In this document: piece after piece, positions 1 to 64,000 of the stretch | Layout of the letters: every line of letters starts with the position of its first letter | Position numbering within the stretch: position 1 is the stretch's first letter | Assembly: GCF_003334785.1 (NCBI RefSeq) | Contig: NZ_QOWV01000008.1 | DNA: 64,000 nt | From: Escherichia coli | Lineage (GTDB): Bacteria; Pseudomonadota; Gammaproteobacteria; Enterobacterales; Enterobacteriaceae | Direction: 5' to 3' (one strand) | Translations under genes and position numbers: made by a program | The notes under the pieces: generated by a model | What the model was told of the DNA's origin: nothing | The model's database searches: none | The model's input: the letters and a program-made list of their open reading frames with translations, nothing else

Positions 1-262
1 TTTTTCGTCTTGCGACGTTAAGAATCCGTATCTTCGAGTGCCCACACAGATTGTCTGATAAATTGTTAAAGAGCAGTGCCGCTTCGCTTTTTCTCAGCGG
101 CGCGGGGTGTGCATAATACGCTTTCCCGCTACAGAGTCAAGCATTTATTTTTGCTTTCTCTGCCGGAGTTCTCAGGAGAACCCCGCTGACCCGGCGGCGT
201 GTTTGCCGTTGTTCCGTGTCAGTGGTGGCGCATTATAGGGAGTTATTCCGGCCTGACAAGAG
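1..262 (-). promoter_or_regulatory. rrnC: rRNA operon tandem promoters P1/P2 and leader with boxA antiterminator; rRNA gene lies beyond window start (rrnC by context)
   Basis: Minus-strand reading gives P1 -35 TTGTCA (254..259) and -10 TATAAT (232..237), P2 -35 TTGACT (135..140) and -10 TATTAT (113..118), boxA TGCTCTTTAACAATTTATCA (56..75). Matches canonical E. coli rrn promoter/leader from memory; adjacency to yieP suggests rrnC. Confidence 0.8.
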
Positions 263-340
263 GAAATTTAAAATAATTTTCTGACCGCGCATTTTTTCAG
301 CAAAAGCCCCGTTAATGTGCCATAAAACAAGCAATTTGCC
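263..340 (-). promoter_or_regulatory. AT-rich UP element / Fis-binding region upstream of rrn P1
   Basis: AT-rich tract (aggaaatttaaaataattttctgacc) immediately upstream of P1 -35 on the minus strand; inferred from known rrn P1 architecture. Confidence 0.5.
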
Positions 341-411
341 GTTTTTGCAACCGTAATCACACTTCCTGGTGGCATACTAAGGAGGAATAAAAAGAAAAAG
401 GAAGATAAGTA

Positions 412-1104
412 ATGCCTTTAAGCGCACAACAGTTAGCTGCACAGAAAAACCTTTCGTATGTTCTGGCTGAGAAGCTGGCGCAACGGATCTTAAAAGGTGA
501 ATATGAACCCGGCACCATTTTGCCCGGTGAGATTGAGCTGGGCGAGCAATTTGGAGTGAGTCGTACAGCGGTACGCGAAGCGGTCAAAACGTTAACGGCA
601 AAAGGGATGGTTTTACCGCGACCGCGAATTGGTACTCGGGTCATGCCACAATCGAACTGGAATTTTCTTGATCAGGAATTGCTTACCTGGTGGATGACAG
701 AAGAGAACTTTCATCAGGTCATCGATCACTTTCTGGTTATGCGTATCTGTCTGGAGCCGCAAGCCTGCCTACTGGCAGCAACGGTTGGCACCGCGGAACA
801 GAAAGCGCATCTCAATACGTTAATGGCCGAAATGGCGGCATTAAAAGAGAACTTTCGCCGTGAACGCTGGATCGAAGTCGATATGGCCTGGCATGAGCAT
901 ATCTATGAAATGAGCGCCAATCCGTTTTTGACCTCATTCGCCTCGCTATTCCATTCGGTTTATCACACTTACTTCACGTCAATTACCAGCGACACAGTGA
1001 TAAAGCTGGATCTGCATCAGGCGATTGTCGATGCGATTATCCAAAGCGATGGCGACGCGGCATTTAAAGCTTGTCAGGCGCTGCTACGCTCACCTGATAA
1101 GTGA
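412..1104 (+). CDS. yieP: GntR/FadR-family transcriptional regulator YieP
   Basis: 230-aa ORF; N-terminal winged-HTH (GEQFGVSRTAVREAVKTL) and FCD-type C-terminal domain; synteny next to hsrA. Confidence 0.9.
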   Translation: MPLSAQQLAAQKNLSYVLAEKLAQRILKGEYEPGTILPGEIELGEQFGVSRTAVREAVKTLTAKGMVLPRPRIGTRVMPQSNWNFLDQELLTWWMTEENFHQVIDHFLVMRICLEPQACLLAATVGTAEQKAHLNTLMAEMAALKENFRRERWIEVDMAWHEHIYEMSANPFLTSFASLFHSVYHTYFTSITSDTVIKLDLHQAIVDAIIQSDGDAAFKACQALLRSPDK

Positions 1105-1126
1105 TAACCCGATAACAGGACATTGA

Positions 1127-2554
1127 ATGAGCGATAAAAAGAAGCGCAGTATGGCGGGTTTGCCGTGGATCGCGGCGATGGCCTTCTTCATGCAGGCACT
1201 TGATGCCACTATTCTTAATACCGCCTTACCCGCAATCGCTCATAGCCTTAATCGTTCTCCTCTCGCGATGCAATCAGCCATCATCAGTTATACGCTGACG
1301 GTGGCGATGCTTATTCCGGTAAGCGGATGGCTAGCCGATCGCTTCGGTACGCGTCGCATTTTTACCCTTGCCGTGAGTCTGTTCACATTGGGTTCTCTGG
1401 CCTGCGCACTTTCTAATTCGCTACCACAGCTGGTTGTCTTCCGGGTTATTCAGGGGATAGGCGGCGCAATGATGATGCCTGTTGCTCGGCTGGCCTTACT
1501 GCGCGCTTATCCTCGTAATGAACTTCTTCCAGTATTGAATTTTGTCGCCATGCCGGGTCTGGTGGGGCCAATTTTAGGCCCCGTTCTTGGCGGCGTGCTG
1601 GTCACCTGGGCAACCTGGCACTGGATATTTTTAATCAATATCCCCATAGGTATTGCGGGCCTTCTTTACGCGCGCAAACATATGCCCAATTTCACCACCG
1701 CACGACGCAGATTCGATATCACTGGCTTTTTGCTGTTTGGCCTCAGCCTTGTTCTCTTCTCAAGCGGAATAGAGCTATTCGGGGAAAAGATTGTCGCCAG
1801 CTGGATTGCCTTGACGGTAATTGTCACCAGCATCGGGTTACTGCTTCTCTATATTCTCCATGCACGACGCACGCCAAACCCATTAATTTCATTAGATTTA
1901 TTTAAAACCCGCACTTTCTCGATCGGTATCGTAGGCAATATTGCAACCCGTCTGGGGACCGGCTGTGTACCGTTCCTTATGCCATTGATGTTACAGGTAG
2001 GATTTGGTTATCAGGCGTTTATTGCTGGCTGTATGATGGCACCGACAGCGTTAGGTTCCATTATTGCAAAATCGATGGTTACCCAAGTCTTACGTCGTCT
2101 GGGCTATCGCCATACGTTAGTGGGGATCACGGTGATTATTGGGCTAATGATCGCTCAGTTCTCTTTGCAATCACCAGCAATGGCTATATGGATGCTGATC
2201 TTGCCGTTGTTTATATTAGGGATGGCTATGTCGACGCAGTTTACCGCGATGAATACCATCACACTTGCCGATCTGACCGATGACAATGCCAGCAGCGGTA
2301 ACAGTGTTCTGGCGGTCACGCAGCAACTGTCGATTAGTTTAGGCGTTGCTGTAAGTGCGGCCGTCCTTCGCGTTTATGAAGGAATGGAAGGCACAACGAC
2401 TGTCGAACAATTCCACTATACGTTTATCACAATGGGCATTATTACTGTTGCTTCAGCAGCAATGTTCATGCTTCTGAAAACAACCGATGGTAATAATTTG
2501 ATCAAAAGACAGCGTAAATCTAAGCCGAACCGCGTTCCATCAGAATCGGAGTAA
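1127..2554 (+). CDS. hsrA: MFS transporter HsrA (YieO), 14-TMS drug:H+ antiporter family
   Basis: 475-aa hydrophobic ORF with MFS motifs ([11 protein letters not shown]); synteny between yieP and rbsR. Confidence 0.9.
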
Positions 2555-3502
2555 GTTGTAATCGTTGTTGCTGAAGGGTCGGCTGGGTTATCCGATGGAT
2601 GAGTACATCAATCGCCAGCTCCCCCAGTTCATCTTTCGGTTGGTGGATAGTGGTTAATGGTGGCGTCATAAAGCTTGCCAGTTCGATATCGTCATAGCCA
2701 ATCACCGCGATATCCTGCGGAACCTGTAACTCTGCCTGATATAACGCCTGGTAAACGCCAACAGCCATAGCGTCATTTCCGGTAAAGACGGCCTGAGGAC
2801 GCAGCGGATGTGATAGCAGTTGGCGCATAGCGTCAAACCCGCCGTTAAATTCAAAATCACCAGTGACTTCATAGCCATCAGGAATGTTGAGACCCGCACG
2901 TTTCATCGCCGCCCGATAACCTTCCAACCGCAGGCGCGCCGGAGTTTTATCCAGCGGGCCGGTAATACAGGCGATACGGGTATGACCTTTATCGATCAGA
3001 TATTGCGTTGCTAAGTCTCCGCCCAGCAACGAGTTATCCTGAATAAGATCGCTGTCGCAGCCCAGTCCATCATCACAGTAGGCACTGTCGGATAACGTTG
3101 CATGATTTCACGCGAAGGTTGATGCGTTTCGGTGCACAGTAACAGCAAGCCATCAACGCGTTTTTGCATCAGCGTTTCCAGATTGCGATTCATCCGCTGT
3201 TCATCGCCTTCGGTATTGCAAAGGACGAGACTATAACCGCGTTCGAAGCAGCTGCGTTCAACGCCACGCACCAGTTCTGAATAGAAAGGATTGGTACTGG
3301 CAGTGATCAACATGCCAATGGTATGTGTTTGATTGAGTTTGAGGCTACGCGCCAGAGCTGATGGCGCGTAATTGAGTTCTTTAATCGCCGCTTCAACTTT
3401 GGCGGTAATCGCTTCACTGACGAAGCGATCTTTATTGATAACGTGAGAAACTGTTGAGGTAGAAACGCCCGCCAGGCGGGCAACATCTTTCATTGTAGCC
3501 AA
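2520..3502 (-). pseudogene. rbsR: rbsR, LacI-family ribose operon repressor, disrupted by frameshift
   Basis: Two overlapping ORFs in different frames: 3011..3502 holds the N-terminal HTH half ([23 protein letters not shown]...VMMDW, then out-of-frame tail [16 protein letters not shown]), and 2520..3029 holds the C-terminal half ([20 protein letters not shown]...MERGSA). In-frame upstream extension of the second ORF reads [15 protein letters not shown]. Consistent with deletion of about 10 bp (codons for P-F-D-G in the RbsR sequence as I recall it) near 3040..3045. Confidence 0.8.
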
Positions 3503-3505
3503 GCG

Positions 3506-4435
3506 TCACCTCTGCCTGTCTAAAAATGCGTCGATCTCTTCACGCCACGGTACGGAAGGTTGTGCGCCTTTACGTGTTACGGCAATCGCAGCGGCAGCAT
3601 GGGCAAAACGAATCGCCTCTGGCAATGGTTTTTCTTCCAGCAATGCCGTGATTAACGCACCGTTAAAGGTATCTCCGGCAGCAATGGTATCGACAGCCTG
3701 CACCCGGAATCCAGGAACGCGCTGACCTTCACCATTCACGCTAGCCCATACACCACGACTTCCTAAAGTAATCAGTACAGTACGGATACCTTTTTCATGC
3801 AGTACCTGCGCCGCCTTCGCTGCATCTTCATCATTTTCAACACGAATACCGGTGAGCTTTTCTGCTTCCGTTTCGTTTGGCGTAATAATGTCCACCAGCG
3901 CCAGCAGTTCGTCAGGAAGTTCGCGAGCCGGAGCCGGGTTAAGCGCAACGATAGTCTTATTTTGATGGGCGATTTTCGCCGCTGCCATCACACTTTCGAG
4001 TGGTGATTCCAGCTGCATTAATAATGCTGACGCGTTGGCAATACGCTCACGTTGCGCTTCCACCAGCGCCGGGGAAAGGGCAGCATTAGCGCCGGCATGA
4101 ATACCGATGACATTCTCACCTTCGCCATTAACAAAAATCAGCGCCACACCTGTTGATTCGCCTTTGATCACGCTGACCGGAGTAATATCAATGTTATCAG
4201 TGGCGAGCTGCTGGCGAACGCTCTCACCAATGCTGTCATCACCCGTACAGGCAATAAACGCGATATTCGCACCGCTACGCCCAGCAGCCACAGCCTGATT
4301 CGCGCCTTTGCCGCCAAATGCAACCTGATAGTGGTTACCGGTTACGGTTTCGCCTGGAGTAGGAAAAGATTGAAGATTAAGAATGTGGTCAGCATTAATG
4401 CTGCCAAGAACAACGAGGCTGCCTGCGTTTTGCAT
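3506..4435 (-). CDS. rbsK: ribokinase
   Basis: ORF 3506..4462; start taken at MQNAGSLVVLGSINADH (309 aa). PfkB-family motifs (GGKGANQA; DTIAAGDTF); rbs operon synteny. Confidence 0.92.
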   Translation of the reverse strand: MQNAGSLVVLGSINADHILNLQSFPTPGETVTGNHYQVAFGGKGANQAVAAGRSGANIAFIACTGDDSIGESVRQQLATDNIDITPVSVIKGESTGVALIFVNGEGENVIGIHAGANAALSPALVEAQRERIANASALLMQLESPLESVMAAAKIAHQNKTIVALNPAPARELPDELLALVDIITPNETEAEKLTGIRVENDEDAAKAAQVLHEKGIRTVLITLGSRGVWASVNGEGQRVPGFRVQAVDTIAAGDTFNGALITALLEEKPLPEAIRFAHAAAAIAVTRKGAQPSVPWREEIDAFLDRQR

Positions 4436-4560
4436 ATTCGGGATGTCCATAAAATGCGCCACCGTGTTAGGGTGGCGCGTGCCCTGCTTTTCTTTATATT
4501 ACACGTTCATCTGTCGATGACGTATTTATGTCACCATCAGGTCATACAACCTGATTAAAA

Positions 4561-5451
4561 CTACTGCTTAACAACCAGTTTCAGATCAACCGGATACTTA
4601 GCCTGAACTTTCTCGCCTTTCAGCACTTTATCTGCGGTTTCGACGCCTTTCGCGCCAATCTGATCGGGTAGCTGAGCGATAGTCGCTGCTAGTTTGCCAT
4701 CATTCACCGCTTTTTCGCCATCCGGTGTACCGTCAAATCCGACGACCATCACATCCGATTTACCGGCAGTTTGCAGTGCGCGCAGCGCGCCCAGCGCCAT
4801 TTCATCATTCTGCGCGAATACAGCCTGAACATCCGGATGAGCGGTCAACAGGTTCTGCATTACGTTCAAACCTTTAGTGCGATCAAAATCTGCTGGCTGG
4901 CTGGCAAGAACATTAAACTTGTGAGCAGCAACGGCCTGCTGGAAGCCTTCGCCACGTTCACGGGCTGCGGATGTACCAGCAATGCCTTGCAGCTCGATAA
5001 CTTTGGCACCTTCACCCGCTTTCTTCGCGATGTAATCACCAGCGATTTTGCCGCCCAGTACGTTATCAGAAGCAATGTGGCTCACCACTTCACCTTTCGT
5101 TGCCTGGCGGTCAAGAGTGATAACCGGGATGTTCGCCTGGTTAGCCATCTTCACAGCATTACCCACTGCGTCGGAGTCGGTCGGGTTAATCAGCAGAATT
5201 TTTGTGCCGCGAACGGTTAAGTCCTGCACGTTCGCCAGCTCTTTCGCCGGGTTGTTCTGGGAGTCCAGCACCACCAGGTTATAGCCAAGTTTATCCGCCT
5301 CTTTCTGCGCGCCATCTTTCAGCGATACAAAGAACGGGTTGTTAAGCGTGGAGACCACCAGCGCGATGGTGTCTTTTGCCATCGCATTCGCACTGACGGT
5401 GGCGCTTAGCGCAACAGCGGAAACCAGGGTAGCCAGTTTTTTCATGTTCAT
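4561..5451 (-). CDS. rbsB: periplasmic ribose-binding protein of ribose ABC transporter
   Basis: ORF 4561..5457; start taken at [10 protein letters not shown] (296 aa); signal peptide ...SANAMA|KD; matches RbsB. Confidence 0.93.
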
Positions 5452-5475
5452 ATTCAAGATGTCCTGTAGTCGTTA

Positions 5476-6441
5476 TTACTGCTTTTTGTTGTCTACCAGC
5501 ACCGCCAGCAAAATCACCACCGCTTTGACGATCATCTGGTAATAGGAGGAAACACCTAACAAATTCAATCCATTATTAAGGAAGCCAAGAATTAATGCGC
5601 CGATCAACGTCCCAACAATGCGACCTTTTCCGCCCGCCAGACTCGTACCGCCCAGAACCACCGCAGCAATAGCATCCAGCTCATAGCCAGTCCCCGCCGT
5701 GGGTTGTGCGGAGGAGAGACGCGCCACTTCAATGATCCCGGCCAGCGATGCCAGCAGACCACAAAGAGAATAGACGATGATTTTGATTTTATTGACGTTG
5801 ATACCAGAAAGACGCGTTGCCGCTTCGTTGCCGCCCAGCGCGTAGATGTAACGCCCCAGACGCGTGTGATGCAGCATGTACCAGGCCGCGAGGAAGACAA
5901 TCCCCATGATCCAGACTGGCGTCGGTACGCCCAGCGGACGACCAATACCAAACCAGCCAAACAGATCGGCGTTCTCAGTAAAGCCGGTATTCACTGGGCT
6001 ACCGTTGGTATAAACCATGGTCACGCCGCGCAGTAAAAGCATCATAACCAGCGTAGCGATAAACGCCTGGACGCGACCTTTCGCTACAATCACCCCGGTT
6101 ACCGCACCAATTGCGGCACCTAACGCGAGAGCAGCAGCGACAGCCACCAGCGCATTGACTTCAATGCCGACGATAGATGCAGCAACTGCGCCGGTCAGCG
6201 CCAACAGAGAACCTACCGATAAGTCGATGCCCGACGTCAGGATCACCAGCGTCATCCCGACCGCCATAATGGCGTTCACTGAGGTTTGCTGGAGAATATT
6301 GAATAAGTTATTGATGGTGAAAAAGTTCGGGCTTAACGTCGAGACAATCGCGATCAGCACCAGCAGAGCGATAAGCGATTTCTGCTCCATCAGCCACGCT
6401 TTCGTGAAATAACGGCGACCAGAGACAGTCTGGGTTGTCAT
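5476..6441 (-). CDS. rbsC: ribose ABC transporter permease
   Basis: 321-aa polytopic membrane ORF; matches RbsC; operon synteny. Confidence 0.93.
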   Translation of the reverse strand: MTTQTVSGRRYFTKAWLMEQKSLIALLVLIAIVSTLSPNFFTINNLFNILQQTSVNAIMAVGMTLVILTSGIDLSVGSLLALTGAVAASIVGIEVNALVAVAAALALGAAIGAVTGVIVAKGRVQAFIATLVMMLLLRGVTMVYTNGSPVNTGFTENADLFGWFGIGRPLGVPTPVWIMGIVFLAAWYMLHHTRLGRYIYALGGNEAATRLSGINVNKIKIIVYSLCGLLASLAGIIEVARLSSAQPTAGTGYELDAIAAVVLGGTSLAGGKGRIVGTLIGALILGFLNNGLNLLGVSSYYQMIVKAVVILLAVLVDNKKQ

Positions 6442-6445
6442 TTTT

Positions 6446-7951
6446 TTACTCCTGATTCACGCGATTAAGCTTGCCCACAGCGGCAGCCATTAACACTTCC
6501 TGGGTGGCCTGCTCACGAGTAAATTCCCCGCTGAGATGCCCTTCATGCATGACGATGATGCGATCGCTCATGCCTAATACTTCTGGCATCTCCGATGACA
6601 CCAGAATGATGCTCAAGCCATCGGCTTTGAACTGGTTAATCAGTTGATAGATCTCTTTTTTCGCGCCGACATCTACGCCACGGGTAGGTTCATCAAGGAT
6701 CAACACTTTGGGGCGTGTCATCAGACCGCGGGCAATCGCCACTTTTTGCTGATTGCCACCGGAAAGCAGACCAATTGCCTGTTCCATCGACGGAGTTTTC
6801 ACATTAAACAGACGAATGAAATCACTCACAGCCTGCTGTTCATCGGCATGCTTCAAACTGCCGCCAGCGCGGCTGAAGTAGCGCAGCGCTGTCAGCGACA
6901 TGTTCTCTTTTACTGACATGCCCAACACTAAACCGTCACGTTTACGGTCTTCGGAGATATACACAATGCCGTTTGCCAGGCCATCCTGCGGTGAACGGGT
7001 AACGACTTCATGCCCATCCAGGGTGACGTAACCGCTGGTGCGCGGTAGTGCGCCGTAGAGCACTTTCATCAGTTCGGTACGACCTGCGCCCATCAAACCA
7101 GAGACGCCAAGAATTTCGCCTTTGCGTAAAGTAAAAGAGACATCGTTAACGCCAGGTCCGCAGAGATTATCGACTTTCAGGCGGATATCTCCCGGCGCTT
7201 TGTCCAGGTGCGGATATTGATCTTCCAGCTTGCGACCCACCATCATCTCAATCAGCGAATCTTCGGTCAGTGATGCCACTTCGCGCTCAGCAATAAATTG
7301 CCCATCACGAAAAACGGTAACGTCATCGCAAATCTCGAAGATTTCTTTCATGCGGTGGGAGATATAGACAATACCGCGGCCTTGCGATTTCAGCTCGCGG
7401 ATGACGCGGAACAGGGATTCGGTTTCGGTATCGGTCAGCGCATCGGTCGGTTCATCCATAATGATGACTTTCGACTCAAAGCTCAGCACTTTGGCGATTT
7501 CAACCATTTGCTGGTCACCGATGGAAAGATCGCCCACCAGCTTGTCGCTTTTAAAGCGCAGGTTAAGTTTAGCCAGCAATTTATCCGCTTCGGCATACAT
7601 GGTTTTCCAGTCAATTTTGCCAAAGCGATTAACAAACTCACGACCGAGGAAAATGTTTTCGGCAATGGTCAACTGCGGGATCAGGTTCAGTTCCTGATGG
7701 ATAATCCCAATCCCGGCTTCCTGGGAAGATTTTGGCCCGGTAAATGTCGTTTCTTTCCCCAGCCATAAAAGCGTACCGGCATCGCGAGTATAGATGCCAG
7801 TAAGCACTTTCATCATGGTGGATTTACCCGCGCCGTTTTCGCCCACCAGCGCCATCACGCGGCCCGGATAGACATTTAACGCTGCGCCCGAGAGGGCTTT
7901 TACGCCCGGGAAGGCTTTATCGATGCCTTTAAGCTGAAGTAATGCTTCCAT
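6446..7951 (-). CDS. rbsA: ribose ABC transporter ATP-binding protein (duplicated ABC domains)
   Basis: 501-aa ORF with two Walker A motifs (GENGAGKST; GLMGAGRTE) and ABC signature LSGGNQQK. Confidence 0.94.
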
Positions 7952-7958
7952 GACGGCC

Positions 7959-8378
7959 TCAGAACGTCACGCCAGCACAGAGAATGATATTCGCATACGG
8001 AGAACATTCTCCGCTGCGAATTACCGCCTGACTTTCTGCGGTTTGTTGTTTGAATTGTTCATGCGTGGTGTAACGAATTTCAATGGTATTTCCCTGGTGT
8101 TTTTGCAGCTGCTCAAGGTGAGTGAGCAACGTTTCGTGGAGTTGCGGATTATGGTGTTTGATCTCTTCCGCGATAATGGCCGCCTCGACCTGCATTTCAT
8201 TTGTGACGACGCCCAGCACCTGCATAAAAGAAGGTACACCCTGGGTTAATGCCATATCGATACGCGTTGTACTTTTGGGGATGGGTAAACCAGCATCACA
8301 CACCACCAGCGTATCGGTATGTCCCAGACGGGAGATCACCGATGAAATATCAGAATTAAGAACGGTGCCTTTTTTCAT
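7959..8378 (-). CDS. rbsD: D-ribose pyranase
   Basis: ORF 7959..8414; start taken at [12 protein letters not shown] (139 aa), preceded by GGAG Shine-Dalgarno on the minus strand. Confidence 0.9.
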
Positions 8379-8389
8379 TTTTTTCTCCA

Positions 8390-8409
8390 TCAGCGAAACG
8401 TTTCGCTGA
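8390..8409. promoter_or_regulatory. RbsR operator: perfect 20-bp palindrome in rbsD promoter/leader
   Basis: tcagcgaaacgtttcgctga is a perfect inverted repeat about 12 bp upstream of the rbsD start codon; LacI-family operator architecture. Confidence 0.85.
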
Positions 8410-8499
8410 CCCACAGTTTAATCCTGACTGAGTTGGGAAAACCATCGTGACGTTACGGAAATGTGATCAACCTCGAAACGTTTTACATGGTGATTAACC

Positions 8500-8540
8500 A
8501 TGAAAACAAAAACGCCCCCTTATGAAGAAAGGAGGCGTCT
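8500..8540 (-). terminator. probable intrinsic terminator downstream of kup
   Basis: Inverted repeat acgccccc (8512..8519) / ggaggcgt (8531..8538) followed on the minus strand by a T-run (plus-strand gaaaacaaaaa 8502..8511). Confidence 0.6.
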
Positions 8541-8544
8541 GGCG

Positions 8545-10413
8545 TTAGATTTCGACCTGAGTACCCAGTTCGATAACCCTGTTTGGCGGGATTTCAAATT
8601 GATCTGGTGCACGCAGCGCATTACGTTGCAGCAGCAAGTACAGCTTGCCGCGCAGACGCAAATACCACGGGCGTTTGCCGAGGATCAACGACTCATGCGA
8701 CATAAAGAAGGAGGTTTCCATCATCCGGCAACTTAATCCTTCCAGACCGCAGCGGTGGAAAACTTCTTCTACGTTTGGCGTTTCTCGCCAACCATAACTT
8801 GCCACCACGCGCCAGAAAGTGGGCGACAGTTGTTCAATCTGTACCCGACGGACGTTATGGACATATGGAGCGTCTTCGGTGCGCAGAGTTAACAGAATCA
8901 CCCGCTCATGCAATACCTTGTTATGTTTAAGGTTATGCATCAGCGCAAAGGGAATGACGTTGATTGCACGCGACATATACACCGCGGTCCCGGGCACGCG
9001 AACAGGCGGTGATTTCTCCAGCGAAGCAATCATCGCTTCCAGAGAGTTACCATGTTCATGCATCCGCCGCAGCAAGCGGAAACGCTCGCTCTTCCAGGTG
9101 GTCATCACGATAAACATCACAGTACCGAGGCTCAATGGCAACCAGCCGCCGGAGAGCAGTTTATCGAGGTTAGCGGTGAACAATGGAATATCGACACAAA
9201 GGAAAGCAATCAGGATCAGCGCAACAAAATACTTATTCCAGTGCCAGTTCTGACGTGCCACGGTAGTCGAGAGAATAGACGTCAGCACCATGGTTCCGGT
9301 CACCGCAATCCCGTACGCCGCCGCCAGGTTGCTGGAGTGCTCAAAGCTGACAATCACAATCACGACCGCGACATAGAGCATCCAGTTCACAAACGGAATA
9401 TAGATTTGCCCTGACTCCATTTCGGAGGTGTGAATAATGCGCATCGGCGACAAATATCCCAGACGTACCGCCTGACGCGTCAATGAGAAGACGCCAGAGA
9501 TAACCGCCTGCGAGGCAATTACCGTCGCCAGTGCGGCGATGATCAGCAGCGGGATCAGCGCCCAGTCCGGTGCCAACAGGAAGAACGGGTTCTTAATCGC
9601 TTCCGGGTTCTTTAACAACAGCGCTCCCTGACCGAAGTAATTAAGGGTCAAGGAAGGTAATACGACGGTGAACCACGCCAGGCGAATAGGGAACTTACCA
9701 AAGTGCCCCATATCAGCATACAGCGCCTCGACCCCCGTAATCGACAACACCACTGCCCCTAATGCAATAAAAGAAACCGTTTTGTATTCAAGGAAGAAAT
9801 GCACCGCCCACATTGGATTCAGCGCATGCAGCACTTCCGGGTTAGCAATAATGCTACGTAACCCCAGTCCTGCCAGAATCAAAAACCAGGTCAGCATGAT
9901 CGGCGCAAACAGCTTACCGACCATAGCCGTGCCATGTTTTTGAATCATAAATAATAAAGTGAGAACGATAATTGAGAGGGGAACTATCCAGGTATCCAGC
10001 TGCGGGGCGACGATTTCCAGACCTTCAATGGCTGACATCACCGAAATAGCGGGTGTTATGACGACTTCACCATAGAAAAAGCTGCCGCCGATTAGCCCCA
10101 TAATCACCAGCATTGATGTGGTTCGCGCCGACGTATTACGCCCGGCAAGCGACATCAACGTCAGGATCCCCCCCTCACCGGCGTTATCTGCCCGCATCAC
10201 GAAGGTGAGATATTTAATGGAAACCACAAAGATTAGCAGCCAGAAGATCAGCGATAAAAAGCCAAACACGGCATCGCGTTCAACGCCAAAACCAAACTGG
10301 CCGGACAAACATTCACGAAGTGTATATAACGGGCTGGTACCAATATCGCCGTAGACAACTCCAATCGCCGCGAGGGTAATCGCGGGCAATGATTGCTTAT
10401 TATCAGTGCTCAT
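8545..10413 (-). CDS. kup: low-affinity K+ uptake transporter Kup (TrkD), KUP/HAK family
   Basis: 622-aa ORF, about 12 TMS plus hydrophilic C-terminus; matches Kup. Confidence 0.94.
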
Positions 10414-10635
10414 AGACTAGTCTTTCGTTGAAATATGAAATGTGTGCTTAGTCCCTTGGCCCACAAAAAAGCGCACAGTATGCACGATTAACGGCAAAAT
10501 CGTACTCCTAAATGCGGCCACATTAACCTGGCTCAAAGAAAAATACCCCCCCTTTGAGACTATTTTAGCCACCAGCAAGAAACGTCTATACTCGCAATTT
10601 ACGCAGAACTTTTGACGAAAGGACGCCACTTCATT

Positions 10636-12132
10636 ATGGCTCACCCTCATTTATTAGCGGAAAGAATTTCCCGCCTGAGCAGTTCGTTGGAAAAGGGGCT
10701 TTATGAACGTAGCCACGCCATCCGCTTGTGTTTATTAGCGGCATTAAGTGGTGAAAGTGTGTTCCTCCTTGGCCCGCCAGGTATTGCCAAAAGTTTGATC
10801 GCCCGGCGCTTAAAATTCGCCTTTCAGAATGCCCGCGCGTTTGAATATCTGATGACCCGCTTCTCCACGCCGGAAGAAGTTTTTGGTCCCCTTTCTATTC
10901 AGGCGCTAAAAGATGAAGGGCGCTATGAACGTTTAACCAGCGGTTACCTGCCGGAAGCAGAAATTGTCTTTCTGGATGAGATCTGGAAAGCGGGCCCGGC
11001 AATTCTTAATACCTTGCTCACCGCCATTAACGAGCGCCAGTTCCGCAACGGTGCACACGTAGAAAAAATCCCGATGCGTCTGCTGGTGGCGGCCTCCAAC
11101 GAGCTGCCGGAAGCAGACAGCAGTCTGGAAGCGTTATATGACCGCATGCTGATTCGTCTGTGGTTAGATAAAGTGCAGGATAAAGCGAATTTCCGCTCCA
11201 TGCTGACCAGTCAACAGGATGAAAACGACAATCCGGTTCCTGATGCCTTGCAGGTCACAGATGAAGAATATGAACGCTGGCAGAAAGAGATTGGTGAAAT
11301 TACGCTGCCCGATCATGTATTTGAGCTGATTTTTATGCTGCGCCAGCAACTGGATAAATTACCGGATGCGCCTTATGTCTCGGATCGTCGCTGGAAAAAA
11401 GCGATCCGATTATTGCAGGCCAGCGCCTTTTTTAGCGGTCGCAGTGCTGTTGCCCCGGTAGATCTCATTTTGCTGAAAGATTGCCTGTGGTATGACGCGC
11501 AAAGCCTGAATTTGATACAACAACAAATTGATGTATTGATGACCGGTCACGCCTGGCAACAGCAAGGGATGTTGACTCGCCTTGGCGCGATTGTGCAACG
11601 TCACCTGCAACTCCAGCAGCAACAAAGCGATAAAACAGCCTTAACGGTAATTCGTCTGGGCGGCATTTTCAGCCGTCGTCAGCAGTATCAACTTCCTGTT
11701 AACGTTACTGCTTCCACTCTGACTCTACTGCTGCAAAAACCGTTAAAACTGCATGATATGGAAGTGGTTCATATCTCCTTTGAGCGTAGCGCGCTGGAAC
11801 AGTGGCTGAGCAAAGGTGGTGAAATTCGCGGTAAACTGAACGGTATCGGCTTTGCCCAGAAACTGAATCTGGAAGTTGATAGCGCCCAACATCTTGTCGT
11901 TCGCGATGTAAGTTTACAAGGCAGTACGCTGGCACTTCCCGGTTCATCGGCTGAAGGTCTGCCTGGTGAAATAAAACAACAACTGGAAGAGCTTGAAAGC
12001 GACTGGCGCAAGCAACACGCTTTATTCAGCGAACAGCAAAAATGTCTGTTTATCCCTGGCGACTGGTTAGGTCGCATTGAAGCCAGCCTACAGGATGTCG
12101 GTGCACAGATTCGCCAGGCACAACAATGCTAA
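10636..12132 (+). CDS. ravA: MoxR-family AAA+ ATPase RavA
   Basis: ORF 10612..12132; start taken at [12 protein letters not shown] (498 aa); Walker A GPPGIAKS, Walker B VFLDEIWK. Confidence 0.92.
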
Positions 12133-13577
12133 CGCTGGATACGCTTAATGTGATGCTGGCCGTCAGCGAAGAGGGATTGATCGAAGAGATGATCATCGCA
12201 CTGCTGGCCTCACCGCAGCTGGCGGTCTTCTTTGAAAAATTCCCACGCCTGAAGGCGGCAATCACTGATGATGTTCCCCGCTGGCGTGAAGCGCTGCGCA
12301 GTCGGCTGAAAGATGCCCGAGTCCCGCCGGAACTCACCGAAGAGGTGATGTGCTATCAGCAAAGCCAGCTCCTCTCCACGCCACAGTTTATTGTGCAGCT
12401 ACCACAGATCCTGGACTTACTGCATCGTCTGAATTCTCCATGGGCAGAACAAGCCCGACAGTTGGTTGATGCTAACAGCACGATCACTTCAGCGTTACAC
12501 ACGCTTTTTCTCCAGCGTTGGCGTTTAAGTCTGATCGTGCAAGCAACGACGTTAAATCAACAGCTATTAGAAGAAGAACGCGAACAACTGTTGAGTGAAG
12601 TTCAGGAACGCATGACGCTGAGCGGACAACTTGAACCGATTCTCGCAGATAACAATACTGCAGCTGGTCGTCTGTGGGATATGAGCGCCGGTCAGCTTAA
12701 ACGTGGCGACTATCAGTTGATTGTGAAATACGGTGAATTTCTTAACGAACATCCGGAACTGAAACGCCTGGCAGAGCAGCTGGGGCGTTCTCGGGAAGCC
12801 AAATCAATACCGCGCAACGATGCGCAGATGGAAACCTTCCGCACCATGGTGCGCGAACCGGCGACGGTTCCTGAGCAGGTTGATGGTCTGCAACAAAGCG
12901 ATGATATTTTACGTCTCCTGCCGCCAGAACTGGCGACACTAGGGATAACGGAACTGGAGTATGAGTTTTACCGTCGGCTGGTGGAAAAACAGTTGCTCAC
13001 CTATCGCCTGCACGGTGAGTCGTGGCGTGAAAAAGTGATCGAACGTCCGGTGGTACATAAAGATTACGATGAACAGCCGCGCGGGCCGTTTATTGTCTGT
13101 GTGGATACTTCCGGCTCAATGGGCGGCTTTAATGAACAGTGTGCGAAAGCGTTCTGCCTGGCCTTGATGCGCATTGCTCTCGCAGAAAACCGGCGCTGCT
13201 ATATTATGCTATTTTCCACCGAGATCGTCCGTTATGAGCTTTCAGGCCCACAAGGCATCGAACAAGCAATCCGTTTTTTAAGCCAGCAGTTTCGTGGCGG
13301 CACCGATCTTGCCAGTTGTTTTCGCGCCATTATGGAACGCTTGCAAAGCAGGGAATGGTTTGATGCCGATGCGGTGGTGATTTCTGATTTTATCGCTCAG
13401 CGGTTGCCTGACGACGTGACGAGTAAAGTGAAAGAGCTGCAGCGGGTACATCAGCATCGCTTTCATGCCGTGGCGATGTCGGCACACGGCAAACCCGGCA
13501 TCATGCGCATTTTCGATCATATCTGGCGCTTTGATACCGGGATGCGAAGCCGCCTGCTCAGACGCTGGCGGCGATAA
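12126..13577 (+). CDS. viaA: von Willebrand factor A-domain protein ViaA (RavA partner)
   Basis: 483-aa ORF; MIDAS motif in [11 protein letters not shown]; start overlaps ravA stop by 7 nt. Confidence 0.92.
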
Positions 13578-13581
13578 ATTA

Positions 13582-14574
13582 TTACAGCAGAGAAGGGACG
13601 CTCTCGCGAACAGCAGCTGGCCATACTCCACACTGAACCTGGCCGATATGCGGCAGTTGCAGCAGCAGCATAGTCAAACGAGACTGGCCGATACCGCCGC
13701 CGATGGTCTGCGGCATTTCACCGCGCAGCAGCGCCTGATGCCACTCCAGCTCCAGGCGATCTTCGTCACCGGTCAGCGCCAGTTGATGCTTCAGCGTGTC
13801 GGCATCTACACGGATCCCCATGGAGGAAAGCTCAAACGCATCTTCCAGTACCGGGTTCCACACCAGAATATCGCCGTTCAGACCCGCATGGCCCAGCTCT
13901 GACGGGGTGCTCCAGTCATCATAATCCGGTGCGCGCACGTCGTGGCGATGACCATCGCTCAGCTTGCCGCCAATCCCGACAAGGAATACCGCGCCAAGAT
14001 CTTTCGCTATCGCCCGCTCACGCCCTTTGGCATCAAGATCCGGATAACGAGACAGTAACTCCTGGCTGTGTACGAAGTGGATCTGATCCGGCAGGAACGG
14101 TGCCAGGCCAAACTCTTCGCTAACCGCAGCTTCGGTTGCTTTAATTCCCGCCCAGATCGCCTCTACCGTGCTTTTCAGAGTCGAGAATTGACGCTCACCG
14201 TCGCCCATTACGCGTTCCCAGTCCCACTGGTCAACATAGACCGAGTGCAACGGAGAAAGACGGTCTTCATCGGGGCGAAGGGCTTTCATGTGCGTGTACA
14301 GCCCTTCGCCCGCGCTGAAGTCGTGTTGCCCTAAGGTCTGACGTTTCCACTTCGCCAGTGAATGAACCACTTCGAACTGGGCATCAGGCAGAGCTTTCAC
14401 TTTTACCTGCACCGCTTTTTCACAGCCCGACAAGTTATCCTGCGTGCCATCCCCCACACGGCTAAGAATCGGCGCCTGGACTTCGATCAGCCCCAGACGT
14501 TCTTCCAGTTGACGAGAAAAGTGAGATTTCACGAAGCTAATTTGACGTTGTTTGGCAATGTAAGCGGTTTTCAT
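13582..14574 (-). CDS. asnA: aspartate--ammonia ligase (asparagine synthetase A)
   Basis: 330-aa [22 protein letters not shown]...; class II aaRS-like fold; synteny with divergent asnC. Confidence 0.95.
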
Positions 14575-14725
14575 TTTTTATACTCCTGCGTCCTGTTGCT
14601 TATGATTAAGCAACAAAAACCGACACACATGCAATAATCATTCAATAAAAAGCCTAACTCACTTTTGATTCATTAAAAAAGAAGGCTAAAATAGAATGAA
14701 TCATCAATCCGCATAAGAAAATCCT

Positions 14726-15184
14726 ATGGAAAATTATCTGATCGACAATCTGGACCGTGGCATCCTGGAAGCATTAATGGGCAATGCGCGCACCGCTTAC
14801 GCCGAACTGGCGAAACAATTTGGCGTCAGTCCGGGGACGATTCACGTTCGAGTAGAGAAAATGAAGCAGGCGGGGATCATTACCGGGGCGCGTATTGATG
14901 TCAGCCCGAAGCAGCTCGGTTATGACGTAGGCTGCTTTATCGGCATTATATTAAAGAGCGCCAAAGACTACCCTTCCGCGCTGGCAAAGCTGGAAAGCCT
15001 TGATGAAGTCACTGAAGCCTATTACACAACCGGCCACTACAGCATCTTTATAAAAGTGATGTGCCGTTCGATCGACGCTCTCCAGCATGTACTTATCAAC
15101 AAGATCCAAACAATTGATGAAATTCAGTCCACCGAGACATTGATCGTCCTGCAAAACCCGATCATGCGTACCATCAAGCCCTGA
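14726..15184 (+). CDS. asnC: Lrp/AsnC-family transcriptional regulator AsnC
   Basis: 152-aa ORF with N-terminal HTH and RAM domain; divergent from asnA. Confidence 0.95.
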   Translation: MENYLIDNLDRGILEALMGNARTAYAELAKQFGVSPGTIHVRVEKMKQAGIITGARIDVSPKQLGYDVGCFIGIILKSAKDYPSALAKLESLDEVTEAYYTTGHYSIFIKVMCRSIDALQHVLINKIQTIDEIQSTETLIVLQNPIMRTIKP

Positions 15185-15273
15185 TCGGCTTTTTTAATCC
15201 CATACTTTTCCACAGGTAGATCCCAACGCGTTCACAGCGTACAATACGCCACTCTTAATAAAGGTGGCGGTTT

Positions 15274-15717
15274 ATGGCAGATATCACTCTTATCAGCGGC
15301 AGCACCCTCGGCGGTGCCGAATATGTAGCAGAACACCTGGCTGAAAAGCTGGAAGAGGCGGGTTTTACCACCGAAACGCTGCACGGTCCGCTGTTAGAAG
15401 ATTTACCTGCCTCAGGGATCTGGCTGGTTATCAGCTCCACCCACGGTGCCGGAGATATTCCGGACAACCTTTCTCCTTTCTATGAAGCATTGCAGGAACA
15501 GAAGCCCGATCTTTCTGCAGTCCGCTTTGGCGCAATCGGTATTGGCAGTCGTGAATATGACACCTTTTGTGGGGCTATCGATAAACTCGAGGCAGAACTC
15601 AAAAATTCCGGTGCAAAACAGACAGGCGAAACACTGAAGATCAACATTCTTGATCACGACATTCCGGAAGATCCGGCAGAAGAATGGCTGGGATCGTGGG
15701 TTAATTTACTCAAATAA
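15274..15717 (+). CDS. mioC: flavodoxin-like FMN-binding protein MioC
   Basis: 147-aa ORF MADITLISGSTLGGAEYVAEHLA...; immediately flanks oriC. Confidence 0.95.
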   Translation: MADITLISGSTLGGAEYVAEHLAEKLEEAGFTTETLHGPLLEDLPASGIWLVISSTHGAGDIPDNLSPFYEALQEQKPDLSAVRFGAIGIGSREYDTFCGAIDKLEAELKNSGAKQTGETLKINILDHDIPEDPAEEWLGSWVNLLK

Positions 15718-15734
15718 GTATACAGATCGTGCGA

Positions 15735-16010
15735 TCTACTGTGGATAACTCTGTCAGGAAGCTTGGATCAACCGGTAGTTATCCAAAGAACAACTGTTGT
15801 TCAGTTTTTGAGTTGTGTATAACCCCTCATTCTGATCCCAGCTTATACGGTCCAGGATCACCGATCATTCACAGTTAATGATCCTTTCCAGGTTGTTGAT
15901 CTTAAAAGCCGGATCCTTGTTATCCACAGGGCAGTGCGATCCTAATAAGAGATCACAATAGAACAGATCTCTAAATAAATAGATCTTCTTTTTAATACCC
16001 AGGATCCCAG
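15735..16010. other. oriC: chromosomal replication origin oriC
   Basis: DnaA boxes R4 tgtggataa (15740..15748), R3 ttatccaaa (15779..15787), R2 tgtgtataa (15814..15822), R1 ttatccaca (15920..15928). Three AT-rich 13-mers as reverse complements of GATCTnTTnTTTT (15942..15954, 15957..15969, 15973..15985) and an AT cluster (15986..15998). 14 GATC sites between 15725 and 16006. Sequence matches canonical E. coli oriC in reverse orientation. Confidence 0.97.
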
Positions 16011-16095
16011 GTCTTTCTCAAGCCGACAAAGTTGAGTAGAATCCACGGCCCGGGCTTCAATCCATTTTCATACCGCGTTATGCGAGGCAATCACC

Positions 16096-17985
16096 ATGTT
16101 TTATCCGGATCCTTTTGACGTCATCATCATTGGCGGGGGTCATGCAGGCACCGAGGCCGCGATGGCCGCGGCGCGTATGGGTCAACAGACTCTGCTTTTG
16201 ACACACAATATCGACACTCTGGGGCAGATGAGCTGCAACCCGGCGATCGGCGGTATTGGGAAGGGACATCTGGTAAAAGAAGTGGATGCACTCGGCGGTC
16301 TGATGGCGAAAGCGATCGATCAGGCGGGTATCCAGTTTAGGATACTAAACGCAAGCAAAGGACCGGCGGTTCGCGCTACCCGAGCTCAGGCGGATCGTGT
16401 GCTCTACCGTCAGGCGGTACGTACGGCGCTGGAGAACCAACCGAACCTGATGATCTTCCAGCAGGCGGTTGAAGATCTTATTGTCGAAAACGATCGCGTG
16501 GTCGGTGCTGTTACCCAAATGGGACTGAAGTTCCGTGCCAAAGCCGTCGTGCTCACCGTTGGGACGTTCCTCGACGGTAAAATTCATATCGGTCTGGATA
16601 ATTACAGCGGTGGCCGTGCTGGTGATCCGCCGTCCATTCCGCTTTCTCGCCGTTTGCGTGAACTGCCGCTGCGCGTTGGTCGTCTGAAAACCGGGACACC
16701 ACCGCGTATTGATGCTCGAACCATCGACTTTAGCGTACTGGCGCAACAGCATGGCGATAACCCAATGCCGGTATTCTCGTTTATGGGCAATGCGTCCCAG
16801 CATCCCCAGCAGGTGCCGTGTTATATCACTCATACCAACGAGAAAACCCATGATGTGATCCGCAGTAACCTCGATCGTAGCCCAATGTACGCAGGGGTGA
16901 TCGAAGGTGTCGGCCCACGCTACTGCCCGTCGATCGAAGACAAAGTCATGCGCTTCGCCGACAGAAATCAGCATCAGATCTTCCTTGAACCGGAAGGACT
17001 GACCTCTAATGAAATTTATCCGAACGGTATCTCCACCAGCCTGCCGTTCGATGTGCAGATGCAAATCGTCCGCTCTATGCAGGGGATGGAAAACGCGAAG
17101 ATCGTGCGTCCGGGTTATGCCATTGAGTATGACTTCTTCGATCCTCGCGACCTGAAACCGACGCTGGAGAGCAAGTTTATCCAGGGGCTGTTCTTTGCTG
17201 GTCAGATTAACGGCACTACCGGTTACGAAGAAGCCGCTGCGCAAGGTTTGCTGGCCGGTCTTAACGCTGCCCGTCTGTCTGCTGACAAAGAAGGTTGGGC
17301 TCCGGCACGTTCTCAGGCGTATCTCGGCGTACTAGTTGATGACCTGTGCACTTTAGGAACCAAAGAACCGTATCGTATGTTTACTTCGCGCGCAGAATAT
17401 CGTCTGATGCTACGCGAAGATAATGCGGATCTGCGTTTGACTGAAATCGGTCGTGAACTGGGCCTGGTGGATGACGAACGTTGGGCGCGCTTTAACGAGA
17501 AACTTGAGAATATCGAGCGTGAGCGTCAGCGTCTGAAATCGACCTGGGTAACCCCGTCGGCGGAAGCTGCAGCCGAAGTGAATGCTCACCTGACTGCGCC
17601 GCTTTCCCGTGAAGCCAGTGGTGAAGATCTGCTGCGTCGTCCGGAAATGACTTATGAAAAATTAACCACGCTGACGCCGTTTGCCCCTGCGTTGACAGAC
17701 GAACAGGCGGCGGAACAGGTTGAGATTCAGGTTAAATACGAAGGTTATATCGCGCGCCAGCAAGATGAGATCGAAAAGCAGCTGCGTAACGAGAACACCC
17801 TGCTACCCGCGACACTGGATTACCGCCAGGTATCCGGTCTTTCTAACGAAGTGATCGCCAAACTTAACGATCACAAACCAGCCTCTATCGGCCAAGCTTC
17901 GCGTATTTCTGGCGTCACGCCTGCGGCCATCTCCATTCTGCTGGTGTGGCTGAAAAAACAGGGTATGCTGCGTCGTAGCGCATAA
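16096..17985 (+). CDS. mnmG: tRNA uridine 5-carboxymethylaminomethyl modification enzyme MnmG (GidA)
   Basis: 629-aa ORF; FAD-binding [10 protein letters not shown] motif. Confidence 0.96.
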
Positions 17986-18048
17986 CGCATTAAAAATGCC
18001 TGGTAAGCACCCGCTTACCAGGCAACGCATCAAGAACAGGTAATCACC

Positions 18049-18672
18049 GTGCTCAACAAACTCTCCTTACTGCTGAAAGACGCAGGTATTTCGCTTACCG
18101 ATCACCAGAAAAACCAGCTTATTGCCTACGTGAATATGCTGCATAAATGGAACAAAGCGTACAACCTGACTTCGGTCCGCGATCCTAATGAGATGCTGGT
18201 ACGCCATATTCTCGATAGCATTGTGGTGGCACCGTATCTGCAAGGTGAACGGTTTATCGATGTCGGCACCGGACCAGGACTGCCAGGCATTCCACTCTCT
18301 ATCGTGCGTCCTGAAGCCCATTTCACTCTGTTGGATAGCCTTGGTAAACGCGTGCGTTTCCTTCGTCAGGTGCAACATGAGCTTAAACTGGAGAATATTG
18401 AACCAGTACAGAGCAGGGTAGAAGAGTTTCCTTCAGAGCCGCCATTTGATGGCGTAATTAGCCGCGCTTTTGCCTCTCTGAACGATATGGTGAGCTGGTG
18501 CCACCATCTTCCTGGTGAGCAAGGCCGTTTCTACGCGCTGAAAGGGCAAATGCCGGAAGATGAAATCGCTTTGTTGCCCGAAGAATATCAGGTCGAATCA
18601 GTGGTTAAACTTCAGGTTCCAGCCCTGGATGGCGAACGTCATCTGGTGGTGATTAAAGCAAATAAAATTTAA
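18049..18672 (+). CDS. rsmG: 16S rRNA m7G527 methyltransferase RsmG (GidB)
   Basis: 207-aa ORF; SAM-binding [10 protein letters not shown] motif. Confidence 0.95.
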
Positions 18673-19276
18673 TTTTTATCAAAAAAATCATAAAAAATTG
18701 ACCGGTTAGACTGTTAACAACAACCAGGTTTTCTACTGATATAACTGGTTACATTTAACGCCACGTTCACTCTTTTGCATCAACAAGATAACGTGGCTTT
18801 TTTTGGTAAGCAGAAAATAAGTCATTAGTGAAAATATCAGTCTGCTAAAAATCGGCGCTAAGAACCATCATTGGCTGTTAAAACATTATTAAAAATGTCA
18901 ATGGGTGGTTTTTGTTGTGTAAATGTCATTTATTAAAACAGTATCTGTTTTTAGACTGAAATATCATAAACTTGCAAAGGCATCATTTGCCAAGTAAATA
19001 AATATGCTGTGCGCGAACATGCGCAATATGTGATCTGAAGCACGCTTTATCACCAGTGTTTACGCGTTATTTACAGTTTTTCATGATCGAACAGGGTTAG
19101 CAGAAAAGTCGCAATTGTATGCACTGGAAAAATATTTAAACATTTATTCACCTTTTGGCTACTTATTGTTTGAAATCACGGGGGCGCACCGTATAATTTG
19201 ACCGCTTTTTGATGCTTGACTCTAAGCCTTAAAGAAAGTTTTATACGACACGCGGCATACCTCGAAGGGAGCAGGA
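18673..19276 (+). promoter_or_regulatory. long AT-rich leader/promoter region upstream of atp operon
   Basis: About 600 bp non-coding AT-rich DNA between rsmG and atpI; the main atp promoter is known to lie upstream of atpI. Exact -35/-10 not assigned. Confidence 0.5.
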
Positions 19277-19288
19277 GTGAAAAACGTG

Positions 19289-20493
<1,205 letters not shown>

Positions 20494-20521
20494 TTTACCA
20501 ACACTACTACGTTTTAACTGA

Positions 20522-20796
<275 letters not shown>

Positions 20797-20840
20797 TAAA
20801 GAGCAATATCAGAACGTTAACTAAATAGAGGCATTGTGCT

Positions 20841-21311
20841 GTGAATCTTAACGCAACAATCCTCGGCCAGGCCATCGCGTTTGTCCTGTTCGTTCTGTTC
20901 TGCATGAAGTACGTATGGCCGCCATTAATGGCAGCCATCGAAAAACGTCAAAAAGAAATTGCTGACGGCCTTGCTTCCGCAGAACGAGCACATAAGGACC
21001 TTGACCTTGCAAAGGCCAGCGCGACCGACCAGCTGAAAAAAGCGAAAGCGGAAGCCCAGGTAATCATCGAGCAGGCGAACAAACGCCGCTCGCAGATTCT
21101 GGACGAAGCGAAAGCTGAGGCAGAACAGGAACGTACTAAAATCGTGGCCCAGGCGCAGGCGGAAATTGAAGCCGAGCGTAAACGTGCCCGTGAAGAGCTG
21201 CGTAAGCAAGTTGCTATCCTGGCTGTTGCTGGCGCCGAGAAGATCATCGAACGTTCCGTGGATGAAGCTGCTAACAGCGACATCGTGGATAAACTTGTCG
21301 CTGAACTGTAA
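20841..21311 (+). CDS. atpF: F0F1 ATP synthase subunit b
   Basis: 156-aa ORF, GTG start, single N-terminal TMS then charged coiled-coil. Confidence 0.96.
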
Positions 21312-21325
21312 GGAGGGAGGGGCTG

Positions 21326-21859
21326 ATGTCTGAATTTATTACGGTAGCTCGCCCCTACGCCAAAGCAGCTTTTGACTTTGCCGTCGAACACCAAAGTGTA
21401 GAACGCTGGCAGGACATGCTGGCGTTTGCCGCCGAGGTAACCAAAAACGAACAAATGGCAGAGCTTCTCTCTGGCGCGCTTGCGCCAGAAACGCTCGCCG
21501 AGTCGTTTATCGCAGTTTGTGGTGAGCAACTGGACGAAAACGGTCAGAACCTGATTCGGGTTATGGCTGAAAATGGTCGTCTTAACGCGCTCCCGGATGT
21601 TCTGGAGCAGTTTATTCACCTGCGTGCCGTGAGTGAGGCTACCGCTGAGGTAGACGTCATTTCCGCTGCCGCACTGAGTGAACAACAGCTCGCGAAAATT
21701 TCTGCTGCGATGGAAAAACGTCTGTCACGCAAAGTTAAGCTGAATTGCAAAATCGATAAGTCTGTAATGGCAGGCGTTATCATCCGAGCGGGTGATATGG
21801 TCATTGATGGCAGCGTACGCGGTCGTCTTGAGCGCCTTGCAGACGTCTTGCAGTCTTAA
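21326..21859 (+). CDS. atpH: F0F1 ATP synthase subunit delta
   Basis: 177-aa ORF; operon position. Confidence 0.96.
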
Positions 21860-21871
21860 GGGGACTGGAGC

Positions 21872-23413
21872 ATGCAACTGAATTCCACCGAAATCAGCGA
21901 ACTGATCAAGCAGCGCATTGCTCAGTTCAATGTTGTGAGTGAAGCTCACAACGAAGGTACTATTGTTTCTGTAAGTGACGGTGTTATCCGCATTCACGGC
22001 CTGGCCGATTGTATGCAGGGTGAAATGATCTCCCTGCCGGGTAACCGTTACGCTATCGCACTGAACCTCGAGCGCGACTCTGTAGGTGCGGTTGTTATGG
22101 GTCCGTACGCTGACCTTGCCGAAGGCATGAAAGTTAAGTGTACTGGCCGTATCCTGGAAGTTCCGGTTGGCCGTGGCCTGCTGGGCCGTGTGGTTAACAC
22201 TCTGGGTGCACCAATCGACGGTAAAGGTCCGCTGGATCACGACGGCTTCTCTGCTGTAGAAGCAATCGCTCCGGGCGTTATCGAACGTCAGTCCGTAGAT
22301 CAGCCGGTACAGACCGGTTATAAAGCCGTTGACTCCATGATCCCAATCGGTCGTGGTCAGCGTGAATTGATCATCGGTGACCGTCAGACAGGTAAAACCG
22401 CACTGGCTATCGATGCCATCATCAACCAGCGCGATTCCGGTATCAAATGTATCTATGTCGCTATCGGCCAGAAAGCGTCCACCATTTCTAACGTGGTACG
22501 TAAACTGGAAGAGCACGGCGCACTGGCTAACACCATCGTTGTGGTAGCAACCGCGTCTGAATCCGCTGCACTGCAATACCTGGCACCGTATGCCGGTTGC
22601 GCAATGGGCGAATACTTCCGTGACCGCGGTGAAGATGCGCTGATCATTTACGATGACCTGTCTAAACAGGCTGTTGCTTACCGTCAGATCTCCCTGCTGC
22701 TCCGTCGTCCGCCAGGACGTGAAGCATTCCCGGGCGACGTTTTCTACCTCCACTCTCGTCTGCTGGAGCGTGCTGCACGTGTTAACGCCGAATACGTTGA
22801 AGCCTTCACCAAAGGTGAAGTGAAAGGGAAAACCGGTTCTCTGACCGCACTGCCGATTATCGAAACTCAGGCGGGTGACGTTTCTGCGTTCGTTCCGACC
22901 AACGTAATCTCCATTACCGATGGTCAGATCTTCCTGGAAACCAACCTGTTCAACGCCGGTATTCGTCCTGCGGTTAACCCGGGTATTTCCGTATCCCGTG
23001 TTGGTGGTGCAGCACAGACCAAGATCATGAAAAAACTGTCCGGTGGTATCCGTACCGCTCTGGCACAGTATCGTGAACTGGCAGCGTTCTCTCAGTTTGC
23101 ATCCGACCTTGACGATGCAACACGTAAGCAGCTTGACCACGGTCAGAAAGTGACCGAACTGCTGAAACAGAAACAGTATGCGCCGATGTCCGTTGCGCAG
23201 CAGTCTCTGGTTCTGTTCGCAGCAGAACGTGGTTACCTGGCGGATGTTGAACTGTCGAAAATTGGCAGCTTCGAAGCCGCTCTGCTGGCTTACGTCGACC
23301 GTGATCACGCTCCGTTGATGCAAGAGATCAACCAGACCGGTGGCTACAACGACGAAATCGAAGGCAAGCTGAAAGGCATCCTCGATTCCTTCAAAGCAAC
23401 CCAATCCTGGTAA
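21872..23413 (+). CDS. atpA: F0F1 ATP synthase subunit alpha
   Basis: 513-aa ORF; Walker A GDRQTGKT. Confidence 0.97.
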
Positions 23414-23463
23414 CGTCTGGCGGCTTGCCTTAGGGCAGGCCGCAAGGCATTGAGGAGAAGCTC

Positions 23464-25736
<2,273 letters not shown>

Positions 25737-25756
25737 CGCCTTAATCGGAGGGTGAT

Positions 25757-26176
25757 ATGGCAATGACTTACCACCTGGACGTCGTCAGCGCAGAGCAACA
25801 AATGTTCTCTGGTCTGGTCGAGAAAATCCAGGTAACGGGTAGCGAAGGTGAACTGGGGATCTACCCTGGCCACGCACCGCTGCTCACCGCCATTAAGCCT
25901 GGTATGATTCGCATCGTGAAACAGCACGGTCACGAAGAGTTTATCTATCTGTCTGGCGGCATTCTTGAAGTGCAGCCTGGCAACGTGACCGTTCTGGCCG
26001 ACACCGCAATTCGCGGCCAGGATCTCGACGAAGCGCGAGCCATGGAAGCGAAACGTAAGGCTGAAGAGCACATTAGCAGCTCTCACGGCGACGTAGATTA
26101 CGCTCAGGCGTCTGCGGAACTGGCCAAAGCGATCGCGCAGCTGCGCGTTATCGAGTTGACCAAAAAAGCGATGTAA
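25757..26176 (+). CDS. atpC: F0F1 ATP synthase subunit epsilon
   Basis: 139-aa ORF; last gene of operon. Confidence 0.96.
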
Positions 26177-26197
26177 CACCGGCTTGAAAAGCACAAA

Positions 26198-26228
26198 AGC
26201 CAGTCTGGAAACAGGCTGGCTTTTTTTT
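26198..26228 (+). terminator. intrinsic terminator of atp operon
   Basis: GC-rich hairpin (gccagtctgg / aggctggc) followed by T8 at 26221..26228. Confidence 0.8.
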
Positions 26229-26528
26229 GCGCGTGTGACCCGTCCTGAATAGCGTTCACATAGATCCTGCTGATATAAAACCCCCCTGTTTTCCTGTTTA
26301 TTCATTGATCGAAATAAGAGCAAAAACATCCACCTGACGCTTAAATTAAGGTACTGCCTTAATTTTCTGCAGACAAAAGGCGTGACGATGGTCGAAAATG
26401 GCGCTTTCGTCAGCGGGGATAATCCGTTATTGAACAATTTATCCTCTGTCCATTTCACGATGAAAAAAATGTAGTTTTTTCAAGGTGAAGCGGTTTAAAT
26501 TCGTTCTCAAATTACAGTCAGGACGCGT

Positions 26529-27899
26529 ATGTTGAATAATGCTATGAGCGTAGTGATCCTTGCCGCAGGCAAAGGCACGCGCATGTATTCCGATCTTCCG
26601 AAAGTGCTGCATACCCTTGCCGGGAAAGCGATGGTTCAGCATGTCATTGATGCTGCGAATGAATTAGGCGCAGCGCACGTTCACCTGGTGTACGGTCACG
26701 GCGGCGATCTGCTAAAACAGGCGCTGAAAGACGACAACCTTAACTGGGTGCTTCAGGCAGAGCAGCTGGGTACGGGTCATGCAATGCAGCAGGCCGCACC
26801 TTTCTTTGCCGATGATGAAGACATTTTAATGCTCTACGGCGACGTGCCGCTGATCTCTGTCGAAACACTCCAGCGTCTGCGTGATGCTAAACCGCAGGGT
26901 GGCATTGGTCTGCTGACGGTGAAACTGGATGATCCGACCGGTTATGGACGTATCACCCGTGAAAACGGCAAAGTTACCGGCATTGTTGAGCACAAAGATG
27001 CCACCGACGAGCAGCGTCAGATTCAGGAGATCAACACCGGCATTCTGATTGCCAACGGCGCAGATATGAAACGCTGGCTGGCGAAGCTGACCAACAATAA
27101 TGCTCAGGGCGAATACTACATCACCGACATTATTGCGCTGGCGTATCAGGAAGGGCGTGAAATCGTCGCCGTTCATCCGCAACGTTTAAGCGAAGTAGAA
27201 GGCGTGAATAACCGCCTGCAACTCTCCCGTCTGGAGCGTGTTTATCAGTCCGAACAGGCTGAAAAACTGCTGTTAGCAGGCGTTATGCTGCGCGATCCAG
27301 CGCGTTTTGATCTGCGTGGTACGCTAACTCACGGGCGCGATGTTGAAATTGATACTAACGTTATCATCGAGGGCAACGTGACTCTCGGTCATCGCGTGAA
27401 AATTGGCACCGGTTGCGTGATTAAAAACAGCGTGATTGGCGATGATTGCGAAATCAGTCCGTATACCGTTGTGGAAGATGCGAATCTGGCAGCGGCCTGT
27501 ACCATTGGCCCGTTTGCCCGTTTGCGTCCTGGTGCTGAGTTGCTGGAAGGTGCTCACGTCGGTAACTTCGTTGAGATGAAAAAAGCGCGTCTGGGTAAAG
27601 GCTCGAAAGCTGGTCATCTGACTTACCTGGGCGATGCGGAAATTGGCGATAACGTTAACATCGGCGCGGGAACCATTACCTGCAACTACGATGGTGCGAA
27701 TAAATTTAAGACCATTATCGGCGACGATGTGTTTGTTGGTTCCGACACTCAGCTGGTGGCCCCGGTAACAGTAGGCAAAGGCGCGACCATTGCTGCGGGT
27801 ACAACTGTGACGCGTAATGTCGGCGAAAATGCATTAGCTATCAGCCGTGTGCCGCAGACTCAGAAAGAAGGCTGGCGTCGTCCGGTAAAGAAAAAGTGA
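26529..27899 (+). CDS. glmU: bifunctional GlcNAc-1-P uridyltransferase / GlcN-1-P acetyltransferase
   Basis: 456-aa ORF; N-terminal LAAGKGTRM nucleotidyltransferase motif, C-terminal hexapeptide repeats. Confidence 0.96.
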
Positions 27900-28060
27900 T
27901 TCTGGCCGGCTAACCCGGTCACATGGGATGAGGAGATAACATAATCTCCCTCCCACAAGCAGTAACTATAAAAATAACCCCACTCTCTACAAGGCTCGGG
28001 GCGCCCGAAAAAACGGGCATACAGGTTGACCGACAACGATATAAATCGGAATCAAAAACT
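27900..28060 (+). promoter_or_regulatory. glmU-glmS intercistronic region (site of post-transcriptional control of glmS)
   Basis: 161-bp spacer with GC hairpin (gctcggggcgcccgaaaaaacgggc) upstream of glmS RBS; regulatory role inferred from published GlmY/GlmZ-glmS regulation, not demonstrable from sequence alone. Confidence 0.45.
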
Positions 28061-29890
28061 ATGTGTGGAATTGTTGGCGCGATCGCGCAACGTGATGTAG
28101 CAGAAATCCTTCTTGAAGGTTTACGTCGTCTGGAATACCGCGGATATGACTCTGCCGGTCTGGCCGTTGTTGATGCAGAAGGTCATATGACCCGCCTGCG
28201 TCGCCTCGGTAAAGTCCAGATGCTGGCACAGGCAGCGGAAGAACATCCTCTGCATGGCGGCACTGGTATTGCTCACACTCGCTGGGCGACCCACGGTGAA
28301 CCTTCAGAAGTGAATGCGCATCCGCATGTTTCTGAACACATTGTGGTGGTGCATAACGGCATCATCGAAAACCATGAACCGCTGCGTGAAGAGCTAAAAG
28401 CGCGTGGCTATACCTTCGTTTCTGAAACCGACACCGAAGTGATTGCCCATCTGGTGAACTGGGAGCTGAAACAAGGCGGGACTCTGCGTGAGGCCGTTCT
28501 GCGTGCTATCCCGCAGCTGCGTGGTGCGTACGGTACAGTGATCATGGACTCCCGTCACCCGGATACCCTGCTGGCGGCACGTTCTGGTAGTCCGCTGGTG
28601 ATTGGCCTGGGGATGGGCGAAAACTTTATCGCTTCTGACCAGCTGGCGCTGTTGCCGGTGACCCGTCGCTTTATCTTCCTTGAAGAGGGCGATATTGCGG
28701 AAATCACTCGCCGTTCGGTAAACATCTTCGATAAAACTGGCGCGGAAGTAAAACGTCAGGATATCGAATCCAATCTGCAATATGACGCGGGCGATAAAGG
28801 CATTTACCGTCACTACATGCAGAAAGAGATCTACGAACAGCCGAACGCGATCAAAAACACCCTTACCGGACGCATCAGCCACGGTCAGGTTGATTTAAGC
28901 GAGCTGGGACCGAACGCCGACGAACTGCTGTCGAAGGTTGAGCATATTCAGATCCTCGCCTGTGGTACTTCTTATAACTCCGGTATGGTTTCCCGCTACT
29001 GGTTTGAATCGCTAGCAGGTATTCCGTGCGACGTCGAAATCGCCTCTGAATTCCGCTATCGCAAATCTGCCGTGCGTCGTAACAGCCTGATGATCACCTT
29101 GTCACAGTCTGGCGAAACCGCGGATACCCTGGCTGGCCTGCGTCTGTCGAAAGAGCTGGGTTACCTTGGTTCACTGGCAATCTGTAACGTTCCGGGTTCT
29201 TCTCTGGTGCGCGAATCCGATCTGGCGCTAATGACCAACGCGGGTACAGAAATCGGCGTGGCATCCACTAAAGCATTCACCACTCAGTTAACTGTGCTGT
29301 TGATGCTGGTGGCGAAGCTGTCTCGCCTGAAAGGTCTGGATGCCTCCATTGAACATGACATCGTGCATGGTCTGCAGGCGCTGCCGAGCCGTATTGAGCA
29401 GATGCTGTCTCAGGACAAACGCATTGAAGCGCTGGCAGAAGATTTCTCTGACAAACATCACGCGCTGTTCCTGGGCCGTGGCGATCAGTACCCAATCGCG
29501 CTGGAAGGCGCATTGAAGTTGAAAGAGATCTCTTACATTCACGCTGAAGCCTACGCTGCTGGCGAACTGAAACACGGTCCGCTGGCGCTAATTGATGCCG
29601 ATATGCCGGTTATTGTTGTTGCACCGAACAACGAATTGCTGGAAAAACTGAAATCCAACATTGAAGAAGTTCGCGCGCGTGGCGGTCAGTTGTATGTCTT
29701 CGCCGATCAGGATGCGGGTTTTGTAAGTAGCGATAACATGCACATCATCGAGATGCCGCATGTGGAAGAGGTGATTGCACCGATCTTCTACACCGTTCCG
29801 CTGCAGCTGCTGGCTTACCATGTCGCGCTGATCAAAGGCACCGACGTTGACCAGCCGCGTAACCTGGCAAAATCGGTTACGGTTGAGTAA
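28061..29890 (+). CDS. glmS: glutamine--fructose-6-phosphate aminotransferase
   Basis: 609-aa ORF starting MCGIVGA (Ntn amidotransferase Cys2) with two SIS domains. Confidence 0.97.
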
Positions 29891-29897
29891 TAAATGG

Positions 29898-29928
29898 ATG
29901 CCCTGCGTAAGCGGGGCATTTTTCTTCC
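29898..29928 (+). terminator. intrinsic terminator after glmS
   Basis: Hairpin atgccc (29898..29903) / gggcat (29914..29919) followed by T-run. Confidence 0.75.
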
Positions 29929-29989
29929 TGTTATGTTTTTAATCAAACATCCTGCCAACTCCATGTGACAAACCGTCATCTTCGGCTAC

Positions 29990-30140
29990 TTTTTCTCTGT
30001 CACAGAATGAAAATTTTTCTGTCATCTCTTCGTTATTAATGTTTGTAATTGACTGAATATCAACGCTTATTTAAATCAGACTGAAGACTTTATCTCTCTG
30101 TCATAAAACTGTCATATTCCTTACATATAACTGTCACCTG
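29990..30140 (+). promoter_or_regulatory. pstS promoter with tandem Pho boxes (PhoB binding sites)
   Basis: Repeated CTGTCA(T/C) heptamers: ctgtcac 29996..30002, ctgtcat 30018..30024, ctgtcataaaactgtcat 30098..30115, ctgtcac 30131..30137; matches known pstS Pho box arrangement. Confidence 0.85.
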
Positions 30141-30185
30141 TTTGTCCTATTTTGCTTCTCGTAGCCAACAAACAATGCTTTATGA

Positions 30186-31244
<1,059 letters not shown>

Positions 31245-31246
31245 TA

Positions 31247-31300
31247 AAACTCCAGGCCGGGTACGGTGTTTTACGCCGCATCCGGCATTACAAAATGACT
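31247..31300. repeat. REP-like palindromic element / terminator between pstS and pstC
   Basis: ccaggccgggtacggtgttttacgccgcatccggcattac resembles REP consensus (gccggatg...cgccgcatccggc). Confidence 0.6.
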
Positions 31301-31327
31301 TTGTAAACGCGTTTAACTGAAGAGTAA

Positions 31328-33180
<1,853 letters not shown>

Positions 33181-33189
33181 TATTGCTGA

Positions 33190-34136
<947 letters not shown>

Positions 34137-34150
34137 TTCAGGAGTGCGTT

Positions 34151-34876
34151 ATGGACAGTCTCAATCTTAATAAACATATTTCCGGCCAGTTCAACGCCGA
34201 ACTGGAAAGTATCCGCACGCAGGTGATGACCATGGGCGGCATGGTGGAGCAGCAGCTTTCTGATGCAATCACCGCGATGCATAACCAGGACAGCGATCTG
34301 GCGAAGCGCGTCATCGAAGGCGACAAGAACGTCAACATGATGGAAGTGGCGATCGATGAAGCCTGCGTGCGCATTATCGCCAAACGTCAGCCGACGGCGA
34401 GCGACCTGCGACTGGTTATGGTGATCAGTAAAACCATTGCCGAGCTGGAGCGTATTGGCGACGTGGCGGACAAAATCTGCCGTACTGCGCTGGAGAAATT
34501 CTCCCAGCAGCATCAGCCGTTGCTGGTAAGTCTGGAGTCGCTGGGCCGTCATACCATCCAGATGCTGCACGACGTGCTGGACGCGTTCGCGCGGATGGAC
34601 ATTGACGAAGCGGTACGTATTTATCGTGAAGATAAAAAAGTCGATCAGGAATACGAAGGTATTGTTCGTCAACTGATGACCTACATGATGGAAGATTCGC
34701 GTACCATTCCGAGCGTACTTACTGCGCTGTTCTGCGCGCGTTCTATCGAACGTATTGGCGACCGCTGCCAGAATATTTGTGAGTTTATCTTCTACTACGT
34801 GAAGGGGCAGGATTTCCGTCACGTCGGTGGCGATGAGCTGGATAAACTGCTGGCGGGGAAAGATAGCGACAAATAA
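34151..34876 (+). CDS. phoU: phosphate signalling regulator PhoU
   Basis: ORF 34133..34876; start taken at [19 protein letters not shown] (241 aa). Confidence 0.95.
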
Positions 34877-34885
34877 TTCACCAGA

Positions 34886-34920
34886 CAAATCCCAATAACT
34901 TAATTATTGGGATTTGTTAT
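34886..34920 (+). terminator. intrinsic terminator after phoU
   Basis: Perfect 13-bp inverted repeat caaatcccaataa (34886..34898) / ttattgggatttg (34904..34916), 5-nt loop. Confidence 0.85.
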
Positions 34921-35071
34921 ATATAACTTTATAAATTCCTAAAATTACACAAAGTTAATAACTGCGAGCATGGTCATATTTTTATCAATAGCGCATTGCT
35001 ATTTTCTCTGCACGCAATTAAATTAATTTCCGAACCTGGATGTTCGTTATAAAAACCATTAATAAATGACT
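34921..35071 (+). promoter_or_regulatory. AT-rich bgl promoter / silencer region (wild-type, no IS insertion)
   Basis: About 150 bp extremely AT-rich DNA upstream of bglG leader; uninterrupted by IS-like sequence; known H-NS-silenced cryptic promoter. Confidence 0.7.
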
Positions 35072-43755
<8,684 letters not shown>

Positions 43756-44223
43756 TTAACTTAAAGAGTCTGTTTCAGGACATGAAATATCCAATCCGGG
43801 TAGACGGGTAATGATTCTGCTCATCACCACACCTGCCAGCAATGCAGGAATGATGCGGACAACGAGACTGTCACCAGAAAGAATGTTTTCAAACAACTCC
43901 GAGGAAGCCATGCCCTTAATATGTACAATAACTGCACAATAGATCTCGGTGATAACGACGCCACCTATGCCACCAGCCAGACAACGATAACGTTTCTGTG
44001 ACCCGATCTTTTCCGGCAGACAGGCAACCATTACACCGGTTAACAACGCAGGAATAGCTCCCGTAGTTATCGACAATAAGAGAAAAATTGGATGTATTAT
44101 CACCCAAAGAACCAGCGGTTCTTTTGCGAAGAATATGTAGAGGACAAGAAACAGAACACCAATTAACGGTCCTAAAACTGCAAAATAAAGTCCGTGATGT
44201 ATTACCCGACGTGAAACAGACAT
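43756..44223 (-). CDS. cbrB: CbrB (YieI), small inner membrane protein
   Basis: 155-aa ORF with 4 predicted TMS. Confidence 0.85.
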   Translation of the reverse strand: MSVSRRVIHHGLYFAVLGPLIGVLFLVLYIFFAKEPLVLWVIIHPIFLLLSITTGAIPALLTGVMVACLPEKIGSQKRYRCLAGGIGGVVITEIYCAVIVHIKGMASSELFENILSGDSLVVRIIPALLAGVVMSRIITRLPGLDISCPETDSLS

Positions 44224-44289
44224 ATCAAACTCCCTTTACTTACCTTTGAGCGCCAATTTAAGCGGGGTAAGTGAAGGGAGTGTGAAGAA

Positions 44290-44955
44290 CTATGCCGTAA
44301 TATCCCAACCACGCGCTTTCCACAGTTCAGGTAACTGCGAAAGATGGGTAAAGGTGGTGACTTTCGGGTGAACGATCGGCTTATTGTGCGGGTCGGCGCA
44401 GAAGTAGAACACTTCCATACCTGCGTCGATACCAGATTGTGCACCGGCAACTGAGTCATCAACCAGAATGCAGTTTTCTACATTTACATTCATCGCTTTT
44501 GCCGCATGGAACATTAACGCCGGGTCTGGCTTCCAGCGCTGAATATCGTAGCCGCTGAACAGTTTATCCGGGAAGTAGTGCAACATATTCAGCTTGCCCA
44601 TAGAATGCTGCATTTTGTTATTTGGGCCGTTAGATACCACACACATTGGCGCAGTGATCGCTGACAGGAGCGCTCCAGCCCCTTCGATGGCTTCCAGTTC
44701 TGAATCGAACAGCCGAGCGACTTCTGCACGGTAAACGTGTTCAGCTTCTGTTTTCGCTAACGTAACACCATGTTCAAGGGAAACAATATCGATAATTTCG
44801 TACAGTTTTACACCTTTGAAACGTTTGAATACCTCTTCAGGATCGAGCGTAATACCAAATTCCTGAAACATCGTTACATATGCGCGAGAGCAAATGACTT
44901 CACTGTCGACCAGCGTACCGTCGCAGTCGAAAAATACCGCTTCTATCCGGGACAT
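44290..44955 (-). CDS. yieH: HAD-superfamily phosphatase YieH
   Basis: 221-aa ORF; HAD motif I FFDCDGTLVDSE. Confidence 0.9.
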   Translation of the reverse strand: MSRIEAVFFDCDGTLVDSEVICSRAYVTMFQEFGITLDPEEVFKRFKGVKLYEIIDIVSLEHGVTLAKTEAEHVYRAEVARLFDSELEAIEGAGALLSAITAPMCVVSNGPNNKMQHSMGKLNMLHYFPDKLFSGYDIQRWKPDPALMFHAAKAMNVNVENCILVDDSVAGAQSGIDAGMEVFYFCADPHNKPIVHPKVTTFTHLSQLPELWKARGWDITA

Positions 44956-45119
44956 GCCTTTCCTTTTTAATCAGTTTAACGTTTTCGTAGAGCCGATTTG
45001 CGCAACGCAATCGTTGCCGTATAAGTAAATCCAATAAAAAAGTCTCTCACAAACGCGCCTATTGTCGCATTTTGGTATACGATAGCGACGGATTTTCCCT
45101 CCTTGTTCGGAAATAGATA

Positions 45120-46457
45120 ATGAGTCATCAACATACCACCCAGACTTCTGGTCAGGGGATGCTGGAACGCGTGTTTAAACTGCGCGAACATGGCACGACG
45201 GCACGGACCGAAGTGATCGCCGGTTTTACCACCTTCCTGACGATGGTTTACATCGTTTTTGTTAACCCGCAAATTCTTGGCGTTGCTGGCATGGATACCA
45301 GCGCCGTCTTCGTCACTACCTGTCTGATCGCTGCATTCGGCAGTATTATGATGGGACTGTTTGCTAACCTGCCAGTTGCACTGGCACCCGCTATGGGCCT
45401 GAATGCGTTCTTCGCTTTTGTCGTTGTACAGGCGATGGGCTTGCCGTGGCAGGTCGGGATGGGCGCAATCTTCTGGGGCGCGATAGGTCTGCTGTTACTG
45501 ACGATTTTCCGCGTTCGCTACTGGATGATAGCCAACATTCCGGTGAGTCTGCGTGTGGGTATTACCAGCGGTATCGGTCTGTTCATTGGCATGATGGGGC
45601 TGAAAAACGCAGGTGTGATTGTCGCTAACCCGGAAACGCTGGTGAGCATCGGTAATCTGACTTCTCACAGCGTACTTCTGGGTATCCTCGGCTTCTTCAT
45701 CATTGCTATTCTGGCCTCGCGCAACATTCACGCAGCGGTGCTGGTTTCTATCGTGGTGACGACGCTGCTGGGCTGGATGCTGGGTGATGTGCACTACAAT
45801 GGCATCGTTTCTGCGCCGCCGAGCGTAATGACAGTTGTGGGTCATGTAGATTTAGCCGGGTCGTTTAACCTCGGGCTGGCAGGGGTGATTTTCTCTTTCA
45901 TGTTGGTCAACTTGTTTGACTCCTCCGGTACGCTGATTGGCGTGACCGATAAAGCAGGTCTGGCGGATGAGAAGGGGAAATTCCCGCGCATGAAGCAGGC
46001 GCTGTATGTCGACAGTATCTCTTCCGTGACCGGTTCGTTTATCGGTACTTCTTCCGTTACGGCTTATATTGAGTCCTCTTCCGGCGTATCGGTTGGCGGT
46101 CGTACCGGTCTGACGGCAGTGGTTGTTGGTCTGCTGTTCCTGCTGGTTATCTTTCTGTCGCCGCTGGCGGGGATGGTGCCAGGCTACGCTGCAGCTGGTG
46201 CGCTGATTTACGTTGGCGTGCTGATGACTTCCAGTCTGGCACGCGTGAACTGGCAGGATCTTACTGAATCTGTTCCGGCGTTTATTACCGCCGTGATGAT
46301 GCCGTTCAGCTTCTCGATTACCGAAGGTATCGCGCTGGGCTTTATCTCCTACTGCGTGATGAAAATCGGTACCGGACGTCTGCGTGATCTAAGCCCGTGC
46401 GTAATCATCGTTGCGCTGCTGTTTATCCTGAAGATTGTCTTTATCGACGCTCACTAA
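45120..46457 (+). CDS. adeP: adenine permease (NCS2/AzgA family)
   Basis: 445-aa polytopic membrane ORF; matches AdeP (YieG/PurP). Confidence 0.9.
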   Translation: MSHQHTTQTSGQGMLERVFKLREHGTTARTEVIAGFTTFLTMVYIVFVNPQILGVAGMDTSAVFVTTCLIAAFGSIMMGLFANLPVALAPAMGLNAFFAFVVVQAMGLPWQVGMGAIFWGAIGLLLLTIFRVRYWMIANIPVSLRVGITSGIGLFIGMMGLKNAGVIVANPETLVSIGNLTSHSVLLGILGFFIIAILASRNIHAAVLVSIVVTTLLGWMLGDVHYNGIVSAPPSVMTVVGHVDLAGSFNLGLAGVIFSFMLVNLFDSSGTLIGVTDKAGLADEKGKFPRMKQALYVDSISSVTGSFIGTSSVTAYIESSSGVSVGGRTGLTAVVVGLLFLLVIFLSPLAGMVPGYAAAGALIYVGVLMTSSLARVNWQDLTESVPAFITAVMMPFSFSITEGIALGFISYCVMKIGTGRLRDLSPCVIIVALLFILKIVFIDAH

Positions 46458-46472
46458 AATCGATAGCGCGTT

Positions 46473-46508
46473 AAAAACCCGCCATGCATGATTGCTGGCG
46501 GGTTTTTT
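46473..46508. terminator. bidirectional intrinsic terminator between convergent adeP and chrR
   Basis: aaaaacccgccag...ctggcgggtttttt: GC stem (cccgcca/tggcggg) flanked by A-run and T-run. Confidence 0.8.
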
Positions 46509-46510
46509 AT

Positions 46511-47077
46511 TTAGATCTTAACTCGCTGAATAAACTCACCAAATGCGGTCAATTGCCCGGTCAGGTGGTCCAGCGTACCCTGATCAATCACTTCTCCGGT
46601 TTGCGGATCAACTTTGTTCTGAATCACGCCGCCCATAAATTCCGGCTTGTTCATCACCATTGCATCGAGGAAAACCAGAATCTGGCGCAGGTGATACTGA
46701 CAGCGCGCGCCGCCAATCACGCCCATTGAGCTGGTCTGAATCAATACCGGTTTACCGGCCAGCGGTTGATCCGGCAGGCGGGAAAGCCAGTCGATGGCAT
46801 TTTTCAGCCCACCCGGTACCGAGTAGTTATATTCCGGCGTGACGATCACCACACCGTCAGCCTGACGGATCTGTTCCGCCAGAGCTTCAACCGTTGCTGG
46901 AAAACCTTCTTCCTGCTGTACGTCAGCGTCATACAAGGGAATGTCGGCAATGGATGGTAACGCATTGACTTCCATGCTCGCCGGAGCAATTTTCGGCAGG
47001 GTACGTGCAACCATGCCATTAAATGAGCCTTTGCGCAGGCTCCCCAGTAACGTAACCACCTGCAATTTTTCAGACAT
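46511..47077 (-). CDS. chrR: NAD(P)H-dependent FMN reductase / chromate reductase
   Basis: 188-aa ORF; flavodoxin-like fold motif (LLGSLRKGSFN). Confidence 0.9.
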   Translation of the reverse strand: MSEKLQVVTLLGSLRKGSFNGMVARTLPKIAPASMEVNALPSIADIPLYDADVQQEEGFPATVEALAEQIRQADGVVIVTPEYNYSVPGGLKNAIDWLSRLPDQPLAGKPVLIQTSSMGVIGGARCQYHLRQILVFLDAMVMNKPEFMGGVIQNKVDPQTGEVIDQGTLDHLTGQLTAFGEFIQRVKI

Positions 47078-47098
47078 GATGACTCCTGTGGTTGTCTA

Positions 47099-47860
47099 TC
47101 AATTTGGCGAAAAAGCCTTCACGGTAGAGAGTTGGGCAAAACGCATCATCCGGCTGGTAGGATTGTTGGCGCGGCTGTGAATATCCGGCAGGCTTTTCCA
47201 GCCGTGTTTGCCATCTAACTCCCAGACACTGAGCTTTTCAATCGTGGGCGTGACCGCCACGGACCACACCAGCACGTCTTCCGCGTCGCATAACGCTTCT
47301 ACATGATTTACATGAGCACATTTCAGGCGTCCGGCAATGGGCAGCAGCTGCAGATCGCGCGGATCGTCATTCAAAACATCACCGGTTAGTTTTAGCACGC
47401 TTCGGCGCAGCGTGATGAGCTGCGCCCGCGCTTCGTTAGGATCGTTTTGTTTACTGATCCATAGCGATTCATTGCTGGAAAAGGTGTGGTTATCGGGCGC
47501 GTGTGGGCTATGAAACCCGCGCGTCGCACGCTGTAGTTCCATATCGAGGCCACATTCACCTTCGGTTGTTAACGCCACGCCAACCATATTCCCGGCATAG
47601 GAAATGGAAAACGAAGGCAAATTTTTATCACTGAAAACCGGTTTACCTTTCGGCAGGGTGACGATTTCCGGCAATTCGCCAATGCCATACAGCATGAACA
47701 TCAGTTCTGCGAGTAAACCTCTGGACGCCAGAAAACGGCTTTGACGATGAGGGGGAATGTTTCGGGCTTCTTGATGACACTGGGAGGGGAGACGAACAGA
47801 AATCAGATGTCCTTCCGTTAAAATCCCTCGGGCAAAGTGAGTCGCCATTTTTCGCTCCAT
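47099..47860 (-). CDS. yieE: YieE, predicted 4'-phosphopantetheinyl transferase-family protein
   Basis: 253-aa ORF; synteny; start codon not verified. Confidence 0.8.
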   Translation of the reverse strand: MERKMATHFARGILTEGHLISVRLPSQCHQEARNIPPHRQSRFLASRGLLAELMFMLYGIGELPEIVTLPKGKPVFSDKNLPSFSISYAGNMVGVALTTEGECGLDMELQRATRGFHSPHAPDNHTFSSNESLWISKQNDPNEARAQLITLRRSVLKLTGDVLNDDPRDLQLLPIAGRLKCAHVNHVEALCDAEDVLVWSVAVTPTIEKLSVWELDGKHGWKSLPDIHSRANNPTSRMMRFAQLSTVKAFSPN

Positions 47861-48004
47861 GCTTAATGGTCCATTATGAATACAAGAGTAATCATTTACT
47901 GGAATGATGGACAGACTAAAGCGGCTAAAAGTTCGATTCAGACAAGCTTATTACAACTTTTTTACATTTTATTGTGAAATTGGGTCGCGTTTCATACGAT
48001 TCGG

Positions 48005-48964
48005 TTATGCCATCGACGCGTAAAGGTTTTTAATGGTTTCCCGTAACCAGACGATCTTCGGATTATGGCTGTTCCGTTTATGCCACAGCAGGGTAAAAGG
48101 AACTTCCAGCTTTTTTTGCTGGCTTTCGTCAAACGGGAGAGGAAGAGCAACCAACGGCAGTTGATGGAGTTGATTGTAGTACTGACAGTAGCGCGGCGCG
48201 GTCGCCAGTAGCAGATTGTCGGGTTGCGCTGCCATAAACAGTGACTGCTCGAATTCCGGCAGGCTCATAGCAATCGTGCGTTCGCGTCCCAGCTCCTGTA
48301 ACACATTGTCCAGCGCCCAGGTATCGCTCTGTTCCCAGCAAATGCTGATATGCGGATAACGTAAGAAGGTGTCCAGATTCCACGTTTGATGCAGTGCCGG
48401 ATGATCTTTGCGTAACCAGACGCAGGGCACATCACTAAACAGCACTTCATAATCAATGGCTAACGGTAGCGAGCTTAACAGCTCCCGCGAGCGAGGATGG
48501 CTTTCGCGACCGGAAAAACCGATATCCACTTCACCACGAGTAATGGCATCTAAGGAATCGTAATCCCAGTTACGTAATTTGATGGTCGCCTGCGGGTAAC
48601 GTTGGTAGATCTGTTTCGACAGCGCATTAAGCATGATCATCATCAGCGGTGATTCCGCCGCCAGCTCAAACTTCAGGCCGCGCGGTGTCTGGTGGTGCGG
48701 TTTATCCAGCAGCAGGTTGCTCATTTGCATCCACTCCGCCAGATTTTGCTCCATGCTGACCATCAGCGGTGTGGGCGACAGACCCAGCGGTGAGTTCACA
48801 AAGAGCGGGTCGTCAAACCACGCTCTTAACTTTGCCAGCGACTTACTCACCGCCGAAGGTGTCACGTTTATCCGCTTCGCCGCTTTGGTTACGCTGCGCT
48901 CCTGCATCAGCAGTTGCAGACAAAGCAGCAGATTGAGATCAAGCGTGGTGATGGATTTCTTCAT
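48005..48964 (-). CDS. yidZ: LysR-family transcriptional regulator YidZ
   Basis: ORF 48005..48973; start taken at [13 protein letters not shown] (319 aa); N-terminal HTH. Confidence 0.88.
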
Positions 48965-50114
48965 GAGCGGCAACGGGGCGTCCAGGCGCGACGAACATAA
49001 TCAGCAACAGGCTCACTATGCTACAGGCAATCAGAATCCCGATCAGCATATTCCATGCGCCGATACCAACCACCGCTGCCAGCCAAATCCACAGTGACGA
49101 ACCGCAAACCTGCGCAATACCTAAGGTCGAGCTGGCTACGCCCGCGCGTAATGAAAACGGCCCTAACGCCTGACTCATCGCCACACCAAAACCTACCGAG
49201 AAACCGGCGCAAATCAGCGTGATACCAAACAGAGAAACCGCATGGGAAGGTGAAACGGCAAGAGTGATCCCCGCCGCCAGGAATAACACCTGCGAGGTGA
49301 TCATCAACGTACGTGGCTTAAAAATTCCCAGCGCAAATGGCGTGGAGAATGAAACGGTCATGCTGACGCCAGCGGTCAGCGCCATAATGGTGGCGTATTC
49401 ACCGCGCTCAAACCCCATGATTTCCATCAGCAATACCGGTGACGTGTTGACGAAAGTGAGGATCACCGAAACGCTGAGGGTGGTGATAACAACACGGCTG
49501 AGGAAAAAACGGTTAAGCAGCGACTCGCTATTTTCTCGTGGTTTATCCGAAGCTGCGGGGGCCGCTGGGCGCGTTTCTTTTAAAATAAACAAAGACAACA
49601 TCAGTACCGCGATGCCCATCATTGCCATCGCCCAGAACAGACTCTGCCACGGGAATTTAAGCATAATCAGATGTCCGAGCACTGGCGCTAACACCGGAAT
49701 GATGCAGGTAATACCGTTGAGTAATGACAGCACTTTAGCCCGACGTCGATCATCCAGCGTGTCGCGCAAAATAGCGAACGCCACTACGTAACAACAGCCT
49801 GCGCCCAACCCCTGTAGAAATCGGCCTGCAAGAAATAACGTGCTGGTTTCAGCCAGTGAACAGAACACCGAGGCAATAATAAATAGCGCCGCGCCGGGTA
49901 TGGCGACCGGCTTTCTCCCTGAACGATCGGCCACTTTACCGGCAAATAACATCGCAGCTGCCATCCCCGCCAGATATACGGAGAACGCAATATGCAACTG
50001 CGCTTCGCTGGCATTGAGATCGGCGGCGATGCGCGGTAAACCAACGAGGTACATATCAATCCCGGCGGGATAAAGTAAAACCAGGGCAAAACTACAAATC
50101 AAAAAGCGGGACAT
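48939..50114 (-). CDS. mdtL: MFS multidrug efflux transporter MdtL
   Basis: 391-aa 12-TMS ORF; 3' end overlaps yidZ 5' end by about 26 nt. Confidence 0.9.
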
Positions 50115-50207
50115 GGGCTAAAGCGTCCTGATAGTAAGGTGACGCAAAGCATACGTGGTGAAGGAGGATCAGGCGAGTTGCCATTTGGACATAAGTGATT
50201 TCCTGAG

Positions 50208-50240
50208 AGGCAAGAAGCCAGCGAATGGCTGGCTTCTTGA
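50208..50240. terminator. strong hairpin downstream of tnaB (probable terminator)
   Basis: Perfect 12-bp inverted repeat caagaagccagc / gctggcttcttg with short loop. Confidence 0.6.
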
Positions 50241-50245
50241 AGGAT

Positions 50246-51493
50246 TTAGCCAAATTTAGGTAACACGTTAAAGACGTTGCCGAACCAGCACAAAATCACG
50301 GTTATACCAAAGAGAATGACAATCGCCGGAATAAGATTGCCGCCCCAGACCGTGAACATCTGATTGGGAAACTTCTTGCGAGCTTTGATTGCAAGCACTG
50401 CGGGAATAATGACCGCCCAGATGGTGGCGCACAGCCCGGCACCGCCGATCCCGTAAATAAAGCCGTTCGGGAAGATCAGATACAACAACGCAGGTGGCAG
50501 GAAGGTTAACAGCACGGTTTTGAAACGCCCGCCGTGGGAGTTATCAATCTTAAACAGGTCCGCCAGATAATCGAACAACCCCAGCGTGACACCAAAGAAC
50601 GAACTGGCAACAGCTAAGTTAGAGAACACCAGCAGGCAAAACTCGATAATGCCGTGCTGTTTGGTGCCGAGGAACGATTTCACCAGCGAATCAACGTTGC
50701 CGCCTGAGGAGATAATCGCCTTAAAGCTTTCTCGCGGAATATTCCCCATGGTGCAATAGAGCCAGAAGAGATAAATCACCAGCGCCAGCAGCGAACCAAA
50801 TACCACGCTTTTGATTAACTTATCTTTGCGTTTTCCATAGCAAATAATCAGGCTGGGAATATTGCCGTGGAAACCAAATGACGCCAGACACACCGGCAAA
50901 GCCATAAAGATATACGGGAAGTAAGACGTTCCCGCAGTGGAGCTGGTGGCGTCGCGCAGAATGGAGTAATCGACCTGGAAGAAAAAAGAACCAAACACGA
51001 TCACAAAGGAGATAATCTTCAGCCCGAGGAACAATGAGGTAATACGACTGGCGGCTAACGAACTTAACCACAATACGCTGGCAACGAAAGTGGCTGTGCA
51101 GATCCCGACAATACGTGGATTAGCGTGATAACCCAAATTCATTGATATCGTTTCACTAATGATCGCACCATTAGCAGAGATATAGGCATAAGTGAGGATA
51201 TAGAGAACGAAGGCAACGGTAATACCGCTGATAATGTTCCAGGTGTTACCGATTAAATCTTTGGTGATGGTGTTAAAACTGGAGCCGACGGGATAATTTA
51301 AATTTGCTTCTAATAACAATAACCCGGAATGAAGCATTGAAAACCAGGCAATGATAAGGATAAAGGCACCCCAGAAAAACCAGGCACCGGCAAGATCAAC
51401 AGGTAAAGCAAACATACCTCCACCAATTACTGTACCTGCTATAACCATAACACCCCAAAATGCAGAGTGCTTTTTTTCAGCTTGATCAGTCAT
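50246..51493 (-). CDS. tnaB: low-affinity tryptophan permease
   Basis: 415-aa polytopic ORF; downstream of tnaA in same orientation. Confidence 0.94.
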   Translation of the reverse strand: MTDQAEKKHSAFWGVMVIAGTVIGGGMFALPVDLAGAWFFWGAFILIIAWFSMLHSGLLLLEANLNYPVGSSFNTITKDLIGNTWNIISGITVAFVLYILTYAYISANGAIISETISMNLGYHANPRIVGICTATFVASVLWLSSLAASRITSLFLGLKIISFVIVFGSFFFQVDYSILRDATSSTAGTSYFPYIFMALPVCLASFGFHGNIPSLIICYGKRKDKLIKSVVFGSLLALVIYLFWLYCTMGNIPRESFKAIISSGGNVDSLVKSFLGTKQHGIIEFCLLVFSNLAVASSFFGVTLGLFDYLADLFKIDNSHGGRFKTVLLTFLPPALLYLIFPNGFIYGIGGAGLCATIWAVIIPAVLAIKARKKFPNQMFTVWGGNLIPAIVILFGITVILCWFGNVFNVLPKFG

Positions 51494-51583
51494 GATGCCA
51501 CCTTTAGAGGAAGGCTATTTTTGTTATTGAGGATGTAGGGTAAGAGAGTGGCTAACATCCTTATAGCCACTCTGTAGTATTAA

Positions 51584-52999
51584 TTAAACTTCTTTAAGTT
51601 TTGCGGTGAAGTGACGCAATACTTTCGGTTCGTACGTAAAGGTTAATCCTTTAATATTCGCCGCGTTCTCTTTCACATGTTTAAAGGCTTCAATAATGAA
51701 GTCCATATGTGTTTGAGTATATGTTGCGCGCGGAATGGTTAAACGCAGCAGTTCAGCCGGGCATGGCAGTTGTTTACCGGTTTTCGGATCGCGGCCTAAC
51801 AGGAAAGAGCCAATTTCTACCGCACGGATACCGGCGACTTTATACAGCTCGCAGGCCAGCGCCTGTGCCGGGAACTGGTCTGCCGGGATATGCGGCAACA
51901 GTTTACCGGCATCAACGAATGCCGCGTGACCGCCCGCCTGCTGGCAGACAACGCCAATCTCTTCCAGACCATCGACCAGATACTGTACCTGCGCGATACG
52001 ATAAGCCAGCCAGTCGAGATTCATGCCGTCATACAGACCTACCGCCAGACGCTCCATCGCGCCGCCTTCCAGGCCGCCATATGTCGGGAAGCCTTCCTGC
52101 ACCACGCAAAGGGTTCTGCACTCGGTGTACACATCAAAGAAGCTGTCGTCTTTCATGCACAGCAGGCCGCCCATCGGCACCATCGCATCTTTCTTGGCGG
52201 ACATCGCCAGCATATCGGCATATTTGTAGGTTTCGCGGGTGATCTGCTCGATGGTCCAGTCTTTGTATTCTGCTTCACGCTGCTTGATGAAATAGGCGTT
52301 TTCAGCAAAGCGCGCGGAGTCCATTACCACCGGAATATCGTATTTCTTCGCGATGCTGTACATCGCTTTTAAGTTTGCCAGTGAAACCGGCTGACCACCT
52401 GCAGAGTTACTGGTGATGGTTGCAACGATATACGGCACGTTATTCGGACCAACTTCTTCAATACCGCGTTCTAATCCCTCAAGGTCAAAGTTGCCTTTAA
52501 AGTCGTAACGCACGCCCGTATCGAAGGCTTCTTTGATATAGACGTTACGCACGGTACAGCCGTTGATCTGGCTATGGCCCTGCGTGGTATCAAAGAAATA
52601 GTTAGAGAACGCCACCATTTTGCTGCGATCCAGGCCTTTTTCCTGCTCGCGTTTTTTAATCAGTACCGGAATATAGATTTGCTCTGCGCCACGGCCCTGG
52701 TGAGTCGGAATGGTGTATTGATAACCAAAGATATTTTTCACTGACTCGGCTAACGCATAGTAGCTACGACTGCCGCTGTAGGCTTCGTCGCCGCGCATCA
52801 TCGCAGCCTGCATGCTCTGCGTCACCGCCCCGGTGCCGCTGTCGGTCAGTAAATCGATAAACACATCTTCGCTATCCAGCAGGAACGGGTTCATACCGGA
52901 TTTAATAATTGCCTCTTCACGATAAGCGCGAGTGGTACGTTTTACTGGCTCAATAACACGAATGCGGAACGGTTCAGGGAGATGTTTAAAGTTTTCCAT
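51584..52999 (-). CDS. tnaA: tryptophanase (tryptophan indole-lyase)
   Basis: ORF 51584..53014; start taken at [18 protein letters not shown] (471 aa); PLP-dependent beta-eliminating lyase. Confidence 0.95.
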
Positions 53000-53219
53000 T
53001 ACATAATCCTTCATTTATTTTAATTACAGTGATCCCTGTGAATATTACATCTGCTATACCGATTAATTCGCCAGATATATATGCAAGCACCATCATTTAC
53101 TAAAACAAGTAAATAAACGAGAGATGACCTTTGCAAAAGGCAAAATTAAGATATAGCAAACAAATAGATCACATTGAATCTAATCGGTTTGGCTCTGGTG
53201 ATGGCTACAGAAGGGCAAA
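53000..53219 (-). promoter_or_regulatory. tnaC-tnaA spacer (Rho-dependent attenuation region)
   Basis: About 220-nt untranslated spacer between leader peptide stop and tnaA start; role from established tna operon model. Confidence 0.7.
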
Positions 53220-53294
53220 TCAAGGGCGGTGATCGACAATTTTGTTGTCAATATTGAACCATTTTGAGGTCACACATATATGTAAGATATTCAT
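53220..53294 (-). CDS. tnaC: tna operon leader peptide TnaC (24 aa)
   Basis: Minus strand atgaatatcttacatatatgtgtgacctcaaaatggttcaatattgacaacaaaattgtcgatcaccgcccttga gives MNILHICVTSKWFNIDNKIVDHRP*; single Trp codon at position 12. Confidence 0.95.
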   Translation of the reverse strand: MNILHICVTSKWFNIDNKIVDHRP

Positions 53295-53460
53295 AATGCA
53301 CTTATCCTCGCAAGACACGAGGCTACATTATTACACTCAGAGTTTTTGTCTATTCTGAAATTGTTTAAATGTGAATCGAATCACAATCGTTCGGGGAGCA
53401 ATATTAAATGCTTTTTTTAAAGATTATAAATTACGTAAGAATTTTAATGTTTAAAAAAAG
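53295..53460 (-). promoter_or_regulatory. tna promoter region (catabolite-activated)
   Basis: AT-rich region upstream of tnaC on the minus strand; CRP site not precisely assigned. Confidence 0.5.
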
Positions 53461-53536
53461 GGTTGAGGAATAACAGGAGTGGTAACAATGAAGCGAAGCC
53501 GCATCTGACAGTCAGAATGCGGCTTCGTAAGCGCGG

Positions 53537-54901
53537 TTACTTACCAATACAGAAGCTGGAGAAAATCCGCCCCAGCAGGTCGTCTGAAGTAAATTCCCCG
53601 GTGATTTCGCTTAAGTTCTGCTGTGCCAGACGCAACTCTTCCGCCAGCAGTTCACCTGCCCAGGCTCCCAACAGTTGCGCTTTGCCCTGTTGTAGATGTT
53701 CCGCTGCCTGTTCCAGCGCCTGTAGGTGGCGACGACGCGCCAGGAAGCCGCCTTCCATGTTGGTGTCAAAGCCCATGCTCTGTTTGAGATGGTTACGCAG
53801 CACGTCCACGCCTTCACCAGTCCTTGCCGAGAGACGAATTAACGCGTGACCGTTCACTTCACTCATTCCCAGCGTTTCGCCGGTGATATCGGCTTTATTG
53901 CGCACCACGGTGATCGGCAGTTTCGCTGGCAGACGGGCAATAAATTCCGGCCAGATCTCTGCCGGATCCACGGCGTCTGTTGTGGTGCCATCGACCATAA
54001 ACAGCACGCGGTCGGCCTGTTCAATTTCCTGCCACGCGCGCTCGATACCAATACGTTCTACTTCGTCACTGGCTTCACGTAGCCCGGCGGTATCGATGAT
54101 ATGCAGCGGCATTCCGTCAATGTGGATATGCTCACGCAGCACGTCACGCGTAGTTCCGGCGATATCGGTTACGATTGCCGCTTCACGCCCCGCCAGCGCG
54201 TTTAACAGGCTCGATTTACCGGCGTTAGGACGTCCGGCAATCACCACTTTCATCCCTTCGCGCAACAAACTACCCTGACGTGCTTCAGCACGCACTGCAT
54301 CAAGATCGGCAATAACGTCATTGAGCTGGGCTTCAATTTTTCCGTCGGAGAGGAAATCGATCTCTTCATCGGGGAAATCAATTGCCGCTTCGACGTAAAT
54401 GCGCAAGTGGGTGAGGGCTTCTACCAGATGATTAACCCGTGCGGAGAATGCGCCTTGCAGCGAGTTAAGTGCCGAACGGGCCGCCTGTTCCGAACTGGCG
54501 TCGATAAGATCGGCAATCGCCTCGGCCTGGGCTAAGTCAAGTTTATCGTTAAGAAACGCGCGTTCGGAAAACTCACCAGGGCGAGCAATCCGCAGGCCGG
54601 GAATGGTCAGAATGCGTTTTAACAGCAGGTCGAGGATCACCGGACCGCCATGACCTTGCAGTTCCAGCACATCTTCGCCGGTGAACGAGTTCGGGCCAGG
54701 GAACCATAGCGCAATCCCCTGATCGAGCACGCTGCCGTCGGCGTCTTTAAACGGAAGATAATCGGCGTAGCGCGGCTTAGGCAGTTTACCCAGCACGGTT
54801 TCGGCAACTTCACGGGCTTTGAAGCCGGAGATGCGCAGGATGCCAACGCCGCCACGTCCCGGAGGCGTGGCCTGGGCTACGATAGTGTCATTATCGCTCA
54901 T
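53537..54901 (-). CDS. mnmE: tRNA modification GTPase MnmE (TrmE)
   Basis: 454-aa ORF; G1 motif GRPNAGKS; C-terminal CIGK. Confidence 0.96.
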
Positions 54902-54954
54902 GATGTTCCTGTTGCTTTGTGTGGCGGATGCGCGGTGCTTATCCGCCCTACGAA

Positions 54955-54990
54955 AAGAAAAAAGGCGGTCAACTGACCGCCCTTATTTTA
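54955..54990 (-). terminator. intrinsic terminator downstream of yidC
   Basis: Hairpin ggcggtca / tgaccgcc (54962..54982) flanked by A-run on plus strand (T-run on minus). Confidence 0.7.
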
Positions 54991-55006
54991 GCGAAAACTC
55001 ACCGAA

Positions 55007-56653
55007 TCAGGATTTTTTCTTCTCGCGGCTATGCAGGCCACGTTTTTCCAGACCACGGTAAATCAGCTGCTGCTGAATAATGGTTACCAGGTTGCTGACG
55101 ATATAGTACAGCACCAGACCTGACGGGAACCACAGGAAGAACACGGTGAAGATGACCGGCATAAAGGTCATGATCTTCTGCTGCATCGGGTCGGTCACTG
55201 TGGTCGGCGACATCTTCTGAATGAAGAACATCGTTACGCCCATCAGGATCGGCAGGATGTAGTACGGGTCCTGTGCCGACAGGTCGTGGATCCACAGTGC
55301 AAACGGTGCCTGACGCAGTTCAACGGAACCCATCAGCATGTAGTACAACGCCAGGAAGATTGGCATCTGGATCAGCAGCGGGAAGCAGCCGCCCAGCGGG
55401 TTAACCTTCTCAGCTTTGTACAGCGCCATCATTTCCTGGCTGATACGCTGTTTGTCATCGCCCAGACGCTCACGCATTGCCTGAATCTTCGGCTGCAACA
55501 TACGCATCTTCGCCATGGAGGTGTACTGCGCTTTGGTCAGCGGGTACATGATGCCACGAACGATAAAGGTGATGATGATAATGGAGAAGCCCCAGTTACC
55601 CACAAAGCTATGGATCCATTTCAGCAGTTTGAACAGCGGCTGAGAGATGAACCACAACCAACCGTAATCAACGGTCAGATCCAGGTGCGGAGCAACAGCT
55701 GCCATTTTGTCCTGGATTTCCGGGCCAACCCACAGGGTGCTGTTCATCGCGCCAGTCTGACCAGGCTGAACCAGTACCGGCTGAGATTTATAGCCGATAG
55801 CGGCGATGCCGTTACCCAGATTAGCGGTATAGAAGTTGTTGGTACCGTCGTTATGCGGGATCCACGCCGTCGCGAAATACTGTTGCAGCATCGCCACCCA
55901 ACCACCTTTCGAAGAGATGTTCAGGTTTTCGTTATCGGCAATGGTATCGAACTTGTATTTCTCATACTTCTCGTCAGGCGTGGAGTACGCCGCGCCACGG
56001 AAGGTGTGCAGTGCGAAGTTGCTGCTTCCGGTATCGAGATGCGGTGGCAGAGTGATGGATTGCTTCAACTGACCAAACGAGGAGATTTCCAGCGGTTTCT
56101 CGCCAGCGTTCTGCACGTTGTAGTTGACGTTGACAGCGTAATCACCACGTTTCAGGACAAACGTTTTGGTAAACGTGTTGCCTGCCGCGTCGGTATACGT
56201 CATCGGCACCTGCAGTTCGTTTTGACCTTCAGCCAGCACATAAGCGTCTTTTTCAACGTTATACAGCGGACGCGGGCCGTTAGCCGGGTTATCCGGGCCA
56301 TCACGACCGGTCAGACCGCTCTGTGCCTGATAAATAAACTGCGGTGAAGTTTCCAACAGCTGGAACGGCTGGGTAGAGTTCAGCTCTTTCGGGTAAGCAG
56401 GCAGCAGAGCTTGCTCAACATCACCACCACGGGTGTTGATGGTCAGATCAAGCACGTCGGTCTTAACCGAGATCAGTTTCCCCTGGCCACTGGCCGGTAC
56501 GCCCTGGTCGGCGGCGCTACCCGCTGCGGTGGTCGTTGTCTGCGTGGTCTGTTGGGCCTGAGGTTGCGGGTTTTTATCCTGCTCCCAGGCTTGCCAGATC
56601 ATGAAAGACACGAACAGCAAAGCGATGACTAAAAGATTGCGTTGCGAATCCAT
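55007..56653 (-). CDS. yidC: membrane protein insertase YidC
   Basis: 548-aa ORF; large periplasmic domain plus 5 C-terminal TMS. Confidence 0.96.
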
Positions 56654-56655
56654 CG

Positions 56656-56913
56656 TTAGTGTTCTCTGGTATCAAATGGTCCGGGCGGGACGGGATCGTC
56701 ACCACCAGGGTGTAAAGGGTGGCATTTTAATACGCGTTTCACCGTCAACCAACTGCCTTTTATCACTCCAAACCTGCGCAATGCCTCAATTCCGTAGCTT
56801 GAACAGGTTGGAGTGAAACGACAATGCGGCCCGAGTAGCGGACTAATCAGGCGTTGATAGACCCGAATGAGGGCTATCAGGACCCGCGAGCCAGGCGACA
56901 GTGGCGGCGCCAT
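56656..56913 (-). CDS. yidD: membrane protein insertion efficiency factor YidD
   Basis: 85-aa ORF; 3 nt after yidC stop... upstream gene rnpA overlaps its 5' end. Confidence 0.9.
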
Positions 56914-57236
56914 AATTTTTCCAACGCTTCCGAGAGAGCACGGTTATCGAGGTCGGCAACCCCTTTTTTCGCCACCACCACGAAATCCATAGCCGGGAGT
57001 TCATGTTGGCGCAGACGGAAGCTTTCACGCGTCAGACGTTTAATCCGATTGCGTTCATGGGCGCGTCGAACGTTTTTCTTGGCGACTGTAAGACCGATAC
57101 GGGGATGCCCCAGCGAATTCAGGCGGCCGAGAATGGTAATTTGCGGCGTGCCAGCCCGTTGTGGCTGCTGGAAGACGAATGTGAATTGACTGGGAGTTAA
57201 CAAGCGTAACTCCCTGGGAAATGCGAGCTTAACCAC
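56877..57236 (-). CDS. rnpA: RNase P protein component
   Basis: 119-aa basic [21 protein letters not shown]...; overlaps yidD start by 37 nt. Confidence 0.95.
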
Positions 57237-57252
57237 TCAGGGGTTAGCTTTA

Positions 57253-57405
<153 letters not shown>

Positions 57406-57639
57406 CTAAACTTGAATAAATTCAATGGCTTTATTGGATATCCGCCGAAAAATGAAACGATGGACACCGAAGCCATGGGTGATTAAAGAGGCCGGATTGT
57501 AATAATTGTACACTCCGGAGTCAATTCTCTTTCCTTATTTACCGCGCTTTTCCGCACCTTTTCGCAGGGAAAATGTACGACCTCACACCAGTGGAAACCA
57601 GCATGGCGCGCCGGGTGGAGGATTATACGGGCTGATGGG

Positions 57640-57999
57640 TAAAGCGCAAGGATCGTCCTGGATCTTTATTAGATCGATTAAGCCAATTTTTGTCTATGGT
57701 CATTAAATTTTCCAATATGCGGCGTAAATCGTGCCCGCCTCGCGGCAGGATCGTTTACACTTAGCGAGTTCTGGAAAGTCCTGTGGATAAATCGGGAAAA
57801 TCTGTGAGAAACAGAAGATCTCTTGCGCAGTTTAGGCTATGATCCGCGGTCCCGATCGTTTTGCAGGATCTTGATCGGGCATATAACCGCAGACAGCGGT
57901 TCGTGCGTCACCCTCAAGCAGGGTCTTTTCGACGTACGTCAACAATCATGAATGTTTCAGCCTTAGTCATTATCGACTTTTGTTCGAGTGGAGTCCGCC
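57640..57999 (+). promoter_or_regulatory. dnaA promoter region with DnaA box and GATC cluster
   Basis: DnaA box tgtggataa at 57782..57790; at least 9 GATC sites between 57651 and 57876 (57651, 57661, 57672, 57749, 57827, 57841, 57854, 57867, 57873). Confidence 0.8.
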
Positions 58000-59403
58000 G
58001 TGTCACTTTCGCTTTGGCAGCAGTGTCTTGCCCGATTGCAGGATGAGTTACCAGCCACAGAATTCAGTATGTGGATACGCCCATTGCAGGCGGAACTGAG
58101 CGATAACACGCTGGCCCTGTACGCGCCAAACCGTTTTGTCCTCGATTGGGTACGGGACAAGTACCTTAATAATATCAATGGACTGCTAACCAGTTTCTGC
58201 GGAGCGGATGCCCCACAGCTGCGTTTTGAAGTCGGCACCAAACCGGTGACGCAAACGCCACAAGCGGCAGTGACGAGCAACGTCGCGGCCCCTGCACAGG
58301 TGGCGCAAACGCAGCCGCAACGTGCTGCGCCTTCTACGCGCTCAGGTTGGGATAACGTCCCGGCCCCGGCAGAACCGACCTATCGTTCTAACGTAAACGT
58401 CAAACACACGTTTGATAACTTCGTTGAAGGTAAATCTAACCAACTGGCGCGCGCGGCGGCTCGCCAGGTGGCGGATAACCCTGGCGGTGCCTATAACCCG
58501 TTGTTCCTTTATGGCGGCACGGGTCTGGGTAAAACTCACCTGCTGCATGCGGTGGGTAACGGCATTATGGCGCGCAAGCCGAATGCCAAAGTGGTTTATA
58601 TGCACTCCGAGCGCTTTGTTCAGGACATGGTTAAAGCCCTGCAAAACAACGCGATCGAAGAGTTTAAACGCTACTACCGTTCCGTAGATGCACTGCTGAT
58701 CGACGATATTCAGTTTTTTGCTAATAAAGAACGATCTCAGGAAGAGTTTTTCCACACCTTCAACGCCCTGCTGGAAGGTAATCAACAGATCATTCTCACC
58801 TCGGATCGCTATCCGAAAGAGATCAACGGCGTTGAGGATCGTTTGAAATCCCGCTTCGGTTGGGGACTGACTGTGGCGATCGAACCGCCAGAGCTGGAAA
58901 CCCGTGTGGCGATCCTGATGAAAAAGGCCGACGAAAACGACATTCGTTTGCCGGGCGAAGTGGCGTTCTTTATCGCCAAGCGTCTACGATCTAACGTACG
59001 TGAGCTGGAAGGGGCGCTGAACCGCGTCATTGCCAATGCCAACTTTACCGGACGGGCGATCACCATCGACTTCGTGCGTGAGGCGCTGCGCGACTTGCTG
59101 GCATTGCAGGAAAAACTGGTCACCATCGACAATATTCAGAAGACGGTGGCGGAGTACTACAAGATCAAAGTCGCGGATCTCCTTTCCAAGCGTCGATCCC
59201 GCTCGGTGGCGCGTCCGCGCCAGATGGCGATGGCGCTGGCGAAAGAGCTGACTAACCACAGTCTGCCGGAGATTGGCGATGCGTTTGGTGGCCGTGACCA
59301 CACGACGGTGCTTCATGCCTGCCGTAAGATCGAGCAGTTGCGTGAAGAGAGCCACGATATCAAAGAAGATTTTTCAAATTTAATCAGAACATTGTCATCG
59401 TAA
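58000..59403 (+). CDS. dnaA: chromosomal replication initiator DnaA
   Basis: GTG start at 58000 ([18 protein letters not shown]; 467 aa); Walker [11 protein letters not shown]; C-terminal DNA-binding domain. Confidence 0.97.
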
Positions 59404-59407
59404 ACCT

Positions 59408-60507
59408 ATGAAATTTACCGTAGAACGTGAGCATTTATTAAAACCGCTACAACAGGTGAGCGGTCCGTTAGGTGGTCGTCCTACGCTACCGATTCTCGGT
59501 AATCTGCTGTTACAGGTTGCTGACGGTACGTTGTCGCTGACCGGTACTGATCTCGAGATGGAAATGGTGGCACGTGTTGCGCTGGTTCAGCCACACGAGC
59601 CAGGAGCGACGACCGTTCCGGCGCGCAAATTCTTTGATATCTGCCGTGGTCTGCCTGAAGGCGCGGAAATTGCCGTGCAGCTGGAAGGTGAACGGATGCT
59701 GGTACGCTCCGGGCGTAGCCGTTTTTCGCTGTCTACCCTGCCAGCGGCGGATTTCCCGAACCTCGATGACTGGCAGAGTGAAGTCGAATTTACCCTGCCG
59801 CAGGCAACGATGAAGCGTCTGATTGAAGCGACCCAGTTTTCTATGGCGCATCAGGACGTTCGCTATTACTTAAATGGTATGCTGTTTGAAACCGAAGGTG
59901 AAGAACTGCGCACCGTGGCAACCGACGGCCACCGTCTGGCGGTCTGTTCAATGCCAATTGGTCAATCTTTGCCAAGCCATTCGGTGATCGTACCGCGTAA
60001 AGGCGTGATTGAACTGATGCGTATGCTCGACGGCGGCGACAATCCGCTGCGCGTACAGATTGGCAGCAACAACATTCGCGCCCACGTTGGCGACTTTATC
60101 TTCACCTCCAAACTGGTGGATGGTCGCTTCCCGGATTATCGCCGCGTTCTGCCGAAGAACCCGGACAAACATCTGGAAGCTGGCTGCGATCTGCTCAAGC
60201 AGGCGTTTGCTCGCGCGGCGATTCTCTCTAACGAGAAATTCCGCGGCGTACGTCTTTATGTCAGCGAAAACCAGCTGAAAATCACCGCCAACAACCCGGA
60301 ACAGGAAGAAGCGGAAGAGATCCTCGACGTTACCTATAGCGGTGCGGAGATGGAAATCGGCTTCAACGTCAGTTATGTGCTGGATGTTCTGAACGCGCTG
60401 AAATGCGAAAACGTCCGCATGATGCTGACCGATTCGGTTTCCAGCGTGCAGATTGAAGATGCGGCCAGCCAGAGCGCGGCTTATGTTGTCATGCCAATGA
60501 GACTGTA

Positions 60508-60508
<1 letters not shown>
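59408..60508 (+). CDS. dnaN: DNA polymerase III beta sliding clamp
   Basis: 366-aa [24 protein letters not shown]... Confidence 0.97.

Positions 60509-64000
<3,492 letters not shown>

Follow-up and report, generated by a model that had tools for sequence, protein, structure and literature searches.

The window analysed here, a 64-kb stretch of Escherichia coli DNA, opens within sequence that resembles the promoters and leader of an rRNA operon, reading leftwards out of the window and lying back to back with the regulator gene yieP, while the rRNA and tRNA genes themselves fall outside it. This raises the questions of which of the rrn operons these promoters serve, whether the 16S gene indeed follows past position 1, and whether the rRNA promoter and the divergent yieP promoter have anything to do with each other.

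Assignment of the region to rrnC

We found that positions 1..411 of the window, read on the minus strand, make up the E. coli intergenic region between yieP and rrsC. The sequence 411..1 is identical to K-12 rrnC at 410 of 411 bases, and many natural E. coli isolates match it at 100% identity, which bears out the reading of the first-pass annotation that an rrn promoter and leader run leftwards out of the window. All 5,426 complete E. coli genomes contain matches to the same sequence, the median number of places per genome being 7, which points to the seven rrn operons. The sole difference from K-12 rrnC over the 411 nt is at window position 85, in the boxB loop, where the window has G and K-12 has A; G at this position is also found in the rrnA, rrnB and rrnG leaders and in the rrnC leaders of many other strains.

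That annotation had also proposed that the operon be assigned by aligning the leaders of all seven rrn operons, and the alignment gives rrnC. In the seven-operon K-12 alignment, P1, P2 and the entire leader starting at boxA, boxC included, occupy invariant columns, and positions 296 to 1 of the window are identical to rrnA at 296 of 297 bases and very close to rrnB and rrnG as well, so that these bases alone hardly discriminate operons and could be taken to favor promoters of rrnA, rrnB or rrnG. Upstream of about position 296, however, the window resembles rrnC alone among the seven K-12 operons: positions 411..301 match the rrnC flank at 111 of 111 bases, and none of the other K-12 operons matches at more than 34. 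At base 122, within the P2 spacer, the window has the A of rrnC where rrnA, rrnB and rrnG carry G, the flanking genes run yieP-hsrA-rbsR as annotated in the matching genomes, and the 64-kb window is colinear with K-12 as far as rrsC. The unique upstream flank, the synteny and the one diagnostic base collectively identify the operon as rrnC, and an assignment to rrnA, rrnB or rrnG, already refuted by the upstream flank, is extremely improbable.

Over its whole length the window is 99.97% identical to K-12 MG1655 3,877,729-3,941,738 in reverse orientation, from which it differs by 8 SNPs (positions 85, 4877, 12752, 31820, 39760, 43507, 51090 and 52862) and one 10-bp deletion. No genome in the collection matches the whole window exactly, K-12 being a very close relative. 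Within E. coli, positions 224..470 are at least 98.8% identical in all sampled genomes, which is too little variation for footprinting.

Window 1 to about 385 is thus almost certainly the control region of the rrnC rRNA operon on the minus strand, with the divergent yieP promoter in its upstream edge. We infer that P1, P2 and the leader function here as they do elsewhere from their identity with the rrnB and rrnC sequences. Few bacterial promoters have been studied as intensively as rRNA P1 promoters; the rrnC P1, P2 and boxA elements are textbook biology, already known and none of them new, and the finding matters only as correct annotation, although it does show that rRNA promoters are recognizable from raw sequence. 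The rrnC end also anchors the window as E. coli and K-12-like; from that end, oriC follows after about 15.8 kb, and dnaA is situated close to the opposite end.

Promoters and upstream elements

The promoter elements, all on the minus strand, are the following.

287..301, minus strand: putative Fis site I, GCTGAAAAAATGCGC, centred at -71 from P1
261..282, minus strand: P1 UP element, AGAAAATTATTTTAAATTTCCT, at -59..-38, identical to rrnB and rrnA
223..259, minus strand: rrnC P1 core promoter, with -35 TTGTCA at 259..254, a 16-bp spacer and -10 TATAAT at 237..232
223, minus strand: P1 start site, an A 292 nt before mature 16S, placed from the identical rrnB P1
141..159, minus strand: A/T-rich stretch upstream of P2, AGAAAGCAAAAATAAATGC, a UP-like element
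113..140, minus strand: rrnC P2 core promoter, with -35 TTGACT at 140..135, a 16-bp spacer and -10 TATTAT at 118..113

The hexamers agree with the consensus at 11 of 12 positions for P1 and 10 of 12 for P2 and are invariant in the seven K-12 operons, in keeping with the near-consensus minus-strand hexamers that had been read from the letters alone. The P1 sequence, including its G+C-rich discriminator (GCGCCACC, 231..224), is identical to that of rrnA, rrnB and rrnG P1. Between this discriminator and the P2 -35 the minus strand reads as a spacer of about 80 nt followed by an A-rich block. From what holds for rrnB P2, we take the P2 start site to lie near 105-106, and the stretch 141..159 presumably has a UP-like function.

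A consensus scan of positions 1..1500 returned exactly two sigma-70-like sites, 259..232 and 140..113, both on the minus strand. The generic sigma-70 hexamer scan is nevertheless not enriched over chance (2 sites against 1.5 +/- 1.2 in shuffles) and proves nothing alone; the identity of the promoters therefore rests on homology. The -10 hexamers of P1 and P2 lie 119 bp apart, and tandem rrn P1 and P2 promoters about 120 bp apart, with UP element, Fis sites, discriminator and control by ppGpp, are well described (PMC4696680). The UP element is the contact for the C-terminal domains of the RNA polymerase alpha subunits, and very high, growth-rate-dependent and ppGpp-sensitive activity is known for the identical K-12 promoters (PMC4696680).

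The candidate Fis site I agrees with the Fis consensus at 16 of 19 positions, ranks in the top 0.04% of the 15-mers of the window, and has a T-tract whose distance to the P1 -10 is constant in 40 species. Further upstream the matches to the Fis consensus are weak, and distal Fis sites are probable at 340..385, together with the yieP promoter. The rrn elements that had been placed within positions 1 to 340 are indeed there, but the end of the regulatory region is not at 340, since the yieP promoter and the probable distal Fis sites carry it on to 385.

Leader elements and predicted course of transcription

Downstream of P2, the leader carries the following elements; in coordinates relative to mature 16S, window position x corresponds to -(69+x).

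78..101, minus strand: boxB hairpin, with stems GCCGCU / AGCGGC and a 12-nt loop, as a predicted fold
63..75, minus strand: boxA, TGCTCTTTAACAA (UGCUCUUUAACAA), at -144..-132, invariant in the seven operons
41..50, minus strand: boxC, UCUGUGUGGG, at -119..-110, as defined in PMC10250234
20..59, minus strand: leader strand of the 16S leader-trailer helix, at -128..-89, with limits from PMC10250234 and including boxC
6..17, minus strand: leader hairpin hA, CGUCGCAAGACG, at -86..-75, a predicted stem-loop that fits helix hA of PMC10250234

The boxes follow P2 directly in the order boxB-boxA-boxC (101..78, 75..63 and 50..41), and the minus strand after boxA reads TCTGTGTGGG, then the CGTCGCAAGACG hairpin. 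The boxA antiterminator, which the first reading of the sequence had also recognized, is the loading site for NusB/NusE in the rRNA antitermination complex (PMC10250234), and its position fits two mutants of that study, a boxA deletion and the point mutant U-141. The seven K-12 operons do not differ in the leader strand of the leader-trailer helix. An RNase III cut is expected around 46-52, which fits the RNase III sites found 118-122 nt upstream of 16S in paralogous operons (PMC5371410). The fold of the leader as a whole is no more stable than that of shuffled sequences (z = -0.76), and given this value we used only those individual hairpins that fit published helices.

By the mechanism shown for the identical K-12 sequences (PMC4696680 for the promoters and PMC10250234 for antitermination), sigma-70 RNA polymerase would start at P1, at the A of window 223, and its recruitment would be strong owing to the UP element, bound through the alpha C-terminal domains, and to Fis at -71 and further upstream. 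The 16-bp spacer and the G+C-rich discriminator would make the P1 open complexes short-lived, so that P1 would respond to ppGpp/DksA and to the initiating NTP and come under growth-rate and stringent control, and P2, 119 bp downstream of P1, would provide basal transcription. The nascent leader would then expose boxB, boxA and boxC, of which boxA would load NusB/NusE; NusA, NusG, SuhB and S4 would join afterwards to form the rrnTAC, which would make the polymerase Rho-resistant and faster and aid the folding of the rRNA. The leader strand that bears boxC would later pair with the 16S trailer into a helix to be cut by RNase III.

Continuation into the rRNA genes

The 16S gene and the layout of the operon were checked by proxy, in relatives of this genome. 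In strain 6409, which is identical to the window over the 411 nt, 16S begins exactly 70 nt past window position 1, and the same holds for strain EC416, the closest over 25 kb. Downstream, strains 6409 and EC416, and K-12 as well, have the order 16S - tRNA-Glu - 23S - 5S - tRNA-Asp - tRNA-Trp, which is the rrnC layout. The first-pass annotation had placed the rRNA gene itself beyond position 1 and named its absence from the next 300 bp or so as the finding that would speak against an rRNA operon; in every genome inspected, 16S lies 70 nt away. We infer from these relatives that 16S is present in this particular genome too, in which case the sequence at +70 past window position 1 would presumably be AAATTGAAGAGTTTGATCATGGCTCAG.

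This bears on the possibility that the window holds an orphan promoter and leader remnant, the rRNA genes having been deleted or rearranged past position 1 in this genome. The window ends at -70, with 16S out of view, and the genome carries one private lesion, a 10-bp deletion in rbsR. A 701-nt probe running from yieP through the two promoters into the first 170 nt of 16S showed, at an 80% coverage criterion, an unbroken yieP–promoter–16S junction in 5,387 of 5,426 complete genomes of E. coli (99.3%), and the 39 genomes that lack a contiguous junction by this criterion allow for exceptions of this kind. Against such a loss speak the near-universal presence of the junction itself, the leader, intact and unmutated right to the window edge, and the closest genomes, which all have 16S at 70 nt. 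An orphan remnant is thus very improbable, and we read the promoters as those of a continuing rrnC operon.

Likeness to characterized systems

The closest known system is rrnC of K-12 MG1655 itself (3,941,328-3,941,807), with which the window shares the flanking genes and the order and spacing of Fis I, UP, P1, P2, boxB, boxA and boxC, and from which it differs only in the base at position 85 described above. The experimentally best-studied rRNA promoters, rrnB P1 and P2, are identical to the window from P1 -68 to the window edge, bar base 122, and share with it the UP element, the discriminator, the start region and the antitermination boxes. Upstream of -68, in contrast, rrnB is unrelated to the window, and the distal Fis sites therefore differ; moreover, the neighbor of rrnB is the co-oriented murI, whereas that of rrnC here is the divergent yieP. 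Of the seven operons, rrnC alone has been described as staying apart from the cluster that the other six form (PMC5110994).

The leader also bears comparison with the nut sites of phage lambda, where, as in rrn, the boxA RNA recruits NusB/NusE and then NusA and NusG to yield a termination-resistant polymerase (PMC10250234). The rrn system differs from lambda nut in its order boxB-boxA-boxC, in the lack of an N protein, in the participation of SuhB and S4, and in that boxB is dispensable (PMC10250234).

Rfam models at the gathering threshold matched nothing in positions 1..450, and at an E-value threshold the only match there was a sub-threshold one to Ysr197. The alignment of this family (RF02849, 'Yersinia sRNA 197') runs over its full length against 304..53 of the minus strand, scoring 83 bits (E = 3.7e-20), and could be taken to mean that a small RNA in its own right, of the Ysr197 type, is encoded here in place of a promoter and leader. 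The score is half of the gathering threshold, however (83 vs 167 bits), and the alignment begins upstream of the P1 start site. Additionally, the consensus of the model itself contains the P1 -10, the discriminator, the P2 -35 and -10, and boxA, and for this reason RF02849 appears to describe the promoter and leader region of Yersinia rrn operons, not a free-standing sRNA; read in this way, the alignment supports the rrn assignment from another genus. Among the alternatives to an rrnC control region, a small RNA gene is the one to which we give the least credence, which is next to none.

The divergent yieP gene and its conserved arrangement

To the right of the rrn elements, the following features are relevant to yieP and its arrangement with P1.

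412..1104, plus strand: yieP, an open reading frame of 230 aa encoding a FadR-subfamily GntR transcription factor
370..385, plus strand: yieP promoter, with extended -10 TGgCATACT at 370..378 and start site G at 385
334..348, plus strand: conserved block ATTTGCCGTTTTTGC, at P1 -111..-125 and yieP -51..-37, with 71% footprint identity

In DNA sequence, this gene does not differ from those annotated as yieP in K-12 and in strain 6409. The protein has the Pfam domains GntR (residues 18-77, 7.8e-19) and FCD (residues 108-226, 4e-21), which agrees with the GntR-family regulator that had been called from the sequence; with an N-terminal GntR winged helix-turn-helix and a C-terminal all-helical FCD domain, it belongs to the FadR subfamily. 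Its NCBIfam matches, to NanR, LldR and PdhR, are all under cut-off, and none of them gives an equivalog. The start site of yieP has been mapped by 5' RACE to 27 nt upstream of the ATG, which is window position 385, and the synteny of yieP with a 16S gene was reported in the same work (PMC11340327). We found no good -35 for the yieP promoter. The yieP and P1 start sites (385 on the plus strand and 223) lie back to back at 162 bp from each other, so that the divergent transcription of yieP from the same region, as claimed earlier, is confirmed.

The head-to-head arrangement is conserved well beyond E. coli. A degenerate pattern covering YieP residues 45-59, run against genome contigs, gave 102 loci, of which we used the 59 that encode a YieP orthologue with at least 200 nt upstream. 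An opposite-strand rrn P1 -10 with its discriminator was present at 58 of these 59 loci, 170-186 nt from the yieP ATG, and boxA was seen at all 29 loci with enough sequence. The genera with this arrangement include Escherichia, Klebsiella, Enterobacter, Serratia, Yersinia, Rouxiella, Sodalis and Morganella. Among 38 Enterobacteriaceae species with the GGCATACT -10 in common, the two -10 elements were 140 bp apart in 32 species, 141 in 5 and 139 in 1.

Mean pairwise identity among 12 Enterobacteriaceae genera, which we used as a footprint, was distributed as follows.

P1 core: 83%
UP element: 72%
Fis I region: 72%
yieP -10: 95%
interior segments between the two promoters: 41-46%

Gap columns numbered 2 in the inter-promoter stretch of about 140 bp, as against 14 of 38 columns in the yieP 5' UTR.

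The -10 elements are thus held 140 +/- 1 bp apart in 38 species despite an identity of only about 41-46% between them, and the arrangement extends to Yersinia, Serratia, Sodalis and Morganella. Both observations would fit a model in which the yieP promoter and rrn P1 form a coupled divergent unit, conserved across the order; the model would also have YieP bind rrn leader DNA. Taken as a whole, this model is a tentative lead that strikes us as improbable. If it were true, yieP expression would be tied to the activity of the rRNA promoter, through shared Fis sites or through transcription-driven supercoiling. The fixed 140-bp spacing could offer a cheap and testable handle on the influence of a strong promoter on its divergent neighbor.

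A candidate YieP site in the rrn leader

The part of this model that concerns binding by YieP draws on one candidate site.

49..63, plus strand: candidate YieP-operator-like sequence GATTGTCTGATAAAT, between boxA and boxC, an unverified lead

The motif derived for YieP from ChIP-exo has the high-information core atTTGTaTGAcaAAT (PMC7642389). Against the core pattern NNTTGTNTGANNAAT, GATTGTCTGATAAAT has zero mismatches and is the single such site in the 64 kb, where 0.23 would be expected, or about 0.0015 for the 411-bp region. Its match is comparable in quality to the sites at validated YieP targets, namely that of rydC, which agrees with the full motif at 14 of 15 positions (-15..-29), that of yohJ, and that of sdaC, which has one mismatch to the core. 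Against the full 15-mer, on the other hand, GATTGTCTGATAAAT is unremarkable, with 4 mismatches, a level reached by 15 sites in the window.

The candidate varies neither among the seven K-12 rrn leaders nor among the genera examined. Since the leader is kept for RNA reasons, this conservation is not independent evidence of binding. The unique yieP-proximal DNA at 224..411 holds no YieP operator, its best candidate having 3 core mismatches, and a comparable site is absent from the corresponding yieP-proximal DNA in every genus examined. We found no link between YieP and rrn operons in the literature searched. The rrn regions are prone to ChIP artefacts, and, should the site be real, YieP could touch the rRNA operons and its binding would be missed by ChIP pipelines that discard multi-mapping reads. 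The presence of GATTGTCTGATAAAT in every rrn leader could provide a handle on whether YieP, a metabolic regulator, contacts rRNA operons.

The rydC site is an observation in its own right. At K-12 1,491,521-1,491,535, 15-29 bp ahead of the 5' end of rydC, there is a near-perfect YieP motif, ATTTGTATGATAAAT (14/15). The paper that shows repression of rydC by YieP reported no known or predicted site by database search, and remarked on the absence of rydC from the ChIP-exo regulon.

Other features of the window

The origin of replication oriC is found at 15,764..15,995, where the 13-mers and the DnaA box TGTGGATAA can be read in the sequence. The rrnC promoters lie about 15.5-16 kb from it and point away, co-directional with replication. 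Two RNA families score above their Rfam gathering scores, STnc410 at 26,288..26,445 on the minus strand, in the atpC-glmU intergenic region, and AsdA, an antisense RNA inside dnaA, at 58,510..58,590 on the minus strand.

The rbsR lesion mentioned above is a 10-bp deletion (CCGTTCGATG relative to K-12) at 3058/3059, the only indel in the 64 kb against K-12 MG1655. It frameshifts rbsR into two open reading frames on the minus strand, 3011..3502 and 2520..3029, and does not occur in any of the 5,426 complete E. coli genomes. An 'rbsR22' allele appears in MC4100 genotype lists, with no link to the 10-bp deletion established.

Downstream of yieP, at 1127..2554 on the plus strand, lies the gene of an MFS transporter that is HsrA in K-12 and that RefSeq names mdtD in other strains. 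HsrA scores just above the cut-off of the NCBIfam 'MdtD' subfamily model (458.6 vs 426 bits); the naming of this paralogue, which is not part of the mdtABCD operon, is inconsistent.

Follow-up and report, generated by a model that had tools for sequence, protein, structure and literature searches.

The rbs locus of this Escherichia coli contig raises the question of whether a ribose operon with an intact operator and intact structural genes is still governed by its repressor, RbsR, and whether the lesion that interrupts rbsR is one of those already described. The sequence-only reading had found the repressor encoded as two overlapping ORFs in different frames, and a six-frame ORF list reproduces both exactly, as ORFs of 163 and 169 aa that overlap by 19 nt (Table 1). 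The window, by which is meant the entire stretch of 64,000 nt that was analysed, was compared with the reverse strand of MG1655 (NC_000913.3, from about 3,941,738 down to 3,877,729). As in K-12, rbsR lies directly downstream of rbsK, and the alignment places a 10-bp gap in it at window 3058/3059 on the minus strand, corresponding to NC_000913.3 3938671-3938680. The missing bases, CCGTTCGATG on the gene strand, are nt 445-454 and comprise codons P149, F150 and D151 together with the first base of G152, which makes exact the earlier estimate that about 10 bp and the residues P-F-D-G had been lost. When CCGTTCGATG is put back, the K-12 rbsR is regenerated base for base. There is no microhomology at the deletion endpoints, so the gap cannot slide and its placement is unambiguous; direct-repeat slippage was rejected as the mechanism on the same ground. 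The site is neither a homopolymer nor a repeat, and the gap is the sole indel over 63 kb of the alignment.

Table 1. Features of the rbs locus and single-nucleotide differences from MG1655, in window coordinates.
Feature	Position	Strand	Remarks
rbsR pseudogene	2520..3502	-	983 nt vs 993; TTG start 3502..3500, TAG stop 2522..2520; otherwise identical to MG1655 b3753
C-terminal ORF, 169 aa	2520..3029	-	internal TTG start; RbsR residues 162-330, rest of sugar-binding core; ends LMERGSA
N-terminal ORF, 163 aa	3011..3502	-	RbsR residues 1-148 (HTH, hinge, first part of N-subdomain) plus 15 out-of-frame residues, then stop
Deletion junction	3058..3059	-	CCGTTCGATG absent between these two bases
rbsK, ribokinase	3506..4435	-	intact; no difference from MG1655; annotation transferred
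rbsZ small RNA region (rbsB 3' end/UTR)	4451..4684	-	intact; no difference from MG1655; annotated at NC_000913.3 3937045-3937278
rbsB, periplasmic ribose-binding protein	4561..5451	-	intact, with I192T (ATT to ACT at window 4877)
rbsC, permease	5476..6441	-	intact; identical to MG1655
rbsA, ABC ATPase	6446..7951	-	intact; identical to MG1655
rbsD, D-ribose pyranase	7959..8378	-	intact; identical to MG1655
RbsR operator	8390..8409		perfect 20-bp palindrome TCAGCGAAACGTTTCGCTGA; 11 nt upstream of rbsD ATG; identical to MG1655
SNP, intergenic	85		common to EC416
SNP, rbsB I192T	4877		common to EC416
SNP, viaA Q209H	12752		common to EC416; very common allele
SNP, pstC P164S	31820		common to 364_BP0073
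SNP, bglH S84R (gene 39509-41125)	39760		protein variant in 39 collection blocks
SNP, cbrC, synonymous	43507		absent from one genome compared (364_BP0073)
SNP, tnaB I135T	51090		absent from one genome compared (strain 300709)
SNP, tnaA, synonymous	52862		common to strain 300709

The identity of the interrupted gene is clear. Over residues 2-330 the repaired protein has the same sequence as PDB 9ny7, 'Ribose operon repressor'; the gene comes last in the order rbsD-A-C-B-K-R, and a palindromic operator stands at the promoter of rbsD. In its wild-type form RbsR is a full-length, canonical LacI/GalR (LacI/PurR-type) repressor and matches PurR over residues 2-329 (E=5e-95). In the window, precomputed Pfam hits assign the LacI/GalR HTH domain (PF00356, LacI) and PF00532 to the N-terminal ORF, whose residues 1-148 are identical to those of K-12 RbsR, while the C-terminal ORF is hit by PF00532, PF13407 and PF13377. 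Neither ORF contains residues 149-161, and the HTH and the core (PF00532/PF13377) are not joined in a single chain of about 330-340 aa, as they are in the family. Because the core domains are split over two frames, in the 163-aa and 169-aa ORFs, the locus is, on its reading frames, a pseudogene of a LacI/GalR family member and not a functional member. The internal TTG with which the C-terminal ORF starts is preceded, 7 nt upstream, by an AGGA, but wild-type rbsR has this Shine-Dalgarno-like motif (window 3020-3055, minus strand) as well, and it is probably coincidental; the 169-aa ORF is probably not translated, or of no use by itself. The cluster of proteins around the truncated N-terminal product comprises 992 members, and many of these are short or partial forms of RbsR; the 169-aa C-terminal ORF of the window was called in identical form on 52 contigs of other strains. 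Split forms of rbsR are evidently frequent.

The rest of the rbs locus bears out the proposal that the operator and rbsDACBK are intact. The operator halves, TCAGCGAAAC and GTTTCGCTGA, form a perfect 10+10 palindrome, and the genes rbsDACBK are all full length. Within 3503..8414 the single difference from MG1655 is that at window 4877, and the resulting RbsB I192T allele is also found in EC416, a natural isolate from a pig, as WP_001056273.1. As a side observation, rbsA and kup are uncalled and mnmG is split in two ORFs in GCA_053347075.1 (CM130020.1), at 3354-8511 and 13971-15916; this is an unrelated assembly, apparently an error-rich one from long reads, without bearing on the rbsR deletion.

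The sequence-only reading had also treated the deletion as the only clear deviation from a K-12-like reference. It is indeed the only indel and the only gene disruption in the window; however, at 99.97% identity to MG1655 the window also differs by eight SNPs, of which five are missense, two synonymous and one intergenic. At least six of these SNPs represent standing variation, being present in other natural isolates or metagenome contigs, and the K-12 framing has to be given up. A K-12 origin, including one from a mutagenised or mutator laboratory derivative, which the number of SNPs in 64 kb and the share of missense changes had brought into consideration, was rejected on the occurrence of at least six of the SNPs in EC416, 364_BP0073, strain 300709 and contigs in which BglH S84R is found. 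Since rbsR still ends in TAG, the recoded strain C321.deltaA could be excluded too. The SNPs in cbrC and tnaB may be private to the lineage, like the rbsR deletion. The window belongs to a natural, phylogroup-A-like, K-12-like E. coli, without being K-12. Traced through its BglH variant, it corresponds to positions 1-64000 of contig QOWV01000008.1 in draft assembly GCA_003334785.1: bglH has the same coordinates in both, and the 21.6 kb of the contig compared matches window 29509-51125 exactly. Elsewhere in the window, oriC (15754-15985) is identical to that of MG1655, and the atp, pst, bgl, tna and dnaA-gyrB regions contain no indels relative to it. Over window 25001-50000, several K-12 strains (W3110, JW-5, Trp01 and 'K-12' CP178206) match in two pieces, with subject spans about 0.8 or 1.3 kb longer than the query, which suggests that they carry IS insertions absent from both the window and MG1655.

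The deletion is rare. A 40-mer spanning the junction occurs in none of 5,426 complete E. coli genomes, BW2952 included, and the undeleted 40-mer that served as positive control is found in 5,155 of them. The wild-type 40-mer (rbsR nt 430-469) has no match in the other 271 genomes, which polymorphism, IS insertions or loss of rbsR could explain. The best matches to a 1.3-kb query all span 1,311 subject bases vs the 1,301 bases of the query, and the junction was not found in a metagenome contig collection. The flanking haplotype, by contrast with the deletion, is ordinary and common. Across window 1-25000, EC416 is set apart by one SNP and the 10 bp alone, and its RbsR is intact (WP_000224470.1). 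The ViaA H209 allele occurs in more than 13,000 collection blocks, and in the contigs examined a single full-length RbsR ORF of 330-332 aa adjoins it. Since EC416 carries the same flanking haplotype with an intact rbsR, the deletion is derived and recent, a rare event on a common background. The suggestion that it could serve as a lineage marker holds for a small natural lineage, known from four SRA runs and one assembly, and for nothing wider.

Translation from the normal TTG would yield RbsR residues 1-148 and then, before the stop, 15 wrong residues. Such a fragment would retain the DNA-reading head and the hinge, but the C-subdomain would be gone, as would much of the core that serves ligand binding and dimerisation. 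Repressors of the LacI family, such as LacI and PurR, grip palindromic operators tightly only as dimers, which the core holds together; headpieces on their own are weak binders. With much of the core lost, the fragment would not be expected to stay on the operator at 8390-8409, and the allele should be null. Expression of rbsDACBK, with the rbsD mRNA and the RbsZ sRNA, would then no longer require ribose and would be under the control of cAMP-CRP alone. Constitutive, ribose-independent rbs expression is a sensible predicted phenotype, and disruption of rbsR has been read in the literature as giving it. Further downstream, faster use of ribose, lower RpoS via the rbsD mRNA, and altered purine regulation might be expected; the rbsD mRNA has been described in a preprint as lowering RpoS, and RbsR is annotated as a dual regulator touching purine metabolism. 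A second rbsR copy, or another repressor, might lie elsewhere in the genome, beyond this 64-kb window; with that reserve, the reading that a recent, lineage-specific 10-bp deletion makes rbsR null and would leave the rbs operon derepressed is given a probability of about 0.85.

This reading depends in part on the deletion being real. The window comes from a draft assembly (GCA_003334785.1) and the junction is in no complete genome, as might be expected of an assembly or sequencing artefact in a strain whose rbsR is intact. However, an exact-sequence look-up found the exact 163-aa truncated product in four SRA runs, in Logan assemblies that had been built separately; the runs are of limited independence in that they may all be of one strain or include the reads behind the assembly. 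Both contigs compared are 100% identical to the window, junction included: one of 13.2 kb from SRR3825895 over window 268-13502, and one of 5.2 kb from SRR1840539 over window 369-5559. Because the truncated product is present in four runs and the site is no homopolymer or repeat, an artefact peculiar to one assembly is very unlikely. A clean 10-bp loss in sequence of this kind would also be an atypical error, and an artefact of any sort is hard to credit. Somewhat less far-fetched, though still improbable, is the idea that repression is partly kept, either because the head fragment acts as a weak, ribose-blind repressor or because both halves are made and reassemble. The HTH and hinge are intact, and the AGGA before the internal TTG could support the making of the second half. 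The break, on the other hand, falls inside the N-subdomain of the core, with 13 residues in neither ORF and 15 foreign ones added; isolated headpieces of LacI and PurR bind very weakly, and tight binding needs dimerisation. The literature, moreover, reads frame-disrupting rbsR alleles as constitutive. The broader view that the locus keeps some activity, as a weak, ribose-blind or two-piece repressor, or that it is an adaptive switch, fixed in a natural lineage, which also lowers RpoS through constitutive rbsD mRNA and RbsZ, is accorded a similarly small chance. Both the rbsD mRNA and RbsZ are regulatory RNAs with links to the control of RpoS.

A null allele may also be real without being adaptive, and this is the alternative that carries the most weight. 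The lesion could be selectively neutral, or decay that arose in storage, with no adaptation to ribose-rich niches, a prospect that falls only somewhat short of an even chance. Its extreme rarity, in four runs and one assembly with no complete genome and no metagenome contig, fits a young mutation that has not spread. Against neutrality, the mutational convergence on rbsR seen within patients was interpreted as positive selection (PMC7845604), and independent laboratory lineages have also fixed rbsR lesions. Rarity thus favours a young neutral event and the convergence in the literature favours selection. The deletion is a clean 10-bp marker by which a small natural lineage of E. coli can be told, with little significance beyond strain bookkeeping. 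A different question is whether the lesion is rbsR22 of MC4100, which the sequence-only reading had raised as a possible identity, or another known K-12 laboratory allele, with the window coming from a K-12 laboratory strain. The near identity of the window to MG1655 and the fact that MC4100-type strains are rbsR mutants make this tempting. The chance that it is so is nevertheless close to negligible: the rbsR of BW2952 is split by IS2 at another position and keeps the 10 bp, the lesion of JM109 and XL1-Blue is a 1-bp deletion, the junction is in no K-12 or other complete genome, and the eight SNPs of the window are absent from K-12 strains, at least six of them being found in other natural E. 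coli. A tempting mis-assignment is thereby corrected, in that the window is not K-12 and its lesion is not the MC4100 allele.

The preferred reading, a null rbsR produced by a recent deletion in a natural strain, can be placed among the forms of the gene that are already known. K-12 RbsR (b3753; LacI/GalR; PDB 9ny7/9ny8) agrees with the window in all other bases of the gene, in the adjacency to rbsK, the TTG start, the 3' overlap with mdtD/hsrA and the operator palindrome, but has a continuous frame of 330 codons where the window is without nt 445-454. BW2952 (NC_012759.1), a sequenced MC4100 derivative, resembles the window in having a mid-gene disruption with rbsDACBK intact. Its rbsR, however, consists of two RefSeq pseudogene fragments that flank an IS2 transposase (2969-4303 of the extracted locus); the break is at the equivalent of window ~2966-2971, about 90 bp further into the gene than the 10-bp deletion, and CCGTTCGATG is retained. 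From the pedigree of the strain, we infer that this IS2 insertion is the allele originally named rbsR22. MC4100 (rbsR22) has been described in a preprint as ribose-insensitive and constitutive for rbsD. In JM109 and XL1-Blue, of the DH1 lineage, rbsR is listed in a paper's supplement as 'frameshift (delta 1 bp)'. This is likewise a small frameshifting deletion in an otherwise intact rbs locus, but it belongs to a K-12 laboratory lineage and removes 1 bp, whereas the only indel of the window removes 10; the DH1/JM109/XL1-Blue allele was rejected as the identity of the lesion on this difference.

The closest parallel in natural isolates comes from a within-patient study of extraintestinal E. coli, in which rbsR was the most convergently mutated gene, with nine events in three patients (PMC7845604). 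The mutations included deletions, insertions and SNPs, some of them frame-disrupting; each patient had at least one frame-disrupting rbsR mutation, and the authors inferred selection for constitutive rbs expression (PMC7845604). Those mutations are in other strains and are other alleles. The rbsR of the window is a previously uncatalogued allele, but inactivation of rbsR is itself recurrent and has already been described in laboratory lineages and clinical isolates. Seen beside these, the strain is one more natural example of convergence on rbsR, a gene that has been hit repeatedly in both clinical and laboratory evolution.

Follow-up and report, generated by a model that had tools for sequence, protein, structure and literature searches.

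A hairpin near the 3' end of viaA (13494 to 13541, minus strand) is best read as a terminator of intrinsic type for the convergent gene asnA, embedded in the viaA coding sequence and predicted to be Rho independent. It lies in the window, the 64,000-nucleotide stretch of Escherichia coli DNA that we analyzed, where the chromosomal ravA-viaA operon stands tail to tail with asnA and has asnA, asnC, mioC, and oriC as neighbors. ravA (10636 to 12132, plus strand; ATG at 10636, TAA at 12130 to 12132) encodes a MoxR-type AAA+ ATPase of 498 amino acids, and viaA (12126 to 13577, plus strand; ATG at 12126, TAA at 13575 to 13577) encodes its VWA-domain partner of 483 amino acids. The 4-nt sequence ATTA (13578 to 13581) separates the viaA stop from that of asnA (13582 to 14574, minus strand), which encodes a 330-amino-acid aspartate-ammonia ligase (TIGR00669, 665 bits versus a cutoff of 293). 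We place high confidence in the account as a whole, which combines a known operon, coupled translation of its two genes, an embedded asnA terminator, Rho-dependent stops, and an mRNA overlap of about 230 nt. Our addition is the hairpin, its conservation, and its decay after the loss of asnA; the asnA 3' end itself is already published.

Transcript ends and a conserved hairpin at the viaA-asnA junction

The space between viaA and asnA cannot accommodate a terminator, so each transcript ends within the other gene. The earlier note had claimed that the convergent transcripts must overlap, and published data bear this out. The asnA-viaA pair is among the 165 convergent pairs of the E. coli excludome (ExcludonFinder; PMC12288877), a list whose membership is set by coverage thresholds without a measured effect. 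A Term-seq 3' end of asnA-sense RNA maps to 13486 on the minus strand (MG1655 3928243 +; PMC7815308), which with coordinates mapped to the window falls 92 nt within viaA, at a distance of 96 nt from the final base of the asnA stop codon; it comes from the LB OD600 2.0 tab of Supplementary file 1 and was curated in one of three conditions only. Rho termination regions from Supplementary file 2 of the same study, both of low resolution (800-nt windows), are found on both strands. The region for viaA-sense RNA antisense to asnA is at 13713 (plus strand; MG1655 3928016 -; Rho score, 3.9; P = 4e-8), 136 nt beyond the viaA stop, and that for asnA-sense read-through antisense to viaA is at 13289 (minus strand; MG1655 3928440 +; Rho score, 4.9; P = 5e-11). 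The C/G ratio on the asnA-sense strand is 1.39 from 13485 to 13290, and the nearest bicyclomycin (BCM)-sensitive region lies ~200 nt downstream of the asnA 3' end. In the mechanism we propose, asnA RNA would end at the hairpin and a short U-rich tail within viaA codons 454 to 472, while asnA read-through RNA and viaA RNA would be stopped further in by Rho, as the published BCM data suggest. With transcript ends inside the opposite genes, the two mRNAs overlap by roughly 230 nt. The 3' end mapping that the earlier note had proposed as a check thus exists in print for asnA-sense RNA (13486), together with the Rho region for viaA-sense RNA (13713). Its idea that a terminator inside the asnA 3' coding sequence would speak against the overlap was misframed, since a viaA terminator within asnA supports it.

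The hairpin lies 41 to 88 nt past the asnA stop, in viaA codons 457 to 472, and has the layout CCCGGUAUCA-AA-GCGC[17-nt loop]GCGC-A-UGAUGCCGGG. The native minus-strand fold has an energy of -26.1 kcal/mol versus -17.2 ± 3.6 kcal/mol for synonymously randomized sequences; it is thus ~9 kcal/mol more stable, and more so in the asnA sense. Read from 13541 to 13494, the GC-rich hairpin has an energy of -21.5 kcal/mol in most species. Synonymous diversity in viaA has a single deep minimum, at codons 456 to 472 (0.42 versus a mean of 1.18; permutation P ≤ 2e-4), and this minimum coincides with the hairpin, while scans of ravA and asnA for synonymous variation found no comparable dip. An embedded asnA terminator would explain these otherwise puzzling frozen silent sites. 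The stem pairs well in the asnA sense (95.3% of cells paired, 65 distinct sequences). No compensatory double substitutions in the stem were found among the aligned sequences, so the support for the hairpin is conservation, not covariation. Its energy is -19.9 ± 2.2 kcal/mol in the 74 species that carry asnA versus about -9 kcal/mol in three species in which asnA is completely lost, a comparison that involves a single clade and is effectively one event.

The tail past the stem, UUUGCCGU, holds four U in eight bases, and many species have UUUUCC. The mapped RNA 3' end lies in this tail 8 nt after the stem, within the 7 to 9 nt expected of an intrinsic terminator. A consensus terminator scan of 10300 to 14800 that required five T in eight bases returned nothing at the viaA/asnA junction; such scans miss the hairpin because of its 17-nt loop, the internal loops in its stem, and its poor U tract. 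Folds of 120 nt around the junction had energies no better than those of shuffled sequences. The TERMITe supplements hold no entry for asnA or viaA, and our literature search found no description of an asnA terminator or of its silent-site footprint or decay in viaA. The end at 13486 could also be a processed end that the hairpin protects.

Could the block from 13491 to 13541 instead serve viaA, by stabilizing the mRNA 3' end or by making ribosomes pause ahead of the lipid-binding tail, or might it be a site that acts at the DNA level? The palindrome does fold in the viaA sense as well (91.0% of cells paired), its loop contains GATC, and conservation extends to synonymous positions of the loop (TTC, GAT, CAT, and ATC), more than a plain stem-loop terminator would need. 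However, the stem is stronger in the asnA sense, where it has G-U pairs in place of the C-A mismatches of the other strand; the RNA 3' end maps 8 nt past the stem on the asnA-sense strand; and the stem decayed precisely in the clade that lacks asnA and keeps viaA. We consider this alternative improbable and prefer a putative asnA terminator. A role for the loop GATC as a Dam/SeqA site was rejected, since several species have lost it.

Two other candidates in the region were discarded. An antisense open reading frame (13278 to 13631, 117 amino acids) was rejected as an explanation for the synonymous constraint, which spans only ~51 nt and not the whole frame. A GC hairpin, GCCGCC-N12-GGCGGC (13549 to 13572), in the last viaA codons, which encode the Arg-rich tail SRLLRRWRR, was rejected as a functional element: the codons of its 3' arm vary (codon 482 is CGG, CAG, AAA, or AAG), its structure is not conserved, and no 3' end was mapped there.

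The ravA-viaA pair and translation of viaA

The locus is the same as ravA-viaA (b3746-b3745) and asnA (b3744) of E. coli K-12 MG1655, from which the window differs over 4.4 kb at one nucleotide (12752, T instead of G) and hence solely in ViaA Q209H. Many E. coli chromosomes, that of strain ML35 among them, match the 4.4-kb stretch with 100% identity, and the ravA-viaA arrangement was found in 5,425 of 5,426 complete E. coli genomes. RefSeq gives the same gene boundaries in ML35 and MG1655, and MG1655 likewise has a 7-nt overlap and a 4-nt gap. The earlier note had the coordinates of ravA, viaA, and asnA, the overlap, and the gap correct base for base. Its gene names were also right: RavA scores 993 bits against the NCBIfam equivalog NF010054 (cutoff, 681), ViaA, encoded directly 3' of ravA, scores 878 bits against NF008230 (cutoff, 500), and chains in the PDB match both (RavA over its full length in 3nbx and 6q7l, E = 0; ViaA residues 1 to 191 in 7ugc). 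Its description of the pair is correct yet ordinary, since this is a well-studied operon, already named and structurally characterized, whose transcript overlap with asnA is published, and as an observation it adds nothing. An Rfam scan at the gathering threshold found no family within 10.4 to 14.8 kb (the window hits, STnc410 and AsdA, are elsewhere only), and a tRNA scan found no tRNAs.

Although a mechanical list of open reading frames extends ravA upstream to a TTG at 10612, the annotated and crystallized protein begins at the ATG at 10636. Its AAA+ core matches Pfam bpMoxR (2e-56) and AAA_5 (9e-28) as well as AAA_lid_8, and the RavA-specific domains LARA_dom (PF20265, 2e-39, amino acids 335 to 436) and ATPase_RavA_C (PF12592, 2e-23, amino acids 444 to 497) are present. 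The VWA domain of ViaA (amino acids 320 to 457) matches VWA_CoxE (PF05762, 6e-10) and VWA_2 (PF13519, 6e-8). Both motifs named in the earlier note were located by position: Walker A GPPGIAKS in RavA (10771 to 10794, plus strand; amino acids 46 to 53) and the MIDAS-type DxSxS motif DTSGSM in ViaA (13104 to 13121, plus strand; amino acids 327 to 332, D327-x-S329-x-S331), the latter within the VWA Pfam match. The sequence FLDEI (10969 to 10983, plus strand; RavA amino acids 112 to 116) we take to be Walker B from the standard AAA+ hhhhDE pattern. The Walker A residue K52 is the one changed in the published ATPase-dead allele K52Q (PMC3893208). Published work on the K-12 protein, which is essentially identical, describes RavA as a hexameric MoxR AAA+ ATPase that binds LdcI and hydrolyzes ATP. 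ViaA stimulates this ATPase, and the pair is described as low in abundance, chaperone-like, and linked to respiratory complexes, to membrane lipids, and to sensitivity to aminoglycosides. R476 and R479 at the C terminus of ViaA are changed in lipid-binding-deficient mutants (R476E/R479E; PMC9489729).

Operon status and control of ravA-viaA by sigma-S and Fnr have been reported (PMC3893208, PMC9489729), and a 206-bp fragment has served as the native, sigma-S-dependent ravA promoter (PMC3893208). Within this fragment, pattern matching gave CTATACT (10586 to 10592, plus strand) as a candidate sigma-S-type -10-like hexamer, which we offer as a lead only. The sole match in a search for an Fnr box 5' of ravA (10523 to 10536) has three mismatches.

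viaA starts within the last 7 nt of ravA, ATGCTAA (12126 to 12132, plus strand), which include the ravA TAA; its ATG begins 4 nt ahead of the ravA stop codon, and its frame is -1 relative to ravA. Among 80 other Enterobacteriaceae species, 49 have a 7-nt overlap at the junction, 18 have a 4-nt overlap (ATGA), and 13 have a 1-nt overlap (TAATG), with no gap in any; the position of the viaA ATG is fixed and the ravA stop slides among these overlap lengths. This comparison of sequences shows selection on the stop/start overlap across Enterobacteriaceae. The upstream region, which the earlier note had singled out for an internal ribosome-binding site, contains a sole Shine-Dalgarno-like match, AGG at 12116 to 12118 (plus strand), 7 nt 5' of the ATG in the ravA Gln-Ala codons CAG GCA, and CAGGC at the 3' end of ravA is conserved in nearly all 80 species. 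Its anti-Shine-Dalgarno duplex energy of -2.5 kcal/mol, versus -6.9 for asnA and -7.2 for mioC, is weak but not absent. With ~350 RavA and ~90 ViaA molecules per cell, ViaA is about fourfold scarcer (PMC3893208). Translational coupling of ravA and viaA is likely, given that none of the 80 species lacks the overlap and that the viaA Shine-Dalgarno sequence is weak, and the lower abundance of ViaA gives it indirect support. Most ViaA would then come from ribosomes that reinitiate after completing ravA, a step that would hold its level below that of RavA. At its good spacing, the AGG could also allow some independent initiation at viaA.

It is unlikely that viaA is instead translated independently, from its own weak Shine-Dalgarno sequence or from a downstream GTG at 12150 or ATG at 12153, with the overlap reflecting genome compaction. 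The AGG 7 nt before the ATG would suit such initiation, in-frame GTG and ATG codons do occur at codons 9 and 10, and the overproduction of ViaA in a ravA::cat strain shows that transcription level clearly matters (PMC3893208). Against it, the viaA ATG is present in 80 of 80 species, and the ravA stop is confined to positions that give an overlap of 1, 4, or 7 nt and never a gap. The first 15 viaA codons evolve as coding sequence, with 88% amino acid conservation and a synonymous entropy of 1.19 that equals the gene mean; codons 2 to 9 keep their amino acids despite synonymous changes and are therefore translated. The downstream GTG and ATG candidates have equally weak Shine-Dalgarno sequences (-3.1 kcal/mol). 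In many species, an in-frame stop 12 nt 5' of the ATG makes the ATG the first possible start. The earlier note had allowed that a downstream start would remove the overlap; the conserved ATG and translated codons 2 to 9 argue against such a start, which we keep only as part of this unlikely alternative.

A RavA-ViaA fusion could in principle arise if ribosomes underwent a programmed -1 frameshift late in ravA, as viaA is in the -1 frame and in E. coli that frame has no stop over the preceding 45 nt. However, there is no slippery heptamer in 12084 to 12125, the in-frame stop of many species lies only 12 nt before the ATG, and RavA and ViaA have been detected and purified separately (PMC3893208). 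We reject a fusion as wholly implausible and retain coupled translation as the likely arrangement.

Effects on asnA and comparison with known systems

asnA is kept tail to tail with viaA in 74 of the 80 species, with a gap of -4 to 17 nt in those 74. One can ask whether the convergent overlap is a regulatory excludon, in which asnA and ravA-viaA repress each other because RNA polymerases collide or because RNase III cuts the ~230-bp duplex. In its favor, the core convergent excludome includes asnA-viaA (PMC12288877), and the tight tail-to-tail layout is retained in these 74 species. In addition, asnA mRNA fell 11.2-fold, the largest calculable decrease, in a ravA::cat strain in which read-through from cat overexpresses viaA, and plasmid-borne ravA-viaA in trans instead raised asnA 1.96-fold. 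However, native expression of ravA-viaA is very low (~350 and ~90 proteins per cell; PMC3893208), so interference with asnA would normally be small. In ravA::cat, asnB, at a separate locus, was also lowered, by 3.2-fold, a sign that asparagine or nitrogen metabolism is affected in trans; the absence of RavA could by itself account for the opposite signs of the asnA changes; and the excludome listing reflects coverage thresholds, not a measured effect. Mutual repression is on balance a possible but not a probable reading.

We hold as tentative, and on the doubtful side, the idea that, through the embedded terminator and the ~230-nt antisense overlap, asnA expression depends on what happens at ravA-viaA, so that common alleles perturb asnA in cis. 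If this is true, the perturbing alleles would include viaA and ravA-viaA deletions, inserted cassettes with read-through into viaA, proteins shortened at the C terminus (for example, ViaA1-472), and insertions where viaA and asnA meet, and some RavA-ViaA phenotypes and transcriptome changes, such as the 11-fold drop in asnA, would be artifacts of disturbed convergent transcription or termination. The follow-up is of modest value, which lies in the selection on the overlap and in the location of a putative asnA terminator in the viaA reading frame. Such a terminator inside the 3' part of viaA would constrain the silent sites of the gene. It also carries a warning, as viaA deletions, truncations, and junction insertions would remove or disturb the asnA 3' end.

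CbbQ-CbbO and CoxD-CoxE are MoxR AAA+/VWA pairs, and the VWA_CoxE match of ViaA links it to this type. According to PMC9976466, NorQ-NorD and other such pairs consist of an AAA+ gene followed by an adjacent VWA gene with a MIDAS motif and have a chaperone-like or maturation role, features shared by ravA-viaA. RavA differs from these pairs by its LARA domain and by a C-terminal domain specific to RavA, which bind the lysine decarboxylase LdcI; the clients of RavA-ViaA (Nuo, Frd, and membrane lipids) are still debated in the literature.

The short intergenic distance of asnA-viaA is typical of E. coli convergent excludons (PMC12288877). What differs here is that an intergenic space of 4 nt forces the transcripts to overlap. 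Intrinsic terminators inside the coding sequence of a convergent neighbor are a general phenomenon in full-length and 3'-end RNA mapping studies. The putative asnA terminator resembles these in its hairpin, its short U-containing tail, and a 3' end 8 nt past the stem, and it differs from typical terminators in its 17-nt loop, the internal loops in its stem, and its poor U tract.

Setting and identity of the ravA-viaA locus

The raw sequence and the called ORFs both place ravA on the plus strand from the ATG at 10636 to the TAA at 12130-12132 (498 aa) and viaA from the ATG at 12126 to the TAA at 13575-13577 (483 aa). They agree with the coordinates in the earlier note, as well as with its Walker A motif GPPGIAKS (RavA residues 46-53) and DxSxS MIDAS motif DTSGSM (ViaA residues 327-332), and the RefSeq boundaries for kup, ravA, viaA, asnA, asnC, mioC, and mnmG are also those it gave. 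Many E. coli chromosomes match the 4.4-kb segment at 10400..14800 with 100% identity, and it is present in 5425 of 5426 complete genomes of the species. Relative to K-12 MG1655, one base in this segment differs (12752, T for G, giving ViaA Q209H); several other E. coli strains that are 100% identical over 10400..14800 carry the same allele. RavA exceeds the cut-off of its NCBIfam equivalog model (993 bits versus 681), matches PDB 3nbx, 6q7l, and others, and contains the Pfam domains bpMoxR, AAA_5, AAA_lid_8, LARA_dom, and ATPase_RavA_C. ViaA likewise exceeds its cut-off (878 bits versus 500), contains VWA_CoxE and VWA_2, and matches PDB 7ugc with its N-terminal domain, and AsnA meets the TIGR00669 cut-off. 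The locus is the K-12 ravA-viaA operon itself, and its overlap and convergent layout are ordinary for E. coli. The MG1655 annotation has oriC between mioC and mnmG, which maps to 15754..15985, just past mioC. Considering also the Rfam matches to the sRNA STnc410 (26288..26445, minus strand) and to AsdA, the antisense RNA of dnaA mRNA (58510..58590, minus strand), the window is the oriC-to-dnaA region of E. coli.

Upstream of ravA, a putative sigma-S-type -10 element (CTATACT) lies at 10586..10592, 44 nt from the ATG, which is preceded by AAGGA at the long spacing of ~12 nt. An in-frame TTG at 10612, eight codons 5' of the ATG, has no Shine-Dalgarno (SD) match; it was the start in a mechanical ORF call, which we rejected since the ATG is used in every annotation and in the crystallised protein. 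The divergent kup-ravA intergenic region (about 10414..10635) also contains, 5' of the kup start, a terminator-like hairpin followed by TTTTTT (10471..10486, minus strand). In the E. coli strains SCPM-O-B-9504 and SCPM-O-B-12142, the ravA promoter region, between kup and ravA, carries an IS4 element (373..1701 in comparison locus L083).

ravA and viaA are known to form one operon, which depends on sigma-S under aerobic conditions and is under Fnr control (PMC3893208, PMC9489729), with low levels of about 350 RavA and 90 ViaA per cell (PMC3893208). ViaA is a RavA-binding protein that stimulates the RavA ATPase, and the literature links the pair to LdcI, NADH dehydrogenase I, fumarate reductase, specific phospholipids, and aminoglycoside sensitivity, with its true clients still debated. 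The description of a chaperone-like pair with incompletely defined clients matches this literature, which already covers the pair's function; that summary is therefore accurate but not new.

The ravA/viaA junction and the viaA start

The two genes share the seven nucleotides ATGCTAA (12126..12132), as the earlier note had claimed. We located this junction in 80 other Enterobacteriaceae species with ViaA identities of 77-99%. Stop and start overlap in all 80, with no gapped junction among them: 49 have ATGYTRA (7-nt overlap), 18 have ATGA (4 nt), and 13 have TAATG (1 nt). The ATGA tally includes ten Klebsiella/Raoultella-type species in which viaA starts one codon later. The viaA ATG is otherwise fixed, while the ravA stop occupies one of three positions that keep the relative frame; judged from sequence, this sliding is the pattern expected if stop/start proximity is under selection. 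Codons 1-15 of viaA show 88% amino acid conservation with ordinary synonymous variation, and many species have an in-frame stop 12 nt upstream of the ATG, which together identify the annotated ATG as the viaA start and contradict a downstream start that would remove the overlap. A search for a ribosome-binding site near the junction found a weak one and no strong SD: the sole SD-like element is an AGG located 7 nt before the ATG, whose pairing with the anti-SD has an energy of -2.5 kcal/mol, compared with -6.9 for asnA and -7.2 for mioC. Considering this weak SD, the retained overlap, and the roughly 4:1 ratio of RavA to ViaA, viaA is most likely coupled to ravA, such that ViaA would be synthesised by termination at the ravA stop and reinitiation at the viaA ATG. 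The overlap and the operon in themselves add nothing to published knowledge.

Convergent transcription and a conserved hairpin in viaA

On the opposite strand, asnA (13582..14574) is separated from viaA only by ATTA (13578..13581), the 4-bp gap previously proposed. A consensus scan found no intrinsic terminator at this junction, and the GC hairpin closest to the two stop codons (13549..13572) was rejected as a functional element because its stability is not unusual and it is not conserved. Adams et al. 2021 reported a Term-seq 3' end of class 'antisense viaA' at MG1655 3928243 (+) in LB at OD600 2.0, and bicyclomycin-sensitive Rho termination regions at 3928440 (+) and 3928016 (-) (PMC7815308). 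The 3' end maps to 13486 (minus strand), so asnA RNA enters viaA by 92 nt; the Rho regions map to 13289 (minus, asnA-sense) and 13713 (plus, viaA-sense), the latter placing the entry of viaA RNA into asnA on the order of 136 nt before Rho termination. The resulting overlap of about 230 nt, together with the presence of asnA-viaA among the 165 convergent pairs that ExcludonFinder lists as overlapping in half or more of 58 MG1655 RNA-seq data sets (PMC12288877), bears out the expectation that these transcripts must overlap. It is already catalogued and hence not new.

Across the 80 species, silent sites in the last ~20 viaA codons are almost frozen. Per-codon synonymous entropy has a single deep minimum at codons 456-472 (13491..13541), where the 15-codon window falls from a gene-wide mean of 1.18 to 0.42, a value matched in 0 of 5000 permutations. 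Neither ravA (minimum, 0.69) nor asnA (0.65) has a comparable dip, and the same profiling detected no synonymous constraint at the asnA 3' end. The block is an imperfect palindrome that folds on the asnA-sense strand into two stems, of 10 bp and 4 bp, with an internal loop between them; the tail UUUGCCGU comes next, and the published end at 13486 is the final U of this tail, 8 nt past the stem. The native sequence is ~9 kcal/mol more stable than synonymous-randomised versions, with the larger effect on the asnA-sense strand. Stem cells of the alignment are paired in 95.3% of cases on that strand and in 91.0% on the opposite one, since a number of substitutions produce G-U on the former and C-A on the latter. 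No compensatory double changes were found in the stem across the aligned species sequences. Conservation at silent sites extends to the 17-nt loop (TTC, GAT, CAT, ATC), a feature that a simple terminator stem leaves unexplained.

Hairpin energy averages -19.9±2.2 kcal/mol in 74 asnA-bearing species and is weakest of all (-8.8 to -9.1 kcal/mol) in three wholly without asnA, which have several silent substitutions in both arms and the tail; these three, Pseudescherichia vulneris and two relatives, are one clade and thus a single evolutionary event. The U tract in the tail is poor, and the 13486 end could be a processed end that the hairpin protects. The evidence is best read as an asnA terminator that lies within viaA codons 454-472 and constrains them.

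Possible consequences for asnA and comparison with known systems

Deletion or truncation of the viaA 3' end, or insertion at the junction, would remove or displace this terminator. Published truncations include the ViaA1-472 constructs (PMC9489729), and we infer that Keio-type viaA deletions are also affected. In the ravA::cat insertion strain, where cassette read-through over-expresses viaA, microarrays showed an 11.2-fold decrease in asnA, the strongest among genes with a calculable fold change (PMC3893208). Plasmid-borne ravA-viaA in trans instead raised asnA 1.96-fold, and asnC rose with it, both by about 1.9-fold (PMC3893208). These opposite signs fit interference in cis as convergent transcription increases. 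On the other hand, asnB, which lies at a different locus, fell 3.2-fold in ravA::cat as well (PMC3893208), and the opposite signs could also stem from loss of RavA itself. The published data cannot separate cis interference from a trans effect. Within asnA, around codon 100, a strong 12-bp hairpin (GGGCGAAGGGCU...AGCCCUUCGCCC; 14273..14311, minus strand; -28 kcal/mol with flanks) lies 9-12 nt before published Term-seq 3' ends at 14264 and 14261 (minus) that lack a U tract, and may be a premature termination or processing stop.

The asnA-less comparison loci are L013, L026, and L041 (about 4359-4600) and L077, L079, and L080. In the related Escherichia sp. ESNIH1, P. vulneris, and MAG UBA7338, asnA is entirely lost, asnC follows viaA after ~35 nt, and the hairpin copy is degraded. 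In two Kosakonia species and one MAG labelled Proteobacteria bacterium, asnA is not detectable and the hairpin is still present; ~140 nt, possibly an asnA remnant, separate the viaA stop from sequence that elsewhere precedes asnC. Locus L036 (CACSKA010000004.1), labelled 'Chryseobacterium sp. 18061', carries an Enterobacteriaceae-type ravA-viaA-asnA with 83% ViaA identity, and the assembly is probably mislabelled or contaminated.

We found no description of the embedded asnA terminator or its evolutionary footprint in the literature, and they do not seem to have been described previously. NorQ/NorD is, like RavA/ViaA, a MoxR/VWA pair, from which RavA differs by its LARA domain, and the embedded terminator is an instance of an already known kind of arrangement.

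Follow-up and report, generated by a model that had tools for sequence, protein, structure and literature searches.

A canonical oriC between mioC and mnmG in an Escherichia coli genome very close to K-12 MG1655

The mioC-mnmG intergenic region and the limits of oriC

The DNA analysed here is a 64-kb stretch of an Escherichia coli genome (hereafter the window), in which the 379-bp region 15717-16095 corresponds to the whole intergenic region between mioC and mnmG (gidA). Both flanking genes are open reading frames for which an identical sequence is annotated in RefSeq: mioC (15274-15717, + strand, 147 aa), which is transcribed towards the origin, and mnmG (16096-17985, + strand, 629 aa). An earlier note on this DNA had placed a complete oriC at 15717-16095. 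These coordinates do contain the origin; however, they are wider than oriC proper, the 245-bp minimal oriC being located at 15741-15985, where it reads on the - strand from classical position 267 to 23. For this placement, we take the classical numbering to be counted from the BamHI site (16002-16007). Thus, oriC proper extends over 15741-15985, or up to 16007 with the adjoining AT-rich cluster, and 16007-16095 belongs to the promoter and leader of mnmG. Every base of the K-12 minimal oriC described by Oka et al. (245 bp) is found unchanged in the window.

On the mnmG side, a consensus scan revealed a promoter-like site (TTCTCA-16-TAGAAT, 16015-16042, + strand) that lies upstream of mnmG, reads away from the origin and is a candidate gid promoter. 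On the mioC side, the terminator scan found no terminator-like site between the mioC stop codon and oriC. According to the literature, the mioC promoter carries five DnaA boxes and is repressed by DnaA-ATP; upstream of mioC in the window, we found one box of the stringent consensus, at 15206-15214 (TTTTCCACA). No statements on mioC/gidA transcription were found in a 2026 review.

It should be mentioned that the oriC feature of RefSeq (232 bp) stops 5 bp short of DnaA box R4 and omits R4 and part of the C1 site, both of which belong to the 245-bp minimal oriC as defined in the literature (PMC4585315).

DnaA boxes and low-affinity arrays

Screening for the DnaA box TTATCCACA with at most one mismatch gave four matches in the region against 0.07 expected, and none of 100 shuffles of the window reached the total count of boxes in the window. 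R4 (15740-15748, - strand) and R1 (15920-15928, + strand) are perfect consensus boxes of high affinity, both TTATCCACA with 0 mismatches. They are located at opposite edges and in opposite orientation, with R2 between them, and form a perfect inverted repeat of 11 nt. R2 (15814-15822, - strand, TTATACACA) has one mismatch, and its columns are 92-94% identical across 16 relatives (see later in the text). The classical R3 box (15779-15787, + strand, TTATCCAAA) also has one mismatch and overlaps C2 and C3; R3 is now regarded as overlapped by these two sites (PMC5742627). The four boxes reported in the earlier note were therefore all recovered. However, four is the classical count, and the current map comprises 12 DnaA sites, of which R1, tau1, R5M, tau2, I1 and I2 have one orientation and R2, C3, C2, I3, C1 and R4 the other (PMC5742627).

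Except for R5M, the low-affinity sites were placed by the published spacing rule, with 3 bp from R4 to C1 and exactly 2 bp from each site to the following one (PMC4451416). The right array predicted by this rule (15752-15793, - strand) consists of C1 (15752-15760), I3 (15763-15771), C2 (15774-15782) and C3 (15785-15793). The left array (15832-15873, + strand) consists of I2 (15832-15840, CTGATCCCA), I1 (15843-15851, TTATACGGT), tau2 (15854-15862, AGGATCACC) and R5M (15865-15873, TCATTCACA), and tau1 lies at approximately 15876-15884. The 9-mers obtained in this way for I2, I1 and tau2 match the known sequences of these sites. The region thus carries two oppositely oriented arrays with 2-bp spacing, R5M-tau2-I1-I2 and C1-I3-C2-C3, to which DnaA is predicted to bind; the low-affinity sites have been footprinted in K-12, whose sequence is identical here. 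The gap between R1 and R5M is 46 bp in our count versus the '45 bp' of PMC4451416, which is a matter of definition.

Duplex-unwinding element and sites for other proteins

The duplex-unwinding element of oriC is made of three 13-mers with the consensus GATCTnTTnTTTT and a flanking AT cluster (PMC5742627). In the window, it is located at 15942-15985 on the - strand and comprises the 13-mers R (15942-15954, GATCTCTTATTAG), M (15957-15969, GATCTGTTCTATT) and L (15973-15985, GATCTATTTATTT). L, M and R differ from the consensus by 1, 1 and 2 mismatches, respectively, lie head to tail on the same strand and all start with GATCT, in agreement with the three tandem AT-rich 13-mers of the earlier note. 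Counting consensus matches alone is uninformative, as GATCTnTTnTTTT with up to two mismatches is not enriched across the 64-kb window (23 matches versus 20.3 expected); only the tandem triplet is distinctive. A repeat search with a 6-nt seed recovered the relationships of R1/R4 and R3. It did not recover the 13-mers as a family of direct repeats, because they share only GATCT exactly. In a nearest-neighbour profile, duplex stability within the intergenic region is lowest at the M and L 13-mers; among all 41-bp stretches of the 64 kb, the one that starts at 15957 ranks fifth for instability (99.9th percentile). The 13-mer L is flanked by the AT-rich cluster, followed by the BamHI site GGATCC (together 15986-16007, - strand); a role of this cluster has been described (PMC5742627).

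The published map of oriC has a single IHF site and a single Fis site (PMC5742627, PMC4585315, PMC4451416, PMC4285127). Both are present as exact matches to the strings of PMC4285127, the Fis site at 15788-15802 (- strand, GAACAACAGTTGTTC) between R2 and C3, and the IHF site at 15889-15901 (- strand, GATCAACAACCTG) between R1 and R5M. The H-NS site (15853-15868) is likewise an exact match to its published string. Outside the minimal origin, the site for Rob ('right oriC-binding') was found at 15716-15735 on the - strand with the string of PMC4285127 (ATCGCACGATCTGTATACTT).

GATC enrichment

The region 15717-16095 contains 14 GATC sites, starting at 15725, 15733, 15766, 15834, 15856, 15863, 15880, 15898, 15912, 15938, 15951, 15966, 15982 and 16003. 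All of them fall within 15725-16006 (282 bp), so that the 14 GATC in about 280 bp counted in the earlier note proved exact. The chance expectation of roughly one that accompanied this count holds for the mononucleotide composition (1.1 per 280 bp); it becomes about 1.5 at the window-wide rate of 5.4 GATC per kb, and dinucleotide-preserving shuffles of the 282 bp gave a mean of 2.03 and a maximum of 7 (n = 5000) versus the 14 observed. With the rate taken outside the region, the Poisson tail for 14 sites is 6.8e-10. The density scan proposed in the earlier note singled out the same place, as no 290-bp stretch starting outside 15300-16200 has more than 9 GATC. For 15725-16006, 14 in 282 bp stands; the minimal origin, however, canonically has 11 in 245 bp, and 11 of the 14 sites do fall in 15741-15985, as published (PMC5742627). 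The other three lie outside it, two in the Rob site beside the mioC stop codon (15725 and 15733) and the 14th in the BamHI site past the AT cluster (16003).

GATC density is still raised (at least 7 per 290 bp) at 15447-15717, in the 3' end of mioC, and at 16854-17140 in mnmG. The enrichment therefore extends past the intergenic region into the flanking coding sequences.

Identity to the origin of K-12 MG1655

Window positions 13229-18729 are the exact reverse complement of 3923000-3928500 of E. coli K-12 MG1655 (NC_000913.3). Over the intergenic region 15717-16095 identity is 100%, and there are no mismatches in the 5.5 kb around the origin, DnaA boxes included. The alignment check for mismatches in these boxes, a finding that the earlier note had set beforehand as counting against its reading, thus returned zero. 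The absence of any insertion or rearrangement that it described is borne out by the same identity. The 'origin_of_replication' oriC of RefSeq (NC_000913.3 3925744-3925975, 232 bp) maps to 15754-15985 and is flanked by mioC and mnmG; hence, the identical sequence is annotated as oriC at the position on the chromosome, between mioC and gidA, where the earlier note had located it. The MG1655 origin has the same flanking genes, the 11 GATC, the 13-mers L, M and R, the boxes R1-R4 and R5M, and the IHF and Fis sites. We found no difference inside the origin, and NC_000913.3 merely has the opposite strand.

The whole window is collinear with K-12 at 99.97% identity and spans about 3.878-3.942 Mb in K-12 coordinates (past window position 3058, the K-12 coordinate equals 3941729 minus the window coordinate). 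Eight SNPs and a deletion of 10 bp in rbsR separate it from MG1655, and none of these changes falls in the origin. The source strain is therefore a very close relative or derivative of K-12 MG1655, and not the record NC_000913.3 itself.

Of 5426 complete E. coli genomes, 5425 matched the 379-bp region, many of them (MG1655 included) at 100% identity. All of these matches were chromosomal, none was on a plasmid, and the median copy number was one. A single genome of the 5426 gave no match to the oriC query. In 34 of the 5425 genomes, less than 80% of the query was covered (e.g. NZ_CP027701.1, 1-221; NZ_CP038346.1, 1-378). At least some of these low-coverage genomes are records linearised within the oriC region, which explains genomes with two oriC 'places'.

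Strand composition and gene orientation

Over the 64-kb window, cumulative G-C is lowest at 16128, some 120-140 bp away from the 13-mers. Skew amounts to -0.034 (z = -3.0) on the left side of the origin and +0.032 (z = +5.0) on the right, and the sign change anticipated in the earlier note is therefore seen within the window. This compositional switch is the one expected for an origin, as far as 64 kb are visible. Replication direction likewise gives the genes their context: to the right of the origin, mnmG, rsmG, atpIBEFHAGDC, glmUS, pstSCAB-phoU, the bgl operon and dnaA-dnaN-recF-gyrB are all oriented away from it.

Conservation in Enterobacterales and Vibrionaceae

Species-representative genomes were scanned with the pattern TGTGGATAA-N(160-185)-TTATCCACA, which is its own reverse complement. 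Among the matches listed, E. coli-type origins were found in at least 12 Enterobacterales and at least 4 Vibrionaceae, and 16 were aligned. R1 and R4 are fixed by the design of the search in these 16 relatives and were excluded from the comparison. The span from R1 to R4 is 188-189 nt in all 16 aligned origins. Identity to the window inside the named elements is 84% for the Enterobacterales and 68% for the Vibrionaceae, versus 61% and 42% in the spacers.

These origins (e.g. those of Citrobacter, Enterobacter, Yersinia, Photorhabdus, Providencia and chromosome 1 of Vibrio) share architecture and spacing with the window, that is, three GATC-headed AT-rich repeats, R1, the GATC of the IHF site, R5M, I1/I2, R2, R3/C2 and R4, with 8-15 GATC per origin. 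They differ from it by their divergent spacers and by C1 and I3, which are poorly conserved. Among the 11 GATC of the minimal origin, 8 are kept in at least 10 of the 12 Enterobacterales, and 7 of those 8 in at least three of the four Vibrionaceae. The GATC heading the three 13-mers are kept in all 16 relatives, and that of the IHF site (15898) in 12/12 Enterobacterales and 4/4 Vibrionaceae. Outside the minimal origin, the Rob-site GATC (15725, 15733) are kept in 6-7 of 12 Enterobacterales and that of the BamHI site (16003) in 8 of 12, and none of them in the four Vibrionaceae. This conservation shows that the GATC enrichment is selected and not accidental. The alignment reproduces the classical comparative result on oriC.

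Convergent perfect DnaA boxes 160-185 nt apart were also seen, among the matches listed, in very diverse phyla (Actinomycetota, Bacillota, Bacteroidota and Patescibacteria among others). Two such places on one contig were found among these matches, for example in Pseudomonas plecoglossicida and in Arthrobacter sp. Leaf141.

An origin rather than a regulatory or silent locus

Taken together, these data indicate that the region is almost certainly the single chromosomal oriC of an E. coli strain very close to K-12. The other readings that we considered, a regulatory cluster, a silent extra copy or a chance cluster, share among them only a slight probability.

The motifs in question, GATC and 9-mers allowed one mismatch, are short and might cluster by chance in an AT-rich intergenic region. 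Since none of the 5000 dinucleotide shuffles exceeded 7 GATC, the observed number of boxes was not attained in any of the 100 shuffles of the window and the motifs are conserved at aligned positions as far as Vibrionaceae, we give this explanation no weight at all. A cluster of DnaA boxes could also be regulatory and not initiating, either as a titration or reactivation site similar to datA or DARS or through control of the mioC or mnmG promoters. Boxes do occur at promoters in the window, namely at 15206-15214 before mioC (TTTTCCACA) and as a perfect box at 57782-57790 before dnaA. The latter is even inside a GATC cluster, and so boxes and GATC alone do not prove an origin. The comparison with the dnaA promoter region (about 57570-58000) is instructive in this respect. 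It resembles oriC in having a GATC cluster and a perfect DnaA box, and SeqA sequestration has been reported for both (PMC4451416). However, it is a promoter and not an origin, and has no tandem 13-mers, phased low-affinity arrays or skew switch. The promoter sites before mioC and dnaA are devoid of tandem 13-mers, phased arrays and IHF and Fis sites, whereas every one of these features is present in 15717-16095, which matches the annotated oriC of K-12 base for base and coincides with the skew switch. Moreover, datA, DARS1 and DARS2 are located elsewhere, at 94.6, 17.5 and 64.0 min, respectively (PMC4585315). A purely regulatory role is accordingly very improbable.

Because only 64 kb of the source genome are visible, the region could in principle be a silent or extra oriC copy (an integrated minichromosome or a duplication) in a genome that initiates elsewhere. 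Yet the flanking 64 kb are collinear with K-12 at 99.97% identity, so that this is the native locus, and the strand-composition switch is located here. In addition, the median copy number in complete E. coli genomes is one, and some of those with two 'places' are records opened inside oriC. We regard a silent copy as exceedingly unlikely. The same low probability applies to a canonical oriC that is not the sole origin or not the active one, for example with a second origin elsewhere, and nothing in the data suggests such a situation.

The GATC cluster at about 57568-57860, with 7 or more sites per 290 bp, immediately precedes dnaA (CDS 58000-59403, + strand) and includes the perfect box 57782-57790 on the - strand. 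It is consistent with the known dnaA promoter, which is sequestered by SeqA and autoregulated by DnaA.

Initiation cycle expected from the K-12 literature

DnaA-dependent autonomous replication and unwinding of the 13-mers have been established experimentally for the identical K-12 sequence and would be expected of the oriC described here, which, given this identity, is probably active in replication in the source strain. The cycle described in the literature for K-12 (PMC5742627, PMC4451416, PMC4285127) may be carried to this oriC as follows. In K-12, the high-affinity boxes R1, R2 and R4 are bound by DnaA throughout the cell cycle, and, prior to initiation, Fis is bound to its site between R2 and C3 (PMC5742627, PMC4451416, PMC4285127). 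At initiation, rising ATP-DnaA cooperatively fills R5M-tau2-I1-I2 and C1-I3-C2-C3 (PMC5742627, PMC4451416, PMC4285127). DNA is bent by IHF between R1 and R5M, the AT-rich 13-mers unwind in the order M, R and then L, and the T-rich single strand is captured by DnaA at R1 and R5M; the DnaB helicase is then loaded and replication proceeds bidirectionally (PMC5742627). After passage of the fork, the 11 GATC are hemimethylated and bound by SeqA. During roughly a third of the cycle, until remethylation by Dam, SeqA blocks the GATC-overlapping sites R5M, tau1, tau2, I2 and I3 as well as the IHF site (PMC5742627, PMC4451416, PMC4285127). This sequestration prevents re-initiation. None of the genes dam, seqA, ihf and fis falls in the window; their presence in the source genome is assumed, for dam and seqA because the source is E. 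coli.

The oriC of this window is already known in every detail and adds no new biology. Its value is that of a positional anchor, which places the window at the origin of the E. coli chromosome and gives each gene a replication direction. It also accounts for the local statistics of GATC and DnaA boxes, so that there is no anomaly to flag.

Other observations in the window

The SNPs relative to MG1655 are located at window positions 85, 4877, 12752, 31820, 39760, 43507, 51090 and 52862, none of them less than 2.9 kb from oriC. In rbsR (locus 2520-3502, - strand), 10 bp of MG1655 (K-12 3938671-3938680) are deleted at window position 3058/3059, which shifts the reading frame of RbsR, the ribose repressor (330 residues), beyond about residue 147. 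The deletion was not shared by any of the roughly 5410 complete E. coli genomes that gave a match; the best identity at the junction was 94.0%, and the other listed matches were at 93.4%, which corresponds to the gap. With a 13-kb query, the best E. coli genomes were 99.9% identical and came from assorted human and animal isolates, and none had the rbsR deletion. The deletion may have arisen as a private mutation, from an error of assembly or by editing.

Two RNA families were also matched in Rfam. In the atpC-glmU intergenic region, at a position for which the NC_000913.3 features fetched include no RNA, there is a full-length match to the enterobacterial sRNA STnc410 (26288-26445, - strand, 188 bits). 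AsdA, the antisense RNA of the dnaA mRNA, matches at 58510-58590 (- strand, 101.9 bits), and this match is overlapped by a further GATC cluster (about 58551-58840, 7 or more per 290 bp), which is located within the coding sequence of dnaA.

Follow-up and report, generated by a model that had tools for sequence, protein, structure and literature searches.

The intergenic region between rsmG and atpI in Escherichia coli raises a simple question: what does so much A+T-rich, non-coding DNA do in front of the ATP synthase operon? The window, a stretch of 64 kb, is the E. coli oriC region. The gap runs from 18673, directly after the end of rsmG at 18672, to 19288, with the ATG of atpI at 19289 (RefSeq), and measures 616 bp with 35.7% G+C. 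Across the gap the G+C content is 30–41%, compared with about 50–55% in the flanking genes. Among the 52 intergenic regions that the K-12 annotation gives for these 64 kb, none is longer: their median length is 62 bp, and those that follow it in size measure 378 bp (oriC), 352 bp and 313 bp. The longest open reading frame on either strand is 30 amino acids. The original prediction, an unusually long, AT-rich region without a convincing ORF, is confirmed by these values. It had placed the end of the gap at 19276 (604 bp), which presumes GTG 19277 as the start of atpI. The codon at 19277 is GTA or GTT in most other genera, mostly with a 1-nt deletion downstream, so GTG 19277 is not the conserved atpI start and this boundary has to be corrected. 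Of 5426 complete E. coli genomes, 5425 carry the gap sequence, with 100% identity among the matches listed, and no annotated feature lies inside it in E. coli K-12 RefSeq or among the E. coli genomes listed. The region is single copy; a repeat or mobile element was considered and rejected, as the distal gap occurs once in E. coli. We think that the gap is probably a composite non-coding control region of the atpIBEFHAGDC operon that adjoins the 3' end of mnmG-rsmG and hides no gene. It is a real feature and largely a known one, the upstream control region of atp, mostly explained by known biology.

The promoter atpIp (P1) is located at 19170–19197 on the plus strand, with a −35 element TTGAAA, a 16-bp spacer and a −10 element TATAAT, and its transcription start site is at 19204/19205. 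Promoter prediction finds it as the sole consensus-level sigma-70 site in 17900–19800; it matches 11 of the 12 hexamer positions, has the top score and is invariant, being found in 100% of 61 species. A published set of start sites gives −84 and −50 only for atpI; the −84 start is 19205, with CGTATAAT named as the −10 element (PMC2760140 supplement). Counted from the old GTG start, −84 from the atpI ATG becomes −73. With a terminator inserted behind atpIp, expression of atpI, atpB and atpE falls 7- to 17-fold, and the phenotype is that of an atp deletion (PMC9277811). The motif, the published start and this drop in expression agree with the expectation that the gap holds the atp promoter. The locus is that of the classical atp (unc) promoter region, and the −35 and −10 elements, the start site and the role as main promoter all agree with it. 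The classical operon also has minor promoters, atpBp1 and atpBp2, inside atpI. As far as we found in the literature, the classical accounts end at the core promoter and leave out the 500 bp or so farther upstream, with the conserved blocks and their fixed spacing.

Just 5' of the −35 element, the A+T-rich DNA at 19127–19169 is highly conserved. Two candidate sites lie in it: a Fis-like 15-mer, GAAAAATATTTAAAC, with its centre at −70, and TTATTCACC, which matches a DnaA-box-like consensus at 8 of 9 positions. Strong rRNA promoters of the rrnB P1 type combine an UP element with phased upstream Fis sites. Like these, atpIp is strong and growth-related; its A+T-rich DNA is highly conserved between −40 and −77, and the putative Fis site is at −70. 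The conserved region of atp is longer, about 500 bp against roughly 150 bp for the rrn upstream activating regions. Downstream of the start site, the atp leader (19204–19288, plus strand) is 85 nt long and about 95% conserved. It has two internal promoter-like sites, TTGACC-17-TCTAAG and TTGACT-17-TTTTAT. In the consensus fold, 19246–19258 pairs with the region of the atpI start codon, and no compensatory changes were found for this pairing. A stable leader structure was rejected, the E. coli leader folding no better than shuffles (z = +0.75 to +1.2). A 6-codon ATG reading frame in the leader (19212–19232) was also rejected, as its ATG is lost in several genera.

At the other end of the gap, terminator prediction gives a hairpin, GCCACGTT...AACGTGGC followed by T7, at 18760–18804 on the plus strand. 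It resembles an intrinsic terminator for mnmG-rsmG transcripts, with an 8-bp stem, an inner stem and U7 after it, a folding energy of −14.3 kcal/mol and z = −3.67; none of 200 shuffles folds as well. A simple terminator scan missed it because its loop is longer than 8 nt. Per-species folds restrict this hairpin to Escherichia and some Citrobacter and show no conserved terminator in the gap; in Erwiniaceae, rsmG is followed immediately by another terminator, of canonical form. Among the Term-seq entries listed, no 3' end falls within K-12 3922500–3923099, which corresponds to about 18630–19229 of the window and covers the hairpin and all of the gap but its last 59 nt.

The PMC8082180 supplement, on abundant oligonucleotides secreted by E. 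coli, reports an RNA 5' end at 18801/18802 on the plus strand. The coordinate given in this source equals a known start site in another, minus-strand row and hence marks 5' ends. The promoter-like sequence TTCACT-17-TAACGT ends 7 nt ahead of 18801, and a low-level minus-strand 3' end at 17991 indicates that antisense transcription through rsmG exists. The gap might then hide a small RNA, perhaps with a promoter at 18766–18794 and a start near 18801, or on the minus strand, or else a small protein gene. We regard this as highly improbable. The 5' end might just as well result from cleavage immediately downstream of the hairpin, and the published atpI starts, the Term-seq entries and the annotation cited above all speak against a separate gene. 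The sole Rfam 15 match at E ≤10 is Plasmodium RUF1, with 21 bits against a gathering score of 70, and is spurious. Upstream of 19128, neither strand shows a consensus structure; the lowest alifold energy, −1.7 kcal/mol, belongs to the CRP palindrome described below. Outside the promoter core, reading frames of at least 10 codons stay intact in 20% of the 61 species at most, and the 3-nt periodicity of conservation is absent (period-3 power 0.38, control 0.50). A small RNA was rejected on Rfam, sliding RNAalifold on both strands and per-species folds, none of which gives anything conserved upstream of the promoter, and a small ORF on the negative outcome of both the intact-ORF and the period-3 test. 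The suggested small-RNA signals are not supported by the covariance search, the structure search or the Term-seq entries listed. What is found is one promoter and no conserved structured RNA, an outcome that the original prediction had itself named as counting against it, and its more ambitious half fails.

The best characterized element upstream of atpIp is a CRP site, TGTGATCTGAAGCACG, at 19029–19044, with its centre 167.5 bp upstream of the start site. It is TGTGA-N6-TCACA with two mismatches. As a bare consensus match it is insignificant (28 sites with at most two mismatches in the window, 26 expected), and its standing therefore rests on conservation and the literature. It is kept in all 66 species compared, 61 Enterobacteriaceae and five Erwiniaceae, and its distance to the promoter varies by at most 1 bp. 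In these 66 species the half-sites TGTGATC and GCACGCTTT are 99% conserved and 3–4 bases between them, in the 6-bp spacer, vary. In ETEC, ChIP-seq of CRP places its atpI site on the identical 16-mer (PMC4287617). Genomic SELEX in K-12 lists atpI among the CRP targets, and atpI promoter activity is reduced in a crp mutant of K-12 (PMC3105977), an effect that this site may mediate. At −167.5 the CRP site lies much farther upstream than in classical class I or class II promoters. Between the CRP site and atpIp, the block TTT(A/G)CAGTTTT at 19070–19080 is conserved in the species alignment, and together with CATGAT (19082–19087) it makes a weak promoter-like site, TTTACG-17-CATGAT, for which CRP would sit near −58. 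This site scores 7.4 bits in E. coli and is above threshold in 31% of species; the CRP site could instead serve this weak upstream promoter.

CRP-activated promoters with distant sites or upstream complexes include papBA (CRP at −215.5, acting against H-NS), malEp-malKp and acs P2. As in these systems, atp has a single good CRP site far upstream of class I positions with an activating effect, in H-NS-bound A+T-rich DNA and at a strictly kept distance from the promoter. The difference is that a partner protein and anti-silencing at atp are parts of a proposed mechanism.

About 15 conserved blocks, or phylogenetic footprints, are distributed over the gap. One of them, TGTTAA(C/A)A, is at 18713–18720. 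At 18754–18792 there are four elements, TTTAAC, TT(T/C)AC, TT(T/A)TC and TTAAC, spaced 11–12 bp apart. These TT(T/A)AC-like elements begin at 18754, 18766, 18777 and 18789, the autocorrelation of conservation peaks at lags of 11 and 22, and they are retained in Erwiniaceae. They are a candidate tandem site for a response regulator of the OmpR/PhoB type (ArcA or OmpR), a kind of site made of direct repeats of 5–6 bp at a spacing of 10–11 bp. The second and fourth elements could also be the weak promoter hexamers TTCACT-17-TAACGT mentioned above, with a score of 5.1 bits and above threshold in 41% of species. Further blocks conserved in the species alignment are ATAAGTCAT, AAAATATCAG and GCTAAAAA at 18817–18852, with AAAATATCAG the most conserved distal element (98%), and TGTTAA...ATGTCAATG...GGTTTTT at 18876–18913. 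The latter contains GTTAAAACATTATTA, an ArcA-box-like repeat pair that matches at 10 of 15 positions and may be a site for this regulator. The element ATGTCAAT is retained in four of the five Erwiniaceae, shifted by 11–12 bp.

Another block, TATCA(T/A), is conserved at 18962–18981 with a putative IHF site, TATCATAAACTTG. It is homologous to K. pneumoniae −325 to −308, inside a fragment shifted by OmpR in EMSA. The EMSA on this homologous fragment was positive, with up to 20 µM protein on A+T-rich DNA, and when ompR is deleted the atp operon goes up by a factor of about 3 to 4. The OmpR site predicted in K. pneumoniae maps to 18964–18981, apart from the repeats at 18754–18792. Published work also notes candidate sites for ArcA and Fnr that are kept across Enterobacteriaceae, those for ArcA without coordinates. 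The ArcA, OmpR, Fis, IHF, DnaA-like and Fnr-like assignments are all consensus matches. Motif scans of the gap for Fur, Lrp, H-NS high-affinity sites, PhoB, Cra, PdhR, CpxR and NarL give nothing conserved and convincing. The additional regulatory signals suggested at the outset are present at the level of DNA, as the CRP site, H-NS-bound DNA, the homology to the OmpR fragment and the approximately 15 footprints.

The binding of H-NS is documented for the distal part. Promoter island 3920739_440 (atpI/rsmG), one of 78 listed (Panyukov and Ozoline 2013), covers about 18574–19013 of the window; it is H-NS-bound in two datasets and is of class K for H-NS. Oligonucleotides at K-12 3922927/8 are flagged 'PI' (PMC8082180 supplement). 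The distal gap is thus like other promoter islands in being listed and H-NS-bound and in having short RNAs reported. Promoter islands, which are defined by exceptionally dense predicted start points, have been proposed as marks of horizontally acquired, fast-evolving DNA. The atp gap differs in being core DNA, with its block pattern and length kept across two families, and a plain consensus scan shows no excess of promoter-like sites (1 consensus-level site, 3.1 expected from shuffles).

The length of the gap is 612–621 bp in 60 of the 61 Enterobacteriaceae species and 597 bp in the remaining one. Identity to E. coli is 66% in the gap, compared with 49% at the third codon positions of rsmG. 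The 211 variable columns of the gap are saturated (35%), and the blocks are 85–99% conserved. In 18933–19127 the length is practically invariant: over 61 species this zone has at least 1676 parsimony substitutions and one indel event. From 18964 to 19254, the anchors stand at the same distances from one another in every one of the 61 species. The rsmG-proximal 260 bp has 37 indels against the single one in 18933–19127, and the depletion of indels is judged from this internal comparison and from general knowledge of indel rates. In Erwiniaceae the stretch from ATGTCAAT to the CRP site shows a single change in length, of 11–12 bp, about one helical turn. Helical periodicity is weak over the whole distal region (conservation power z ~1.5 at 11–12 bp) and is clear only in 18740–18812. 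Fixed distances amid freely changing DNA suggest a spacing-dependent nucleoprotein assembly. The alignments show that purifying selection acts strongly on the gap, as a series of sites at given spacings. The near-frozen spacing of its parts across related genera is the one new point of this analysis.

A different origin for the distal DNA is suggested by gene order. In other gammaproteobacteria the order gidA-gidB-parA-parB-atpI has the same flanking genes and orientation as in E. coli. Among distant relatives with RsmG about 50–56% identical, gidB-parA-parB-atpI is found in all four sufficiently long contigs, with 80–190 bp before atpI, and gidB-parA-parB is contiguous in P. aeruginosa. Locus L085, of the parAB type, also has a recognizable core motif of the atp promoter, TTGAAA-16-TATA(A/C)T. 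Enterobacteriaceae and Erwiniaceae lack parAB and have 600–825 bp of non-coding DNA, where the parAB relatives have 1.7 kb of genes and an 80–190 bp promoter region. A search for AtpI homologues returned close relatives only and is uninformative on distant synteny. The H-NS-bound, A+T-rich distal gap might accordingly be the decayed remains of parA-parB, now non-functional H-NS-coated DNA or partly co-opted. The best DNA match between one parAB region and the 66 gaps would fit: the parB codons for PGKYQPRK match 18825–18849 at 22 of 25 positions on the same strand, and the 32.8 bits exceed all 40 column-permuted nulls (mean 26.5, sd 1.7, maximum 30.1 bits). However, in 32 tests the sequences on either side of this 25-nt match are no more similar than shuffles, an nhmmer profile search for parB similarity reaches only E = 0.16, and tblastn with ParA and ParB does no better than reversed or permuted sequence. 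The match is seen in some genera and is probably due to chance. A non-functional relic is contradicted by blocks conserved at 85–99% where synonymous sites are saturated and indels nearly absent, and a shared position of the gap and parAB is not proof of shared descent of the DNA. We consider this origin unlikely.

The fixed length, for which there is no known reason, could also serve the chromosome and not the operon, with the A+T-rich region acting as a nucleoid-protein boundary or insulator, or as a landing pad for a replication protein. The gap is 3 kb from oriC (K-12 annotation) and H-NS-bound, TTATTCACC is conserved as a possible DnaA-box-like element, and in the literature a reporter at the atpI-gidB locus is expressed several-fold lower than at another origin-flanking site. 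We think this explanation very unlikely. The CRP site, the sole experimentally characterized site in the gap, probably acts on atp transcription (PMC3105977), and the most conserved part of the gap adjoins the promoter. The parAB relatives have just 80–190 bp here, and such an element is accordingly not general; insertions of 7 kb in the gap are also tolerated.

The control region of atp, on the reading we prefer, has five parts. These are the hairpin with T7, looking like an rsmG terminator in Escherichia; about 400 bp of A+T-rich, H-NS-binding DNA with about ten short blocks resembling protein sites, including the four elements phased at 11–12 bp and the homologue of the OmpR-bound K. pneumoniae site; the CRP site at −167.5, for which binding and activation of the operon are taken from the literature; A+T-rich upstream DNA with the single strong sigma-70 promoter atpIp; and the 85-nt, nearly invariant leader. 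We infer that the distal sites, with proteins on the other blocks, may act jointly on the promoter as a stereospecific nucleoprotein assembly. CRP and surrounding bending or bridging proteins would contact RNA polymerase via bent or wrapped DNA, or would counter H-NS silencing. Joint assembly of this kind would account for fixed distances between sites with freely changing DNA between them.

A stronger version of this proposal is that about 360–450 bp upstream of atpIp form a length-locked nucleoprotein scaffold, in which exact distances and helical faces control ATP synthase expression. We put it forward tentatively, as possible and short of probable. Its members, which are equally conjectural, might be CRP at −167.5, H-NS, a response regulator on the four repeats and factors on AAAATATCAG and ATGTCAATG. 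Selection might then have purged nearly all indels through the history of Enterobacteriaceae and Erwiniaceae while the linkers mutated to saturation, an account that we also regard as doubtful at present. More speculative still is the addition that part of the scaffold was recruited from a decaying parB gene formerly at this site. If true, the scaffold would amount to a bacterial counterpart of the enhanceosome, at a housekeeping operon.

Strains with large cassettes inserted in the gap are viable, and 7 kb is tolerated; the intact distal region is therefore not essential in the laboratory. The atpI-gidB gap has been used in engineering as a 'neutral' integration site, yet it is clearly not neutral sequence. 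The ATP synthase operon is among the most heavily expressed and physiologically central operons, and the literature that we found mostly presents its transcriptional regulation in E. coli as a single growth-rate-dependent promoter. The spaced sites upstream of atpIp could explain how signals of carbon source, oxygen and osmolarity reach atp expression.

The non-coding gap between rsmG and atpI corresponds to the control region already known for the ATP synthase (atp) operon: it contains the sigma-70 promoter atpIp, an activating CRP site and, further upstream, DNA bound by H-NS. It belongs to the oriC region; the window runs along the minus strand of K-12, with the gene order mnmG, rsmG (18049–18672), atpI, atpB onward, and a window position w converts to 3923057 + (18672 − w) in NC_000913.3. 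The window sequence is matched in 5425 of 5426 complete E. coli genomes, with 100% identity among the matches listed. The RefSeq start of atpI is ATG 19289, so the gap covers 18673–19288, 616 bp. This ATG is the conserved start and is preceded by GTG 19286 (within 19277–19291). The original prediction had placed the start at GTG 19277, which is GTA or GTT in most other genera, mostly with a 1-nt deletion downstream, and is not the conserved start. The gap had also been described as unusually long, AT-rich and lacking a convincing ORF, and this is confirmed. Its G+C content falls to 30–41% versus ~50–55% in the flanking genes, its longest ORF is 30 aa, and it ranks longest among the 52 gaps of the same 64 kb in the K-12 annotation (median 62 bp), followed by the oriC gap (378 bp). 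No annotated feature lies within it in K-12 and the E. coli genomes listed. The distal part of the gap is single copy in E. coli. In strain UMNF18 (NZ_AGTD01000001.1, hit H20) it is matched at two separate places, one piece being 58% of the query, which suggests an insertion within the gap of that strain.

The promoter atpIp is located at 19170–19197 on the plus strand. Its motif, TTGAAA-16-TATAAT, is the sole consensus-level sigma-70 site in 17900–19800 and is unchanged in all 61 Enterobacteriaceae species compared. A high-throughput transcription start 84 nt upstream of the atpI ATG corresponds to 19205, with the −10 element given as CGTATAAT, while a second start at −50 has one read in support (PMC2760140 supplement). 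The atp promoter expected in the gap is thus present. A synthetic terminator between atpIp and atpI lowers atpI, atpB and atpE 7- to 17-fold and gives the phenotype of an atp operon deletion, and the authors of that study consider atpIp the main promoter (PMC9277811). The 85-nt leader, like the 75 bp that precede the −35 element, is 92–97% conserved. The fold of the leader RNA is not more stable than that of shuffled sequence. In the consensus fold 19246–19258 pairs with the atpI start-codon region, and this pairing shows no compensatory changes. Term-seq places an RNA 3' end, very strong and independent of Rho, at 19342 (+), 53 nt inside atpI (K-12 3922387), which implies an abundant ~139-nt RNA composed of the leader and the first atpI codons. 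In the minimum-energy fold the atpI Shine-Dalgarno region is paired with 19327–19337, just upstream of this end.

The CRP site, TGTGATCTGAAGCACG, occupies 19029–19044 and is centred at −167.5. Its half-sites are conserved, with a free spacer, in 66 of 66 species; judged by the consensus alone, the match does not reach significance. In ETEC H10407, CRP ChIP-seq assigned exactly this 16-mer to atpI (PMC4287617). In K-12, Genomic SELEX newly placed atpI among the CRP targets, and its promoter was less active when crp was mutated (PMC3105977). The distal part of the region, ~18574–19013, is one of 78 'promoter islands' and was scored as H-NS-bound (PMC3661553). A plain scan shows no excess of promoter-like sites, and the region is core DNA and not acquired. 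In K. pneumoniae, OmpR shifts a distal atp fragment, and deletion of ompR raises the atp operon ~3- to 4-fold (PMC10269446); the predicted OmpR site corresponds to 18964–18981. Conserved candidate ArcA and Fnr sites were reported upstream of atp in Enterobacteriaceae (PMC1805755). ArcA-like repeats at 18877–18891 and an Fnr-like match over the atpIp −35 element are found here as consensus matches only, and a Fis-like 15-mer centred at −70 and a DnaA-box-like TTATTCACC at 19144–19152 as sequence matches. Four conserved TT(T/A)AC-like elements, 11–12 bp apart, form phased repeats at 18754–18792; the autocorrelation of conservation has maxima at lags of 11 and 22, and the repeats occur in Erwiniaceae too. 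Such a pattern is typical of OmpR/PhoB-family regulators.

The possibility of small-RNA signals, also raised in the original prediction, fails: an Rfam search of the gap gives no match, and no conserved RNA structure is found upstream of 19128 on either strand. Since the gap also has no conserved ORF and no period-3 conservation signal, a hidden gene is rejected. In all four contigs of more distant relatives (RsmG ~50–56% identical) the order is gidB-parA-parB-atpI, where gidB is the rsmG position, with just 80–190 bp upstream of atpI, and gidB-parA-parB is contiguous in P. aeruginosa too. The enterobacterial gap therefore occupies the position of parAB in these relatives. The parB codons for PGKYQPRK match the conserved block 18825–18849 on the same strand at 22 of 25 positions, outscoring 40 of 40 permuted nulls. 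The flanks of this match show no similarity, a profile search for parB similarity gives E = 0.16, and protein-level searches for parAB in the gap stay at noise level; the match is probably due to chance. In one parAB-carrying relative (L085), the parB-atpI gap has, at 6650–6670, a 13-nt exact match, TGTTAACAACAAC, to window 18712–18724, which may be chance because Enterobacteriaceae conserve only TGTTAA(C/A)A of it. L085 and a second such locus, L093, carry DnaT and DnaC-like (IstB_IS21) genes immediately upstream of gidA (the mnmG position) and differ there from the mioC-oriC arrangement of E. coli.

Downstream of rsmG, a hairpin, GCCACGTT...AACGTGGC, followed by T7 spans 18760–18804 (−14.3 kcal/mol, z = −3.67). 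It is found only in Escherichia and some Citrobacter, and no 3' end lies at it among the Term-seq ends listed. Abundant secreted E. coli oligonucleotides have 18801/18802 (+, the atp strand) as their 5' end, within the T-run after the hairpin (PMC8082180 supplement); RNA cleavage could have produced this end, or transcription could begin there from the weak promoter-like TTCACT-17-TAACGT. In Pantoea and Erwinia (Erwiniaceae loci L068, L074 and L075) a canonical G+C-rich hairpin and T9 terminator stands directly 3' of rsmG; these loci have 100–200 extra bp after rsmG and keep the downstream array of conserved blocks. In the mnmG-rsmG intergenic region a perfect 12-bp hairpin at 17991–18024 has its T-run on the minus strand. 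Term-seq lists a 3' end at window 17991 on the minus strand (K-12 3923737/8, plus strand), so low-level rsmG-antisense RNA ends there. A promoter-like TTAACA-19-TATGAT on the minus strand (18718–18687) is confined to E. coli.

The rsmG loci of 80 species were fetched and the gap was extracted from 65 of them. Its length is 597–621 bp in 61 Enterobacteriaceae species from more than 20 genera (612–621 bp in all but one) and 711–825 bp in five Erwiniaceae. In the alignment, 263 of 616 bases fall into ~15 conserved blocks, with variable DNA between them. Identity to E. coli is 49% at rsmG third codon positions versus 66% for the whole gap; the 211 variable gap columns show 35%, close to saturation for the base composition of the gap. 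All anchor-to-anchor distances from 18964 to 19254 are identical in 61 of 61 Enterobacteriaceae species. On a neighbour-joining tree, at least 1676 substitutions but only one indel event fall in 18933–19127, and 2608 substitutions with 37 indel events in the rsmG-proximal 260 bp. Erwiniaceae keep the promoter, the leader, ATGTCAAT (4 of 5 species), GAAAATAT and the TTTAAC/TTCAC/TTATC repeats, as well as the CRP block, whose distance to atpI differs from that in E. coli by at most 1 bp. Their extra length adjoins rsmG, where the canonical terminator sits, and one insertion of 11–12 bp, about one helical turn, lies between ATGTCAAT and the CRP site. This strict conservation of the spacing of the parts is the only unexpected property of the gap. 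Most likely, CRP and other DNA-binding proteins would assemble on it in a spacing-dependent manner and act on atpIp.

What the first reader, a model, noticed from the sequence alone, without database searches (positions are those of the whole stretch)
53000..53460. tna operon leader peptide tnaC with single Trp codon and long spacer
A 24-codon ORF (MNILHICVTSKWFNIDNKIVDHRP) absent from the ORF track lies about 220 nt upstream of tnaA. This is the ribosome-stalling leader that controls Rho-dependent termination in the spacer. It is a reminder that regulatory micro-ORFs are invisible to length-filtered ORF calling.
Basis: partly seen in the sequence, partly recalled or inferred. Interest (0 to 1): 0.3.

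Follow-up and report, generated by a model that had tools for sequence, protein, structure and literature searches.

The report
E. coli tnaC tryptophanase leader peptide

Summary
Minus-strand 53294..53220 translates to MNILHICVTSKWFNIDNKIVDHRP* with one Trp codon. The gap to the tnaA ATG at 52999 is exactly 220 nt.

The peptide passes the curated NCBIfam tnaC_leader model: 44.3 bits against a cut-off of 23.55. It is 24/24 identical to the TnaC chain of PDB 6i0y. RefSeq annotates tnaC at these positions. The region occurs in 5,420 of 5,426 complete E. coli genomes.

The flanking genes are mnmE upstream and tnaA and tnaB downstream. A perfect CRP palindrome lies upstream. A C-rich, G-poor stretch sits on the stop codon. 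Six diverged alleles differ in tnaC only by synonymous changes, plus a TGA/TAA stop swap.

The mechanism is the published one. Tryptophan blocks RF2 release of TnaC-tRNAPro, the stalled ribosome hides the adjacent rut site, and Rho cannot terminate in the spacer.

Small corrections: the C-rich segment covers only the end of tnaC and about the first 35 nt of the spacer, and the boxA-like octamer lies inside tnaC.

Verdict: already known, low interest. The only mildly notable by-product is that about a third of E. coli genomes carry a TAA stop on tnaC.

The parts
53370..53385 (-). CRP (CAP)-binding palindrome TGTGATTCGATTCACA upstream of the tna promoter
   Evidence: It is the only exact TGTGA-N6-TCACA match in the 64-kb window, against 0.06 expected. 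It is invariant in all six E. coli alleles, including the one whose upstream flank is replaced. Catabolite repression of tna is described in PMC8429421 and PMC3299997.
53327..53333 (-). Probable -10 region (TAATAAT) of the tna promoter. Transcription would start near 53318 if the leader is 319 nt.
   Evidence: This is inference from the sequence and from my memory of a 319-nt tna leader. The simple sigma-70 scan found no site on this strand, which is usual for activator-dependent promoters. This segment is the most variable part of the region between alleles: GAGTGTAATAATGT versus GAGTATTATACTGT.
53305..53309 (-). Shine-Dalgarno-like GAGGA, 10 nt upstream of the tnaC ATG
   Evidence: Read directly from the sequence. 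Invariant in six alleles. Its function is inferred.
53220..53294 (-). tnaC: 24 codons plus TGA, encoding MNILHICVTSKWFNIDNKIVDHRP
   Evidence: Translation. TIGR02616 tnaC_leader 44.3 bits against a cut-off of 23.55. 24/24 identical to PDB 6i0y_7, and residues 5-24 identical to 4uy8_7. The RefSeq tnaC CDS WP_001364348.1 maps to the same bases.
53259..53261 (-). The single Trp codon (TGG, codon 12), part of the W12/D16 free-tryptophan sensor
   Evidence: W12, D16, I19 and P24 are named as the critical conserved residues in PMC10941005 and PMC3299997.
53220..53225 (-). Pro24 codon CCT followed directly by the TGA stop: the stalling site, with P-site Pro-tRNA and an RF2 stop codon in the A site
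   Evidence: Sequence. The mechanism is in PMC8429421.
53221..53228 (-). boxA-like octamer CGCCCTTG overlapping codons 23-24 and the stop codon
   Evidence: It matches 6 of 8 bases of the lambda nutR boxA CGCTCTTA. About 1.4 such matches are expected by chance in the 341 nt scanned (my arithmetic), so on its own it is only consistent with the boxA named in the title of Konan & Yanofsky 2000, which I could not read.
53186..53245 (-). C-rich, G-poor segment straddling the tnaC stop codon: the rut-site candidate
   Evidence: It has 21 C and 9 G in 60 nt. Only 1.3% of all 60-nt windows in the 64 kb, counting both strands, reach this C-minus-G excess. [quoted passage not shown] Spacer positions 1-60 have 4 variable columns among six alleles.
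53180..53195 (-). Complement of Spot 42 sRNA nucleotides 50-64 (GAGCCAAACCGATTAG), the published Spot 42 pairing site in the tnaC-tnaA spacer
   Evidence: Duplex energy is -18.6 kcal/mol, and 1 of 1000 shuffled leaders does as well. It is the best site in the whole window. The Spot 42 sequence came from MG1655. The experiment is in PMC5748587. The site is invariant in six alleles.
53000..53219 (-). 220-nt tnaC-tnaA spacer, where the published Rho-dependent termination takes place
   Evidence: No intrinsic-terminator-like site lies in it. The predicted fold of the whole leader is no more stable than shuffles, z = -0.21. The spacer is U-rich, 37.7% T.
51584..52999 (-). tnaA, tryptophanase (471 aa from the annotated ATG)
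   Evidence: TIGR02617 1010.2 bits against a cut-off of 825.8. RefSeq annotation.
50246..51493 (-). tnaB, low-affinity tryptophan permease
   Evidence: NF007235 923.1 bits against a cut-off of 497. RefSeq annotation.

Best explanation
The ORF at 53294..53220 (minus strand) is tnaC, the cis-acting leader peptide of the Escherichia coli tnaCAB (tryptophanase) operon.

How it works:
1. Transcription starts from a CRP-cAMP-dependent promoter.
2. A ribosome translates tnaC right behind the RNA polymerase.
3. With little free tryptophan, RF2 releases the peptide at the UGA stop and the ribosome leaves.
4. This uncovers the C-rich, G-poor rut segment that straddles the stop codon. Rho loads there and terminates transcription at pause sites in the 220-nt spacer, so tnaA and tnaB stay off.
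5. With abundant free tryptophan, one L-Trp molecule binds in the exit tunnel next to Trp12 and Asp16 of the nascent peptide. Arg23 and Pro24, together with 23S rRNA U2585, keep the GGQ loop of RF2 out of the peptidyl-transferase centre, and TnaC-tRNAPro is not hydrolysed.
6. The stalled ribosome covers the rut site, and transcription reads through into tnaA and tnaB.

What is shown here: the identity of the ORF, its residues, its spacing, its gene context, the CRP palindrome, the composition of the rut-like segment and purifying selection on the peptide. What is taken from the literature on the identical sequence: Trp-dependent stalling, RF2 inhibition and Rho action.
For: - Exact translation with one Trp codon and Pro as the last codon before TGA.
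- Curated equivalog model TIGR02616 at 44.3 bits against a cut-off of 23.55. Neighbours score as tnaA (1010 bits), tnaB (923 bits) and mnmE (467 bits).
- 24/24 identity to the TnaC chain of the stalled-ribosome structure 6i0y, and 20/20 to 4uy8.
- RefSeq tnaC, tnaA and tnaB map to the same bases.
- The region is present in 5,420 of 5,426 complete E. coli genomes.
- All five other alleles compared, including ones only about 95% identical in DNA, carry the same TnaC protein accession. The six changes in sense codons are all synonymous.
- A unique perfect CRP palindrome lies upstream.
- There is no intrinsic terminator in the leader and no unusual RNA stability, as expected for a Rho-dependent rather than hairpin-based attenuator.
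- The mechanism is described in PMC8429421, PMC10941005, PMC3299997 and PMC12360218.
Against: Nothing found contradicts it. The limits are these:
- rut function and the Rho termination points cannot be read from the sequence.
- The boxA-like match is weak (6 of 8).
- The sigma-70 scan found no promoter on this strand.
- No Rfam family covers the leader. That is expected, because the sensor is a peptide and not an RNA.
Confidence: 0.98

Rival explanations
1. It is a chance micro-ORF in the 5' untranslated region of tnaA with no function of its own.
For: ORFs of 20-40 codons are abundant by chance: 83 in 5.5 kb.
Against: It passes a curated family model. It is identical to an experimentally studied and structurally solved peptide. 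Alleles at about 95% DNA identity keep the same protein, and all six sense-codon changes are synonymous.
Confidence: 0.005
2. It is a classical trp-type attenuator. In that model the ribosome senses charged tRNA-Trp at Trp codons and selects between alternative RNA hairpins, one of which is an intrinsic terminator.
For: It is a short leader ORF containing a Trp codon, upstream of tryptophan-related genes.
Against: There is only one Trp codon, not a tandem run. No stem plus U-tract terminator lies in the leader or spacer on this strand; the only two hits lie inside the mnmE 3' end. The leader folds no better than shuffles, z = -0.21. The operon is catabolic and is induced, not repressed, by tryptophan. 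The literature shows that free L-Trp, not tRNA-Trp charging, is sensed at the stop codon.
Confidence: 0.005
3. The real product is the 32-residue ORF starting at GTG 53318 (MSCEDKCIMNILH...), as the mechanical ORF caller lists it.
For: The frame is open from GTG 53318.
Against: No Shine-Dalgarno-like sequence precedes that GTG, whereas GAGGA precedes the ATG. The GTG lies at or before the expected 5' end of the transcript (from my memory of a 319-nt leader). RefSeq and the solved structures use the 24-residue form. The family profile ends at the last residue.
Confidence: 0.01

Closest known systems
E. coli K-12 TnaC / tnaCAB leader (NCBIfam TIGR02616; PDB 6i0y, 4uy8)
   Same: The peptide sequence is identical at 24/24 residues. 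The UGA stop, the 220-nt spacer, the CRP palindrome, the mnmE-tnaC-tnaA-tnaB gene order and the Spot 42 pairing site are all the same.
   Different: Nothing differs at the protein level. The DNA is 100% identical to some sequenced strains (H1 and H2).
SpeFL / speF leader (ornithine-sensing arrest peptide with Rho-dependent attenuation)
   Same: It uses the same logic: a small-molecule-dependent arrest at the end of an upstream ORF shields a rut site and prevents Rho termination (PMC12360218).
   Different: It has a different peptide family, ligand (ornithine) and release factor (RF1; PMC11890864). It is not related in sequence.
trpL leader of the trp biosynthetic operon
   Same: It is also a short leader ORF with Trp codons that controls premature termination upstream of tryptophan genes.
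   Different: From established knowledge, trpL has tandem Trp codons, senses charged tRNA-Trp, and uses alternative hairpins with an intrinsic terminator. Here there is one Trp codon, no terminator hairpin and no unusual structure, and free Trp is sensed.

Membership tests
TnaC tryptophanase leader peptide (TIGR02616) | Scores above the curated whole-protein cut-off of the equivalog model | tested here: met
   44.3 bits against a cut-off of 23.55, E = 1.1e-11, covering profile positions 1-22 of 22.
TnaC tryptophanase leader peptide (TIGR02616) | Short ORF directly upstream of tnaA, on the same strand and in the same operon | tested here: met
   tnaC is at 53294..53220 and tnaA starts at 52999, 220 nt downstream. 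tnaA and tnaB are confirmed by equivalog models and by RefSeq annotation.
TnaC tryptophanase leader peptide (TIGR02616) | Conserved Trp12, Asp16, Ile19 and Pro24, with Pro as the last sense codon | tested here: met
   W12, D16, I19 and P24 are all present, and P24 is followed by the stop. The residues are named as critical and conserved in PMC10941005 and PMC3299997.
TnaC tryptophanase leader peptide (TIGR02616) | Stop codon recognised by RF2 (UGA in K-12) | tested here: met
   TGA at 53222-53220. Some other E. coli alleles have TAA, which RF2 also reads.
TnaC tryptophanase leader peptide (TIGR02616) | Tryptophan-dependent ribosome stalling at the stop codon | not testable with these tools
   This has been shown for the identical peptide in solved stalled-ribosome complexes and in the literature. 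It was not measured for this locus.
tna Rho-dependent attenuator | rut site (C-rich, G-poor, unstructured) adjacent to the tnaC stop codon | tested here: met
   This tests composition only. The stretch 53245-53186 has 21 C and 9 G in 60 nt, in the top 1.3% of windows. No stable structure is predicted, with z = -0.21 for the leader. Rho binding itself was not tested.
tna Rho-dependent attenuator | boxA-like sequence near the end of tnaC | tested here: inconclusive
   CGCCCTTG at 53228-53221 matches 6 of 8 bases of CGCTCTTA. About 1.4 such matches are expected by chance in the region. The primary paper could not be read.
tna Rho-dependent attenuator | Rho-dependent termination and pause sites within the spacer | not testable with these tools
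   Testing this needs in vitro transcription with and without Rho, or 3'-end mapping with and without bicyclomycin. The only sequence-level support is the absence of an intrinsic terminator.
tna Rho-dependent attenuator | CRP-cAMP-dependent promoter upstream | tested here: met
   A perfect TGTGA-N6-TCACA at 53385-53370 is the only one in 64 kb, and it is invariant across alleles. Binding was not tested.

The most novel reading that the evidence does not exclude
The tnaC stop codon is polymorphic in E. coli. The TGA-type 60-mer around the stop occurs in 3,595 of 5,426 complete genomes and the TAA-type in 1,791. Trp-dependent arrest is described as inhibition of RF2, and a reference title reports that TnaC preferentially inhibits RF2. 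RF1 also reads UAA. The TAA lineages might therefore have a different basal level or tryptophan threshold for indole production. That would be a natural tuning knob for indole signalling between E. coli lineages. The window itself carries the K-12-type TGA.
Probability: 0.3. Interest if true: 0.25.

Novelty: already known. Interest (0 to 1): 0.05.

Why it matters
It matters only as a calibration point. The first-stage reader recognised a functional 24-codon regulatory ORF from raw sequence, with coordinates exact to the base. The case also illustrates that length-filtered ORF calling misses such leaders. At a 20-aa threshold the mechanical caller still mis-starts it at an upstream GTG. No new biology follows from the finding itself.

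Tried and rejected
- An Rfam scan of 52800-53700 at E <= 1 found nothing. This is uninformative, because the sensor is a peptide.
- The sigma-70 and terminator scan found no promoter on the minus strand and no terminator in the leader. I used this only as negative evidence against a hairpin attenuator.
- A full-length Spot 42 versus leader duplex was uninformative: 58 of 300 shuffles did as well. I replaced it with a test of the 15-nt segment that the paper mutated.
- I tried to read Konan & Yanofsky 2000 (PMC94583) for the mapped boxA and rut positions, and PMC6916493 for RF1/RF2 preference. Neither is held.
- Matches to the rrn-type boxA TGCTCTTTAACAA needed 5 mismatches, so I discarded them.
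- I deliberately did not spend the large protein or contig database searches or structure prediction. Identity to a solved, curated peptide made them unnecessary.

Full report
**Observation.** The minus strand of the window from 53294 to 53220 reads ATGAATATCTTACATATATGTGTGACCTCAAAATGGTTCAATATTGACAACAAAATTGTCGATCACCGCCCTTGA. It translates to MNILHICVTSKWFNIDNKIVDHRP*. The ATG is at 53294-53292, and the single Trp codon (TGG, codon 12) is at 53261-53259. Pro24 (CCT) is at 53225-53223 and the TGA stop is at 53222-53220. A GAGGA pentamer lies 10 nt upstream of the ATG. The distance from the stop codon to the annotated tnaA start at 52999 is exactly 220 nt. With the default 60-aa threshold the ORF would not be listed. 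At 20 aa the mechanical caller lists it only as a 32-aa ORF extended to GTG 53318.

**Is it more than chance?** A 24-codon ORF alone is not, since 83 ORFs of at least 20 aa overlap the 5.5 kb around it. The decisive evidence is independent of the ORF's length:
- The peptide scores 44.3 bits against the curated NCBIfam equivalog TIGR02616 (tnaC_leader), whose cut-off is 23.55.
- It is identical over 24/24 residues to chain 7 of PDB 6i0y ('Tryptophanase operon leader peptide') and over residues 5-24 to 4uy8 chain 7.
- A 591-nt query across the region matches 5,420 of 5,426 complete E. coli genomes. RefSeq annotates tnaC, tnaA and mnmE under the match. In strain 3359, which is 100% identical, the tnaC CDS maps exactly to 53294..53220 and the tnaA start to 52999.

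**Context.** The genes on this strand are:
- yidC
- mnmE (54901..53537; NF003661, 467 bits)
- tnaC
- tnaA (52999..51584; TIGR02617, 1010 bits)
- tnaB (51493..50246; NF007235, 923 bits)
- mdtL

This is the standard E. coli arrangement. Upstream of tnaC lies a perfect CRP-type palindrome, TGTGATTCGATTCACA, at 53385-53370. It is the only exact TGTGA-N6-TCACA match in the 64 kb, against 0.06 expected. This fits the catabolite repression of tna described in the literature.

**Conservation.** I aligned the window with five other E. coli alleles at 95-97% DNA identity. All carry the same TnaC protein accession, WP_001364348.1.
- Seven of the 75 tnaC columns vary. Six are third-position synonymous changes at F13, I15, N17, K18, V20 and H22.
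- The seventh changes the stop codon from TGA to TAA in two strains.
- The CRP palindrome, the 5' leader with the Shine-Dalgarno-like sequence, and spacer positions 7-58 are invariant.
- The most variable part is the segment between the CRP site and the transcription start (12 of 72 columns). It has two distinct -10-region alleles.

- The spacer as a whole is not C-rich (C 15.9%, G 17.7%, T 37.7%).
- The 60 nt from 53245 to 53186, covering the last third of tnaC, the stop codon and the first 34 nt of the spacer, holds 21 C and 9 G. Only 1.3% of all 60-nt windows in the 64 kb, counting both strands, reach that excess.
- This agrees with the published statement that the rut site lies immediately downstream of, or adjacent to, the tnaC stop (PMC8429421; PMC12360218).
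- A boxA-like octamer, CGCCCTTG (53228-53221), overlaps codons 23-24 and the stop. It matches 6 of 8 bases of CGCTCTTA. By my arithmetic about 1.4 such matches are expected by chance in the region. It is therefore consistent with the boxA named in Konan & Yanofsky 2000, which I could not read, but proves nothing alone.
- No intrinsic-terminator-like site lies in the leader or spacer.
- The 319-nt leader folds no better than shuffles: -67.8 kcal/mol against a mean of -66.7, z = -0.21. That is what a Rho-dependent, peptide-sensed attenuator predicts.
- Rfam has no match.

**Mechanism.** This part is taken from the literature on the identical sequence and was not measured here.
1. When L-Trp is low, ribosomes leave at the UGA codon.
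2. The exposed rut site recruits Rho, which terminates transcription at paused polymerase before tnaA (PMC8429421).
3. When L-Trp is high, one L-Trp molecule is bound by the nascent chain (W12, D16), 23S rRNA and uL22 K90.
4. Residues 23-24 and U2585 prevent the RF2 GGQ loop from accommodating, so TnaC-tRNAPro is not hydrolysed.
5. The stalled ribosome masks the rut site.

**An additional known element in the spacer.** The 15-nt segment of Spot 42 sRNA that PMC5748587 replaced to abolish repression (nucleotides 50-64, TAATCGGATTTGGCT, from MG1655 spf) pairs with GAGCCAAACCGATTAG at 53195-53180. The duplex energy is -18.6 kcal/mol, and 1 of 1000 shuffled leaders does as well. It is the best site in the whole window. 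It sits inside the C-rich segment and is invariant in the six alleles.

**Rivals.**
- A chance ORF is excluded.
- A trp-type tRNA-sensing hairpin attenuator is excluded by the single Trp codon, the lack of a terminator hairpin and the lack of unusual structure.
- The 32-aa GTG-initiated form lacks a ribosome-binding site. It also conflicts with the annotated and structurally studied 24-residue form.

**Comparison and novelty.** This is E. coli tnaC itself, not a relative of it. Every sequence-testable defining feature is met. The biochemical features (stalling, Rho termination) cannot be tested with these tools, but they are established for the identical sequence. The finding is already known and its interest is low.

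**A by-product.** About a third of complete E. coli genomes carry the TAA-stop allele. The TAA-type 60-mer matches 1,791 genomes and the TGA-type matches 3,595. The two queries share no 28-nt word, so the two sets should be essentially disjoint. Because arrest is described as inhibition of RF2, and UAA is also read by RF1, this could shift basal or induced expression between lineages. I did not find a held paper that tests it.

Noticed in passing
window 53220-53222 (tnaC stop); L004:419-421, L005:419-421: The tnaC stop codon is polymorphic in E. coli: TGA here and in K-12-type alleles, TAA in others. A 60-mer of the TAA allele matches 1,791 of 5,426 complete genomes and the TGA-type 60-mer matches 3,595. 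RF1 can also read TAA, whereas arrest is described as inhibition of RF2.
   Followed up: partly
window 53319-53345 (minus strand), alignment A1 columns 201-220: There are two distinct alleles of the presumed -10 region of the tna promoter, GAGTGTAATAATGT (this window) and GAGTATTATACTGT. This is the most variable stretch of the regulatory region, while the CRP site next to it is invariant.
   Followed up: no
L008:605-1302 (E. coli E70) and L009:364-1061 (E. coli AH62): IS1 insertions hit the tna regulatory region. In E70, IS1 sits inside the tnaC-tnaA spacer of an otherwise 100% identical allele. In AH62, IS1 lies between mnmE and a shortened tnaA, and the promoter and tnaC are gone. Both strains probably have altered indole production.
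   Followed up: partly
L006:1-1500 (E. coli PRO_A-1505-6W-A_ESBL): In this strain the DNA upstream of the CRP site is unrelated to the mnmE 3' end. The nearest upstream gene is a ShET2/EspL2-family type III effector toxin. The breakpoint is a few bases upstream of the CRP palindrome. In about 790 genomes the match covers less than 80% of the 591-nt query. I did not determine how many of them share this arrangement.
   Followed up: no
window 53180-53195 (minus strand): This is the Spot 42 sRNA pairing site inside the C-rich rut-like segment (PMC5748587). The Spot 42 site and the rut-like segment overlap, which suggests that Spot 42 and Hfq could also influence Rho access. The paper proposes mRNA destabilisation instead.
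   Followed up: partly
window 53494-53527: A perfect 11-nt inverted repeat, CGAAGCCGCAT / ATGCGGCTTCG, with a 12-nt loop lies just after the mnmE stop codon. No T-run follows it on the mnmE strand. It is probably the mnmE 3'-end hairpin. It varies at the base next to the inner end of an arm in other alleles (GCCGCAT versus GCCGTAT).
   Followed up: no
window 53411-53460: An AT-rich 19-nt inverted repeat, 89% complementary, lies between the mnmE 3' end and the CRP site: CTTTTTTTAAAGATTATAA / TTTTAATGTTTAAAAAAAG. Its function is unknown. It may simply reflect low-complexity AT-rich sequence.
   Followed up: no
window 52999-53014 (minus strand): The mechanical ORF caller starts tnaA five codons early at ATG 53014 (MKDYVMENF..., 476 aa). 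RefSeq and the TIGR02617 profile support the ATG at 52999, giving 471 aa. The AGGA of the earlier codons serves as the tnaA ribosome-binding site.
   Followed up: yes

Follow-up and report, generated by a model that had tools for sequence, protein, structure and literature searches.

RESULTS

The rpmH-dnaA spacer and its flanking genes

The segment studied here, positions 57640–57999 of the window (the whole 64,000-nucleotide stretch of Escherichia coli DNA that was analyzed), is the E. coli dnaA promoter region with the promoters dnaAp1 and dnaAp2. It lies within a 606 bp spacer that separates rpmH, encoding ribosomal protein L34 (57253..57393, minus strand), from the dnaA coding sequence (58000..59403, plus strand), which starts with a GTG and encodes 467 aa. 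The open reading frames and the RefSeq annotation concur that the two genes are divergent around this spacer. The gene order, with yidC-yidD-rnpA-rpmH on one side and dnaA-dnaN on the other, was read from the open reading frames and from the RefSeq annotation of an identical strain, in which ysdD follows rpmH. The spacer showed 100% identity to many E. coli genomes and was found in 5425 of 5426 complete genomes. This is a textbook region whose promoter features have been known since 1982. Every element named in an earlier sequence-only reading of this DNA was described between 1982 and 1999, and the region still serves as a reporter today.

A GATC cluster upstream of dnaA

The sequence-only reading had claimed at least nine GATC sites within about 230 bp upstream of dnaA. 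We found exactly nine in 57640–57999, starting at 57651, 57661, 57672, 57749, 57817, 57841, 57854, 57867, and 57873, and the figure of about 230 bp proved to be the span of the cluster (57651–57876, 226 bp) and not its distance from the start codon. Measured from the dnaA GTG at 58000, the cluster occupies the region between 349 and 124 bp upstream, and there is no GATC in the final 124 bp preceding this codon. The successive spacings are 10, 11, 77, 68, 24, 13, 13, and 6 bp, so that five adjacent spacings are of 6–13 bp and one is of 24 bp. Closely spaced hemimethylated GATCs are given as a requirement of SeqA in the review literature, and the close spacing needed of a sequestration target (pairs within about three helical turns) is present. 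The upstream trio (57651, 57661, and 57672; 57651..57675) has intervals of 10 and 11 bp, close to one turn of the helix; the fourth GATC (57749..57752) lies just 5ʹ of the conserved TTTACACT block, and the downstream trio (57854, 57867, and 57873; 57854..57876) lies just 3ʹ of the p2 start.

Across the 64 kb, 347 GATCs were observed compared to 251 expected, with a mean of 1.25 and a standard deviation of 1.33 per 230 bp. The density scan that had been proposed as a check separated the dnaA promoter from this local background: with 9 GATCs per 230 bp, it is the second highest peak in the window, the first being oriC with 11. When the window was shuffled with its dinucleotides preserved, none of 300 shuffles gave 9 GATCs in any 230 bp, the maximum being 8; uniform re-placement of the 347 observed sites attained 9 in 230 bp somewhere in 36 of 5000 trials. 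Shuffles of the 606 bp spacer alone attained 9 GATCs in 20 of 5000 cases, and within the 226 bp cluster GATC is the commonest 4-mer.

All nine GATCs were kept in three divergent E. coli strains (O157:H7, DA33135, and SK0189), with none of 13 substitutions falling in a GATC. As a separate observation, TCA replaces AAG at 57776–57778 in these strains, which brings the number of GATCs to ten; the added site, at 57774, precedes the DnaA box described below by 8 bp. The same site occurs in Citrobacter and Enterobacter cloacae, and the window represents the nine-site variant.

A second GATC cluster was found within dnaA. The gene contains 15 GATCs, 12 of them at 58698–59195, and reaches 8 in 230 bp (region 58653–59331). 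This corresponds to 10.7 GATCs per kb, compared to 3.6–6.1 in dnaN, recF, and yidC, and synonymous-codon shuffles of dnaA attained 15 GATCs in 17 of 5000 cases. SeqA sites "within the dnaA gene itself" are mentioned in a 2024 primary paper.

Promoters and DnaA boxes on the dnaA side

A scan of 57380–58020 for sigma-70 consensus promoters and terminators called only the proximal rpmH promoter. The promoter prediction that the sequence-only reading had suggested for dnaAp1 and dnaAp2 thus failed to return either of them, and for this reason both were placed from their description in the literature; we infer the exact p1 hexamer, the second DnaA box, and the transcription start coordinates. Reviews locate p1 upstream of the DnaA box, and the candidate p1 −10 is TACACT (57756..57761, plus strand) in a block, GTTTACACT, that is conserved in Enterobacteriaceae, Yersinia, and Acerihabitans. 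On the 3ʹ side of the DnaA box, the order AGATCT, 16 nt, TATGATC, and CCGCGG resembles p2 as known from the literature. The p2 −10 hexamer was placed accordingly at TATGAT (57838..57843, plus strand), which overlaps the GATC at 57841, and TATGATC was retained in 17 of 18 aligned Enterobacterales. It has been described that p2 carries one GATC in the −10 and one in the −35 (a review and the 2024 primary paper), and that its activity is doubled by methylation (review). Transcription from p2 would start approximately at the GC-rich discriminator CCGCGGTCCC (57844..57853, plus strand). CCGCGG is described in a review as a "Travers box" discriminator 5ʹ of +1, and a GC-rich, ppGpp-sensitive discriminator at the p2 start site is described in the 2024 primary paper.

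The consensus DnaA box that had been claimed at 57782..57790 is an exact match to TTATCCACA on the minus strand, the plus strand reading TGTGGATAA. The 64 kb contain just two further exact copies, both in oriC, and box 1 (CCTGTGGATAA) was invariant in all 18 aligned Enterobacterales. According to reviews, the DnaA box between dnaAp1 and dnaAp2 is required for autoregulation, and both promoters are repressed by DnaA. A second high-affinity DnaA box 5ʹ of p2 has been reported (a review and the 2024 primary paper), and Box1 and Box2 5ʹ of p2 act in both activation and repression (2024 primary paper). Our candidate for box 2, assigned from the literature, is TTTCTCACA (57803..57811, minus strand), which matches the 9-mer consensus with three mismatches and a conserved TGTG core; the CTGTG(T)AGAAA block around it is conserved in the alignment of Enterobacterales. 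No further DnaA box with two or fewer mismatches was found at the promoter in a scan of 57600–57999.

The p2 −35 region contains AGATCT (57816..57821), described in a third review as a DnaA-ATP-specific box. It is present in one copy at the promoter and includes the GATC at 57817, and its GATCT core was invariant in all 18 aligned Enterobacterales. Two features of a DnaA-autoregulated promoter are both present here, namely an exact 9-mer box and an AGATCT overlapping the promoter, and repression of dnaA transcription by DnaA-ATP has been reported experimentally (reviews and the 2024 primary paper).

Further downstream, the dnaA 5ʹ leader contains an inverted repeat, AACCG-N7-CGGTT (57883..57899, plus strand), which is conserved in Enterobacterales. 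In Citrobacter werkmanii and E. cloacae it reads AATTG...CAATT, with two pairs changed on both sides. RNAalifold predicted six pairs in the repeat, and 2 of 10 sequences showed compensatory changes at two of these pairs; an Rfam scan of 57200–58200 at E-values up to 1 gave no match. The repeat may represent either a hairpin in the RNA or a palindrome in the DNA.

The minus-strand side of the spacer

A proximal rpmH promoter, TTGACT-17 nt-TACAAT (57496..57524, minus strand), was called by the consensus scan. A published paper mapped dCas9 off-target seeds in "RpmHp2", whose position fits this promoter, and the name implies that an rpmH p1 exists. Upstream of it, the minus strand carries a promoter-like element, TTGCGC-16 nt-TATAAT (57622..57649), in a conserved block (57622–57664, including two conserved GATCs): across the aligned Enterobacterales, ATTATAC was invariant and AAAGCGCAAGGATC nearly so, with at most 2 of 18 rows differing at any column. 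This element was not called by the consensus scan, and its −35 matches the consensus at 3 of 6 positions only. It is probably a distal rpmH promoter, which the name RpmHp2 of the proximal one supports. Its TTGCGC −35 is preceded, at distances of 2 and 12 bp, by the GATCs at 57651 and 57661, and the upstream trio begins more than 100 bp upstream of the inferred p1 −10.

The RefSeq annotation also places a small open reading frame here, ysdD (57623..57703, minus strand; 26 aa, MTIDKNWLNRSNKDPGRSLRFTHQPV), which overlaps the first three GATCs and whose stop codon lies inside the conserved TATAAT. An intact, ATG-initiated ysdD was present only in Escherichia, Citrobacter, and some Enterobacter; among the genera compared, it was absent in Klebsiella sp., Pantoea, Erwinia, Yersinia, Photorhabdus, and others. 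Coding constraint from ysdD was considered as an explanation for the conservation of the first three GATCs and rejected, as most genera with these sites lack the reading frame.

Conservation of GATCs across Gammaproteobacteria

To compare the region across species, one genome per species was scanned with a degenerate pattern for a conserved DnaA peptide, which gave at least 120 gammaproteobacterial loci. dnaA and rpmH were located by tblastn, and GATCs were counted in the 400 bp upstream of dnaA (about 110 regions among the matches listed). Among these matches, the median number of GATCs per 400 bp was 8.5 in Enterobacterales (n = 22), 6 in Vibrionales (n = 11), 6.5 in Aeromonadales (n = 4), 4.5 in Alteromonadales in the broad sense (n = 20), 1 in Pseudomonadales (n = 34), and 0 in Methylococcales (n = 4). 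Within the Alteromonadales matches listed, Shewanella and Pseudoalteromonas had 6–13 GATCs, compared to 1–4 in Colwellia and Alteromonadaceae. When Enterobacterales, Vibrionales, Aeromonadales, Alteromonadales, and Orbales were taken together, the median was 7, compared to 1 in the other Gammaproteobacteria among the matches listed. Relative to the background of their own loci, these five orders were 4.8-fold enriched, whereas the rest were depleted (0.34-fold), again among the matches listed. The order contrast had a Mann–Whitney p of about 1e-15 among the matches listed, a value inflated by shared ancestry and a non-random sample. The orders with enriched GATCs are presumably those carrying Dam, SeqA, and MutH. 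The counts would fit a GATC enrichment confined to lineages with Dam/SeqA.

Positional conservation was assessed with a MAFFT alignment of 18 Enterobacterales spacers. The GATCs at 57651, 57661, and 57817 were positionally invariant in all 18 rows, and that at 57841 was retained in 17 of 18. Retention of the GATC at 57672 was limited to rows of Enterobacteriaceae, Pantoea, and Erwinia, and that at 57749 was conserved only in Escherichia, Citrobacter, and Enterobacter. Those at 57854, 57867, and 57873 were likewise shared by close relatives alone. In the remaining genera, the stretches around these last four sites hold GATCs at other positions, which indicates that density there is maintained by turnover.

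Two insect symbionts, Candidatus Pantoea edessiphila and Pantoea sp. Nvir, had only 1–2 GATCs upstream of dnaA, and in Ca. P. edessiphila the DnaA box upstream of dnaA was also lost. Such low counts would fit a loss of Dam/SeqA control in reduced genomes.

DISCUSSION

Control of the dnaA promoter region by DnaA-ATP and SeqA

We read this segment as the dnaA regulatory region in which DnaA-ATP autorepression is combined with Dam/SeqA methylation control and in which p1 and p2 flank the DnaA box, and we give this reading a probability of about 0.94. Anatomy, enrichment, and conservation were observed in the present analysis, while binding, sequestration, and repression are taken from the literature. 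The match to that literature and the conservation across lineages support what the sequence-only reading had proposed, that the GATC cluster and the DnaA box underlie SeqA sequestration and DnaA autoregulation of dnaA.

The dam and seqA genes fall outside the window, and both systems are established in E. coli (reviews). A review gives "9 GATC sites within 225 bp" at the dnaA promoter. The dnaA region is hemimethylated for about one-fifth of the doubling time in a SeqA-dependent manner (review); prolonged SeqA-dependent hemimethylation of the promoter is credited in reviews to Campbell and Kleckner (1990) and Lu et al. (1994). The 2024 primary paper counts five SeqA-relevant GATCs at p2, one each in the −35 and −10 and three just after the start. 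The sites at 57854, 57867, and 57873 correspond to the three mutated in its "m3SeqA" reporter, in which coupling to fork passage was lost. These three sites, SeqA-relevant by the reporter, are the least positionally conserved of the cluster. As cited in the same paper, mutants without several promoter GATCs keep initiation synchrony, and SeqA repression is reported to depend little on the −35 and −10 GATCs (Wilkinson 2006; Kedar 2000). These findings indicate that the physiological weight of sequestration at the dnaA promoter is modest or redundant.

In the established mechanism, which is also the best-supported account, dnaA would be transcribed from a weak p1 and a stronger p2 on either side of a high-affinity DnaA box. 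Binding of DnaA to box 1 (57782–57790) and box 2 would nucleate a DnaA-ATP oligomer, which would extend over AGATCT and the p2 hexamers and block RNA polymerase, so that at high DnaA-ATP the gene would repress itself. The nine GATCs would serve as Dam sites and would become hemimethylated on passage of the fork, which reaches them about a minute after replication has begun at oriC, 42 kb distant. SeqA on the closely spaced hemimethylated GATCs would then block both Dam and RNA polymerase, with remethylation delayed and the promoters silent for part of the cycle. Such sequestration would reduce the production of DnaA immediately after initiation, alongside the sequestration of oriC, and p2 would be about twofold more active once fully methylated. 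The dnaA promoter region is one of the feedback loops by which E. coli holds replication initiation to a single round in each cell cycle.

Alternative explanations of the GATC cluster

A functionless cluster produced by chance or by base composition would draw on the window-wide excess of GATCs (347 compared to 251) and on the 36 of 5000 uniform re-placements that reached 9 in 230 bp somewhere. However, none of the 300 dinucleotide-preserving shuffles reached this number, the 13 substitutions in divergent E. coli strains spared every GATC, four sites hold their positions in the 18 Enterobacterales (three invariant, one in 17 of 18), and the enrichment is seen again in Vibrionales, Aeromonadales, and Shewanella, although their sequences cannot be aligned. 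Because of this conservation pattern, we consider the chance reading to be ruled out, its probability being close to nil. It is a more serious suggestion that the p2 GATCs are kept as letters of other signals, namely the −35 and −10, AGATCT, and methylation-enhanced promoter strength, and that SeqA sequestration is secondary and not the selected function. The only positionally conserved p2 GATCs are indeed those inside AGATCT and TATGATC, methylation doubles p2 activity according to the review, and mutation of GATCs leaves synchrony intact in the work cited by the 2024 paper. Yet this suggestion leaves unexplained why density, and not position, is kept by turnover 3ʹ of the start site, why the unalignable promoters of Vibrio, Shewanella, and Aeromonas carry 5–13 GATCs, and why the cluster is absent in Pseudomonadales (median 1 among the matches listed). 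The m3SeqA reporter, uncoupled from fork passage, also speaks against it, and we regard it as quite unlikely.

The upstream trio (57651–57675) poses a narrower question, whether it belongs to the divergent side, as part of a distal rpmH promoter or its control or as codons of ysdD, while the remaining sites serve dnaA. We treat this as a tentative possibility, with the assignment of all nine sites to the dnaA cluster preferred. The pair at 57651 and 57661 lies only 2 and 12 bp from the conserved minus-strand TTGCGC-16-TATAAT and precedes the candidate p1 −10 by about 100 bp, ysdD is annotated across the trio, and a published dnaAP2 reporter (−136 to +48) without these sites still senses SeqA. 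The ysdD version fails, however, as most genera with the pair have no such reading frame, which excludes coding constraint. The minus-strand promoter itself is a placement of ours that the consensus scan did not call. SeqA filaments can moreover bridge groups of GATCs, so that the trio may still aid sequestration of dnaA, and the original description, as relayed by a review, counts all nine GATCs as one cluster.

If the minus-strand element is the distal rpmH promoter, the GATC pair may tie rpmH-rnpA transcription to Dam and SeqA. The sequestered region may then be bidirectional, with SeqA silencing the distal rpmH-rnpA promoter together with dnaA; separately, the leader hairpin may add post-transcriptional control. 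We hold this extension to be speculative and rather unlikely. If true, SeqA would transiently silence transcription of L34 and of the RNase P protein alongside dnaA after fork passage.

Comparison with known systems

The closest known system is the E. coli K-12 dnaA promoter (Hansen et al. 1982), which in the account given by the review PMC5835720 is the same locus, with nine GATCs in about 225 bp, the same box between the promoters, the GATCs in the p2 −35 and −10, CCGCGG, and the divergent rpmH. On these points there is no substantive difference between it and the window.

The other GATC peak of the window was identified by similarity search as oriC, between mnmG and mioC at about 15.6–16.0 kb, where DnaA boxes match exactly at 15740 and 15920 and 13-mer-like repeats occur at 15957 and 15973. 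The parallel that had been drawn with enrichment at oriC 42 kb away holds, as the oriC peak has 11 GATCs per 230 bp and lies at about that distance. At both loci, GATCs are densely clustered and TTATCCACA boxes occur in exact form, and both are reported to be sequestered by SeqA. They differ in that oriC is an origin and the dnaA region a promoter. oriC is also denser, with 11 GATCs per 230 bp and 17 per 360 bp, and contains several DnaA boxes and AT-rich 13-mers. Sequestration lasts about one-third of the doubling time at oriC, compared to about one-fifth at dnaA (review). In E. coli strain 120899, an offset of 42 kb from the dnaA promoter leads into the atp operon and not to oriC. The dnaA-oriC spacing of this strain is thus several kb different from that in the window, which points to an insertion or deletion in between.

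Among other Gammaproteobacteria that presumably carry Dam and SeqA, Vibrio, Aliivibrio, Shewanella, Pseudoalteromonas, Aeromonas, Oceanisphaera, and Plesiomonas had 5–13 GATCs within 400 bp of the dnaA start among the matches listed, at short spacings, many of 4–24 bp, and with a DnaA-box-like 9-mer in all those inspected except Aeromonas caviae. The upstream sequence of these genera cannot be aligned with that of E. coli, nor do the GATCs hold the same positions or the box the same orientation. The rpmH gene of Vibrio, Photobacterium, and Aeromonas lies about 2.8 kb from dnaA, compared to about 0.6 kb in E. coli, with other genes in between. The GATC cluster is still directly upstream of dnaA there, although the region is not an rpmH-dnaA spacer.

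The Pseudomonas rpmH-dnaA spacer, which is the replication origin of Pseudomonas, shares its gene arrangement with E. coli and likewise bears consensus DnaA boxes. In Pseudomonas and Stutzerimonas, it typically carries four (1–5) exact TTATCCACA boxes among the matches listed, in keeping with an origin there, but only 0–4 GATCs, fewer than its own background. Pseudomonas is not known to carry Dam or SeqA. To the picture already available for E. coli, this comparison adds a quantitative one, in which the cluster appears to track the lineages with Dam/SeqA, fixed GATCs are distinguished from those that turn over, and the upstream pair possibly belongs to the rpmH side.
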